DNA of 64,000 nucleotides from the NCBI RefSeq assembly GCF_963921235.1, contig NC_086108.1:19902001-19966000 (forward strand), written 5' to 3'. The DNA comes from Mobula hypostoma (Eukaryota). The position numbers and the translations under genes are program-made. The notes beneath the pieces were generated by a model. That model did no database searches. It was not told the DNA's origin and saw nothing but the letters and a program-made list of their open reading frames with translations. This document shows positions 1-64,000 of the stretch, in pieces (the first letter of the stretch is position 1; every line of letters begins with the position of its first letter).

Positions 1-679
1 TAGGGTATATGATATATCGATTACAATATATTGAAATCACATATAGAGTGTAATTACCCCATATCCATATAAAATTAAAATCCATGTAAAATTAAACTTA
101 AACATCATGAGAGATGATTTTATTATACAAAAAAAATCTAAACCCACTACCAGAAAAAAACAGCTGTTAGGTTAAAAAAAAAAGAAAAGGAAGAAATCTT
201 TAACATATAGTAAAACATATTATTAGCCAACATCTGTGCTTAATAGCAAATCAAAGATTTTGAAAATAATTCAAAAAAGGTCCCCACAATGTTAAAAAAC
301 CTTGTCTAGGTTCAGAAATTGAACAGCAAATCTTCTCTAAATTTAAGCATGACGTAACATCATTTAACCAATGAGTAGGAGTAGGCGGGGTGGCATCCTT
401 CCACTTAAGCAACAATGCCCTCCTGGCTATGAGTGAAATAAAGGCCAAAATATGCAGATCATGTGTCTCCAAAATAATATAATTTCCTCCAACAATACCA
501 AATAAGGCAGTCAAAGGATGAGGTTTAAAATTTACTTTTTACCGAAAAAGTTTGAAATACTTCCTTCCAATATTTTTCAAGACTCGGACAAGTCCAAAAC
601 ATATGGATTAATGAAACTTCTCCCTTATTACATCTATCACAAAAGGGAGATATATCCAAATAAAAACGAGACAGCTTAT

Positions 680-2992
680 ATAACCATAGAACCATAGAAA
701 CTACAGCACAGAAACAGGCCTTTTGGCCCTTCTTGGCTGTGCCGAACCATTTTCTGCCTAGTCCCACTGACCTGTACACGGACCATATCCCTCCATACAC
801 CTCCCATCCATGTATCTGTCTAATTTATTCTTAAATGTTAAAAAAGAACCCACATTTACCATCTCGTCTGGCAGCTCATTTCATACTCCCACCACTCTCT
901 GTGTGAAGAAGCCCCCCTAATGTTCCCTTTAAATTTTTCCCCCCTCACCCTTAACCCATGTCCTCTGGTTTTTTTTCTCTCCTTGCCTCAGTGGAAAAAG
1001 CCTGCTTGCATTCACTCTATCTATACCCGTCATAATTTTATATACCTCTATCAAATCTCCCCTCATTCTTCTACACTCCAGGGAATAAAGTCCTAACCTA
1101 TTCAATCTTTCTCTGTAACTGAGTTTCTCAAGTCCCGGCAACAACCTTGTAAACCTTCTCTGTACCTTTTCAACCTTATTTATATCCTTCCTGTAATTTG
1201 GTGACCAAAACTGAACACAATACTCCAGATTTGGCCTCACCAATGCCTTATACAACCTCATCATAACATTCCAGCTCTTATACTCAATACTTCGATTAAT
1301 AAAGGCCAATGTACCAAAAGCTCTCTTTACGACCCTATCTACCTGTGACGCCACTTTTAGGGAATTTTGTATCTGTATTCCCAGATCCCTCTGTTCCACT
1401 GCACTCCTCAATGCCTTACCATTAACCCTGTATGTTCTACCTTGGTTTGTCCTTCCAACGTGCAATACCTCACACTTGTCTGCATTAAACTCCATCTGCC
1501 ATTTTTCAGCCCATTTTTCCAGCTGGTCCAAAGCCCTCTGCAGGCTCTGAAAACCTTCCTCGCTGTCTACTACACCTCCAATCTTTGTATCATCAGCAAA
1601 TTTGCTGATCCAATTTACCAAATTATCATCCAGATCATTGATATAGATGACAAATAACAATGGACCCAGCACTGATCCCTGTGGCACACCACTAGTCACA
1701 GGCCTCCACTAGGAGAAGCAATTCTCTACTACCACTCTTTGGCTTCTTCCATTGAGCCAATGTCTGATCCAATTTACCACCTCTCCATGTATACCTAGTG
1801 ACTGAATTTTCCTAACTAACCTCCCATGGGGGACCTTGTCAAAGGCCTTACTGAAGTCCATGCAGACAATATCCACTGCCTTCCCTTCATCCACTTTCCT
1901 GGTAACCTCCTCAAAAAACTCCAATAGATTGGTCAAACATGACCTGCCACGCACAAAGCCATGTTGACTCTCCCTAATAAGTCCCTGTCTATCCAAATGC
2001 TTGTAGATTCTGTCTCTTAGTACTCCCTCCAATAACTTACCTACTACCGACGTTAAATTTACTGGCCTATAATTTCCCAGATTACTTTTCGATCCTTTTT
2101 TAAACAACGGAACAACATGAGCCACTCTCCAATCTTCCGGCACCTCACCTGTAGGCAGCGACATTTTAAATATTTCTGCCAGGGCCCCTGCAATTTCAAC
2201 AGCAGTCTCCTTCAAGGTCTGAGGGAACACCCTGTCAGGTCCTGGGGATTTATCCACTTTAATTTTCCTCAAGACAGCAAGGACCTCTTCCTTTTCGATC
2301 TGTACAGTTTCCATGATCTCACTACTTGTTTCCCCTAATTCCATAGACTTCATGCCAGTTTCCTTAGTAAATACAGACGCAAAAAACCTATTTAAGATCT
2401 CCCCCATTTCCTTTGGTTCCGCACATAGGCGACCACTCTGATCTTCAAGAGGACCAATTTTATCCCTTACAATCTTTTTGCTCTTAACATACCTGTAAAA
2501 GCTCTTTGGATTATCCTTCACTTTGACTGCCAATGCAACCTCATGTCTTCTTTTAGCACTCCTGATTTCCTTCTTAAGTATTTTCTTGCACTTCTTATAC
2601 TCCTCAAGCACCTTATTTACTCCCTGCTTCCTATACATGTCATACAACTCCCTCTTCTTCTTCATCAGAGTTGCAATATCCCTTGAGAACCAAGGTTCCT
2701 TATTCCTATTCACTTTGCCTTTAATCCTGACAGGAACATACAAATTCTGTACTCTCAAAATTTCTCCTTTGAAGGCTTCCCACCTACCGATCACATCCTT
2801 GCCAGAGAACAACCTGTCCCAATCCACGCCTTTTAGATCCTTTCTCATTTCTTCAAATTTGGCCTTCTTCCAGTTAAGAACCTCAACCCTAGGACCAGAT
2901 CTATCCTTGTCCATGATCAAGTTGAAACTAATGGTGTTATGATCACTGGAACCAAAGTGCTCCCCTACACAGACTTCCGTCACTTGTCCTAA
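680..2992 (-). mobile_element. 5'-truncated CR1 LINE (RT region) inserted into L1 ORF2
   Basis: [33 protein letters not shown] and KFADD motifs. One in-frame TAG at 1709-1711. (TTCTATGG)n-like tail at ~682-700. CTTAT is duplicated at 675-679 and 2993-2997. Confidence 0.95.
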
Positions 2993-5900
2993 CTTATCTT
3001 TAGACATATGGGCTCTATGAACCACTTTAAATTGTAGAAGGGAATGACGGGCCCATAAATACGAGGTATTAACCAATTTAAAAATTTCATTCCAAGTGTC
3101 CTCAGAAATTGAAATCTGTAAATCTTATTCCCAAAGATTTTAATTTTATCTAAAGGAATATTTCTCATTCCCAACAACATACCATAAATATTAGATATAG
3201 ATGCATTATGGAAGGTTTTCAAATTAAAAATTATTTCAAGTAAATTTTTTATCTGGACTTTTAGGAAATGTATGTACTTGATAATGCAAAAAGTCTCTAA
3301 TTTGTAAATATCGAAAAAAGCGAGTTCTCAGTAGGCTATTGTTCAAAATGAAGAGAGACTATCTCCAACAAACAAATATAAAAACATTTACTACCCAATC
3401 TATTCCACTCTTTAAAATCTACATCAGACATAAAAAGGTTTTAAAAAAAGTTAGAAAAAAATGGGACTGGAAAGTGAAAAACTCAATAAACCAAAATATT
3501 TTCTAAATTGTACCCAAATCCTCAAAGTGTGTTTAACTTCAAAATTATCAGTTAAATTACCTAAAGATAAAGGAATTGAGGATCCGAGAAGAGAAATGAT
3601 AGAGAATTTATTAACAGAGTTAGATTCTAAAGAAACCCAGACTGGACAGTCCTTTCGATTAGTATAATATAACCAAAACGTAAGATTCGGTATATTGACT
3701 GCCCAGTAATAAAACCTAAAATTGAGCAAGTCTAAACCTCCATTCTTTTTAGCTTTTTGAAGATGAACTTTATTTAATCGAGTAATTCTATTTTTCCAAA
3801 TGTAAGAAGATATAATAGAATCCAAAGAATCAAAAAAGGAATAAAAACAGGTATGACCTGAAATAAATATAAAAATTTAGGCAAAATATTCATTTTAATG
3901 GAATTGATTCGGCCAATCAATGATAAAGAGAGGGGCAACCAATTTGAAAGTGCCTTCTTAACATAATTCAGGAGTGTAAAAAAATTTCTTTGAAAGGTAA
4001 TTTATAATTCCTAGTAATTGTTACGCCCAAATGAGTAAATTGATTTCTTACAATTTTAAAAGGAAAGTTAGTATTAACTAATACCAAATTATTCAAAGGA
4101 AAAAGTTCACTCTTATGAGTTAAGTTTATATCCTGAAAACTGACTAAAGCAGGAGAGTAAAAAAAGTAGAGAAGGTAAAGAAGACACCACATTAGAAGTG
4201 TAGAACAAAAGGTCATCAGCATAAAGCGAAACTTTGTGGGTAATACCCCTCCTTAAAATACCAGTGATATCATTAGATTCTGGGAAAGCAATAGCTAAAG
4301 CTTCTAAGACCAAATCAAAAAGCAAAGGACTCAAAGGACAACCTTATCTAGTTCTACGATGAAGTTTAAATGGTTTAGAGTACTGAGAGTTAGTAAGAAC
4401 CTGAGCGGAGGGAGATAAGTAAAGTAATTTAATCTATTGAATAAAATCAGGCCCGAAGTTAAGTTTTTCTAAAGTTTTAAATAAATAATTCCAGTCAACC
4501 TGATCAAAGGCTTTCTCAGCATCTAAGGATATTACACATTCTGAAATCTCTTTAAAGGAGAATAAATAACATTCAATAAACGATGAATATTAAAGTGGAA
4601 GTATCGAATTTTGATAAATCCAGTCTGATCATCAGAGATAATAGATGGCAAAATATTTTCAATCCTACGAGCCAAAAGTTTAGATAAAATTTTAGTATCA
4701 ACATTAAGTAAGGAAATAGATCTATAAGAAGAGCATTAAATTGGGTCCTTATTCTTTTTAAGAATAAGCAAAATAGAGGCTTCATAAAAAGATTGTGGCA
4801 ACTTACCTAATTTAAAAGAGTCGGAAAGGACTGAATATAAATGAGGTATAAGCAAAGAGGGGAAAAAAGCCTTATAAAACTCTCCAGAAAATCCTTCAGG
4901 ACCCGGAGCCTTCCCCGAGTGCAAAGAGTGAACAACCCCAGCAATTTCCTCAAAGAAAATAGGTTGATCCAACAATTTTCGAATATCATCAGAAAGTGTA
5001 GGAATGTTTAATCAATCTAAAAATTATTCATTAGAGTAAAATTATTCTTTAGGAGGATCAGAACTATAAAGTTTAGAGTAGAATTCTCTAAAAGCATTGT
5101 TTATTTCTAAATGATCGGATGTTTTATCACCATTAGCTTTACAAATTTCTTTAAGTTGATGTTTAACTATAAAGATGTTTAACTGGTTTGCTAATAGTTT
5201 ACCCGTTTTATCTCCATGAATATAAAACTGACTTTTATCTTTTAAAAGTTGCATTTGAATTGGGTAAGTTAAGAGCAGATCGTATTTAGTTTCAATTTCA
5301 ACACTTCTTTTATATAAAACAGGATCTGGAGTCAAAGCATGTTTTTGGTCTAATTGTTTCAACTGATTGGCTAATTCAATTCTCCCCTTATTAGCTTTTT
5401 TCTTAACACTTGCGGTAAAAGAAATAATTTGACCTCTAATAACAGCCTTAAAAGCATCCCATAAAATAAGACTAGAAGTCTCTTCCAGGGTATTCTCTTC
5501 AAAAAAAAAATCTGTCTCTCCAAAAATTTTTTTAAATCTTTATCTGATAACAAAGTTGGATTAAAACGCTAGAATCTGTTTATTTGGGAGATACCCGGAA
5601 GATTTAAAGATAAAAACACAGCAGCATGATCTGAAACAGCAATTTCTTTATATTCACAGGATCAAACTAATGGAATCAATTGGCTATCAACAAAAAAATA
5701 ATCAATCCTGGAATACGCATGATGAACATGAGAAAAAAATGAGTACTCTTTATCTGTTGGATGCAAAAAACGCCAAATATCCACAATATCACATTTCATT
5801 AGAAAAGATTAGATAAAGGAGGCAGATCTACTACAAGTCAATCATTTAGAAGAAGAACAATCAAAAACAGGATCTAAACAACAGTTGAAGTCTCCTCCTA

Positions 5901-6909
5901 AAACCAAAGAATATAAACTTAATTCTGGTAAAAGTGAAAAAAAATGTTCAGAAGAGCCTGGATCATCTATATTCGGGGCATACAAATTAGCAAAAACCAT
6001 TAATTTATAATCTAATTTCCCTGAGACTATAACAAAATGCCCATTGCTATCAGACACTACATTATGTTGAACGAAAGAAACTGAATTGTCTATAAGAATC
6101 GAAACTCCTCTTGCCTTAGCCTGAAAGGAGGTATGGAAAGATAAATCCTTCCAACAGCTGAAAAGACGTAAATTATCACATTTACGAACATGTGTTTCTT
6201 GTATAAGAATAATTGAGACATTCAATTTCTTAATATAATTAAATATCTTATTACGTTTCACAGGATGGTTTAATCCTTTCACATTGAAAACTAAGTAAAT
6301 TAAAAATATGGTCCATTTTAAATATTGCTTAAAGGAAATGTTTTAATAAAAACTGCTGGAATATATTAAATCCACACAATGAGTTTTAAGAAAAAGTAAC
6401 CAAGCAACAAATGAAGCTATGAGAGCCAAACAGCTGATAGAAAAGAAGAAAACCACCCCAACCCCCACCCAAACAGAGAAAATCGACCAAAGGGCAGTCG
6501 CCAGCTAATCCTACCATTCCCTCTCAAAACAATCTACTGGCTGAGCTCCAAAAAAAAAAATTCAAGGCAAAATTGCATTCCAACAAGACACAACAAAAAA
6601 CAGAGCAAAATTAAACATATTTTATAAACCTCATAAAAAATTATAGTATAAAATATTAGAAAGAAATATGAAAGTTCAAAACATATTAATTTAGAAAGTA
6701 TTAACTCAAAGAAAACTTACTAATACTAAATCCTTAATTTTCTAAACAAGGAAATAAAAGTACAAAAAAATTAGATACGTAGGTATACCAAAAGTTAAAA
6801 AAAACAATTGTTCATAAAAGAAAGTAATGAACAGTTAGACTGCTGATTCTAAAAAAGAGGATCCATCAGGCAGATGCAACATAAATTTGTGTAAAGAGTT
6901 ATTGGACAG

Positions 6910-7722
6910 TTAAACTTCTGAAATTGATTTGGCACTCAAGAAATCCTGCACCTCTTGAGTCAAACGGAACCATCTTTGAGAGCCAGTTTTCAAAATGATT
7001 CTAAGACGAGTGGGGTGATGAAGAGAGGGTTTAAAACCTTTATTATACAGCTCAGACAAGACTTTTTTAAACTTGAAATGTTCATTAAACACCTTGGGTG
7101 AAAAATCTTCCACAATTCTGAACTTCTGGTCCTCATAATCAATCATACCTTTCCGACAAGATTCACAAATTAAAAGTTCCTTTGTTTGAAAGTCGTGAGG
7201 ACAAATTATCATTGAACAGAGTCGTCCTTCCAGGGGAGGTCTCAGTACAGGCAACCTGTGAGCTCGGTCTATTTTAGGTGGAGATTTTAAAATATTCGGA
7301 AATAAATTAGCCAACAGGTTTGCAAAAAATTCCGAAGGCTGATTGCCTTCCAATGACTCTTTAAAACCCAGAATACGTAGATTATTTCTTCTGATTCTAT
7401 TTTCTAAGTCGATAATCTTCTGCCTTAATGTTTCATTAACCTTTAACTGTTTATCACAGATCTGTTCCAGGTCGTCAATCTTCGTGTTGAACGTCGTCAA
7501 AGTGTCTTTATTCTCTTTTATCTGTTTATCGTGTTCACTTAAAGTTTTTTTAATAGACTCCAATTTTTCATCCATCTGTTTAAATTCAGAGCTGAGTTGC
7601 TGGAAGTCCTCCGAAAGTTCATTTTTATGCTTCTGAAGTGTCACCATAATAGATTCCAAAGTTACAAGAGGGTCCTCTTTTTTAGTAGCTTTAGCACGAC
7701 TCATCATAAAGCAATATTGCAT
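6910..7722 (-). CDS. L1-type ORF1p (coiled coil + RRM + CTD, Transposase_22-like), 270 aa
   Basis: Heptad-rich N-terminus, then LENRIRRNNLRILG, IDRAHR and RIVEDFS motifs. Confidence 0.88.
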   Translation of the reverse strand: MQYCFMMSRAKATKKEDPLVTLESIMVTLQKHKNELSEDFQQLSSEFKQMDEKLESIKKTLSEHDKQIKENKDTLTTFNTKIDDLEQICDKQLKVNETLRQKIIDLENRIRRNNLRILGFKESLEGNQPSEFFANLLANLFPNILKSPPKIDRAHRLPVLRPPLEGRLCSMIICPHDFQTKELLICESCRKGMIDYEDQKFRIVEDFSPKVFNEHFKFKKVLSELYNKGFKPSLHHPTRLRIILKTGSQRWFRLTQEVQDFLSAKSISEV

Positions 7723-7849
7723 TTAAAGGTAAGTTTTCAAAACAAGTTGGAAGCAGTAAATTAGAAAGAGTAGAAGCACCTATAAAAGCGCTGCTACTCC
7801 ATCAACGGCCAGTAGCATCTGCCGGGAATTATGATTAACAAAAATAATT

Positions 7850-9965
7850 AAAGATTTGATCATAAATAAGAAGAATTAGTATGTCAGGTGTAGCCATTTG
7901 GTAGCCTGTGAGTCTGGTGAGGATTATAGGGGATGTAATAGCGAACCTAAGAAGAAAATTAAGAGGGCAAAAAGAGAACCAAAGAGGACTAAAGAGAACT
8001 CCAAAAGTTTTTGTTTGTGTATATTAGAAGCAAGAGAGCAGTCCCTTCACAGGTAAACAGAAATCTATTTGTGAAATTGGAACATGAGTGGGCTCCTAAG
8101 TGAAACTTCTCATTGATAATCATCAAGGAGGAGGATGGAGAATTATGGAAGGGGACATGTTTGTGTGCAGAAGGAGGAAGTGTTCGATATGTTGGCACAA
8201 ATTAAGGTGGATAAATCCTCAGGGACTGACAGTTTTTCCTAAGGGAAACAACAGACAAGATTGTTGGGACTCAGATTTTTATATCTTCATCGTACTAGAA
8301 GAGCAGAGGATAGCTAATGTTGTTCCTTTATTCGGAAAGGGCAGTAGGGGATAATCCAGGGAACTGCTGAGCCTTATATCAATAGGAGGGAAATTACTGG
8401 TAAAAAGTAAAAGGACAAAGGACAGGATCATGTTGATTCCTCTTCATCAATCCTTGCTTTTCCAGGTGAACTTGATATTGTGTAGAGAAATATCATCTCA
8501 CAAATATTTGTATTTTGAGGATGTATTTAAGAAAATTGATGAAGACCAAGTGGTAGACTTAGCTTACATGCCCCTTAGATAGGCTTTTGACAAAGTTCTG
8601 CAATGTAAGCTGATTCACATGTTTAAGGGAAATGTGTTGGCTTGGGTAATAGAAGGCAGAGGATAGTACGCAGGTGGGTGCTTTTCTGACTGGAACCCTG
8701 CAACCAGTGGTGTACTGCAGGGATTGATGCCAGGACCTTGGTTGTTAAACAAATGAATTGTATGAGAATATGATATAATAGGTTACTGACAACGTGAAGA
8801 CTGGTTGAATTGTAGACAGTAAAGTTTGTAAAAGGATAGAATGGGACATAAATCAGTTGGTAAACTGGAAGCAGTGGTAGAAGTAATTTAGACAAGCATG
8901 AGGTAATGCATTTTGGAATATTATGTGACAAATAGTAAATGACAGGAGCTTAAAGAATATTAGTGTACAGGGGAACATGGGGGGGGGGAGGTACAAGTTC
9001 ATAGCTCCATGAAAATGGCGACACAGGTAAATAGGGTTGTGAGAAGGTATTCATCACACTTTATTCCACAGGCTGAGGTACTGAGTATAAGAGCTGAGGC
9101 ATACAAGAGTTGCTCAGGCCACGCTTGTTGTACTGTGTACAAATCTGATTGCCATGTTATTAAAAAGCACATATAAGATATTCACCAGGACATTGCCTGG
9201 AGGACTTCCCATATAAAGAGAGATTGGAAAGGCTGTGTTTATTCTCACTGTAATGTAAGTGACTAAGGGTGACTTTATAAAGGTTTATAATGCTGTGAGG
9301 GGCATAAAAAAGGTAGAATCTTTTTTTAGGGTGGTGGAATGTAGGGCTAAGTTTGATATGATTTGGGTTAATTGCAAAGATTCAATTTAATGTCAGAGAA
9401 ATGTATACAATATACATCCTGAAATGCTTTTTCGTCGCAAAACATCCACGAAAACAGAGAAGTGCCCCAAGGAATGAACGACAGTTAAACGTGAGAACCC
9501 CAAAGTCCCCCCAGCTCCCCCCTCCCGCACGTAAGTGGCAGGAAGCAACAATCCCCCCCTCACCCCACCGGCAAAAAAGTGCACCCGCCACTGAGCACAA
9601 GAGTGAGCTAGGCAATAGCAAAGACACAGACCTTGCAGTTACCCCAAAAACTATCGCATTTCATCTGGCACTCGGCAACTCACAGGTTCTATCTTTCCCT
9701 AATAAGGGAGAGAGAGGTGTCCCCCATTTTCACAGCGAGTGGGAGGCATAACAATAACCCACTGGTTTATGAAATCTGAGAGGCAATTTTTTCACACAGG
9801 ATTGTGGTTGTGCGTATGAGCTGAAAGAGGAAGTGGTGGCAAGGGATTTAAAAGGCATTTGGACAGGTACTTAGATAGGCAAATAAACAGATTATGGGCA
9901 TCAGTGGAGCATTTTAGTTGGCATGGACTGATAAGCTGAGGCCCATCACTGTGCTGTACAACTCT
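7850..9965 (+). mobile_element. Old, heavily degraded CR1 LINE interrupted by a younger element at ~9375-9770
   Basis: Degenerate CR1 motifs (ggataaatcctcagggactga, gctaatgttgttccttta, aggcttttgacaaagtt) and a CR1-type 3' end near 9900-9965. Confidence 0.75.
9375..9770 (-). mobile_element. Short non-autonomous retroposon (SINE-like) with a LINE-type 3' tail
   Basis: Block is more CpG-rich than its flanks, splits the CR1 sequence, and ends in ...catttctctgacattaaattgaa on the minus strand. Confidence 0.55.
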
Positions 9966-10433
9966 ACAATATACAGAGTGAAGAAACAGTATGAGAATTG
10001 GTTACCACAAGCCAGATTCAACACTCTTTATCTTGGAGAATGGAAATGAACAGCCAAAATGGAAATCTACAACCAAAAGGGAAATAATGGAATTATCTCC
10101 CTAAAACCTTTCACAGTCTCTTCATTTTTTGAAGGAATAATATAGTGGAGTAGATAACCAAACACCACTACAGAGTTAGGGAGAAACAAAGAAATGAGAA
10201 AAGTTCTATACTTACAAATTCCTCTTCTAACTTAATGTATTGTATATGATTGTATAAAACTAAGGAATTCTAAAGGTTCAGATTTTCCTTTGCGCAAACA
10301 CTACTATTGGACAGATATCCAAAACTTGCTTATTTTAGAACAGAACCAGAAACTCCCTTTTGTTTAAGCTTTTCTTAACATAACTCGTACATCATTATTG
10401 AAATCAATATAAAGTGTTAATGCCATTTCTTAC

Positions 10434-10601
10434 CTGCCCAATCTAGAAACTCTACACAATTGGCAATTGAATATCGCTTAGCTATATCTTGTGCTTTTTC
10501 ATCTCTGAAGTTGATTGTTTGAACATTAGCTCCAAGGCTCACCAAAGCTTTTAGGCTCTCCAGCTTCCCCCATGCAGCAGCACAATGTAAAGGAGTATAT
10601 C
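10434..10601 (-). CDS. ANKRD45: ANKRD45 coding exon (ankyrin repeat), 168 bp, phase 1 to 1
   Basis: Encodes GYTPLHCAAAWGKLESLKALV...INFRDEKAQDIAKRYSIANCVEFLDWA, which matches vertebrate ANKRD45 as I recall it. Acceptor ttcacAG at 10603-10602; donor GTAAGA at 10433. Confidence 0.93.
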
Positions 10602-11249
10602 CTGTGAACATGAAACAAAATTGAAATCAGTGGAATTACTTGACAAACCAGGGAACAATTAACTTTTCAGATTGAAAAGCTTTTATTGGGATAATTATGT
10701 TGTCACATACCGTTTAGCTAGGTCTTCTAATATAAAGAAGCAAGCTACAACAAATTCAGAATGGATCACATTATTAAGATTTATTATTTTACTTGCAAGG
10801 AGTGGTATAGTTCTAGCCAAGTTTTGCACGGAAATATAGCTCCAATCCTCTGTTTCAACCAAAGTACTTTTATATGATTTTTGAATACAAACAAGTTATT
10901 CATTCCATAACATTACATCCTTCTTATCTTTATCCTTATCTTGTTCTAACATTTGATCCTTAGAAGCTTCATCCCGTTTTCCTTGTTGTCAAAACAACTC
11001 CTCTGGCCATAAAACAATTTGCCTGACATAAAAGAAAATAGCTTGCTCACAGATAACACAAACATACTTGTAAGTTTTCCCATGCAAATCAGCAAAGTAC
11101 TTTGGGATTTCTTAGACTCCATCTTGTTCACATTATGTTTTATAAAAGCAAAATCATAAAGACTTCAGGGTTACAGATATATTTCCACAGTTGAAAGGTC
11201 ATTGATCTAAGCTTAATTCCTCTAACACATGTGCTGTCAGATCACCTGA

Positions 11250-12125
11250 TTACTTCAAACCTGAATATGGCATTGTGGAGTTCTGCTTAGCCACACTGTC
11301 ATAAGGGTAAAGTGAGTAGAGCAGGGGCCTAAGCATACACCCTTGTGCTGTTGGAGATTGTGGAGGAGATGTTGTTGCTAATCTGAACTGAAGAGGGTTT
11401 GCAAGTGAGGACATCGAGGATCCAATTGCACAAGGGAATATTGAGGCCAAGATCTTGAAGCTTATTGATTAGTTTTGAGGGGATAATGGTATTGAATGCC
11501 GAGCTATAGTTGATAAAGAGCATCTTGATATATGCATCTTTGCTGTCCAGATGTCCGAGAGTTGAGTGAAGAGCCAATGAGATGGCTTCTGCTATGGACC
11601 TGTTGCTCTGGTAGGCAAAATGGAGTTGATGCAATTCGCTTCTCACCCAGGAGTTGAAATGTTTCATTATCAACCTCTCAAAACACTTCATCACTGCGAA
11701 TGTAAGTGCTTCTGGCCAATAGTCATTGAGGCAGATTTCCACGTTCTTCTCAGGCAAGTTACAAAAATAACTAAATAAATAATGCAAAAGGAAAATGAGG
11801 TAGTATTCATGGATTTTTCAGAAATCTGATGCTGTGGTGGGGAAACTATTTCTAAAAAGTTGATTGTGGCCCAATGGTATTAATGAGAAAATGACACTTC
11901 CTGGATGTCGAGGGTCCTTAATGATGGACACCAAATTCTTGAGGCACTACCTTTTGAAGATATATTTGATACCGGGGAGAGTTGTGCTGGCCAAGTCTAT
12001 AACCCCCTGAAGCTTCTTTTGATCCTGCATATTGGAATCTCCATACCAAGCTATGACTCAACCAATCAGAATGGTATCCACAGTACATCAGTAGAAATTT
12101 GTTAAGAGTCTTTGGTGACAGACAC
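11250..12125 (-). mobile_element. Rex1/Babar-like LINE fragments (RT region 11250-11750; 3' end of another copy 11750-12125)
   Basis: [37 protein letters not shown] and LCNWILD motifs. Confidence 0.82.
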
Positions 12126-12256
12126 AGAAAAGGTTTAGAGGGATAAACACCAAGTGTGGGGAAATGGGACTAGCTCATGTGAACAAATGTATCACATACT
12201 ACGACATTACTGCATATAAAACTGGGTCTGTAGTACTGACTTCAAACTTTTTAAAT

Positions 12257-13310
12257 TCATAAGACCATAAGAAATAGGAACAAAGTTATGCTATTCACCC
12301 CTATCAAGACTGTTCCACTATTCAATTGTGGCTGATTTATGATGCCTTTACTAATCAGAAATCTATCAACTTCCATTTTAAATATATCCAATAACTTGGC
12401 CTTCACAGTTGTCTGTGGCAATGAATTCCACAGATTCAGCACCTTCTGAATAAATACATTACTTGTCGTCTCTGTTCTAAAGGGACATCTATTCTGAGGC
12501 TGTGCCGTCTGGTCCTAGACTGTTCCACTGTTGGAAACATCCTTTCTATGTCCACTCTATTTCAACATTTGGTAGGTTTCAATGAGATCCCCATCATTCT
12601 TCTAAACTCCAGCAAATACAGCCCCAGAGCAACTCATACATTAACTCTTTCATTCCCAGGACAATTCTTGTAAACTACGTCTGGTGCCAGCACATCCTTT
12701 CTTAGATATGAAGTTCAAAACTGCTCACAAATGTGGTCTGACCAATGCATTATAAAGCCCCAGCATTACATCCTTACTTTTATATTCTAGTCCTCTCAAA
12801 ACAAATACTAACATTATATTTGCCTTCCTTACTACCAACTCAAGTTGCAAATTAACCTTCAGGGAATCCAGCGCAAGGACTTTCAAGTCCCTTCGCACCT
12901 CTAATTTTTGAATTTGCCCCTATTTAGAAAATAGTCTATGCCTTTATTCCTTCTACCAAAGGGAATAGCCATACACTTCCCTACATTATATTACATCTGC
13001 CACTTCTTTGCCCATTCTCCTAATCCAAGTCCTTCCGCAGACTCCCTGTTTCCTCAGCACTACCTGCCCTTCCAACTATCTTTGTATTGTCTGCCAACTT
13101 GGCCATAAAGCCACCCAGATCATGAGCGTATAACATGAAAAGGAGATGAACCAATACCAACCCCTACAGAACACCAGTAATCACTGGCAGCCAGGAAAGG
13201 CCCCCTGTTTCCATTCTTTGCCCCTGCCAGTCGGCCAACCTTCTGTCCATGCTAGTACCTTTCCTGTAATATACACAGACTCTTGTGTTGTTTAGCAAAC
13301 TCATATGTGG
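12257..13310 (-). mobile_element. Degraded CR1 3' fragment
   Basis: NLWNSLPQ motif, CR1 3' UTR and (CTTATGG)-like tail at ~12260. Confidence 0.82.
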
Positions 13311-13872
13311 AATTCAAATTATCAATTTGCCATGAAATACAATGGACTGGCACACAGCCTTGAAGAATTCCACTCCGCACAGCCTACAAGTCACTAAAGG
13401 TCTCAAATTTTTTTTTTCTGTTGCTGAGCCAATTTTCAGTCCAACTTGTCAGCTTCCTCTGAAAAATACTCTGTTAAAACAAAAGAAGCCTATGTAAGCC
13501 TACATAGAGGCCTATGACTAACAGAACCCTAGGTAATTAAGATAAACAGTATGTGTCACAAGTTAGTAACATATGTTGATGTGTTCATCCTATATTTATT
13601 CCACAGTGCCTCTCTGTGCTGAAGAATACACAAACTATAGTTTAAATCTTGCTGTCTGGGCTTGTGCTTATTAATCTTGCCAGTCTGAACTTTTATCTTC
13701 ACGGTGTCATCCAGAAAATGTGTGTGTGTATGTACGTATGTTACGTTATTGCACAAAATATTTTCATAATGTTTGCCAACCTCATTTGTATGCATCTTAA
13801 TTAGAGAAATAGAAGATTAAAGAAATAGCCACTACTAGTATTGAAAAATCAACAAATAGTGTTGCCAAGTAC

Positions 13873-14173
13873 CTCTGTTAGTTTGCTCATTCACATTTGC
13901 TCCTTGTGACACCAACTCTTGAATAACTTCACAGTGACCCAGGATGGCAGCTGCAAAGACAGCATTTCTGCCAAAGTCATCATGTATATTTAACAATTCA
14001 TTACTTTTTTCATGGCTTGGTTCATTTACAAAACACCTGCGTAAGTTCTCAGCATCTCCTGTAAGCACACTGTTAAGAAAGTTGTTCCTGTTTTCTAGCT
14101 CAAGATCTTCAATATTTGCTGAATCATCATTTGAGTTAATCGCTTCTTTTTTATTTTCACCATCTTGATCCAT
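13873..14173 (-). CDS. ANKRD45: ANKRD45 first coding exon (ATG at 14173; exon starts 14176), ends phase 1
   Basis: Acidic N-terminus, then ankyrin repeat DDFGRNAVFAAAILGHCEVIQELVSQGANVNEQTNRG. Acceptor AG at 14178-14177; donor GTACTT at 13872. 301 nt splices in frame to the exon at 10601. Confidence 0.9.
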
Positions 14174-14749
14174 TATCTAAATAATAATAATTAAATACGC
14201 AGTGCTGTTATCCATGGAAATAAAATAAATATTTACATCAAGAAGTACCACTCAGCTCAAGAGGAATGCTGACTGCTAAACTAATTCCACTGTTTGATTC
14301 TTTTACTATAGTTAATTCTCTTCACTTTCATCTGATACTCAGTCAGATGTCAGGAAAGACTAAACGGACAATGTTTTGACTTATTGTCAAATGTTATGAG
14401 TTCAACTCTTAAACCTACACCACTAATAAGGGAATGCTACACTATTGGAAGTACCTATTTTTGGATAAGTCATTAAACCAAAATACTACCTGCATTTTGA
14501 GGGGAAAAAATATCAGGATTATCTTTTGCCATTAGTTTATAACACAATTATAATAATTGCTGTTAATAGAAGTGGCTTTGTGGAAAATGGTTTCAGAATC
14601 AGAGTAAGTCAGCACAGAAACGGGCCCCTTGGCCCAACATTTCTTTACCGATCAAGGTATCTAATCAAGTTAGAGCCATTTGTCTGCATTTGACAAATAT
14701 ATTACTTTTACTGCAGAAATACTAACACACAAAGGATTCAAAACATGGC

Positions 14750-16420
14750 TGAACACAGAAGATTCTGCAGGTATTGGAAATTTTGAGCAAAAGAAACAAA
14801 ATGCTGAAGGAATTCTGCAAGTCAGGCAGCATCTAAGGAGGGGAATAAACCATCAACATTTCAGGCTGAGATTCTTCATCATGACTGGAAGGGAAGGGGA
14901 AGAGGCCAAAATAAGAAGGGGTGGGGAGAGGAGTACATGTTGGAGGTGCGAAGTCCCGTAGAGAGCAATCCCTACAGAAAGTGGAGAGGAGGTGGGGAGG
15001 GAAGGATGTGCTTAGTGGTAGGATCCCATTGAAGATGCCAGGTTAAAAAGAATAATGTGCTGCTGGGCCCTATCCCTGTTTTAATGGCAGGAGGATGTGT
15101 GGGAAATGGAGATATGGATGAGAGCAGCATTTGTGGTGGGAGGGAAACCCCATTCTTTGGGGAAGAAAAGAGGACATCTCAGATGTTCTAGAATAGAAAG
15201 GTTCACACTGAGAACAGGTGTAATGAAATTGGAGGAACTGAGAGAAGGGAATAGCATTTTTTTTTTACAAATGACAGGGTGGGAAGGGTACAGTCATAAT
15301 AACTGTGAGAGATGGTAGGTTTTTAAAAGATGTCTGTGGATAGTCTGTCTCCAGAGTTGAAGACAAAGAGATCAAGAAGGAGGAGAGAAGTATCAGAGAT
15401 GGACCAAGTAAATTTTAGGGCAGGTTGGAAGCTGGAGGCAATTCGATGAAATTGACGAGCTCAGTAAGCGTGCAGGCAGGGTGGAGGAAAAGCAGTCAAT
15501 AGAAAAATTAGTTGACAAGAAGGCACAGATAGCTAGTGTCCATCGTTGCAAGTTTTGTTTGGAGAAAGTGGAGGGAAGAAAGATTGTTGAGGATGAGGAC
15601 CAATTGCAAGAGACCGAGAAGGATGGTGGTGGAAGGGAACTGGTTAAGTCTTTGGTCAAGAAAGTTTTCAGGCCTTCCTGGTGGGAGATCGAAGTGTATA
15701 GGGGCTGGACATCTATAGAGGAAATAAGGCAATCCAGGCCAGGGAACTGAAAGTTACTGGAGTGAAGGACAGCATGTGAAGTGTCATGGATGCAAGTAGA
15801 AAAGGACTGAACCAATGGTGTTGAGGTATGCAGGCATGAGTTCAGTGGGGCAGGAGCAAGCAGAAACAATGGGCCTATCAGGACAGTTATGTTTGTGGCT
15901 CTTGGGTAGGAAGCAGAAATGAGTAGTAGACTTGCAGAGTTCATCCAACATTTTGTGCGTGTTGCAAAACATAATTGAGCCTGGTTCAAGTGAGATTCAA
16001 CTGGAGCTGGAAGGAAGGAAGTTGATATAAAAGCAAATATGACACATGCTTCAAAGCACAGAGATTCAAGTTACTTGATATTGTTTGACGATTTGGGGGT
16101 GCTGGCATCACTAGGTTGGTAAGAAGTGAGGCAGCAAGATATTCTAAAACTTGTGGAGACATATGATTCCACAAGTATCTCATAGGGTTGCACAATGAGC
16201 TCTGATGAGTAGGAGAATAGTTATTACCTAAGATGGAAGAGCAAATAGAGGTGCTATGGCTGAAGGAGGGGAGGGGAAGATGTTACTGGTGGTTGCATTA
16301 CAGTGAAGATGTCAGGGATTATGGACAATGATCTGTTGAATGTGGAGCTTGTGGAGTGGATCTGAAGACAAGAGGATCCTTGAAATGGAGGGGTTTGAGA
16401 GGGGATGAAGCCAATGCGTA
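14750..16420 (-). mobile_element. Degraded Penelope-like retroelement (RT and 3' remnants plus terminal repeat)
   Basis: LPKSHKHNCPDRPIVSACSCPTEL and SIDVQPLYTSISHQEGLK are Penelope RT motifs. Terminal repeat at ~14750-14890. Confidence 0.78.
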
Positions 16421-17134
16421 GGAAATAAGAAAATGTTTTAAACTATTGTGAATAGGAATATTGGCTGTGATATTTGGAAAGGTATCCTTATGTAGTGCAT
16501 AATGCTCAAGAGGAAGAGGACTGTATTTGAATATGCAGTTCAGTGAGTCCTACAATTGTTGGAGGTGCGGTGGTGATACGGAATAAGACGTGCTTTCTTC
16601 GGTAAATCCAGAAATGTATGCTGCATTGCCGTTTGTTGAGCCTCTGGGAGAGATTTTGAAAACTAGTTAATCAGTTAAACCTATAAATTACTAAAAGTTG
16701 TCAATGCTTCACTCTTATTTCTGTTAAATTAAAAGAACAATCTCAAATAAACAGGCACAATTTATTTCACTCCCCTCCTCCCATACACTGCTCTGCACAC
16801 TGCATACAGTACGAAGAGGAAGAAATGGTGGCTATACATTAAGCAATGACAAATTAGGGCTGAGCAATACACGCTGCTCCTGCCACCAGCTCCAACCCAC
16901 AATGAATAAATTAAAAATGCTCCCGAGAAGCCCTCCGGAATGTTTCGATGCTTAAAAGTATTATATCAAGAAAAATGCTCTATTATTCAATGTGGTAAGG
17001 CATTCACTCCTACTACCAGCAAAGCACACTACTCCTTGCTCCTCAATAAATGGAAATATCCTTACATTGTCTTTCCAAATCAAAGCAAACCTAACTTGAC
17101 CCGCAATTTAATTTTCTCCTTTTCTAGATCTCAC

Positions 17135-17235
17135 CAACTGACTTTTGGTGGCAGTATCGAGGTCACAACTACGCACTACCACATCTTTGGCGTCCGTGTT
17201 CTGATCTACCGTCCTCCCAAGCACCTGCCACAACC
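17135..17235 (-). other. ANKRD45: Probable non-coding first exon of ANKRD45
   Basis: Non-repetitive, CpG-containing segment with a minus-strand donor TTG|GTGAGA at 17134, next to X-box and CCAAT motifs. The TSS is not directly visible. Confidence 0.5.
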
Positions 17236-17325
17236 GTCTCCATAGCAACCGTACTCTCTGTGTAACACAAATAAAGATCCGTCCGCCTAAAACAGGAGCG
17301 GCACCAATTAAGATCTGGTACCAAT
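17236..17325. promoter_or_regulatory. ANKRD45 proximal promoter: RFX X-box (GTCTCCATAGCAAC, 17236-17249) and two CCAAT boxes (17304, 17321)
   Basis: Matches the X-box consensus GTNNCCATRGNAAC, located just upstream of the putative first exon. Confidence 0.65.
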
Positions 17326-17416
17326 GGGAGGGAGGGGAAAAACAGCCTCTATGATTCCAGCGTGTGATTTGATGCCAGTGGAAAGGTCGCGGTGTCCGGG
17401 GTAAATAACTCAAACC

Positions 17417-17750
17417 ACAGGTCTGCTGAAGGGTCTCAGACCTGAAATGTTAATCCTGTCTGTACAGATATTGGCTGACTTGCTGAGAGTTCCCAGCCTT
17501 TAATTTCAGATTTCCAGTATCTGCAGTTTAGACCTTCTTATGAGGGCAGTTGACCCATAGTAGCCAACAACCTCGTTTTGAGAAAGGTCAAAAGCCTGTC
17601 TCAAAAGTAAAATCTACACAGAAGGCCGTAAAAATGCATGCTGTACATACTCAGCAGGTCAGCCAACATCTGTGAAGAATGCATCTGAATTACCGTTTCG
17701 ATTCAATGACCTACCGTTTTCATTTCAGAAATTCAACATCTACATACATT
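17417..17750. repeat. Two Penelope terminal-repeat remnants between the two promoters
   Basis: ctgctgaagggtctcagacctgaaatgtt...cagatttccagtatctgcag, followed by an oppositely oriented ctcagcaggtcagccaacatc copy. Confidence 0.7.
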
Positions 17751-17769
17751 TCTCTAAGCATAACTTACC

Positions 17770-18400
17770 GTTAGAGTCGGAGAATACAGCAAAGAAACAG
17801 GCCCATCTGGTCTATGCCGAAACTATTTAAGCTGCCTATCGACCTGCACCGGGAACGTTGTCCTCCATTGTCCTAACTTCCAAACTTCTCTTAAACGTTG
17901 AAATCGAATTCGCATGCACCACTTGTGCTGGCAGCTCATTCCACACTCTTGAGAGTGAAGAAGTTTCCCCTCGTGTTCCCCTTAAACTTACCCTTCACCG
18001 ACAACCTCTGGTTGTAGTCCCACCCAACCTCAGTGGAAAAAGTCTGCTTGCATTTAGCCTATCTATACCCCTCATAATTTTGTATACCTCTTTCAAATCT
18101 CCTCTCATCTTCTGCGTTCTAAAGAATACAGTGCTAACCTGTTCAATCTTTCCTTATAGCTCTGATCTCCCAGACCCGGCAACACCTTTGCAAATTTTCT
18201 CTGCACTCTTTCAACCTTATTTACATTTTTCCTGCCGTTAGGTGACCAAAACTGCACACAATACTCCAAATTAGGCCTCACAAATGTCTTACACAACTTC
18301 TACATAACATCCCGTCTCCTGCACTCAAAACATTAATTTATGAAAGCCAATGGGCCAAAAGCTTTCTCTACGGCCCTATCTATTTGTGATGTCACTTTCA
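17770..18400 (-). mobile_element. CR1 3' fragment
   Basis: VRPNLEYCVQFWSP...ERLNRLALYSLERRR; similar to the CR1 at 680-2992. Confidence 0.88.
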
Positions 18401-18719
18401 ATATCGACAGTAATGCATATTAATAAAGAAATTGCATTTTGTCACCTTTTAATGTAATAAAACAGCACCCCAGAGTTAGCTGATACACATCGAAATAAAA
18501 TTTAAAAAAACATACAAAGCTAATGCGGGAGATCATGATGGGGTTAAGAATGGAAGAGTTTGGTCAGAAGGGGAATGTTATAATAGGAATAAGGATGTGC
18601 CTTCAAAGGAAAGCACTGTTGCCAGGAAACAGGGCGAGGAGGGTAAACCCAAGATCAGCTTATTTGAGGAGAAGGAAGTATTTTCTATCTCTGAGGTACC
18701 ACCTGCACCCATCCATCCC

Positions 18720-19166
18720 ATCCGTGCCAAATTCGGCTCGTACTTGAGCGCCTCCTCTCCGCGCTTGCGCGGCTGTCCCTGCCCTGTCAGCGGGTGGCAG
18801 TTGCCGCGCAGGCGCTGAATGGGCGCAGCCGCCTTCCAGAAACAAGCCGAGGACGCGCTGCCAGCTCGGTCGTGTGATGGCCTCTTCCTTGATTTTGAAA
18901 TGCTGCGCGGCTGCTGGTTATTTTTAACTTTTGAGGCCACTTGTCGCTTGTACCGTACCTGGGGCACTGCAGACTTTCGGCCTTTCTTCAACTGGCGTGG
19001 TCGGTTCATGTGAATGCAATTTTTGAGCCACTTGGCTGCTTTGGTAGGGAAGATATTAGCGGCTGCATCATCTTCTACTTTCCGAAGGTGCGCAGTGCAG
19101 CTGCGCAGTTGGCGAGTGACTGGAGAAACTGTGTGGATCAATAAACTAAAAGCAAAGAAAGAACAG
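18720..19166 (+). promoter_or_regulatory. KLHL20: KLHL20 CpG-rich promoter and probable non-coding exon 1 (donor CAG|GTATTT at 19167)
   Basis: Strongest non-repeat GC/CpG-rich block in the window, with NRF1-like GCGCTTGCGC (18761) and GCGCAGGCGC (18806). It is divergent from ANKRD45, as in the conserved gene pair. Confidence 0.65.
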
Positions 19167-21379
19167 GTATTTATTTATTGTCCAGTGACAGAAGCTTTAC
19201 AGCATCAAGCTTAAAGAAGGTATTTTAAAATCAATGACAATGCCAGCCCATCTATAACATCAAGGGACCCACAACCTACTTAAGTTGTGTGGAGACATTA
19301 AAAATGGGCATTGATCAGCTGAGTCCCAGGTATTGAATTGGACGTGTTATTCATACTCGTGTTCTCTCTCTGCTTGTCGGACATGTGCGGCATGGAATTT
19401 TGTCAACCACAGTCAACTGTATGAATGCATCAGCAGTTACTTTTGTTGCCCAAAACTATACGAACAGCAGTTTAATGCTATTTGTTGATTTTACTCCGGG
19501 TAAATGAGAAAAATATATTTCAATATAAGTTTTTGTATTATTCTGATACTAATTAATAGATGTCTTTTAAGTTAAAGAAATCTGAAGAAAAGCTACTTGA
19601 CAATACAAACACCAGGAAGATCAGAATGATTTCAAAGTTGCTAAATCACTTCGTATTTTTAAAACTTTTTTTTAGTTGTGGTCGCTTTGTTTTTCTAGGC
19701 ATCATCTTAGTGTCAGTGTCTCGACTGGCGATAGTGTCAGTCCCGACCCCCAACGAATTAGGGTTGTAATTTTCTTTCCTTGCACCAAAATACTTCAGTT
19801 CAAAACATTTCACCGGTGCTGTAGGTGACTCCTCTTCTAACCAATTATACCTTTTTTTGTGAGCTGATTAGTGCTGTTGTATTTTGTGTAATATAATGCA
19901 TATTGTCCAGAGAAATAGGAAGTGGCAAAATGTATGTTGCATGATCATCCTATTGTCTTGTTTCTAATGACCTTCTGGGGGGAGGGGTCATTGATATTAT
20001 AAAGTTAATACTGTACTGTAATCAGGGTGCAGAAATACAGAATGAAGCTGTAATTACTTGAGTACCAATACATTGACATTTTGTTGTGTGAAGAATGGAT
20101 ATTATTTACATGTACATTTGTGTCTGGTTTCAAATGGCACAGTTATTCGTGGACATTGATAACAAATAGCTTGGATCACTGTTATGAAACTTGCAGCAAC
20201 TATCAGGATTGGCACTATTAGTTACCATCCTTACTGATTGCCAGTGTTTCCTGACCACCTCATTGCTTTTTTGCTGAGTGACTTATTGGAGATGTTTTCT
20301 GACTTCATAGCAGAATCACTGAATAATTAGGGCATATGCTTGGTTTCAAAATAATATCTTGGATGTCTGCTTGATATGTGGTAATTAAAGGTTTGGACCA
20401 AGTGTTGTGAAGTGGGATTAGGTTGGATCTGCTGTGGACACAATTGGCCAAATGATCCCCTGTACCATGGATTTTCATCTTCCTTCAGATTTCTCCTTTT
20501 CTGATGATTTGCTCAGAAATTTGTTTTAAATTGAACTTGAATTGTTTTGCATCTGTTGAAAAGTTGTCACTATCATTAAAGATTTTTGGGAATGTTTCTT
20601 AATTATACTGTTGTGGATTTTATTCATAAATTTCTAAATTGTGAAGCAGTCTTTGTTTGAATATGGTAGGAACTAGACATTTAACTTATTTAAGCTGAGT
20701 AAGATTCTTGAAGTTATCAGTGAACATCTCCTTTCTCAAAATAAGGGCTGCATTTTCTGGACTGACAAGAATCTCGGAATACTCAGTCTAACAGATTGCA
20801 AAGATTTGGTCTTTGAGCATTTGAAGGCAAAGCCCGAGAGTTTTGTATATTAACAAAATCAAGTAGAGTGTGATTTGGGCAGCAAAGAGATTCTGGGTTA
20901 GAATCAGCTGTAATTTTACTGAATGCTAGAGCAGGTATGTGGGGGCAAACAACCATTTCTTCCTTCTATTTCCTATAGACAATCAAATCATTTGTATTGA
21001 CTTTCCCTTCTTGAGTCATTTTCCAATATTTGCTAGCTCAATAATTTTTCGGTTCGGGTATAGTTTATGGGTTTCTGTAATGTAGGGTAACATTCTAAAG
21101 TGTTTAAATACATTAATACATTTTTAACTGAAAAATTACAGTGATCATGTACTATTTTAAAGTTATATTAAGAAATAGTGATATCATTAAAGAGTTTAGC
21201 TGCTTTAGAATTCTGGTTCTGAAAGTCATAACTTGGTGAAATCCATCAACATTTCTAAAAGAAGTACAAGATCTCTGTGTGTAAGTGAGGACTCTAATTA
21301 ACTAATTTTAGTTACTTTAAAAATTGTGACTTTTTAATTTAATTTTTATTTAAAATGAGAATGTGAAAGCAAGTGGTTA

Positions 21380-21735
21380 AAGGCCTTGATAGAGTGGATG
21401 TGGAGAGGATGTTTCCTTTGGTGGGAAAGTCTAAGACCAGAGGACAGCTTTAGAATAGAGGGGCATCCTTTTAGAATGGAGATGAGGAGGAATTTATTTA
21501 GCTCAAGAGCGGTGAATCTGTGTAATTCTTTGCCACAGGCCAGTCTTACGTATATTTAAGGCAGAGGTTGATAGATTCTTGATTGGTTAAAGCAAGAAGG
21601 AATATGGGGAGAAGGAATGAGATTTGGGCTGAAAGGAAAAATAAGTCAGCCATGATGAAATGACGGAGCAGACTTGATAGGCCAAATGCAAGTAGCCTAA
21701 TTCTGCTCTTATATCCTATGGTTTTATGGATTCCT
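21380..21735 (+). mobile_element. CR1 3' end fragment
   Basis: gatagagtggatgtggagaggatgtttcc...gtgaatctgtg..attctttgccacag, then 3' UTR and tail. Confidence 0.82.
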
Positions 21736-22739
21736 TGGTGGTGTTGAGTTACCCAAGTGTTGGTTGAAGTATACAATGAAATTGAGAATTGGTTAGTTAA
21801 TTTAGAAGACTGAGTTATTGTCTCAAAAGATTTATATTTCCATTTTGGAAGTTACCAGAACAGCAAATGTGTTGCTAATGAAGCAGCATTGCTTATGCAG
21901 TGCAATGGAACAACAGTCTTGTTTCTATCACTTGCTTTTTCATAAATAGAAAATATTTTAAAGATTCTATTGACTGTACGGAAGGAAAGCAGATGAGTTG
22001 AGTATTTAAAATGTATTAGTACATCTCTGAAATCTGAAACATTGCATATGTGAAACAAGAAGCAAGTAGAAATTGTATATATTGAATTAGATTTTTCTTA
22101 AAATAAATCTTTTTGAAAGCCCTTTGTACCCTTGTTTTTGAGCCAGTGTTGATGCTGCTGTTAGTCTATGTTCTGGGAAGTAAATACAAACATAAAATGT
22201 TGGAAGCAATCAACAATTCAGCCATCATCTGTGGAAAGAAATCTGCTGAGTATTTCCAATATTTTGCCTAGTATTCAGTTTGTAGCATCAAATGTTTTTT
22301 GATTGATGAAAAACAAGGTCAGCAGCCACTTAAAGTTTCTTAATTTCTCTAGGTCAGAGGAGAGAATGAGTGGAAAGAATGTGTGTACTTTTGAGTTCAA
22401 AATAATTTGAGATGATCTTCATACTTTAATATATTTTTAAATGTTTTGGCTGACGTAGGATTGATCAGCTGGAATAGTGGTACTGTAGCATGAGAGAGAG
22501 CTGAAACCAGGCAATGTTGTCTCAGGCTAAAGATTTACTAATTAGGACTGTGATGAAAGGAAATCCCTTCACTTAAATGGTTGGATCTTTGGAATTCATC
22601 TCCCCAAAGAATTGAGTATCTTTACTGTTGAGACAAATGGATTTTCAATGGTAGCACAGGAGAAGATTGATACAAAAGATCAGCCATGTCTTTTTTGGAG
22701 GTTAGACCTTAATATTTCCAGCATTTTCTTATTTAGATT

Positions 22740-25700
22740 TCCACTGGCTGCGGTTATAACTAATAATCAAAAATTTCCTTACTTTAGATTATACAGAGAT
22801 ACTCGGCAGGGATATCTTCTTATCCCTTTATTATTTAACTTGTCTTTAGAGCCCCTTGCTATTGCTCTTAGAGATTCCAATACTGTTCAGGGTATTAAGA
22901 GAGGGGACAAAGTACACAAGGTTTCATTGTATGCAGATGACCTGTTAGTTTACATTTCAGATCCTAGGAAATCTATTCCTTCTATGCTATCTATATTTTC
23001 TGAATTTAGTTGTTTTTCTGGATATAAATTAAATTTACATAAAAGTGAGTTATTTCCCATTAATAATTACTCAGATCAGTATCATCAAGTACCTTTTAGT
23101 ATTGCTAAAATTACTATATTTATCTTGGTATTAAAATTACTAAAAATTTTAAGGACCTGTATAAATATAATTTTCTCCCATTAATTGATTACACCCAACA
23201 AATGCTTTCTAAATGGTCACCTATGACATTATCATTAATAGGTCGAATTAATGCTATTAAAATGGTAGTTCTACCAAAATTCTTATATATACATTTCAGG
23301 CAGTTCCTACCTTTGTTTCTTGATAGAATAGATTCTATAATCTTATCTTATATTTGGAATAATAAAAATCCTAGATTGAATAAACCTTTAGTACAGAAAT
23401 TAAAAAAGGATGGTGGTATGGCTTTGCCAAATTTTAGAATGTATTATTGCGCAATTAATATTCGATATATTACTTTTTGAATTCATTACTCAGACATACA
23501 TGAATGTCCTTCATGGTTGGATTTGGAGGAAAACTTGGTGAAGGGGTTCTCTTTGGCCTCTTTACTGGGAGCTCCTCTTCCCTTTTTGTTTTCTAAGATT
23601 AGTAGTCAAGACTTTAATCCTATTATTAAACATACTTTAAGAATTTGGTTTCAGTTTTGTAGATTTTGAGTTAAATAATTCTGTTCTTTTTAGTAATAGC
23701 CATTTTAATTATTTTTTTAAACCATCAATCTTGGATAAGACCCTTTTAATTTGGAAAACCAAGGGGATAACAACTTTTTTCAGATTTGTTTTTACGGGAC
23801 TGTTTAATGTCTTTTTCTCAGTTAGTGGATAAATATAATTTACCTAATGAACATTTCTTTAGATATTTACAAATTAGGAATTTTTTACATGATTTGCTGC
23901 CAAATTACCCTTCTGTTTATCCACCTAATATGACACATGCTCTTTTTCAGCTTAAACCACTTCAGAAAGGGTTGATAGCTATAATTTATAAACGGATATT
24001 GAATTTACAAATGATATCTAAAGATAAAATTAAATGTGCTTGGGAATTGGAAGTTCAAGAGTCATTTTCAGATAATCAGTGGAGTAAAATTCTTCATTTG
24101 GTTAATAACTCATCTACTTGTGCCCGTCATTCTTTGTACAGTTCAAGGTAGTGCATCGGGCCCATATGTCAAATGATAAACTAGCACGTATTTTTGCCAA
24201 CATCAAACCTATTTATGACAGATGTAATAGTGAGGTGGCCACTTTAACTCGTATGTTTTGGTCTTGTATAAAGCTAGACAATTTTTGGAGTGATGTTTTT
24301 AAAACATTATCAAAAGGCTTGGATCTGGACCTACAACCTAATTTACTTATGGCAATATTTGGGATTACCCCATTGAAACCAGGAAATATACATTGAGCAG
24401 AAACAGGAATGATAGCATTTTCAACTTTATTGGCTAGGAGAGCCATTTTACTGAAGTGGAAGGATTCTAATCCACCTATTGTCTTTTATTGGCTTTCCTC
24501 CATTATGTCTTGTCTAAGTTTAGAGAAAATAAGAAGTCGGACATTTGATACATCCTTTAAATCAGAGCAAATCTGGCGACCTATTATTCAGTATTTTCAT
24601 TTAATTTAATTTACTACTCTTCCAATTTTTTTTGAAGTTTTAGATTTGATCAGAAAGTTTTTTTCTTTTTTTTTTGGTTGTATCCTCAGAATGGACTGCC
24701 AGTCCCTTTTCCTTTTTTTGTATAGTGTAGTGGGGGTCTTTTTTTCCCTTCATTTAAAATTCTTTCTTTTTAAATCTTTTTATTGAGTAAGTATACAAAA
24801 AAGGTAAGCCATATAAACATTAATACAATGTTAAAGTATAATAAAATTCCAAAAGATATCGATACCAAAAAGAAAATACTACAAACAATGTAATTTAAGC
24901 ATAAGAAACCAAGATAACATAATAGTATACTAAATTTTATATATATCAATGGAAAAAAAAAGAAAAAAAAACCCCCAAAAAAAAACCCACCGTGCAGCTA
25001 ACTAAAAGCAAAGCAAAGCAATGGGCTAACTTGAAACCAAACAGAGTTAAACTTAAAATCACGTCCTCAATCCCGACCTCCATTAAAAACAGTGAAAAAA
25101 AAACAAGAAGGGTAAATATTACATTAAATGAAAATATCGAATAAAAGGTCCCCAAATCTGTTCAAATTTAAATGAAGAATCATAAAGGTTACTTCTAATT
25201 TTCTCCAAATTCAAACATAAAATCGTCTGAGAGAACCAAAAAAAGGTAGTTGGAGCATTAAGCTCTTTCCAATGTTGTAAAATACATCTTTTCGCCATTA
25301 AAGTAAGAAATGCAATCATTCTACGGGCTGAAGGGGAAAGATTACTAGAAATTTTAGGTAGTCCAAAGATAGCAGTAATAGGGTGAGGAGAGATATCTAT
25401 ATTTAATACCTTAGAAATAATATTGAAAATATCTCTCCAAAAAGTTTCCAAAGTAGGGCAAGACCAAAACATATGAGTTAAAGAGGCTATCTGCCCCGAA
25501 CATCTATCACAGAAAGGATTAATATGCGAGTAAAAACGCGCTAACTTATCTTTGGACATATGTGCTCTATGAACCACTTTAAATTGAATTAGGGAATGTT
25601 TAGCACAAATAGAGGAAGTATTAACTAATTGTAAAATCTGCCCCCAATCATCCACAGAAATGGTAAGCCCCAAGCCCTTCATTTAAAATTCAAAGTTTTT

Positions 25701-25908
25701 TTCCTTTCCTCTTCATGAACTGATAGGAGGAGGATTGCTGTTTTCTTTTTTATTATATACTAGCTTAACACTATGTATGATTTTGATAATGTCTATTTCA
25801 ATCTCTGTTTGTATTGTTATTGAGATATATTGTTATATATATATTTGAGATAATTCTCTTGTTTGTATTTATGTTCCTTTTAAATCAATAAAAAGATTAA
25901 TAAATAAA
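22740..25908 (+). mobile_element. 5'-truncated L1-like LINE (RT C-terminal half, knuckle, 3' UTR, A-rich tail), with a second L1 nested in its 3' UTR
   Basis: KVSLYADDLL, GRINAIKM, GGMALPNF, FFRYLQIRNF and QFKVVHRAH motifs; tail caataaaaagattaataaataaa at ~25885-25908. Confidence 0.9.
24763..25674 (-). mobile_element. Young 5'-truncated L1-like insertion with a 17-bp TSD
   Basis: TSD CCCTTCATTTAAAATTC at 24746-24762 and 25675-25691. Stop-free ORF2 C-terminus with CDRC..HMFWSC; AATAAA and A-rich tail on the minus strand. Confidence 0.95.
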
Positions 25909-26899
25909 GATGACTTCCACTTTCTTCAATTTTGGGCTCTTACAATTCTTTTTCTGAACTGTGAAGGTGTTCTATTGATTAACAATTTACTGTTACAATC
26001 TGCTTTGTTATTTCATATACAGCTGAAATGATTCATGGCAGCATGTTTTTGATTGATTGCTGCCCAAAGTGGGATTTGTTTGTTAGAGTTCCCCTTTTTT
26101 AATTGATACATAGAATTTGTTTGGACTCAAAGACTTTAGTGCAAGTATAATCAGTTTGAGTCAGTTTCCACTCTGACCTTTCCATTTTCAACCTCTTACA
26201 TTATGTTCCAAAGAAGTTCGGTGAAAATACAGGGAAGAAAAAGAAACCTCATCTTTCTACTAAGCACTCTGGTCTTACCATAGGTCTTAATCAGTACTCC
26301 CACTTTATTTTTCACAACCAGCTGCTAGTAATGGAGGATGGCTGTACAGATGCATCAGCAGAGAATGAGATGGAGGCATGTTTTGGGGATATGGATCCCC
26401 TCGTGGCACATTTACAAGAGTGCTTCATTCCCTAAGACTACCTGTTCTCGATTTTTATGTCACTCTCACAGATCATGAGAGTTGTATCCAGTTTTTATCT
26501 TCAATGCTTCCTTTCTGGTTTTTACAAATAGTTTGCTTCTCCAGATCATATTTTGTTATTAAATTGAGATTTTTCTTCCCTCAAGCACAGTTGTGCTTTT
26601 CTATCTGATCCTACAATTGCTTAAAAGCTATTCAACTTATATTTTCTTACAAGAAAGAAAGAAACATTCTGGCTCAATAAGTCTGTGGACACCTCCACAC
26701 ATAAACAAGATCCGTTAATGTTATTGAATTCAAAAGTCCGACATGCATATGTTCATTTCCATGAACAGCAAGAATTGTTTCCTTCATCTGCTTTAAATAT
26801 TATGTTTTCAGTTTTATGTGCTTTTGATGCCGTGCATTGCCATATAGTAGAGGTATGGTTACCATATGGTGTGTGTTTTTTCTGTGGATGCCTAAGTGT

Positions 26900-27680
26900 A
26901 GAAAGTGGAGACATTGGTGAGCTTTTCTGATTGTGCAGGTTATGTTCTAGGATCATGAGAGGTTCTATGAGATGTGAACTTCCAGGAGTTTGAAACTGCT
27001 TGCAGTTTCCACTGCTGTGTTGTCGATGTAAAGGGGGATGAGAATGGTGTGAATTCTCCTGAAGTCAATAATCATCTCCTTCGTCTTGTTAACATTGAGG
27101 AAGCAGTTATTTGCTTGGCATCAGACCAGTGTTAAGGATGATGGGAAGGGAGCAGCAGATGTGCAACCTGACTATCTGAGGTCTGTTAATCAGGAAATCC
27201 AATAGCGAGTTGCACGGTGGTGTAGTTAGACTGAGGAATAGGAGTTTGTTCACCAAGGTCTCTGGGACAATAGTGCTGAATGCCAAATTGAAATCTAGAA
27301 ACAGCATTCTGGCATAATTATCCTGGTTTTCCAGGTGTGTCAAGACCTGGTGTATGGTGTAGAGAGCTGTTATGTTGGTAAGCATATTGGTGAGTCTCCA
27401 GTGTGGTAGGAATTGATTTTTTGATATGTGCCATTACCAGCCGTTCAAAGTGCTTCTCAATGATTGGTGTTCATCCCACTGGGTGGTACTCATTTAGTTC
27501 TGTGGGTGTAGAGTTCTTCAGGGATGCTGGCGGCTGATTTGAAGCATATGGGGACAGCAACTTAGATGAGTGAAGTGTTGAAGATGTCTGTGAAGACATC
27601 AGTGAGCTGGTGTGTACTCTCCCTGAGTAGTTGGCCTGGGATGTTATCTGGCCTGGCCACCTTACTTGTAGACTGAAACT
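26900..27680 (-). mobile_element. Degraded Rex1/Babar-like RT fragment
   Basis: LTHLENQDNYARMLFLDFNLAFSTIVP motif. Confidence 0.78.
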
Positions 27681-27879
27681 GACATTAAACATTATCATAA
27701 TTTGAAGTTAATGAAGATATTTTAGGCCAAGAGACTTGATGAAGTTCTTTTAGATTAGGCATTATTCCTGTAGTACTCCTCTGTACTAGGAAAAGTATCA
27801 CTGTGGGATCACCAAAAGTGGATACAATATAATATCCAGCAAATTTCTTAGTGACCTTTCCCTTTGGATTGTTTTAAGA

Positions 27880-29960
27880 TTTAGGATCAGAATCAGACTA
27901 TTTGGCCCGTCGAGTCTGCTCTGCCGTTTTATCACGGCTGATCCAATCTTGCTCTCAGCTCCAACCTCCTGCCCTCTCCCCCATATCCCTTCATGCAATG
28001 ACCAATCAAGAAGCTATCAATCTCTGCTTTAAAAATACATAAAGTCTTGGCCTCCACAGCTACCTGTGGCAAAGAATTCCACAGATACACAACTCTCTGG
28101 CTAAAGAAATTCCTTCTTATCTCCATGCTAAAAGGACACCCATCTCAATTCTGAGGTGGTGTTCTTTGGTCTTGGACTCTGCCATTGGAGAAAATATTTT
28201 CTTCACATCCACTCTATCAAGGCCTTTCACCATTCGATAGGTTTCAATAAGGTCACCCCTCATTCTTCTGAATTCTAGTAAATACAGACACAGAGCTTCA
28301 TATGACGAGCCATTCAATTCAGGAATAATTTTCGCGAACCTCCTTTGAACCGTCTCCAGTTTCTGCACACTCTTTCTGAGATAAGGGGCCCAAACCTTCT
28401 CATGCTCCAGGTGAGGCCTCACCAGTGCTTTATAACGTTTCAACATTACATCATTACATTCTAGTCCTCTTGAAATGAATGTGAACATTATATTTGCCTT
28501 CCTCACCACAGACTCAATCTGCAAATTAACCTTTAGGGAATTCTACACAAGGACTCCTAAGTCCTGTTGCATCTCAGTTATATTTTCTCTCCATTTAGAA
28601 AATAGTCAACCCTTTCATTTCTTCTGCCAGTGCATGACTGTATACTTCCCGACACTGTATTCCATCTACCATTTCTTTGCCCATTCTCCTAATCTAAGTC
28701 CTTATGTAGCCTCTCTACTTCCTCAAAACTACCCACCCCTCCATCTACCTTCATATCATCTGCAAACTTAGCAACAAAGCTGTCAATTCCATCATCCTAA
28801 TCTTTAACATATAACAAAAAAAATCAGTCCCAACACAGACCTCTGTAGAACACCACTATTCACCGGCAGCCAGTCAGAAAACGCTCCCTTTATTCCCACT
28901 CTTTGCCTCCTGTATGTCACCTTGCAAAGGACTTCTGAAAATCCAAGTATTGTACACAACATCAACCAATTTTCCTTATTACTTCTTCAAAGAATTCCAA
29001 CAGATTTGTCAGGCAAGATTTTCCCTTGAGGATACCATACTGACTATGGCCTATTATGTACTTCCAAGTACCCTGCAATCTCATCCTTAATAATTGACTC
29101 TAACATCTTCCCAACCATTGAGGTCAGACGAACTGGCCTATAGTTTTCTTTCTTCTGTCTCTCTCTCTTGAAGAGTGGAGTGACATTTGCAATTTTCCAT
29201 TCTTCCAGAATCATTCCAGAATCTATTGATCCTTGAAAGATTATTATTAATGCCTCCATGATCTCTTCAACCACCTCTTTCAGAATTCTGGGGTGTACAA
29301 CGTCTTGTCCAGGTGACTTCAGATCTTTCAATTTCCCAAGAACCTTCTCTCTAGTAATGGTAGCTTCATACATTTCATGCCCCCTGATGCCTGGAGCTTC
29401 CACCATACTGCTAGTGTCTTCCACAGTGAAGACTGATGCAAAATACTTATTCAGTTTGTCTGCTACTACATTGTTCCCCATTACTGCCTATCCAGCATCG
29501 TTTTCCAGTAGCCCAATATCCACACTTGCCTTTCTATTACACTTCATGTATCTGAAAAAACTTTTGGTATCCTCTTATAAGCCTAGCTTATTTTCGTATT
29601 CCATCTTCACCTTAATGACTTTTTTGTTGCCTTCTGTTGTTTTCTAAAAGCTTCCCAATCCTCTAACTTCCCACTAATTTTTGCTTTATTATATGCCCTC
29701 TTTTTGGTTTTAATGTTGGCTTTGACTTTTCTTGTTAGCCATGGTTGTGTCATCTTACCTTTTAGAATATGTCTTCCTCTTTGGGATGTAAATATCCTGC
29801 ACCTTCTGAATTGCTTCCAGAAATTCCAGCCATTGCTGCTCTGCCATCATCCCTGCCAGTGTTCTTTTCCAATCAGTTCTGGTCAACTCCTCTCTCATGC
29901 CTCTGTAATTCTCTTTACTCCACTATAATATTGATACATCTGACTTTAACTTCTCCATAT
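27880..29960 (-). mobile_element. Degraded CR1 LINE
   Basis: LNKYFASVFT, WKIANVTPLFK, NYRPVRLTS, YKALVRPHLE and LWNSLPQ motifs. Confidence 0.9.
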
Positions 29961-30339
29961 AATTCTGTATAATTCTCAGAATGCAGTCCAGTAATCTGTT
30001 ACCAATGGAAAAATACAGCATGTACTGGAAATATAGACATTAAAAAATTGCCGGTAATACCTACAGATCAGATGGCATACTGTTTTCAGTTGTATATGCA
30101 GCTTTATATTTGTTGTGATCTTTCAGTGATGTGTCTCCAATGATACTCAGGACTTATTCTCTCTCAATCCATACTGTTTACTAACAAGAAGTACTGATGT
30201 TCTGAACTGGGCTTATCAATATCAGATAAGTAAAGGCATAATAAGGCAACTCAGTCCTACACCTTGTGCCATATTGGAACTCCAGGAAGTTGTTCATGTT
30301 CCTTGGATTCTTTCTCATAGCTTTCTCCCAACTTTATGT

Positions 30340-30895
30340 GGTCTAGGCCCAGAGTGTATCGATGTGGCAGGGTCCGTGAGGAATGATTTAAAATGACGGG
30401 CCAGGTGGATTGAAAAGGCAGGATGTCAGAACCAGAAGTTAGGCTGGTTCTGCTTGCTGCTCCGCGATATTTACTCTGCTTTTCACTGAACTGAGGCTGA
30501 GACCTGCTCTGGGTGCTCCGGGCTTCGTGTCTGTGGGCTCTGTGATGTTTACTCTATTTGCTGTTCCGGGCTTCGTGTCTGTGGGCTGTGTGATGTTTAC
30601 TCTATATGCTGCTCCAGGCTCCGTGTCTGTGGGCTCTGTGATGTTTACTCTATATGCTGCTCCAGGGTTTGTGTCTGAGACTGACTTTCATTTTAAATGC
30701 TATTTGCTTACTTTTATTGTTTGCATGATTTGTTTTCTCGCTGTCTGTCTCTGTCTCTCTACATTGCATGTTTGTTTTTTTTTGTGGGCTCTTTTGAGTT
30801 TCTTGTCTTGTGGCTGCCGGTAAGGAGACCAACCTCAAGTTTGTATAATATGTACATACTTTGATAATGTAATTTGAACTTTAAACTTTGAACCT
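30340..30895 (+). mobile_element. SINE-like retroposon with internal minisatellite and (TTTGAAC)-type tail
   Basis: 3' end (gtacatactttgataat...tttgaactttaaactttgaacc) resembles the Rex-type LINE tails elsewhere in the window. Confidence 0.55.
30515..30677. repeat. 48-bp tandem repeat, ~3.4 copies
   Basis: Unit gctccgggcttcgtgtctgtgggctctgtgatgtttactctat(a/t)tgct starts at 30515, 30563, 30611 and partially at 30659. Confidence 0.92.
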
Positions 30896-31074
30896 TTTTG
30901 AATGCCCAAAATATAGTACGTCGAATGGTTTTCCCTTTATTTATGCTGTTATATTCTCAAAGAACAGAACAGGTTCCCTGGGATGATTCAGTGATGAAAG
31001 GCTTTAGTTATGCGGTTGACTGGAGAATAACTTTATGTATTAATTCAAGGATGCTGCTTTTGCAGGCTGAGCCA

Positions 31075-31810
31075 TCATTTTAATCGCCCGTTCCTAGTTT
31101 CCCTTGAGAAAATGGTGGTCAGCTGCCTTCTTGAACCACTGCATCTTGGAGGTATGGGTGCACTCACAGTGGTTTTTAAGGAAGGAGCTCAAGGGTTTTT
31201 ACTTAAGTGATGGAAAGGCAACATATTTACAAGTCAGGATGGAAGGGCAACTTCCAGATGTGGTGTTCCTAAGCTTCTGCTGCCTTTATCCTTCCAGATG
31301 GTAGATGTGACACATTTGGAAAGTGCTGTCTAAAGAGTCTTGGCGAGTTGCCGCAGTGCTTCCTGTAAATGGTAGAAATTGCTGGTACTGTTTAACAGTG
31401 ATGGAGTGAGTGATTAGTTGTGGATGGGGTATCAATCAACTAGGCTACCATGTCCTGTAAGGTTCGAACTACTTGAGTCATGTTGAAGAAATGGAATTTT
31501 GAAGGTTGAGAGAAATCTGATAGAAGTATTTACTATAATGATGGTTGGTGACAGAGTACATAGAAATCATTTCATGGACAGAAGTTTAAGAACAGAGGTC
31601 ATAGATTGAACTTGATTGAGAGAAGAATAAAATTGAGGAAAACGTTTTTAAGCAGGCGGCTGTTAGAATTTGGAATGGAGTCTTTTGGGATGACAGCATG
31701 TGGGCAGTGGTAGGGTAGAGGCAAGGGGAGCTCCTCTAACTGGATTGCACTTGCATAGTCCTGGAATAGAGCTGATAGGGCAACAATCTGCTTCCTATGT
31801 TGTAACTTCT
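31075..31810. mobile_element. Old LINE remnants (minus-strand LINE 3' part, then plus-strand CR1 3' end)
   Basis: cccttgagaaaatggtggtcagctgccttcttgaaccactgca, and a degenerate CR1 tail gagagaaatctgatagaagtattt...cttcctatgttgtaa. Confidence 0.55.
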
Positions 31811-33979
31811 TAATGGTGAGCATGGCACCACATTTATGCAAATTAAATGCCACATGGCCCATTTCTTTAATGTATTGAATTTGACAGTATTCCTTCACAT
31901 CCTTAACCCATGTACAGTTGCTTACTTGTCATGCCTCTAATATCATATTCCAGGGTATTAATAAAGGAAACGAACAGTGAAGTACCTAAGGCTGATGCTG
32001 ATCAAACAAGGCTGAATTTCTTCTGTTGGATAAAATCTTGTAGTTAACCTCCACTCCAGATGATTAATTTTCTATTGATACTGCAAGATTCTTCACTAAC
32101 ATAATTTAGTATGAGCAACCTGATTGAAAGTTTTAGAAAGTCAAGGTGGTTGCTATGTTAGTGGTTAAAATCTAGATGGAGTTGACAGAAATATGGAGAG
32201 AATAAAATGGGATTATTAAAAATTTATCTAAAAGGTTGATTGATAGTCAGCATGGATTTGATGGGCTGAAGCGTCTATTTTTGTGTTGTATGGTTCTGAT
32301 ATTTTTTATTGAATTTCTACCATTCAATATCAAACTAAACTGAAATGTTCATGAATTTGGAAGCCATTACCTGGAAGTTAACTATCTCCAAAAAGCTAAT
32401 CACTTTAATAAGTATTATTAAAGTGCATTTTGTGTGATCTTACATAACACATTTCCAATAATTTTCAGCATAATATTATAATTACATGAAGAATCAAATT
32501 TATGTTCTTTTTGGTGTTAGTAAACTTCGAAAGTAAACCATTCTATTTCAGATGTGGGCAAAGACTCACAGCACTTGTGTCCTGTTTTTGAATTCTGGAA
32601 CAATACCTGAATTTAGGAAAGATTCAATCTGATTTGATTCTAATCTAACTAAGGTAATATTATTGCCTATTTTAGTAATTCTACTCGGTGCAGAAATTTG
32701 AAAGAGTTATTTGGAAATCATAGCCTTGGAAGCTGTTTGAATTTTCCCTGTGGTTTCTATATCCTGACATAGCTGAAAATGTTTTCATAATTGTTGTAAT
32801 CTGTTTTTGCAGAGATCTTTTTGCTCCCATTATAATTGGTTTACCTCCCTCGATTGCATGCTATAATTATCTCTGTTCTCCTTCAGTTAAAATGCACAGG
32901 TTTTTAAAATGTTACAATTTCACTTGAACTGGACTCATTCATGCATGTTTTATTGACCTTTGTCACATATCAGTGAATCTAACTTGCCTTGACATGCTAA
33001 AACCAAATTGCTTTTGTCCCTTAGTTTCTCAAGTGTGGTTGCATTTGGTAACTTATAATTTTCAGGGACAACTATTGCAGAATCTTGAATTTTAAAAGAT
33101 GATAACCAGAGTACCCACTATCTTTTTAGCCACCTCTTCTGAAACTCTGAAATGTGGAACATTAATAACTTCTCTGGTTATTCTGTTTTCCTAAAAGTTG
33201 CTATTTTTATATCCATTCCTCATCAGTACTAGATCTTTTGTTCTGTTACTTTTGTTTCTATTATGGATCAATACAAAAAAAAAATTCCTCTTTATGTATA
33301 GAAGTTCTTGTGATCTGTTTTGTTTATCATTGAGTCCAACCAAATTGAACAGTTTGGAATACAAGTCTGGAGTAGGTCCAACAGCATTGGCCAAATCATA
33401 ACTGTTATTGAAGCTGATTAAGAAATAATTGGATTGAAGTCTTTTCACCTCCTTCAGCACTGTGCCCAAGACTTACATTGTTCTTGTAAATATCAGTAGA
33501 TGATCTTGATTTGGTTCAGCATTCTCCGCCATGCAAGTTGGACTTGAACTATGCTGTGTTACCTCATTCGTTGTACATTAATGGTTACTATTTTTTTTAC
33601 TAGTAAAGCCAGAATTGATACTAAAGAAAACACAGAATCCTAATTTTTCTTGTGAGTGAACGAAGTATGTATTCCCTTTCATCTTTGATCTGTGTGATGG
33701 CAAATTCCTCCATAATGAGAATGTTATGCTTGGCCCATTGGCTGAAGATTGTACAGAAGTTAAATGGTAATTGAAGATATTGAAATAAAGTACAATATCC
33801 AGAATGTCATTGCAAGCACCGAGATTTTGGACTAAACTGGAAACACAGATGCACGCTTGACAGCTGTGTCAGAGCTTGAACAGTATTACTTTCTACAAGT
33901 CGAGGTCAGTTAGCAGAATTGGCAATGGCCCATCACTGCTGAGTGAACTCAATGCCTTTTTTACATGCTTTGATAGAGA

Positions 33980-36484
33980 TCGACTAAAGCTCAGCGTTTA
34001 ACAGAATTATCCCATCCTAATCAAGGTTAAAGACCTGGACCTCTGGACCTCCCTCTGCAAATGAATCTTCAATTTTCTCATTGGGACCTCAATCAGTGTG
34101 GATTGGTAATGTCTCTTCCTTGCTGACCATCAGCACAAATGAACCTCAGGGCTGCTGTGTGGTTAGACCCTGTACTACTTGCTATACTCATGCTAAACAC
34201 AACTCCAATGCCAACAGCACACTGATGGACAGGACACCTGGTTGAGTGGTGCAGGAACAACAACCTCTCAATGTCAGTTAAGGGAGATTGGCATATTACC
34301 GAACATTCTATCAAACTTCTAGATGGACTTGAAAGACTCATATCATGGTCTGGTAGGGCAATTGATATTGCAAAGGAATGCGAAGAGCTACAGAGAGCAG
34401 TGGACTCAGCCCAATATATCGCAAGAACATCCCTCCCACCATTGGTAGTATCTGTGAGACACTACCCCAAGAAGGCAACATCTATCATCAAAGATTCCCA
34501 ATATGTAGGCCATGCTATCTTCTTGCAGCTACCATCGGGCAGCAGGTTCAGAATCCCAAAGTTCCTCATCATCAGGTTGAAGAACAACTGCTTTCCTTGA
34601 ACCATTCAGTTTTTGATCCAACTAGGACAACTGTATTCACTACAGTTTAGCAATACTCTGACCACTTTGATCAGAGTCAGGTTTATTATTATCACTGACA
34701 TGGTTTGTGAAATTTGTTGTTTTGTGGCAGCAGTACAGTGCAATGCATTAAAATACTATCAGGTATAATTAAAAAAATATAAAAAATAAATAAATAGTGC
34801 AAAAGGGGCAAAATATTGAAGTAATGTTAATGGATCCAAGCATCATTCAGAAATCTGATGGCAGAGGGTAAGAAGCTATTCCTAAAATGTTGTATTTGTG
34901 TCTTCAGTCTTCTGTACCTCCTCCCTGATGGTAGTAATGAGAAGAAGACGTGTCCTGGATGGTGAGGGTCCTTAATGATGGTCCAGAGGCCAGTGCCCAT
35001 GATGAAGTTGACTGAGTTTATAACCCACTGCAGCTTTTTCCAATCCTGTGCAGTGGGGCCTCCATACCAGACAGTGAGAATGCAACCAGTCAGAATGTTC
35101 TCCACAGTACATCTATCAAAATTTGCTAGAGTCTTTGGTGACATACCTAATCTACTTAAACTCCTAATGAAATGTAGTCATTGATCAATCGCTACTGAAG
35201 TGGACTTTGTTTTTTTGTGTTCCAATTGTGTACTATCTTGTAAAATTTGTGTGTATGTTTTTCTTGTGATGCTGTGTGACAATGATGCTGTTGCAAGTAA
35301 GTTTTCAATGCACCTGTGTATATATGTATGACAATAATCTTGATTTTAACTTTTGAAATAATTAGATGTTGGAGTTTAGAAAGAAGAAAGCATAATACGG
35401 ATCTTGAGGGAGTTGTAAGTTTTCCTGTAGCGGGATAAGGAAAACTTTGAGAATCTATCTTTATTGGGCAGTAGAAGAGCCAAATTTTAAAAACACTTAA
35501 AAATTTTAAAATGGCAAAAATGTGGAAAGAGATGAATCACGAAAGAGACTTGGCAGGAAGCTCAGACACCTCAGCCTGCACGCCACCTTTTGCAGCTGGA
35601 TCCTGGACTTCCTTTCGGATCGCTGACAGGTGGTAAGGATGGACTTCCCTACCTCTGTCCCACTGACCTCAACACAGGTGCCCCCCAGGGTTGTGTCCTG
35701 AGTCCCCTCCTCTACTTCCTTTATACCCATTTCTGTGCTGCCACACATAGCTCCAGTCTGCTGAATAAATTTGCAGATGACTCAACATTGATCGGACTTA
35801 TTTCTAACGGTGATGAGACAGCCTAGAGGAGAGGTTTAACACCCTGACGCAGTGGTGCCAAGAGAACAACCTCTCCCTCAGTGTACAAAAAACAAAAGAG
35901 CCGATCGTGTTTTACAGGAGGAACGGAGACAGGCTCACCCCAATCAACATCAATGGAACTGTAGTTGAGAGGGTGAGTAGTTTCAAGTTCCTTGGATACA
36001 CATCACCGAAGATCTCACTGGACTGTACACACCAAGTGTGTGGCAAAAAAAAACGCAACAGCGTCTCTTCCACCTCAGATGACTGAAGAAGTTCGGCATA
36101 AGCCCCCAAATCCTTCTACAGGGGCACCATTGAGAGCATCTTGACTGGCTGATCACCGTCTGATAAGGGAACTGCACCAAACTTGATCACTGGGCACCGT
36201 AGAGAGTGGTACGGACAACCCAGCGCATGTGAACTTCCCTCCATTGAGGATATTTACAGCAGCAGGTGTGTAAGGAAGACCTGGAAGATCATTGGGGACA
36301 CCAGTCACCCCAACCATAAACTGTTTCAGCTGCTTCTGTCTGGCAAATGGTATCGCAGCATTAAAGCCAGGATCAACAGGCTACGGGACAGCTTCTTGCT
36401 ACGAGCTATTAGACTTATAAATTCTCATGTCTGTACGTTGTGACTCCCTCATGTTGTGGAACAGATTTAAATAAATTCAAATTC
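33980..36484. mobile_element. Cluster of Rex1/Babar-like LINE fragments (+ 33980-34670, - 34675-35185, + 35550-36484)
   Basis: NTGAPQGCVLSPLLY...KFADD, LLPSGRRYR, HPNHKLFQLLLSGKWYRSIKAR; the last copy has an (AATTCA)n tail. Confidence 0.85.
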
Positions 36485-37037
36485 TTTTTTTTTAAAATTT
36501 TATTTTTATTTGGATAAGGAATTCACAATTATCACGTACTTTTTTCACACATATAACCTTTTCCATTTTTTTATATGTATAAAACTACAATTATTTATAC
36601 ATTCTTAAGTACACATTGAGATGATATAAAAGGAAAATAAACATTTAAATAGATAATTATGTACTGTGGTAAATCTAACCTATTAGGCTAAGTAAAGAAA
36701 TTAGTTGTTAAGAAAAATGGTAATAATAGTTTCCATACAACCCTTCTGGACCATTTCCACTGGTCCAAAATGTTGCATACAAGCCTATATACCAACCATT
36801 GTAGGTGTTTATATCCCAATTTGTTCGTGCTTGTTCCTGCCCGCAGATATAATTATCCAATCCCTATGTACTTATTTACTTAATTTTTTCTTTTTTTTTT
36901 ATCCCTTTCCCAAATCTTTCCCTTTACTTGTGTTAATTCTCTATTTTCCAAAAAAAAAACAAACATTTAGACTAGGGGTGCTTACGTTAGCAATATTACT
37001 GTGTGGATGAGAAGAGCAATATAAATCATTAGGAGAG

Positions 37038-37886
37038 TCATCTAAAGTCTGCTCGCATTGGGATTATATATTCAATCCATTTATTCCAGATTTGATAAAA
37101 TGTTTCTTTTTGAGTTCTCAGGGAGTAAGTCAACTTTTCCATTTTAAATATTTCCAAGATAATTTTGTACCAATCTTCTAATGTAGGTGGTATTGGATTT
37201 AGCCATTTTCTAGTGATTGATTTCTTACTTGCCGCTAAGAGGGCCTGCAGCAACTTTATATCTTCCTTCTGTTCAAGGAACAATACATGCCCCAAATAGA
37301 GCGTCTCAAAGTTCAGAGGTATCTGGGACCTAAGTACCTTAACTAATATTCTATGAATACCTTCCCAAAATAGACTTAATTTAGGGCAATCCCAGAAAAT
37401 ATGAAAATGATTTGCCTCCTTGGAGCCGCACCTTCTCCAACACATCACATTTGTATCTTTATATTTTTCCTGATATGGGGTCTTGAAGTATCTTGTAATG
37501 TTTTTCCAACAATGTTCTCTCCAAGTCAAAGAATTAGTCGAGGACCATTGAAAGCTGCAGATTTTCCCCCAAGCCTCCTCTGAAAGTACCAACCCCGCTT
37601 CTTTCTCCCACTTCTCTTTAATATACGTGTCATTAAGGTCTAGATATTCTTTGATTTCTCCCCTTAATCTCTCCATTACTTTCGGGTTATTGAGTATATG
37701 TGAGTTTAGCCTCCATAGTGTTTTCCTCATTTTCCTTTCCAGGATTAGAGACATAGAGACTAGGCTATGATCTGACAGATCAATTGTTGCAATATTACAG
37801 TTTTTTATCCTGAGTCTATCTGTATTAAAGATAAAGAAATAGTCTATCCTTGAATAGGCTGAATGAGGGAAAGAGTAATATGTATA
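37038..37886 (-). CDS. L1 ORF2 continuation: end of endonuclease fused directly to C-terminal CCHC domain (RT absent)
   Basis: SRIDYFF...LSDHS, then EYLDLNDT|YIKEKWEKE, then CWRRC...HIFWDC. No YADD motif. Confidence 0.88.
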   Translation of the reverse strand, partial: YTYYSFPHSAYSRIDYFFIFNTDRLRIKNCNIATIDLSDHSLVSMSLILERKMRKTLWRLNSHILNNPKVMERLRGEIKEYLDLNDTYIKEKWEKEAGLVLSEEAWGKICSFQWSSTNSLTWREHCWKNITRYFKTPYQEKYKDTNVMCWRRCGSKEANHFHIFWDCPKLSLFWEGIHRILVKVLRSQIPLNFETLYLGHVLFLEQKEDIKLLQALLAASKKSITRKWLNPIPPTLEDWYKIILEIFKMEKLTYSLRTQKETFYQIWNKWIEYIIPMRADFR

Positions 37887-37984
37887 ATAGAAACATAGAA
37901 ACATAGAAAATAGGTGCAGGAGTAGGCCATTCGGCCCTTCGAGCCTGCACCGCCATTTATTATGATCATGGCTGATCATCCAAC

Positions 37985-40984
37985 TCAGAACCCAGCCTTC
38001 CCTCCATACCCCCTGACCCCTGTAGCCACAAGGGCCATATCTAACTTCCTTTTAAACATAGCTAATGAACTGGCCTCAACAGTTTGCTGTGGCAGAGAAT
38101 TCCACAGATTCACCACTCTCTGTGTGAAGAAGTTTTTCCTAATCTCGGTCCTAAAAGGCTTCCCCTCTATCCTCAAACTGTGACCCCTCGTTCTGGACCT
38201 CCCCAACATCGGGAACAATCTTCCCGCATCTAGCCTGTCCAATCCCTTTAGGATCTTATACGTTTCAATCAGATCCCCCCTCAATCTTCTAAATTCCAAC
38301 GAGTACAAGCCCAGTTCATCCAGTCTTTCTTCATATGAAAGACCTGCCATCCCAGGAATCAATCTGGTGAACCTTCTTTGTACTCCCTCTATGGCAAAGA
38401 TGTCTTTCCTCAGATTAGGGGACCAAAACTGCACACAATACTCCAGGTGTGGTCTCACCAAGGCCTTGTACAACTGCAGTAGTACCTCCCTGCTCCTGTA
38501 CTCGAATCCTCTCGCTATAAATGCCAGCATACCGTTCGCCTTTTTCACCGCCTGCTGTACCTGCATGCCCACTTTCAATGACTGGTGTATAATGACACCC
38601 AGGTCTCGTTGCACCTCCCCTTTTCCTAATCGGCCACCATTCAGATAATAATCTGTTTTCCTATTTTTGCCACCAAAGTGGATAACTTCACATTTATCCA
38701 CATTAAATTGCATCTGCCATGAGTTTGCCCACTCACCCAACCTATCCAAGTCACCCTGCATCCTCTTAGCATCCTCCTCACTGCTAACACTGCCACCCAG
38801 CTTCGTGTCATCCGCAAACTTGGAGATGCTGCATTTAATTCCCTCATCCAAGTCATTAATATATATTGTAAACAACTGGGGTCCCAGCACTGAGCCTTGC
38901 GGTACCCCACTAGTCACCGCCTGCCATTCTGAAAAGGTCCCGTTTATTCCCACTCTTTGCTTCCTGTCTGCTAACCAATTCTCCACCCACACCAATACCT
39001 TACCCCCAATACCGTGTGCTTTAAGTTTGCACACTAATCTCCTGTGTGGGACCTTGTCAAAAGCCTTTTGAAAATCCAAATATACCACATCCACTGGTTC
39101 TCCCCCATCCACTCTACTAGTTACATCCTCAAAAAATTCTATGAGATTCGTCAGACATGATTTTCCTTTCACAAATCCATGCTGACTTTGTCCGATCATT
39201 TCACCGCTTTCCAAATGTGCTGTTATCACATCCTTGATAACTGACTCCAGCAGTTTCCCCACCACTGACGTTAGGCTAACCGGCCTATAATTCCCCGGTT
39301 TCTCTCTCCCTCCTTTTTTAAAAAGTGGGGTTACATTAGCCACCCTCCAATCCTCAGGAACTAGTCCAGAATCTAACGAGTTTTGAAAAATTATCACTAA
39401 TGCATCCACTATTTCTTGGGCCACTTCCTTAAGCACTCTGGGATGCAGACCATCTGGCCCTGGGGATTTATCTGCCTTCAATCCCTTCAATTTACCTAAC
39501 ACCACTTCCCTACTAACATGTATTTCGCTCAGTTCCTCCATCTCACTGGACCCTCTGTCCCTTACTATTTCTGGAAGATTATTTATGTCCTCCTTAGTGA
39601 AGACAGAACCAAAGTAATTATTCAATTGGTCTGCCATGTCCTTGCTCCCCATAATCAATTCACCTGTTTCTGTTTGCAGGGGACCTACATTTGTCTTTAT
39701 CAGTCTTTTCCTTTTTACATATCTATAAAAGCTTTTACAGTCCGTTTTTATGTTCTCTGCCAGTTTTCTCTCATAATCTTTTTTCCCCTTCCTAATTAAG
39801 CCCTTTGTCCTCCTCTGCTGAACTCTGAATTTCTCCCAGTCCTCAGGTGAGCCACTTTCTCTGGCTAATTTGTATGCTACTTCTTTGGAATTGATACTAT
39901 CCCTAATTTCACTTGTCAGCCACGGGTGCACTACCTTCCTTGATTTATTCTTTTGCCAAACTGGGATGAACAATTGTTGTAGTTCATCCATGCAACCTTT
40001 AAATGCCTGCCATTGCATATCCACCGTCAATCCTTGAAGTGTCATTTGCCAGTCTATCTTAGCTAATTCACGTCTCATACCTTCAAAGTTACCCCTCTTT
40101 AAGTTCAGAACCTTTGTTTCTGAATTAACTACGTCACTCTCCATGTTAATGAAGAATTCCACCATATTATGGTCACTCTTACCCAAGGGGCCTCTCACGA
40201 CAAGATCGCTAATTAACCCTTCCTCATTGCTCAAAACCCAGTCCAGAATAGCCTGCTCTCTAGTCGGTTCCTCGACATGTTGGTTCAAAAAACCATCCCG
40301 CATACATTCCAAAAAATCCTCTTCCTCAGCACCTTTACCAATTTGGTTCACCCAGTCTACATGTAGATTGAAGTCACCCATTATAACTGCTGTTCCTTTA
40401 TTGCACACATTTCTAATTTCCTGTTTAATACCATCTCCGACCTCACTACTACTGTTAGGTGGCCTGTACACAACTCCCACCAGCGTCTTCTGCCCCTTAG
40501 TGTTACGCAGCTCTACCCATACCGATTCCACATCTTCCCGGCTTATGTCCTTCCTTTCTATTGCGTTAATCTCTTTTTTAACCAGCAACGCCACCCCACC
40601 TCCCCTTCCTTCATGTCTATCCCTCCTGAATATTGAATATCCCTGAACGTTGAGCTCCTATCCCTGGTCACTCTGGAGCCATGTCTCTGTGATCCCAACT
40701 ATATCATAATCATTAATAACAATCTGCACTTTCAATTCATCCACCTTATTACGAATGCTCCTTGCATTGACACATAAAGCCTTCAGGCGCTCTTTTACAA
40801 CTCTCTTAGCCCTTTTTAATGCTTGCCCTGGATTTGTCGGCCTGCCACTTTTACTTTTCCCCTTTGTACTTTTTGCTTCTACGCTCACTTTACACCCCTC
40901 TGTCTCTCTGCACTGGTTCCCATCCCTCTGTTGTGAACTAACCTCCTCACACCTAGCCGCTTTAATTTGATTCCCACCCCCCAA
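37985..40984 (-). pseudogene. CR1 ORF2 (APE endonuclease + RT), ~999 codons with one premature stop
   Basis: [37 protein letters not shown] and KFADD motifs. ORFs 40658-40984 and 37985-40594 are in the same frame. Confidence 0.93.
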
Positions 40985-40989
40985 CCATT

Positions 40990-41323
40990 CTAGTTTAAAG
41001 TCACCTCAGTAGCCCCCGCTAATCTCCCTGCCAGGATATTGGTCCCCCTAGGATTTAAGTGTAACCCGTCCTTTTTGTACAGGTCACACCTGCGCCAAAA
41101 GAGGTCCCAATGATCCAAAAACTTGAATCCCTGCCCCCTGCTCCAATCCCTCAGCCACGCATTTATCCTCCACCTCATCGCATTCCTACTCTCACTGTCG
41201 CGTGGCACAGGCAGTAATCCCGAGATTACTACCTTTGCGGTCCTTTTTCTCAACTCCCTTCCTAGCTCCCTATATTCTTCTTTCAGGACCTCATCCCTTT
41301 TCCTACCTATGTCATTGGTACCT
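40990..41323 (-). CDS. CR1 ORF1 C-terminal SGNH/GDSL esterase-like domain fragment
   Basis: IGTNDIG (block III) and DGLHLN (block V, DxxH). Confidence 0.85.
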
Positions 41324-41893
41324 ATCTTTACTAGTAGGGTGTAATTCCCTCCAGACATCTATAATTCCCAACTCTTCCATCAATGAATTCACTTTCCGAG
41401 TCAGAGGTTTATTCTGAGTAACTATTCTTGAAGAATCTAATATAGGATTTAATCTAATATTAAAATCCCCTCCACAAATTACTACCCCTCGAGAACTGAC
41501 CATTAGGTCAAAAATGTGTCTATAAAATGACCATTCACTACCTGGAGGAGCATAAACATTCAGCAATGTTATTTCTGTACCTTCTATTCTTCCTGTGATT
41601 TTTACAAACCGTCCTTCTTTGTCTCTAGTCTCTGAAATATGTTCATAATTAAGAGTACTTGATATTAAAGTAGCTACCCCTCTTTTGTGACTCAATTTAT
41701 ATGATGAATAAAATATATGCTTAAAGCCCATTCTTTTTAATTTTCCATGTTCAGATTGGCTCATATGTGTTTCCTGGAGGAAAGCTATTTGTGCCCTCTC
41801 TTTTTTCAATTTAGACATAATCTTATTTCTTTTAATTGGATTCAAAACCCCATTAACATTATAGGGAATTATTTTTACCAATTCAGTTTGCAT
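41324..41893 (-). CDS. L1 ORF2 N-terminal APE endonuclease (first 190 codons, cut by CR1)
   Basis: YNVNG, FLQETH, NVYAPP, GGDFN and DVWR motifs. Confidence 0.9.
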
Positions 41894-42255
41894 TTTTCTC
41901 TAGTAGAAAAAAAGCACTCTCCTTTTCTAACCAAACAGTAAGCAATCCCTTCTCAACAGTAAACCAAGACATATAACCACACCCTAGACATTTCTGAACG
42001 TATAACATTTGAAAATTTTTCCCGACTTCACACAGTGAGGCCTGAGCACCGACCCGCCTCAGTTCAGAGGGATAACCTCTATCTTCACCCTGTGTTAGAG
42101 GGCCCTCAGCAGTTTGAATAATCATAGAGACTTTTCTCCTATTTATGTCTCGACCATATTGCTATCATTCAAGTTATTCCGCCTAGTTTATTTTCAGTTA
42201 CCAGTTTTCATTTTACTTTTAAGTCCGATTTACTCTTTTCAGTCATTTCTCTTAA

Positions 42256-43242
42256 TTAATCTGTATTCTCTGTACATTCGCGTCTGAATATTTGCAGCTT
42301 TTCCTTGTAGTTTGACACTCTGGTTCGAGTGGAGCGTCCTCGCCCCACTAACTGCCACGACTTCTGCCGAATCCTCTCCAGTAGCGACTCTGGTTGGGTG
42401 ATAACTTTAATAGGTAGTCCCCGGTCCGCCAGGTCCAACGTTGCCTCCTCTACCGTAGCGTAAGTTTTTGTCCCTTCGTCGTAAAAGACTCTCAGCCGAG
42501 CTGGATACAGGGTCTGGAATCTGATGTTGTTTTCCTTCAGGACTCTCCGTGTTTCCGTATATTCCTTCCGTCTGGCAAGAATCCCCGGTGCGTAGTCGCG
42601 GTCTAAACTGATTTTGCAGTTGTTCCACATGAAACCTTTCTTTTGCCATGCTCTTTTAAGCACCTCTTCCTTCGTTCTGTAACTGAGAAATCTGATCAGA
42701 ATCGATCTGGGCTGGGCGCCTGCCGGAGGCTGTGGTGCCAACGCGCGGTGAGCCCTTTCTATCTGTAGGTCTTTTGCGGCCGGTATATCAAGGTTCTCTC
42801 TAAGCAGCTTCTCCACGAAGGGAATCATCAATCCGGGTTTACCTTCGGTTCCTTCGGGAACTCCGTAGATCCTCACATTTTCCCTTCTTGAGCGGCCTTC
42901 TTGATCTATTAGTTTCCACTGGAGCTGGTCTTGTAGCTTCAGCATTTCTGCTATCACTTCCTCGGCGTTTTGTAGCTTCTCTTCAATTCCAACAATCCTC
43001 GCTTCGGCTTCATCTATCCACGAATTAGTTTTTACTATTTCTCCTTTAATATCTTCCAGCTGTTTGCTGTTATCTTGTCGGAACTCGCGAATCTCTCCGA
43101 GAATCAAAGACAGAGTCACCGATTCCCCCTCATTATCTCCGTCCTGGCTTGCCGTGGGGGAGCTAGGCCCGTCGCCTTGCTGCATCCCTTTATGTTTATC
43201 AGCCTTCGAAGCGGACTTTTTATTCTTGTTCTTAGACATCAT
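42256..43242 (-). CDS. Intact L1-type ORF1p, 328 aa
   Basis: Coiled coil, EGRSRRENVRIYGVPEG, IERAHRAL and YPARLRV motifs; no stops. Confidence 0.92.
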   Translation of the reverse strand: MMSKNKNKKSASKADKHKGMQQGDGPSSPTASQDGDNEGESVTLSLILGEIREFRQDNSKQLEDIKGEIVKTNSWIDEAEARIVGIEEKLQNAEEVIAEMLKLQDQLQWKLIDQEGRSRRENVRIYGVPEGTEGKPGLMIPFVEKLLRENLDIPAAKDLQIERAHRALAPQPPAGAQPRSILIRFLSYRTKEEVLKRAWQKKGFMWNNCKISLDRDYAPGILARRKEYTETRRVLKENNIRFQTLYPARLRVFYDEGTKTYATVEEATLDLADRGLPIKVITQPESLLERIRQKSWQLVGRGRSTRTRVSNYKEKLQIFRRECTENTD

Positions 43243-43929
43243 CCTTGCCCCTTTTATTAATATAGTTATGCAATATTAAGTATTTGTCTAAATTCGATTT
43301 TGGGGCAGTTTACCTTCTGTTTTGTCGAGAGACCTTTTCCTTACGCCGCCATTCCCTTGATGACCCGGAAGTCAAATAAATTCAAATTCAATACATAATA
43401 AATACTTTACTAACATGTTAGAGAAAACTTCACACCCTATTTTCATTAGAACTGGCAAAGAACAGCAAGATTGTTCCAATCCAAATACTGATGAGGGAAC
43501 TGCATGAAGCTATATTGTTAACTAACTTTTTAATTGAGATACAACAGAGCTCTTCATTATGAATACATTGATTGGCATAATTTTAATGCGTTGTGAGATA
43601 GACAATGCTCTCAGATAAGGTTGTTGTTAAGACTTTATATTTTGCCTTCCCCCTCTCCATTCTTGCGCTCCTGGGTATTGTAGATTTCATGCCATCGTAT
43701 GAAAACTTAAACATTGATGGGAAAGAGACACAAAGAAACATGTGCTGCTTTATATTGTAATACATGTGCAACCCTGGTGCAAGGCCTGTCTTTATCCTAT
43801 TCTAATCACTCAAAATTAATGAGTCTATCTAAATGTCTCAAATGATAAGGAAGCAATTCACCATTATAAGTGCATTGATTACTTCATTTCCCCCCAATTG
43901 TAACATGGTATTGTATTGCATCGAACAAT

Positions 43930-44110
43930 ATTGCTGGAGGTTCTCAGGGGTCAAGCAACATCTGTGGTGATAAATTGAGAGTCATGGTCCCTTCATCTGG
44001 ACCTACTTGAAACGTTGAGACTAGATTTTCCTGTATGTCTGCTGCTTGACCTATTGAGTTCCTCCAGTAGGCTGCTTTTTTTTGCTCTAGATTTCAGCAT
44101 CTACAGTCTT
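43930..44110. repeat. Palindromic pair of Penelope terminal-repeat remnants
   Basis: tgctggaggttctcagggggtcaagcaacatc is mirrored by gctgcttgacctattgagttcctccagtag. Confidence 0.72.
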
Positions 44111-44559
44111 TCATGTCCCCACTGTGTTATGTTATGCATTTATTAATTAAGCCATTGCCCAGAAATTCTTTTCCCTGTTCCTTTGGTTAATTCTCTCCAG
44201 TTGTATGGAAAGATTTTTACCCTGCAAGACTTTGCTAGTAATATTCTCAGATGAGGGTCACCTTAATAATTGCATCTACATTGTGTAAATGATGCATGTG
44301 AAATCACATCAAGATTTGGTGATGCAAAGTTTGTTTCACTCTTAGCAGTTTGGTTGATGGGATAGGAGTTCATGCTCCATTTCAGAACTCGAATTATAAC
44401 AGGCTGAATGATGTGAATATCCTGCGGCATTATATGGAGTGTAGTATTGATTCCTTTCAGTCATCTGGTCAACACTCATCCCTCTACAACAACAAAAGCA
44501 GACTAAAGCCAATTAACATACATCTTTGGGATTTGACTATGCATAAAATGATTCTAAAG

Positions 44560-45210
44560 TGCCTGGTATGGAAACACCAATGTCCTTGAATAGAAAATCA
44601 TATAAAATCATATATGCAAACATAAGGAAATCTGCAGATGCTGGAATTTCAAGCAACACACATAAAAATTGCTGGTGAACGCAGCAGTCCAGGCCATATA
44701 TGATATAAAATCATATATGGTTCAGTCTATCATGGGTAAAACCCACCTCACAGCGACATCCATCATTAGTGATCCCCACCCAGGTCATGTTCTCTTCTTG
44801 CTGTTGCCATCAAGAAGAAGGAGGTACAGGAGCCTCAAGACCCACACCACCAGGTTCAGGAACAGTTATTACCCCTCAACCGTCAGGCTCTTGAACCAGA
44901 GGGGATAACTTCATTCAACTTCACTTGCCCCGTCACTGAACCGTTCCCACAACCTATAGATTCACTTTCAAGGACTGTTTATCTCATGTCTTCAATTTTT
45001 ATTGCTTATTTATTTATTATTATTATTTCCTATTTTTCTTTCTTTTTGTTTTTGCACAGTTTGTTGTCTTTTGATCACTGGTTGTCTGCCCTGTTGGTGC
45101 AGTCAGTCCTTCATTGAATCTGTTGTGGTTATTGGATTTATTGGGTATGTCCATAAGAAATAAAGTGACTTGCATGTACTCTAATAATAAATTTACTTTG
45201 AACTTTGGAA
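44560..45210 (+). mobile_element. Rex1/Babar-like 3' end with an 86-bp Penelope terminal fragment inserted at 44617-44702
   Basis: HVLFLLLPSRRRRYRSLKTHTTRFRNSYYP and an aataaatttactttgaactttg tail. A 17-bp duplication ATATAAAATCATATATG lies at 44600-44616 and 44703-44719. Confidence 0.8.
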
Positions 45211-46129
45211 TATAATGTGGATGTTCCCCAAAACTTCTAACTGCTCATTGTTAGATTTTCACAGTGCTAATTAGGTAAAGGTACAGATGATATGTAATAA
45301 ATTTGCAGTTCTGTGAATTTGTTCCTCAATTCTGATTAGCTGATCTTAGCTCAGACAGCTGTTAGCCTAAATATGCCAGCTCAGAGTAAAATACTTGTAT
45401 AATAATAGCTATGGGCGAATTGCCATGAACTTCATGGCAATGAAACATAGTAAGGTTCAATAGCTAAAAGAGAAGAAACAAAACTGGTGGAAACTCAAAA
45501 TATTCCATTGTTCTGGTGCATATACTATTTTTTATTTTTCTTATTTTTCCTTTTCCTAAGGAAGTTTATTCAGTAAGTCTGTTGTACATGATGCATTAAT
45601 GGAGTTACAGGAGTACTTACTGTTTCTTACCTGCCTAGCAGTCTAGCCTTTTTTAAGTATCTATTATATGCCATCTCTTCTGTGGCATAGCAAGTGTGAA
45701 TTTCAAAAGTTAATTCCATTTTTGCGTACTGCTTTTGCTGTTCTTGAGCTGGGTATCTAGGTTTGCAGATGTAAAATCTGATAATTGTTCCCCAGGTTTG
45801 TTTTCAGATTTTTTTCAATGTTCTTTTCTCATTGTATGGTCATGGTCAGATGTGGCAGTTTAACAAAAAAACTGAAATTAACTGTTGACTATGACATTGT
45901 AGCCAGAGGTCATATTGCTGTATTGGTGGATAATGCTTATAAACTCTGGTCATTTCATGAACACCACTATTGTGATCTCAATAGCATATATTTGCTCTTC
46001 CACCCTTCACTGATTGATCCTTTGTGGTTGAACACTAAAGTAGATTGTACCAGATAACAATCAGTCATTTTGTGGTTCACTGTCAGAGCAGAGTATGAAA
46101 GTATTTTTAAAATGTTACTTTAAGGCTCA

Positions 46130-46280
46130 CAAACAAGAGCAAATCTGAAGATGCTGGAAATCCTGGTAACACAAACAAAATGCTGGAGGAACTTAGCAGG
46201 CCAGGCAGCATCTAGGAAAAAGGTACACATGACGTTTCGGGCTGAAACCCTTTGGGAAGACTCGAAACGTCAACTGTACT
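46130..46280. repeat. Penelope terminal-repeat remnant with inverted hammerhead-like half
   Basis: gatgctggaaatcc...gacgtttcgggctgaaaccct...cgaaacgtcaactg. Confidence 0.75.
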
Positions 46281-46642
46281 GTTATTTTAAGTCTTCTGTC
46301 TGTTATCCTTTGTATCCTTCTGGCTATTCTTTCTATAATTGTGTCAATGAACACTATCAGTGATTATCCTGAGTATGTGCTAAAGGGAATTCATTGATAA
46401 AGTGACTTGTTCTATTTCTGTCTGCAATCCACACTAGCGCTCTTCTGTTCCACCTTCTTGTATGGATTTTGAGCTGCTTGATGATGGATTTTGCAGTAAG
46501 GTGTTGTGACTGGGGCAAGTAACCTGCCATAGATTTGTGTATTGTTTCAAAATGATGGAAAATTAATATTAACGTTGCACAGTGTTGAACTGATTGCAAA
46601 TGATGTGTAAATTTGATAAGAAATGTTCTTTTCTTTTCTCAG

Positions 46643-47216
46643 GTGTATCAGTGTCTGCCCAGGAGAGATCAGAATGGATGTCACGAGCCGATGTACGCTC
46701 GGCGATCCCAACAAGCTGCCTGAGGGTGTACCTCAACCAGCTAGGATGCCATTTGTATCAGACAAGCATCCCCGACAGACTTTAGAAGTGATTAATCTTC
46801 TGAGGAAGCACCGGGAACTCTGTGATGTGGTACTGGTTGTGGGTGCAAAAAAGATTTATGCACATCGAGTTATCTTATCTGCCTGCAGCCCTTACTTCCG
46901 AGCCATGTTCACTGGTGAGCTTGCAGAAAGCCGGCAAACGGAGGTAGTGATTCGTGACATCGATGAGCGAGCTATGGAGCTTTTAATTGACTTTGCATAC
47001 ACGTCTCAGATAACAGTAGAAGAGGGGAATGTACAGACCTTGCTGCCAGCAGCTTGCCTCCTGCAGCTGGCTGAGATCCAAGAGGCCTGCTGCGAGTTCC
47101 TGAAAAGACAACTTGATCCCTCCAACTGCCTAGGGATCAGAGCTTTTGCTGACACCCACTCCTGCAGAGAACTGCTCCGCATTGCTGACAAATTCACTCA
47201 GCACAACTTCCAAGAG
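46643..47216 (+). CDS. KLHL20: KLHL20 exon encoding the BTB domain and start of BACK (574 bp; first in-frame ATG at 46674)
   Basis: [26 protein letters not shown]...[31 protein letters not shown]...FTQHNFQE is near-identical to human KLHL20 as recalled. Acceptor ttctcAG at 46641-46642; donor GTAAGG at 47217. Confidence 0.97.
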
Positions 47217-48134
47217 GTAAGGGCTAATGAAAAGGGACAAGGTTCACATTTTCTCTGTGCATTTAAACTTAAGTAGTGGCCCCCATGACACTGCCGCATT
47301 TGTTCCATGTTCACAATTGAATGTTCATGGTGCAGTAAAATTGGTTGTTGTCAATTTAATTATTTTGAAATCAATTTTTGCTTGCAACTTTTAATGGTAA
47401 GTAGGTGAGGTAATAGAATTATTTTATTTCTTGGAAAATGGAAGCTGAAGAGTGACTTGTGAATGTATAAGAATGGATCTCTTGAATATCTACTAGATAT
47501 TTCTGCCAGTGATTTTCAATGGTGGAAGCCCCTGCACAGTGGTGGTGGCTGGGATCTTCAGAAAATTGATCCAGTCCATGCCACCAGATTTGCTGTACTA
47601 CATGCATCTCAACTAGTTAACATACTGCACTGAACATGTTTTGACAATAATAGAGTATAGGCATGCTTTTGTGATTTCAGATAGTTCCCAGACATGGCTA
47701 TGCCTCTGATTTATTATTTTAAGGCAGTGATGAGCGAACACCGTTCAGTTTCTGATTAGGGAAGGGAATTTAAAGGTTTTGTTATCTGGGTATTTGGGTA
47801 ACCTTTGAGTAGTGCAAAGCATTCCTTTGCCATAAGCTACCTACGTTGCATAATGTCTGGTTAGTGGGAAATGGAGAGGAATTGGAAATCATTGTATCTA
47901 TTAAATTCCATTGCATTTCTCTGCTTTCCATTATATAAAAGCCTTATTTAAAATCTGCAGAAATCAAAAACGAGTATCTCACTTGAAAAGAATTACTCTC
48001 CTCTTGTCTCTTGACATAAGCTATTCATAAAATACCCATTGAGTTTGTTCTCCTTTCCTTTCTGAATCAAGCCTTCACACATGTTGGTAGGACAATGGTG
48101 TCTTGCTCAAATGACCATTCTTTATATGTGATAA

Positions 48135-48445
48135 AGATTAAAGATTATTTGTCACATGTACGTCGAAGCATACAGTGAAATGTGTCGTTAGTGTCAATAA
48201 TCAACATAGACCGAGGATGTGCTTGGGGCAGCATGCAAATGTCTCTGTGCTTCCATTGCTAACAGCGTGGTCACAATTTACCAACCCTAACCCATATGTC
48301 TTTGAAATGAGGAAACTGGAGCACCGGGAGGAAACATTGCCTTCAATGGGAGAATGTGCAAACGCCTTACACTGGTGGGAATTAAACCCCAATCGTGATA
48401 ACTGGCATTGTAAAGCATTATGCTAACTGCTAAGCTATCATGTGC
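48135..48445 (-). mobile_element. Degraded V-SINE-like element
   Basis: Degenerate tRNA-like head at ~48440-48370 on the minus strand and V-domain-like gtctttgaaatgaggaaactggagcaccgggaggaaac. Confidence 0.6.
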
Positions 48446-48562
48446 TACAATGCAAATCAAGCTTAAAGTTTCTTAAACATATGTGTTTCCTTCTCCATTA
48501 AAAGCTATTAGAGAACAGGAAAAGGGTATGTTTTGTGGCTAAGTCGAGCACGAGCAAGAATA

Positions 48563-49846
48563 CAGGTTTCCCCCGCTATCTGAAGGTAGAGCGTTCCTAT
48601 GAGACGGTTCATAAGCTGGAATGTCGTAAAGTGAATAAGCAATTACCATTTATTAATATGGGGAACAATCTTGAGCATTCCCAGACCAAAAAAAACCTAC
48701 AAAATCATGCCAAATAACACATAAAACCTAAAATAACAGTAACATATAGTAAAAGCAGGAATGATATGATAAATACACAGCCTATATAAAGTAGAAATAC
48801 TTTTCTGCAGCACTGTCTAGAGCAGCGAAAATCTCGCGGAAGCGCTCTTGGCAGAAACACTTTCTCCAGTAACCTTTAAGTGATGAAGCTGCCAAATCAT
48901 ACCAAGTAACACATAAAAATACACAGCCTATATGAAGTAGAAGTAATGTGTGTACAGTGTAGTTTCACTTACCGGAATTGGGAAGACTCCAATAAATTGC
49001 AGTTTCGTCACAGTTAAACACTTGCTTATACGAATAACCACGTGACGCAATCGGCAATCGCCTCTGATCTGGGCCGACATTTACGTGCCAGGTGGCACCT
49101 AATTAATTAGCTTGTTTATTTTGGCTTTTTTCTTAAAGATGTGCTGGGTGCGGCCCGGAGGTTAGGGACCACTGCTTAAACTATGAAGCTGCCCTCGCCT
49201 CAGAAGCCGATCAAACCACCCATGACTACCTTTAAATTCCACTTTCGCAACACTTTCATCACCATTGTCCAGTGCTTTCTGTTTCAGCTTATCAAAAAGA
49301 CTGACCGATTTCTCCTTAAGTATAAAAAAAATTTAACAGAACACCATGTTTTGTACACCCATCAATCCACTCAAGCAATAGACTTTCCATTTTATCCGTT
49401 ATTGGATGCCGATTAAGAGAGACCACTTTGCTAAGAGTAGTACCAACAATAACATTGGCAGCTTTCAAAGTTCTTCCTCTCTGCGTAGAAATAGTGCGAA
49501 TGGTGGATGCAGGCAAGTTCAACGCGTGGAGAATGTCCTTACTTCGTTCACCATGATCGAAACGCTTAATTATGTCCAGTTTTACTCTAAGTGTAACACC
49601 CTTACGAGCTCTTTTAGGCTTTTCCGATACCTTAGAATTCATCTTGATAACGGATGCACAAAATAAATCGAGTTAAAGTACGTGTTTAAACAATGGCGGC
49701 TAGAATGCAGTTCCGGGGGAGGAGCTTGACTGCCTTTTTTCGTAACAGTGAAAACACCTTCTGTTAGCGAAAACAGGTAATTAATGTAGGTCTTTCGTAA
49801 CAGAGAGGTGTCATAAAGCAAACGTTCGGAAAACGGGGACCACCTG
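48563..49846 (-). mobile_element. Internally deleted Tigger/pogo DNA transposon
   Basis: TA|CAGGTTTCCCCCGC...CGGGGACCACCTG|TA ends. CENP-B-type HTH remnant RARKGVTLRVKLDIIKRFDHGE...LNLPASTIRTI at 49316-49642. Confidence 0.88.
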
Positions 49847-50189
49847 TATCTCCATGGAATAACTTTTAGAATTTTTATCCCCCATCTGTATTGCTGTGGT
49901 TGAGATAAGTCTACAGGGACTAATTCCCTATTGTGGAATCTTCTTGAAAATAGTTCATCTAGCCTTGAGTGAAGGAAATAGAAGCTCTTGTGACAATACC
50001 TTTGATTTAGGGTTAAATACCGAGCAATCCTCCTTCTGGTCATAGTATTTCTAATTGATTACAAAGGGGCCATTTTGGTACTTTTCTGTATTTCAAGTCT
50101 CATGATCAATCATTTAGTCTTTGAATTCTGAATAAATGATTTCTTGATATATTAGCCATTTTAATTTAGTTTGCAGCTGATAGGCTGCT

Positions 50190-51090
50190 GCAACACACAA
50201 GATGCTGCAGGTACTCAGCACACCAGGTAGCATTTATGGTAAAGAGTAAACAGTTAAAGTTTCAGGCCAGGACCCTTCATTAGGACTGGAAAGGAGAGGG
50301 AGAAGTCAGAGTAAGACGGTGGGGGGGGGGGGGAGGAAGAAGTACAAGTTGACAAGTGATAGATGAAACTGGGAGAGGAGAAGGGAGTGAAGTAATGAGC
50401 TGGGAAGTTGATAAAGAACTGGAGAAGGGGAAATCTGATAGGAGAGGACAGAGACTACAAAAAGCGGGATCTCCCGAGGGCCACCCATTTACCATTTCAA
50501 TTCTACTTCCCATTTCCACTCCAACATGTCAGTCCAGGGCCTCCTCTACTGCCATGATGAGGCCACACTCAGGTTGGAGGAGCAACACCTTCTATTCCAT
50601 CTGGATAGCCTCCAACCTAATGGCATGAACATCGACTTCTCGAATTTCCAGTAATTGCACCCTCCCCCCAGGTTAGAGAGGGAAACAGGAATGGAAATGG
50701 TGAAGGGGGGCCTCCCCCTTCACATTCGCCATTCCTGTTGCCTCTTTCACCTTATCTACTTACCTGCCCATCACCTCCCTCTGTGGTGCTTCTCCACCTT
50801 CCCTTTCTTCCTGGTTTTCTCCCCCTCTTCTATTTAGATACCCCTTTGTCTTTCACCAGTCACCCCCCACTCCCCCTCTCCTGGTTTCACCTATCACCTG
50901 CCATCTTATACTTTTTCTTCCCCTCCCCTGACCCAACCTCCTTACTCTGACTTCTCCCCTTGCTTTGCAGTCCTGATGAAGGGTCTCAGCCCAAAGCATT
51001 GGCTGTTTACTCTTTTCCATAGACGCTGCCTGGCCTGCAGCATTTTGTGTGTGTCCCTTCAATTTCCAGCATCTGCAGATTTTCTTGTGT
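50190..51090. mobile_element. Penelope-derived palindromic element (inverted terminal repeats around a 3' coding remnant)
   Basis: 50190-50460 is the imperfect reverse complement of ~50820-51060. The centre encodes a Penelope C-terminal-like RLEEQHLLFHLDSLQPNGMNIDFSNF. Confidence 0.78.
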
Positions 51091-51459
51091 TGAAGATAGG
51101 CTACTGCTCATTTCTAGCATTTGAGTACTTGTTGCAAATAAAGATAGGTGGGGTTATGTGGAGAAATGAGTAGCTGCTTGCAGATGACTCTTTTTGAAAA
51201 GGTCAGCTTTCAATCTGCAGTTGGATCAGTCCCAATGTTTAGATATTTTGAGGCCTGTGGTATATTTTCATTAAGGGTAAATGTTATTACCACTGCTGAT
51301 ATGTGGAACTCACATTTTGTAAGATCTTAAAATGATGCCTTTGGTAATGAGTTGGCCTGGATAACGTGCAGGTTCGTGCTGTATTTGGAAGTACTGATGC
51401 TTGCTTTTTTTTTGAAAGATGATGATTTGATACTTAATGCAGGATTTATGAATATTTGG

Positions 51460-52720
51460 AGAGGCATAATATGATTAGGAATAGTCAGCATGGCTTTGTC
51501 AAAGGCCTTACAAGCCTGATTGAATTTTTTGAGAATGTGACTAAACACATATATGGATTTCAGCAAGGCATTTGATAAGGTACTTCATGCAAGGCTTATT
51601 GAGAAGGTAAGGAGGCATGGGATCCAAGGGGACCTTGCTTTATGGATCCAGAACTGGCTTGCCCACAGAAGGCAGAGTGGTTGTAGACGGGTCATATTCT
51701 GCATGGAGGTTGGTGACCAGTGGTGTGCCTCAGGGATCTGTTCTGGGATCCCTTCTCATCGTGATTTTTATAAATGACCTGGATGAGGAAGTGGAGGGAG
51801 GGATAGGTTAGTAATTTGCTGATGATACAAAGGTTGGGGGTGTTGTGGGTAGTGTGGTGGGCTGTTAGAGGTTACAGCAGGATATTGATAGGATGCAAAA
51901 CTGGGCTGAGAAGTGGCAGATGGAGTTCAACCCAGGTAACGTGTGAGGTGGTTTATTTTGGTAGGTCAAATATGATAGTAGATTATAGTATTAATGGTAA
52001 GACTCTTGGCAGTGTGGAAGATTAGAGGGATCTTGGGGTCCAAGTCCACAGGACATTCAAAGCTGCTGCACAGGTTGACTGTGTGGTTAAGTAGGCATAC
52101 GATGGATTGGCCTTCATCAACCATGGGATTGAGTTCAAGAGCTGAGAGGTAATGTTACAGCTATATAGGACCCTGGTCAGACCCCACGGAGTACTGTGCT
52201 CAGTTCTGGTCACCTCACTACAAGAAGAATGTAAAAACTATAGAAAGGGTGCAGAGGAGATTTACAAAGATGTTGCCTGGATTAGTGAGCATGCCTTATG
52301 AGAATAGGTTGAGTGAACTTGGCTTTTTCTCCTTGGAGCAATGGAGGATGAGCGGTGACCTGATAGAGGTGTATAAGATGATGAGAGGCATTGATTTGTG
52401 GCTAGTCAGAGGCTTTTTCCCAGGGCTGAAATGGATAACACGAGAGGACACAGATTTAGGGTGTTTGGAAGTAGGTACAGAGGACATGTCAGGGGTAAGT
52501 TTTTTACACAGAGAGTGGTGAGTGCTTGGAATGGGATGCCGGCAACAGTGGTGGAGGCGGATACGATAGGGTCTTTTAAGAGACTCCTGGATAGGTACAT
52601 GGAGCTTAGAAAAATAGAGGGCTGTGGGTAATCCGAGATAATTTCTAAAGTAAGTACATGTTTGGCACAGCATTGTGGGCCAAAGGGCCTGTATTGTGCT
52701 GTAGGTTTTCCAGGTTTCTA
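51460..52720 (+). mobile_element. CR1 RT/3' fragment
   Basis: [32 protein letters not shown] and RVVSAWNGMP motifs; ttctatgt-like tail. Confidence 0.9.
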
Positions 52721-52959
52721 ATTTGTTGGTGCTGCCTGACATTTCTCTGGACCCATAAAACATAGGAGCTGAATTAAGCCATTTGGCTTATTGAGTATGC
52801 TCCACCATTCCGTTATAGCTGATTTATTATTCCTCTCAACCCCTATTCCCTGCTGTATTCCTGTAACCTTTGAAACCCTTACTAATCAAGAACCTGTCAA
52901 CCTCTGCTTTGGACTCCCTGATGGACTTCATCTTGTGAATTAAAGAAAACTGCCAGTAA

Positions 52960-54290
52960 GTCATAATTAATTTTCAAAATTTGTCTGATTCAGTGAAGGT
53001 TCCATTAAACAGCAAATGTAAATCCACTTCAGTGTGGGGAAAGCTGGAAACTGCAGGCCAGTTCACTTAATTTTATACGTAAAATGTTAAAGCTTTTATT
53101 GAAGACGTTATAGCAGGACACTTAGAGAAGAGCATCCAGGTAATCAGGCAATGTCCATATTGCTTAATCATGTTTAACCATTTGTTGGAATTCTTTGAAG
53201 AAATAACCTCTTGTGGATAAGAAGAAATAATCTTGGATTTCCAGGAGTCATTTAGTAAGGTGCTACATCAAAAGCTATTAAAGGAAATAAAAGCAGTTTG
53301 TGTAGAGGGTAATATGGAGAGATGACTGGCTAGTTCAGCAGAAAAAAAAGTAGATTTAATTTTTTTTCTTCTTGGCAAGATGTGATGAGAGTTGTGTAAT
53401 AGTGATTAACCTTTTGAATTTATGCCATTGATTTGAATGTAGGAACTAATGATGAAGTTGCCAGATTGGAATACAGGTATCCCCTGCTTTTCGTAAGTTC
53501 GCTTTACGCCACTTTGCTTTTACGAAAGACTTACATTAGTAGCTATTTTTGCTAACTGAAAAAAATCCGGAGGATTTTTGCTTTTACGAAAAAAGGCGAA
53601 AAGCGAAAGTAGCATTCAGCATTTGTTTTGTAGCGAGCCGTTATAGAGGCAGCGCGCACCCCGAGCAGCAAGTGTGGCGCTGCCAAGCTCCTTCCCCGGG
53701 AACTAAACTCAGCATCTCAGCATCAAGCTGCCATAGCTTTGAACTGTGTGTGTGAGCATCTGTGCTTTATCTCGATTTATTTTGTGCATCTGTTAGCAAG
53801 ATGTGTCCTAAGGTATCAGAAAAGCATAAAAGAGCGCGTAAGGATGTTACGCTTAGCGTAAAACTGGACGTAGTTAAGCGTTTCGATCATGGTGAACGAA
53901 ATAAAGACATTGTGCGTGCGTTGAACTTGCCTGCGTCCACTATTCATACTAATTATACAGGCTGTGTATTTATTATATCATTCCTACTTTTACGATATGT
54001 TAGTGTTATTTTAGGTTTTATGTGTTATTTGGAATGATTTGGTAGGTTATTTTTTGGGTCTGGGAACACTCAGAAATTTTTCCCATATAAATTAATGGTA
54101 ATTGCTTCTTTGCTTTACACCATTTCGGCTTACAAAAGGTTTCATAGGAATGCTCTACTTTTGGATAGCAGGGGAAACCTGTATAAGCTGTGAAGAGGGC
54201 ATTAGGCGGCTATAAAGGGATATCAGTAAGTTAACCGAGTAGACAAAGATCCCTATAAAGTGATATAGGTAAGTTAATTGAGTAGGCAAA
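52960..54290 (+). mobile_element. Old degraded CR1 interrupted by a Tigger copy
   Basis: ggaaactgcaggccagtt, ttggaattctttgaagaa and cttggatttccag motifs, resuming after 54183. Confidence 0.6.
53474..54181 (+). mobile_element. Internally deleted Tigger/pogo element (same family as 48563-49846)
   Basis: TA|CAGGTATCCCCTGC...GCAGGGGAAACCTG|TA ends; MCPKVSEKHKRARKDVTLSVKLDVVKRFDHGE HTH remnant. Confidence 0.88.
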
Positions 54291-54574
54291 GATCTACAGT
54301 CATAGAAGTTATAGAACTGTGTATCACAGAAACAAACCTAACACATCCATGCCAATTGTGATGCCTTTCTACGCTAATCCCTTTTCCCACATTAGGCCCA
54401 TATCCTTCTCCTTTTCCTATACAAGTACCTGTCCGAAGGTCGTTTAAGTGCTTCTACCACTGCCTCTTGCAGTTCATTCCATAAAACTACCATCTTATGT
54501 GTGGAAAAACTTGCCTCTGAAATTGCTTTTAAATCTTTCCTCTCTCACCTCAAACCAATGTCTACTGATTTTAA

Positions 54575-54965
54575 ACACACGAGATTCTGCAGATGCTGGA
54601 AATCCAGAACAACACACCTAAGATGCTGGAGGAACTCAACAGGTCAGGCAGCATCTATAGAAATTAATATTCAGTTGACTTTTTGGGCCGAGACCTTTCA
54701 TCAGCAATAGAAAGGAAGGGGGAAGATGACAGAATAAAATAGTGCAAGGAAAGGAAGGAAGTCAAGCTGGAAAGTGACAGGTGAAGCCAGGTTTGGGGGT
54801 GGGGGGGAACGAAGGAAAAGCCGGAGGTGATAGGTGGAAAAGGCTGAATAAAAAGGAATCTGTTAGGAGAGGAGAGTGGACTATAGGAGGAAGGGAAGAA
54901 CGAGGAGCACCAGGGGAAGAAAATAGACAGGTGAGAAGAGGTGAGGCCAGAGAGGAAAAGAAAAA
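54575..54965 (-). mobile_element. Penelope 3' end/terminal repeat
   Basis: gattctgcagatgctggaaatccag...ttttgggccgagacctttcatcag, then a purine-rich tract as in the other copies. Confidence 0.78.
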
Positions 54966-55039
54966 AAGATTACAGGAAGGATATGAAATTTTCCAGCCCT
55001 TTAAGCCACGCCACCACTGCAACCCCCAACAAACCTGAT

Positions 55040-55266
55040 TAGGGAGGGAACGTCGACTCAGACCATGAGAGGCCTGCTTCGGGCAGTTTCATGTCTTACA
55101 AGGTGCAGATTGGAAGTCTGTGTGGGGCGCCACTCCTTGCACAGACACTAGGGCAATGTGTGGTTAAGTGCCTTGCTCAAGGACACAAACACGCTGCCAC
55201 AGTTGAGGCTCAAACTAGCAACCTTCTGATCATTAGATGAATGCCTTAACCACTTGGCCACGTGCC
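55040..55266 (-). mobile_element. tRNA-derived CORE-like SINE
   Basis: Minus strand reads GGCACGTGGCCAAGTGGTTAAGG (A box), GTTTGAGCC (B-box-like), then GTGTCCTTGAGCAAGGCACTTAACC (CORE-like). Confidence 0.75.
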
Positions 55267-55289
55267 TAACTATAACCTACTACAAGACA

Positions 55290-55455
55290 GTTACAATGAC
55301 CTACCCGATACATCTTTGGACTGTAGGAGGAAACCGGAGCAGGGAAAAGCCACGCATTTCACAAGGAGGATGTACAGAGGCTCCTTACAGAATGGCACCG
55401 GAGTTAAACTCTGAACTCCAAAATACCCTGAGCTCTAATAGCATTGCGCTGGTGC
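55290..55455 (-). mobile_element. V-SINE-like fragment
   Basis: catctttggactgtaggaggaaaccggagca is a V-domain-like sequence. Confidence 0.6.
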
Positions 55456-56889
55456 CCAAATTATTGTCCATTATAGGTTTTGCTAGGTCATCTCCTGGTG
55501 GTGATGTAGCAGGTGACTTAATGATGTCCTGGTGATAAAGTGTAAGGGAATGGGGGATTTTCAGATTCCTGTAAACAATGGGTTAAGTAACGACTATGTG
55601 TATTTTGTGGGTGACTGCAGTGTGTTTGAATACTGTCTCACAGCTGCTTTCTTTGGAGCAAGATGAGGGCTAAAGTTCACCCAGATCCACATAAAATGTC
55701 TCTGGGCTTTTCACACCTTTTGATTTTGACAAAAGGCAGTACCTGATGGAAATTTGACAGAACATTCCTTTCTTAAGCATAAATTTGATGTATGTTCTTA
55801 TCTTTATAATTAAGTTCTGGCTCCAACAAACCATGTAGGACTTTCTTTAATTAACTTGGCTGGAATGCTTATCAAACTGATTGTTGTTTTGTATCGGTGG
55901 CCTTATAACTTCTAACAATTCTGACATCAGGCAGTGAACTTGTTGAACTGCTGGGGAGATGAGAACGGTTCTCTCCCTGATGTCGGGTCCAAGTTCACTT
56001 GCCGGCTGAGAGCGAAGAAATAAGCGGGTGAAAAGATGAGTAACGATCTTTTTGTGCTGTTGTTATTTGATCCAGCAAATTTACATTTACACTGGAAGCA
56101 TGTTGCATGTCCAGCCACTTAATATATGGTTTGTTCCATGTGCTAAATCTGTCAAAATCAGTGTTTATGTATACATGAATGGTGATTGTATGTTGCACTC
56201 GCAAGAAGTTTTCACATATTTTATAAGATCATAATGGAAGCAAGTGTTACATCACAGGTCTATTTGACTAATTAGCCCATCACTGCCCTTGGGTTCTACG
56301 ATTCAATCCTGTCTTTAAGTATATTTCTGAGCTACATAACAGCAAGTTTACTACCTGAGCCATTGAGGGAAAACAGTCTAACAGGTGAGTTCAGCTGATG
56401 ATTTTGCAGCATTATTTGTCAGCTATACTCTTGCTTAGTTATGATTCTCAGTTTTAAAAAGAACAATAATTTATAGAGTACTCTAAAATATTGGAATATA
56501 TCAGGACTACTTAACAATCAAATAGTTTTCTGGCATTTACTACAGTTGTGGGGAGGTTAACTGTTTGTGTAGAATTGAGAACAATGTTGCCTGGAGGCCA
56601 TTTTACAAGATGTAAAGTTACTGATCTGAAACTTCTGAACGTGTGTCCTTCATCCTCAAATTGGAGTTTGAATAACGTTTTAGAGATGTTGCTTGCTTCT
56701 TTTCTCTCTTATCCTGCATGAAATTAAATACACTGAAGAGGCAGTAACAAAATTAAAGAACTTTGGAGTGGAAAGGAAGGTTGACGATGGGGTAATACTT
56801 GAGATCAAATGTTGACATCAGGGAGGTAGGCAGTCGTAGGCTGTGGAGATGAACGTTGGTCATGAACAACTGGTTGACAAGAAGTGCAA

Positions 56890-57110
56890 AAGGAACCACA
56901 CAAAAACTGCTGCGGGAACTCAGGTGGTCAGGTATCGAAAGGAATAAAAGAATCAAAGTTTTGGGCTGAGACCCTGTCCTAATTAAGGGTCTCGGCCCAA
57001 AATGTCAAGTTTTTATCTCTTTTCATAGATGCTGCCTGACCTGCTGAGCTCCTCCAGTAGTTTGTGTGTATTACTGTGTATTTCCAGCATCTACAGAATT
57101 TCTTGTGTTT
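56890..57110. repeat. Hairpin of two inverted Penelope terminal repeats
   Basis: ttttgggctgagaccct-gtcctaatta-agggtctcggcccaaaa at the centre; imperfect arms extend about 90 bp each side. Confidence 0.82.
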
Positions 57111-57634
57111 ATTAAGTGTCAAGAGAAGCTGAGTTAACATTTTAGTGGGAATACAGTTGACAAAGGAAGAATCTGGAAGATGAACACTGAAAAATAAATA
57201 GAAAATGCTAAAAATACTCAGGTTTAGCAACAACTGTGAAGAGAGAAGCAGTTAACTGTGTTTTACACTCCATAGATGTTGCCTGGCCTGCTAAATATTT
57301 CAGCATTAAAAGCAGGAAGTTGGCCCCAACAGGATTTGGGGAAATGGAATACACTGGAGAAGAGTGTGACTGGAGATGATCATAACCTGATAATTTTAAA
57401 ATTCAAGAGCTTATTTACATGGCATTTCTACCTTATATACGTATGCCCGTGACAAACAATAAACTCAAGCTTGAACCTATCAACGTCGGGATTTTAAAGC
57501 AGGTTGTAAACTGTTCCAGACATCCAGTAGCTTGAAAGTAAAGGTATTTGATGATCAGTGAGAGTTTTGTTATGAAATACTGTGGTACGTTGTTTAATTG
57601 CTCTTTAAAATATATTTTTTGCCTTTACTTTCAG

Positions 57635-57793
57635 GTGATGGAGAGTGAGGAGTTCATGCTATTACCAGCAAATCAGCTGATTGATATTATTTCCAGTGAT
57701 GAGCTGAATGTGCGGAGTGAAGAACAAGTTTTTAATGCAGTTATGGCTTGGGTTAAATACAGTATTCAGGAGAGACGACCACAGCTTCCCCAG
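57635..57793 (+). CDS. KLHL20: KLHL20 BACK-domain exon (159 bp, phase 0-0)
   Basis: [53 protein letters not shown]. Acceptor tttcAG; donor GTGAGA. Confidence 0.97.
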
Positions 57794-58305
57794 GTGAGAC
57801 AGCATCCAGGTGAAAATCTGAATTCTTACATCTTGGAATGTTTCGTTTCAAAACCTTAAACAGATGGCAGACTATGTTTGCTTAATGTCTGTTGTTTGCA
57901 AGATACCAGTGTCTATAATCAGGTCTCCATAAATGAAGAGGAGATATTATGTGCCTTGGCAGGCTTAAAGGTGGATAACACTCCAAGACCAGATGAGATT
58001 TGTTTCAGGCCATTATAGGAAGCAAATGAAGAGATTACTGGGGTTTTGGCTAAAATTTTCAAATCTTTTATGGATGCAACTAGATGATATTAGATGACTG
58101 GAGAATATCAAATGTGTCATACCCCTTTTTAAAAAAGGCAATAGGCAAAAGCCTAGAAACTATAGACCTGGTAGCCTAACATCTCGGGTGGGATGGTGCT
58201 GAGGGAAAGGATTAATGCTATCTTGGAAAAGCAGGGACTAATTATAGACTGCCATTATGACTGTGACCAGTTTGTTTGATTTCTTTGAAGAGGCATCAAA
58301 GCGTG

Positions 58306-61300
58306 TTCAAAGTAAGTTTATTATCAAAGTACATGTATGTTACCATATACAACCCTCAGATTCATTTTCTTGCAGGCATTCACAGTAGATGCAAAGAAAC
58401 AATGGAATCAATGAAGAGCCACATATGACAAATGGACAAACAACCATTGTGCAAAAGACAACAAGCTGTGCAAATACAAAAAGAAAAAAAACAAAATAAT
58501 AATAAATAAATGAGCAATAAATATTGAGAACATGAGAAGAAGAGTCCTTGAAAGTGAGCCCATATGTTGTGGAATCAGTTCAGTGTTGGGATGAGTAAAT
58601 TTGAATGAAATTATCCCCTCAGATTCAAAAGCCTGATGTTTGAGGAGTAATAACTGCTCCTGAACCTAGTGGTGTGGGTCCTGAAGCTCCTTTACCACCT
58701 TCCTGATGGCAGCAGTAAGAAGAGAGCATGGACTGGATGGTGGGGGTCCTTGATGATGGATGTTGCTTTTCTGCAACAGTGCTCCATATAGATACTGTAT
58801 GGATAGGACTTTATCTGTGATCAACTGGGACGTATCCATTACTTTTTGTGGTAATTTTCTGTTCAAGGGTATTGGTGTTTCTATACCAGGCTGTGATTCG
58901 AACAGTCAATATACTCTCCACCACCCATCTATAGAAGTTTGTCAGAGTTTTAGATGACATACTGAAACTTTGCAAACTTCTAACAAAGTAGAGGTGCTGC
59001 TGTGCCTTCTTTGTAATGGCACTTGCATGCTAGACCCAGGACAGATCCTCTAAAATGACAATGCTGAGGAACTTAAAAGTTGCTGACCCTCTTCACCAAT
59101 GATCCCCAGATAAGAACTGGCTCATGGACGTCCAGTTTCCTCCTCCTGTGGTCAATAATCAGATCTTTGGATTTGCTGACATTGAGAGGTTGTTGTTGTG
59201 GTCAGATTTTCAGTCTCCCTCCTATATGCTGATTTGTCATGATGTTTGATTTGGCCAATGACAGTGGTGTTAGTAGCAAATTTAAATATGGCATTAGAGC
59301 TGTCCTTAGCCTCACAGTCATAACTATAAAGTGAGTAGAGCAGGGGGCTAAGCACAGAGCCTTGTGGTGTACCTGACTGATGGTGATTGTGGAGGAGAAG
59401 TTGTTACTAATCTAATTGACTGGGTGGGGTCTGGATGTTACCATCACAAACACATCCAGGTGAGAGCAAATAGAAGCATGGCTTACCGCAGAGGTCTGTG
59501 CATGGCTGAGAGATCCTGATGCTGCCTTTAGATTGGGGGACGTGACAGCTCTCAGGGAAGCAAGAACTGTGCCTTTCTGCTCCATCAGGAAGGCAAAACG
59601 GGAGCATGCTCAGAGAATATACAACCACTTCTGCAATACCAGAGACATGAGGTGTATATGGCAGGGAATTCAGAGGATTACAGACTAAGTTTACCCTATG
59701 CATCAGTGATCAGGATGCCTCATTTCCTGACAGGCTGAATGTCTTTTATGCCCGGTTTGATCCACAGAACAAAGTGCAGGCAAGGAAGGCACCAGGGGAG
59801 CAGAAACTCAGCCCAGCTAACTGAAGTGCTGATGGATATATTCGCCATCTCTCTGGATCAGTCCATTGTCCCCTCAATTTTCAAGGTGGCAACTATCATT
59901 CCAGTGCCAAAGAAGGTGACAGTAAACTGTCTAAATGACTGTCATCCAGTGGCATTAACATCTATCATTATGAAATCTTTTGAGGAGCTGGTAGTGGAGC
60001 ACATTAAAGCCTTTCTCCTGGATACATTGGACCCTTGCCAGATTGTTTATCAGTCAAATTGCTCCACTGACGATGCCATTGTCTCTGCCCTCCACTCTGC
60101 CCTGTCCCACCTGGAAAATAGAGCCTCATATGTTAAGCTGCTGTTCATAGACTTCATTTTGCCATATAACACCATCATGCCCCAGAAAATAATGGGGAAA
60201 CTATCCTCGCTGGGTCTCAACACCTCCCTCTGTAAATGGATCCTGGACTTAACAGATAGGCCACAGTCAGTCCCTGTGGGTAGCAAAGTCCTAGTCCCAT
60301 TATGCTGAGCACTGGCGCTCCTCTGGGCTGTGTGCTTAGCCCACTTTTGTTCACACTGTTGATGCACGACTGTGTCAAAGGGTTCAGCTCATACTCTGTC
60401 ATCAAGTTTGTGAATGACACAACAGTGGGTGGCCTTGTTAACAACAATGATTCGGAATACAGAGAGGAAGTGGAGCGGCTGGTGCGCTGGTGTGAGAGCA
60501 ACAACCTTAGTGAAGGTGGAGAAGACCAAGGAAATGATTGTGGACGTCAGGAAGGTGCAGATGAACCATCCTCCTCTGCACATACATGGCTCCTCCATAG
60601 AGAAAGTTAACTGCACCAAGTTCCTGGGTGTTCATATCATGGATGACCTCACCTGGTCCCTCAGTATTACCTCCCTGAATAAGAAGGCACAGCAGTGCCT
60701 CCATTTCCTAAGGAGGTTGAGGCAAGTGAGGATCTCCACACTACCCTCCCTCCACCATCTTAAATGAATTCTACAGGAGCACCATTGTGAGCATCCTGAC
60801 AAGCTGCTTCTTCATCTGGTACGGAAGCACCAAGGCACTGGACTGGAAGTCCCTCCAAAGGACTGTTAGAACAGCCGAGAGGATCATAGGGGTCTCCTTA
60901 CCATCCACTGGGGGCATTTATCAGGAGCACTGCAATATGCAGGGCCCTTAGTATTATCAAGGATCCCACCCATCCATCCAGCATATTCTTTGATTTCTAC
61001 CATCAGGCAGGAGCCTCTGATTCATGAAGATAAGAATGGTCAAGATAGGAAACAGCTTCTTCCCTCAGGATTCTGAACTCCCTACCATATTGCATTCTAA
61101 GTGTTACCAGTTAATCTGTTCTGTACCCTACAATATTTAATTTATGCACTTTACTTTGTTTATTTCTGCATGATTCATTTATAGATTTCATTCTTACTTT
61201 CCTAATTATTGTGTGTTATATGTGTGCAATGTGTACTACTGTGCTTTACACCCTGATCCGGAAAAAAGCTGTCTTGTTTGACAGTATACATGTATGTAGT

Positions 61301-62195
61301 TAAATGACAATAAACTCAACTTGACATGATTTGAAGTGAGGAAATTGAGAATCCAGTTGCACAGGGAGGTATTGAGGCCTAGGTGATGGAGCTTATTGAT
61401 TAGTTTTGAGGAGATGATAGTGTTGAATGCAGAGCTGTAGTCAATAAAGAGCATCATGGTGTATGCTTTACTGTCCAGATGTTCCAATGTTGAGTGAAGA
61501 GCCAATGAAATGGCATCTGCTGTTGACCTGTTGTGATGGTAGACAAATTGGAGCAGATCCAAGTTGTTCCTCAGGCAGGAGTGGATATGTTTCATCACCA
61601 ACCCATCAAAGCGCTTCATCACAATGGATGTAAGTGCCCTGTCCAGGCCAGATGCTTTCTGTGGTTCACTCTCCTGAAGAATGCTCTCACATTGGCTTCA
61701 GAGACTGAAATCACAGGGTTGCTGGAGGTTGTGGGAGTTTGTGAAGGTGCCTCCATGTTTTGTCATTTAAAGCGAGCATAAAAGGCACTGAGCTCATGTG
61801 GGAGCATACCTTGTTGAAACATATGTCGTTTGGTTATACTTTGTAGGAGGTGATAGCATTCAAGCCTTGCCACAGCTGTTGAACATCTTTCCGTGATTCT
61901 TGTTTGGTCCAGAATTGCCATTTTGCACATGAGATGGCTTTCTGGAGGTTGTCCGCAAACCTCTTGTTACTTGGTTCCAAGACACAAATGCCATTGATTC
62001 TCATCTGGCTCTCAGCAGATTGAGGATCTCTTGGTTTATCCAGGGCTTCTAAATGATTTTGAGGGACATACCCATCCATGACTGACTTTATAAACTCTGT
62101 GACTACCATGGTGTATTCATTCAGATCCTCTTGAGTCCATTAATTTGAAGCAATCCCGAAGCCACTCCTCTGCCTCCTGCAACCACTTCTTCATT
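58306..62195 (-). mobile_element. Rex1/Babar-like LINE (58306-59424 and ~61331-62195), itself interrupted
   Basis: [12 protein letters not shown]...[12 protein letters not shown]...[10 protein letters not shown] continues into LSPLLYSLY...FKFA; 3' tail at 58306. Confidence 0.85.
59425..61330 (+). mobile_element. Rex1/Babar-like LINE inserted in opposite orientation
   Basis: IIPVPKK...[29 protein letters not shown]...KFVNDT, KFLGVHI motifs; tail aataaactcaacttgacatgatttga. Confidence 0.87.
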
Positions 62196-62627
62196 GTTGT
62201 TGGTAAGGGCAGAGAAGTCAATGTGATTTATATATGGATTTTAGTAAGGCCTTTGACTGGGTCCTCCATGTGAGGCTGTTCAGGAGGTTAGAACTTGTGG
62301 AATGCAGGGCAAGGTAATAAACTGGTTCCAAAACTGGCTTAACAATAGAATACAGAGGGGGGGAGGTAGAAGTTTTTATCTCTACAATTAGATGCCATTA
62401 ACTACTGGTGTCTCACAAGTATCTGCTGGGACCCTCGCAGTTTGTATGAAGGATTTGGATGCGGATGTAGAAGACACAGTAAGTAATGAATGATACAAAG
62501 TTTAGTGGAGTTGTTGGTGTGTAAAGTAGTTTTGGGTTGCACAGAGATACTTATGTGTTGGTGAAATGATCAACCACAGCATTTTCCTTATGTATGAACA
62601 CAAATAAACAAAAAATGCCCTTTCGTA

Positions 62628-63902
62628 CAGTTGCACGAAAAAGTTTGTGACCCATTTGCAATTACCTAGTTTTTTGCATTAATTACTCATAAAATATGAT
62701 CTGGTCTTTATCTGAGTCGTAATAATGGACAAACAGAATCTGTCTAAAGCAATAACACACGAACAATTGTACTTCTTGTCAGTACCAAGAACAGTGTAGG
62801 TTAAAACTGAAAAAATGTTACAAAAGCATTTCTAAAGACCTGGGTGTTCATCAGTCCATAGTAAGAGAAATTGTCTACAAATGGAGGAAATTCTGTACTG
62901 TTGCTGCTCTCCCTAGGAGTGGGTGTCCTGTAACAGCAAAAGACCTGCAGAAATCTCCAGAACTTGCTAAAGTGTCTGTTCATATGTCCCGTATAAGAAA
63001 AACACTGAACAAGAATGGTGAACAAATAAGGACACAACAGAGGAAACCACGCTCTCCAAAAAAAAAATCCATTGCTGCACATCTCAAGTTTGCAAAAGAC
63101 CACCTGGATGTTCCATAATGCTTCTGGGACAATGTTCTGTGGACAGATGAGACAAAAGTTGAGCTTTTCGTCCAAAATATACACCACTATATTTGGAGGA
63201 AAAAGAGCACTGCACACTAACACCAAAACCTCATCCCAACTGTGAAGCATGGTGGAAGGAGCATCATGGTTTGGGGCTGCTTTGCTGCCTCAGGGTCTGC
63301 AATCATTGAAGGAACAATGAATTCAAAATTGTATCGAGACAGGAGAATGTCAGGTTAGCAGATTGTCACCTGAAGATTAATAGAAGTTGGATGATGCAAC
63401 AAGATAATAATCCGAAACACAAGAGTAAATCAAAAACAGAATGGTTTAAAAAGAAGATTGTTCTTATTTTGTAATGGCCAAGTTAGAGTCCAGACCTGAA
63501 TCCAATTGAGATGCATGCATGACCTGAAGTGGCCTGTTCATGCAAGGTATCCCAGAAATATTGATGAACTGAAACAGTTTTGGATGGAGGAATGGTCTAA
63601 AATTTCTCCTGAACTCTGTGCAAGTCTGATCAGCAGCTACAGGAAATGTTTGGTCGAGATTATTGCTGCTAAAGGAGGTTCTATCAGATATTAAGTACAA
63701 GGGTTTACGTACTCTTTCCAGCCTGGACTGTGAATGATTATATAATGTATTCAATAAAGCCATGAAAAGTACAATTGTTTGTGTTTTATTAGTTTAGGCA
63801 AATTGTGTTTGCCTATTATTGTGACGGAGATGAAGGTCAGACCACATTTTATGAGTAATTAATGCAGAAAACTGGGTAATTGCAAACTTTTTCTTGCATC
63901 TG
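62628..63902 (+). mobile_element. Degraded Tc1-family DNA transposon with long (~150 bp or more) TIRs
   Basis: TA|CAGTTGCACGAAAAAGTTTG...AAACTTTTTCTTGCATCTG|TA ends. Frameshifted transposase remnants [57 protein letters not shown] and SPDLNPIE. Confidence 0.92.
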
Positions 63903-64000
63903 TATGTCTTTTACATAGAAAAGTTTTATGAAATTACTTAATATCTTTGGAAATTTTTGCAAGTTTATGCATTAAGAGTTTTATTCCAGATGCATAAATA

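Follow-up and report, generated by a model that had tools for sequence, protein, structure and literature searches.

Organization of the locus

The DNA analysed here is a window of 64,000 nucleotides from the genome of the ray Mobula hypostoma (contig NC_086108.1). It was compared with related proteins and with public sequencing runs, the latter as assembled contigs (Logan) from 4 of 24 runs (X1, X5, X9 and X10); joints and loose ends are those among the contig matches listed, which leave a further 501 joints and 5,664 loose ends aside, X1 having been counted in part. An L1-type element occupies positions 36469..43389 on the minus strand, flanked by target-site duplications (TSDs) of 16 bp, one at its 3′ end (36469..36484) and one at its 5′ end (43374..43389), which are identical at 16/16 positions. 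This sequence occurs twice in the whole window, both times at the element edges, and the probability of such a match by chance is ~5e-5 (100×100 flank search). The TSD length falls within the 7-20 bp typical of L1 copies, and the nick site is A/T-rich: bottom strand DNA at the nick reads ATTC/AA, where the L1 consensus is TTTTT/AA (PMC8565326).

From its 5′ end the element comprises a 5′ UTR of 131 bp (43243..43373), which reaches the 5′ end of the family as judged by family depth, which in X1 and X9 goes no further than this edge, an ORF1 of 328 aa with no internal stop (42256..43242), a spacer of 362 bp, an interrupted ORF2, a 3′ UTR of 544 bp between the ORF2 stop and the tail (36494..37037), covered by family contigs in 4/4 runs, and an A-tail behind AATAAA-type signals (36485..36493). 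An earlier note on this DNA had described these ends, the TSD and the intact ORF1, and all of its coordinates hold, with a tail of only 9 nt. ORF1 matched Transposase_22 (E 0.003, below the cut-off) and shares 40% identity with the frame that precedes a full ORF2 in L002, a locus from a metagenome contig.

ORF2 is present in three stretches on the minus strand. Residues 1-190 of the endonuclease lie at 41324..41893 (Pfam Exo_endo_phos, E 1e-9; 95% identical to the ray protein P0037 over the overlap). The end of the endonuclease, carrying the RIDY and SDH motifs, and the start of the linker and baseplate follow at 37626..37886 (94% identical to P0037 residues 134-219). Protein alignment and motif place the C-terminal domain (CTD) and the stop codon at 37038..37625, a piece that is 68-75% identical to the last ~197 aa of the full-length ORF2 relatives P0001-P0003. 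The catalytic motifs of the endonuclease are all retained, as is an intact C-x3-C-x8-H-x4-C zinc knuckle. Thus ORF1, an APE endonuclease and an L1-type C-terminal CCHC, features of the L1 clade, are all present. A full ORF2 with reverse transcriptase (RT), as in an autonomous L1, is not: 790 codons are gone and neither L1 piece gave a Pfam match to RT, the sole RVT_1 match being that of a nested element. The copy is an L1 by every tested feature except RT.

The element is antisense to a BTB-BACK exon (46620-47276) that we take to belong to a KLHL20-like gene. It is situated ~3 kb upstream of this exon, probably inside an intron of the gene. A search with two short motifs did not find a further upstream exon of the host gene.

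A nested CR1 interrupts the ORF2 frame

Between the two endonuclease stretches lies a second LINE on the same strand (37887..41323), delimited by Pfam matches and contig joints and containing Lipase_GDSL_2, Exo_endo_phos_2 and RVT_1 domains. It has an esterase ORF1, an ORF2 encoding endonuclease and RT, a short 3′ repeat and a 5′ truncation (inside the esterase ORF1), and from these features we take it to be a member of the CR1 clade. Its ORF2 contains one stop codon (40658-40660), near the start, after which 890 aa are open, and its edges share only two letters, so that it has no real TSD. The window holds a second nested CR1, inside an old L1 at 250-7700.

The earlier note had proposed that removing the CR1 yields a stop-free ORF2 in which the endonuclease is fused to the zinc knuckle region. 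Excision of 37887-41323 by script reproduced an in-frame product of 190+282 = 472 aa with a single terminal stop. That part of the claim stands for the excised sequence; in the genome as assembled, the endonuclease frame runs into the CR1 and terminates there after 193 aa. The 472-aa fusion is therefore a reconstruction, and the locus as it stands cannot encode it. The CR1-free joint (37886 to 41324) occurs as a contig joint in runs X1 and X10, indicating that the reconstructed join is the normal sequence of the family and that many copies of it exist.

The CR1 lies on the same strand as the L1 and its ORF2 is nearly open (890 aa after the one stop), features that would also be expected of a composite in which an L1 shell used the CR1 as a substitute endonuclease-RT module and moved with it as a 6.9-kb unit. 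We regard such a composite as extremely improbable. The CR1-free joint is abundant in both X1 and X10, and at 41322 there are a contig joint and loose ends where CR1 contigs run on into 5′ sequence of their own. Moreover, the stop near the start of the CR1 ORF2 and the frequency of nested CR1s in this DNA (as at 250-7700) both argue against a composite.

An in-frame deletion of 790 codons

Relative to P0037, P0001, P0002 and P0003, exactly 790 codons (2,370 nt) are missing from the copy, taking out the tower, the RT and the wrist and leaving the reading frame intact. The proposal that the whole RT had been lost in frame near 37626 was thus confirmed, both by Pfam and by comparison with these four relatives. 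The join falls at 37626, between T277 and Y278 of the 472-aa frame, so that residues 278-1067 are gone; the knuckle motif is at residue 339. Contigs from both sides claim base 37626, a single shared G, giving a microhomology of 1 nt. Without the CR1 the L1 element measures 3,452 bp; since the relatives have 790 codons between the two sides, an intact element would be ~5.8 kb long.

In human ORF2p the tower spans residues 239-440, the baseplate 254-300 and the wrist 863-1061 (PMC10830420, accessible text). In this numbering the left breakpoint falls within the baseplate, immediately ahead of the conserved ILWD motif. The right breakpoint corresponds to residue 1068 of 1262 in P0002, a few residues from the human wrist/CTD border. 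Among the related metagenome-contig loci, L003 starts ~3-4 codons upstream of the right breakpoint and the match of L004 starts within ~10; such starts hint weakly at a site of RT stalling, which would be a further possible cause of the tidy break, although the query may have selected for them.

Family contigs leave the copy at the junction from both directions. Record 19 of X5 (depth 322.5) matches 37115-37626 and then continues without a break into 118 letters unlike the window, which are probably RT-side sequence. In X10, two contigs that approach from the 5′ side diverge at 37626 and read G-E-T-S, like the normal linker of P0037. Among the matches listed, no contig in the 4 runs crosses 37626, as would also be the case if the deletion were an assembly error. 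Such an error is very unlikely, because a collapse requires repeats at both ends and here one base is shared, and because the assembly of the 5′ flank junction was reproduced letter for letter: X1 record 8 (depth 12.8) passes from unique flank into the 5′ end of the element with 0 differences, indicating that the insertion is real.

The same loose ends bear on whether the missing stretch was an intron, spliced from the L1 RNA before insertion in a way that could recur at other loci. Spliced insertions of this kind, the SpIREs, account for ~2% of annotated full-length primate L1s, and they resemble the present copy in being internally deleted, 5′-complete L1 insertions that are dead on arrival. 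However, SpIREs are described as using splice sites within the 5′ UTR and ORF1 (PMC5860796, accessible text), whereas here the deletion is in ORF2 and there is no donor dinucleotide: whichever side the shared base is assigned to, the X10 loose end indicates that the removed stretch opens with GG instead of GT or GC. At the other side, judged from the P0037 protein, its 3′ end would fall in the Leu codon before Tyr and so could not end in AG. The copy is not a SpIRE, and splicing as the source of the deletion has a negligible probability.

The parent L1 family encodes a reverse transcriptase

The closest protein found was P0037 (XP_072114005.1; Mobula birostris by NCBI label), an L1 frame whose database entry is named as an isoform of HMG-CoA reductase. 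It is 94% identical to the copy over 217 aa on the endonuclease side, carries RVT_1, and then also aligns to the C-terminal side of the copy. In an endonuclease tree P0037 is the sister of the copy (support 100/98). Its identity is 71-72% to P0001/P0002 and 52% to P0092, a protein of Oryzias (source label O93521_ORYLA) which we take to be ‘Swimmer’. The parent L1 family encodes RT. With the fish-type L1 clade, including P0092, the copy shares a Transposase_22-like ORF1, an APE endonuclease and a C-terminal CCHC; full-length members of this clade have RT, whereas the copy is without residues 278-1067, and the sources examined gave no family name for it.

The public runs contain the family in quantity. 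In X1 the CR1-free joint had a summed depth of 7,102, compared with 12.8 for the flank contig (185-555 fold), and family depth rises from ~83,000 to 212,000 across the junction; summed depths are not copy numbers and were taken only to mean many copies. Across 4/4 runs the depth of ORF1 was ~0.3-0.8 of that of the C-terminal region. Majority contigs in X5 and X10 bypass the junction among the matches listed, and in neither run does it represent the predominant form. X5 also has coverage gaps at 37627-37847 (bin depth 52.5, equal to record 19 alone) and at 41544-42071, holes which the filter can produce and which were not used as evidence.

Search for other endonuclease-CTD fusions

The copy is tidier than most random deletions would leave it: the frame, the endonuclease motifs, the knuckle, ORF1 and both ends were kept, and the break is near the wrist/CTD border. 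These features count against a random deletion. They would suit a minor, recent RT-less subfamily (ORF1 plus an endonuclease-CTD fusion) moved in trans by the RT of the autonomous family, with the fusion itself perhaps not needed. The high share of ORF1 in the depth (~0.3-0.8) would likewise be expected from a short, 5′-complete form. Internally deleted non-autonomous LINEs are known, among them SIDEs (PMC3414825, PMC6740152) and HAL1 (PMC5753468), and the endonuclease and RT of human ORF2p can work together when supplied as separate fragments (PMC4889948), in each case according to the accessible text.

Proteins were gathered by word-index searches and a full HMMER scan and inspected for other fusions. 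When the first 155 were placed on full-length ORF2, 87 were complete, 67 were contiguous partial sequences and one (P0035) appeared to contain endonuclease and CTD without RT. Inspection of P0035, the only protein that a profile run over all 304 flagged, revealed ORF2 pieces in the wrong order, one block present twice, ORF1 sitting between ORF2 parts and a scrap of thumb, and it was set aside as a stitched gene model. Four proteins that seemed to cross the junction (P0194, P0273, P0275 and P0299) proved to align entirely within the C-terminal region of full-length ORF2, nothing is missing from P0277 but ~60 residues downstream of RT, and the seven matches of a junction-centred search were all C-terminal fragments. 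A genuine endonuclease-CTD fusion without RT was thus found in 0/304 proteins. Endonuclease was joined to CTD in 0/8 related metagenome-contig loci (2 with full ORF2, 6 3′ fragments), which are ~70% relatives from families other than that of the copy. An exact 30-base junction probe gave 0 matches in metagenome contigs, a collection that need not include this animal. These blanks are weak evidence, as repeat ORFs of animals are thinly represented. In the literature, by titles and the starts of abstracts and with Repbase and most subscription journals outside the search, no description of an RT-less L1 family with ORF1, endonuclease and CCHC was found.

The absence of such a fusion from 304 proteins, the majority paths of X5 and X10 that bypass the junction, so that it is not the dominant form there, and the description of non-LTR SIDEs as rare (PMC6740152, accessible text) all weigh against a subfamily, as does the sequence divergence considered below; a minority subfamily would nevertheless escape notice, because minor paths are dropped from Logan contigs. 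The non-autonomous family that the earlier note had suggested, keeping ORF1, endonuclease and CCHC, gained no positive support and stays an unlikely account of the copy. Less likely still is its fullest version, a young mobulid RT-less L1 subfamily with the endonuclease fused in frame to the knuckle domain at a natural domain border, whose product would itself nick the target and act in cis in binding its RNA, with RT alone borrowed from full-length partners, a natural split-ORF2p escaping the cis preference of L1. If true, it would allow one to ask in a natural setting whether separate molecules can share out the functions of ORF2p, and if the junction proved multi-copy it would define a non-autonomous LINE keeping endonuclease and CTD.

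Age and substitution pattern of the copy

Compared with five long X5 contigs, the copy differs at 12 of 1,678 letters (0.7%), and compared with five contigs from organism C at 48 of 2,259 (2.1%). At 0.7% the probability that 2,400 coding nt remain stop-free is 0.43-0.49, falling to 0.13-0.15 with an assumed frameshift rate of 0.07 per substitution. The open frames are therefore unsurprising in a copy only ~0.7% old.

Private coding changes were defined as sites at which a letter other than that of the copy makes up ≥98% of X1 depth; 11 were obtained from the 40 differences listed out of 412, leaving out seven scored coding sites that segregate among copies as well as the unscored non-coding and CR1 differences. 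Seven of the 11 are non-synonymous and four synonymous (in ORF2, 5/6 are non-synonymous), against a neutral expectation of ~70% non-synonymous. The likelihood of 7:4 is 0.20 at an omega of 1, 0.22 at 0.5, 0.033 at 0.2 and 0.002 at 0.1. The copy alone deviates at P232, kept in 12/12 relatives, and at H193, kept in 11/12. Eight near-invariant positions of the clade depart in the copy, some of which may be family-wide rather than private. The private changes look neutral, as drift predicts; a copy belonging to an RT-less family would drift in the same way once inserted. With the copy diverged by 0.7% from the RT-bearing majority, and synonymous changes not in excess among the 11 sites, an RT-less branch maintained for long under selection is hard to accommodate.

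Probable origin of the element

The RT-bearing P0037, the contigs leaving the junction, the youth of the copy and the neutrality of its private changes agree with the other reading in the earlier note, and we consider it likely that the element is the product of a one-off internal deletion in a single young, dead copy of an RT-encoding ray L1 family. The sequence of events begins with a young family of ~5.8 kb with many copies in the ray lineage, of which a full-length transcript was inserted by target-primed reverse transcription, giving the TSD, the tail and the 5′ end. Then or later, 2,370 nt of ORF2 were lost with a join at one shared base, in what was probably one event, the frame presumably surviving by a 1-in-3 chance. 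For the route of the deletion we lean slightly towards a jump of RT along the RNA during insertion, and regard end-joining repair of a later DNA break as almost equally probable; MMEJ and NHEJ are reported to heal aborted L1 intermediates (PMC2912911, accessible text). The CR1 inserted into the endonuclease before or after the deletion, and the locus has drifted neutrally, probably with no present function. At most, it could yield ORF1p and a 193-aa endonuclease stub without the C-terminal catalytic motifs.

Single internally deleted L1 copies have the same TSD, tail, 5′ end, microhomology join and neutral decay. Internal deletions in one study are reported to be short, with a median of 14.5 bp, and to accompany 5′ inversions (10.1101/2024.08.27.596794, accessible text), whereas here 2.37 kb was lost without an inversion, in frame and with an end near a domain border. 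HAL1 (half-L1) is likewise derived from L1 and has kept ORF1 without RT. However, HAL1 is described as encoding ORF1p alone and forming families (PMC5753468, accessible text), and the copy keeps endonuclease and CTD sequence and has no sister copies among the matches listed; it is not a HAL1. In SIDEs (R2 SIDE, Persaeus), too, an internal deletion has brought the 5′ end of an autonomous LINE next to its 3′ end. By their available descriptions they are short, multi-copy and propagated in trans (PMC3414825, PMC6740152), in contrast to a 3.45-kb element with ORFs known from one locus.

As a single broken copy, the element carries little wider weight beyond marking a young and recently active L1 family in rays. 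Finally, the family is abundant in run X9 (organism B), where a flank contig (record 32) has 11 differences and one gap in 528 positions. Its match ends exactly at the TSD edge (43374) and is followed by 80 unlike letters. From this one listed piece the organism B locus appears to be an empty site, and the insertion thus seems absent from a relative ~2% diverged.

Affinity of the young L1 family

In protein comparisons, the young L1 family represented at 36485-43373 (-) nests within the teleost-type L1s. P0037 (XP_072114005.1), the RT-bearing ORF2 protein closest to the window copy among those found, is 71-72% identical across ~1,057 aa to the full-length ORF2 relatives P0001 and P0002 and 62-63% identical to Amphiprion proteins, whereas the older ray L1 of the same window shares only 32-41% identity with it. 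Judged from sequence, the identities to teleost-type L1s are high for the ray-teleost split, which hints at horizontal transfer of the young family into rays. P0037 itself, a near-complete ORF2 of this family, comes from Mobula birostris and carries the annotation HMG-CoA reductase isoform X1, which reflects either mis-annotation or L1 read-through in a transcript of that gene.

Two 5′-truncated relatives on metagenome contigs (L003:2347-2780 and L004:~1763-2312) start at most about 10 codons from the right breakpoint of the window copy's ORF2 deletion. This shared region may mark an RT stall site, or query bias may have produced the coincidence. In X10, a public sequencing run of organism C, two short parts of the L1 (37685-37879 and 42600-42863) far exceed the contig depth of 70-160 over the remaining element, with values of 512 and, in one bin, 2,358; library bias or an amplified fragment may be the cause.

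Genomic context

The young copy lies antisense to, and about 3 kb upstream of, a BTB-BACK exon (46620-47276, +) of a kelch-like host gene, presumably KLHL20-like, and is probably intronic. An older full-length L1 of another family (~250-7722, -) is frameshifted, retains RT and, like the young copy, is split by a nested CR1 (about 680-3000), here within its C-terminal domain. Two decayed 5′-truncated fragments of older type, at 22546-24600 (+) and 25119-25682 (-), are arranged tail to tail, and a minisatellite with a 48-bp period occupies 30514-30677.
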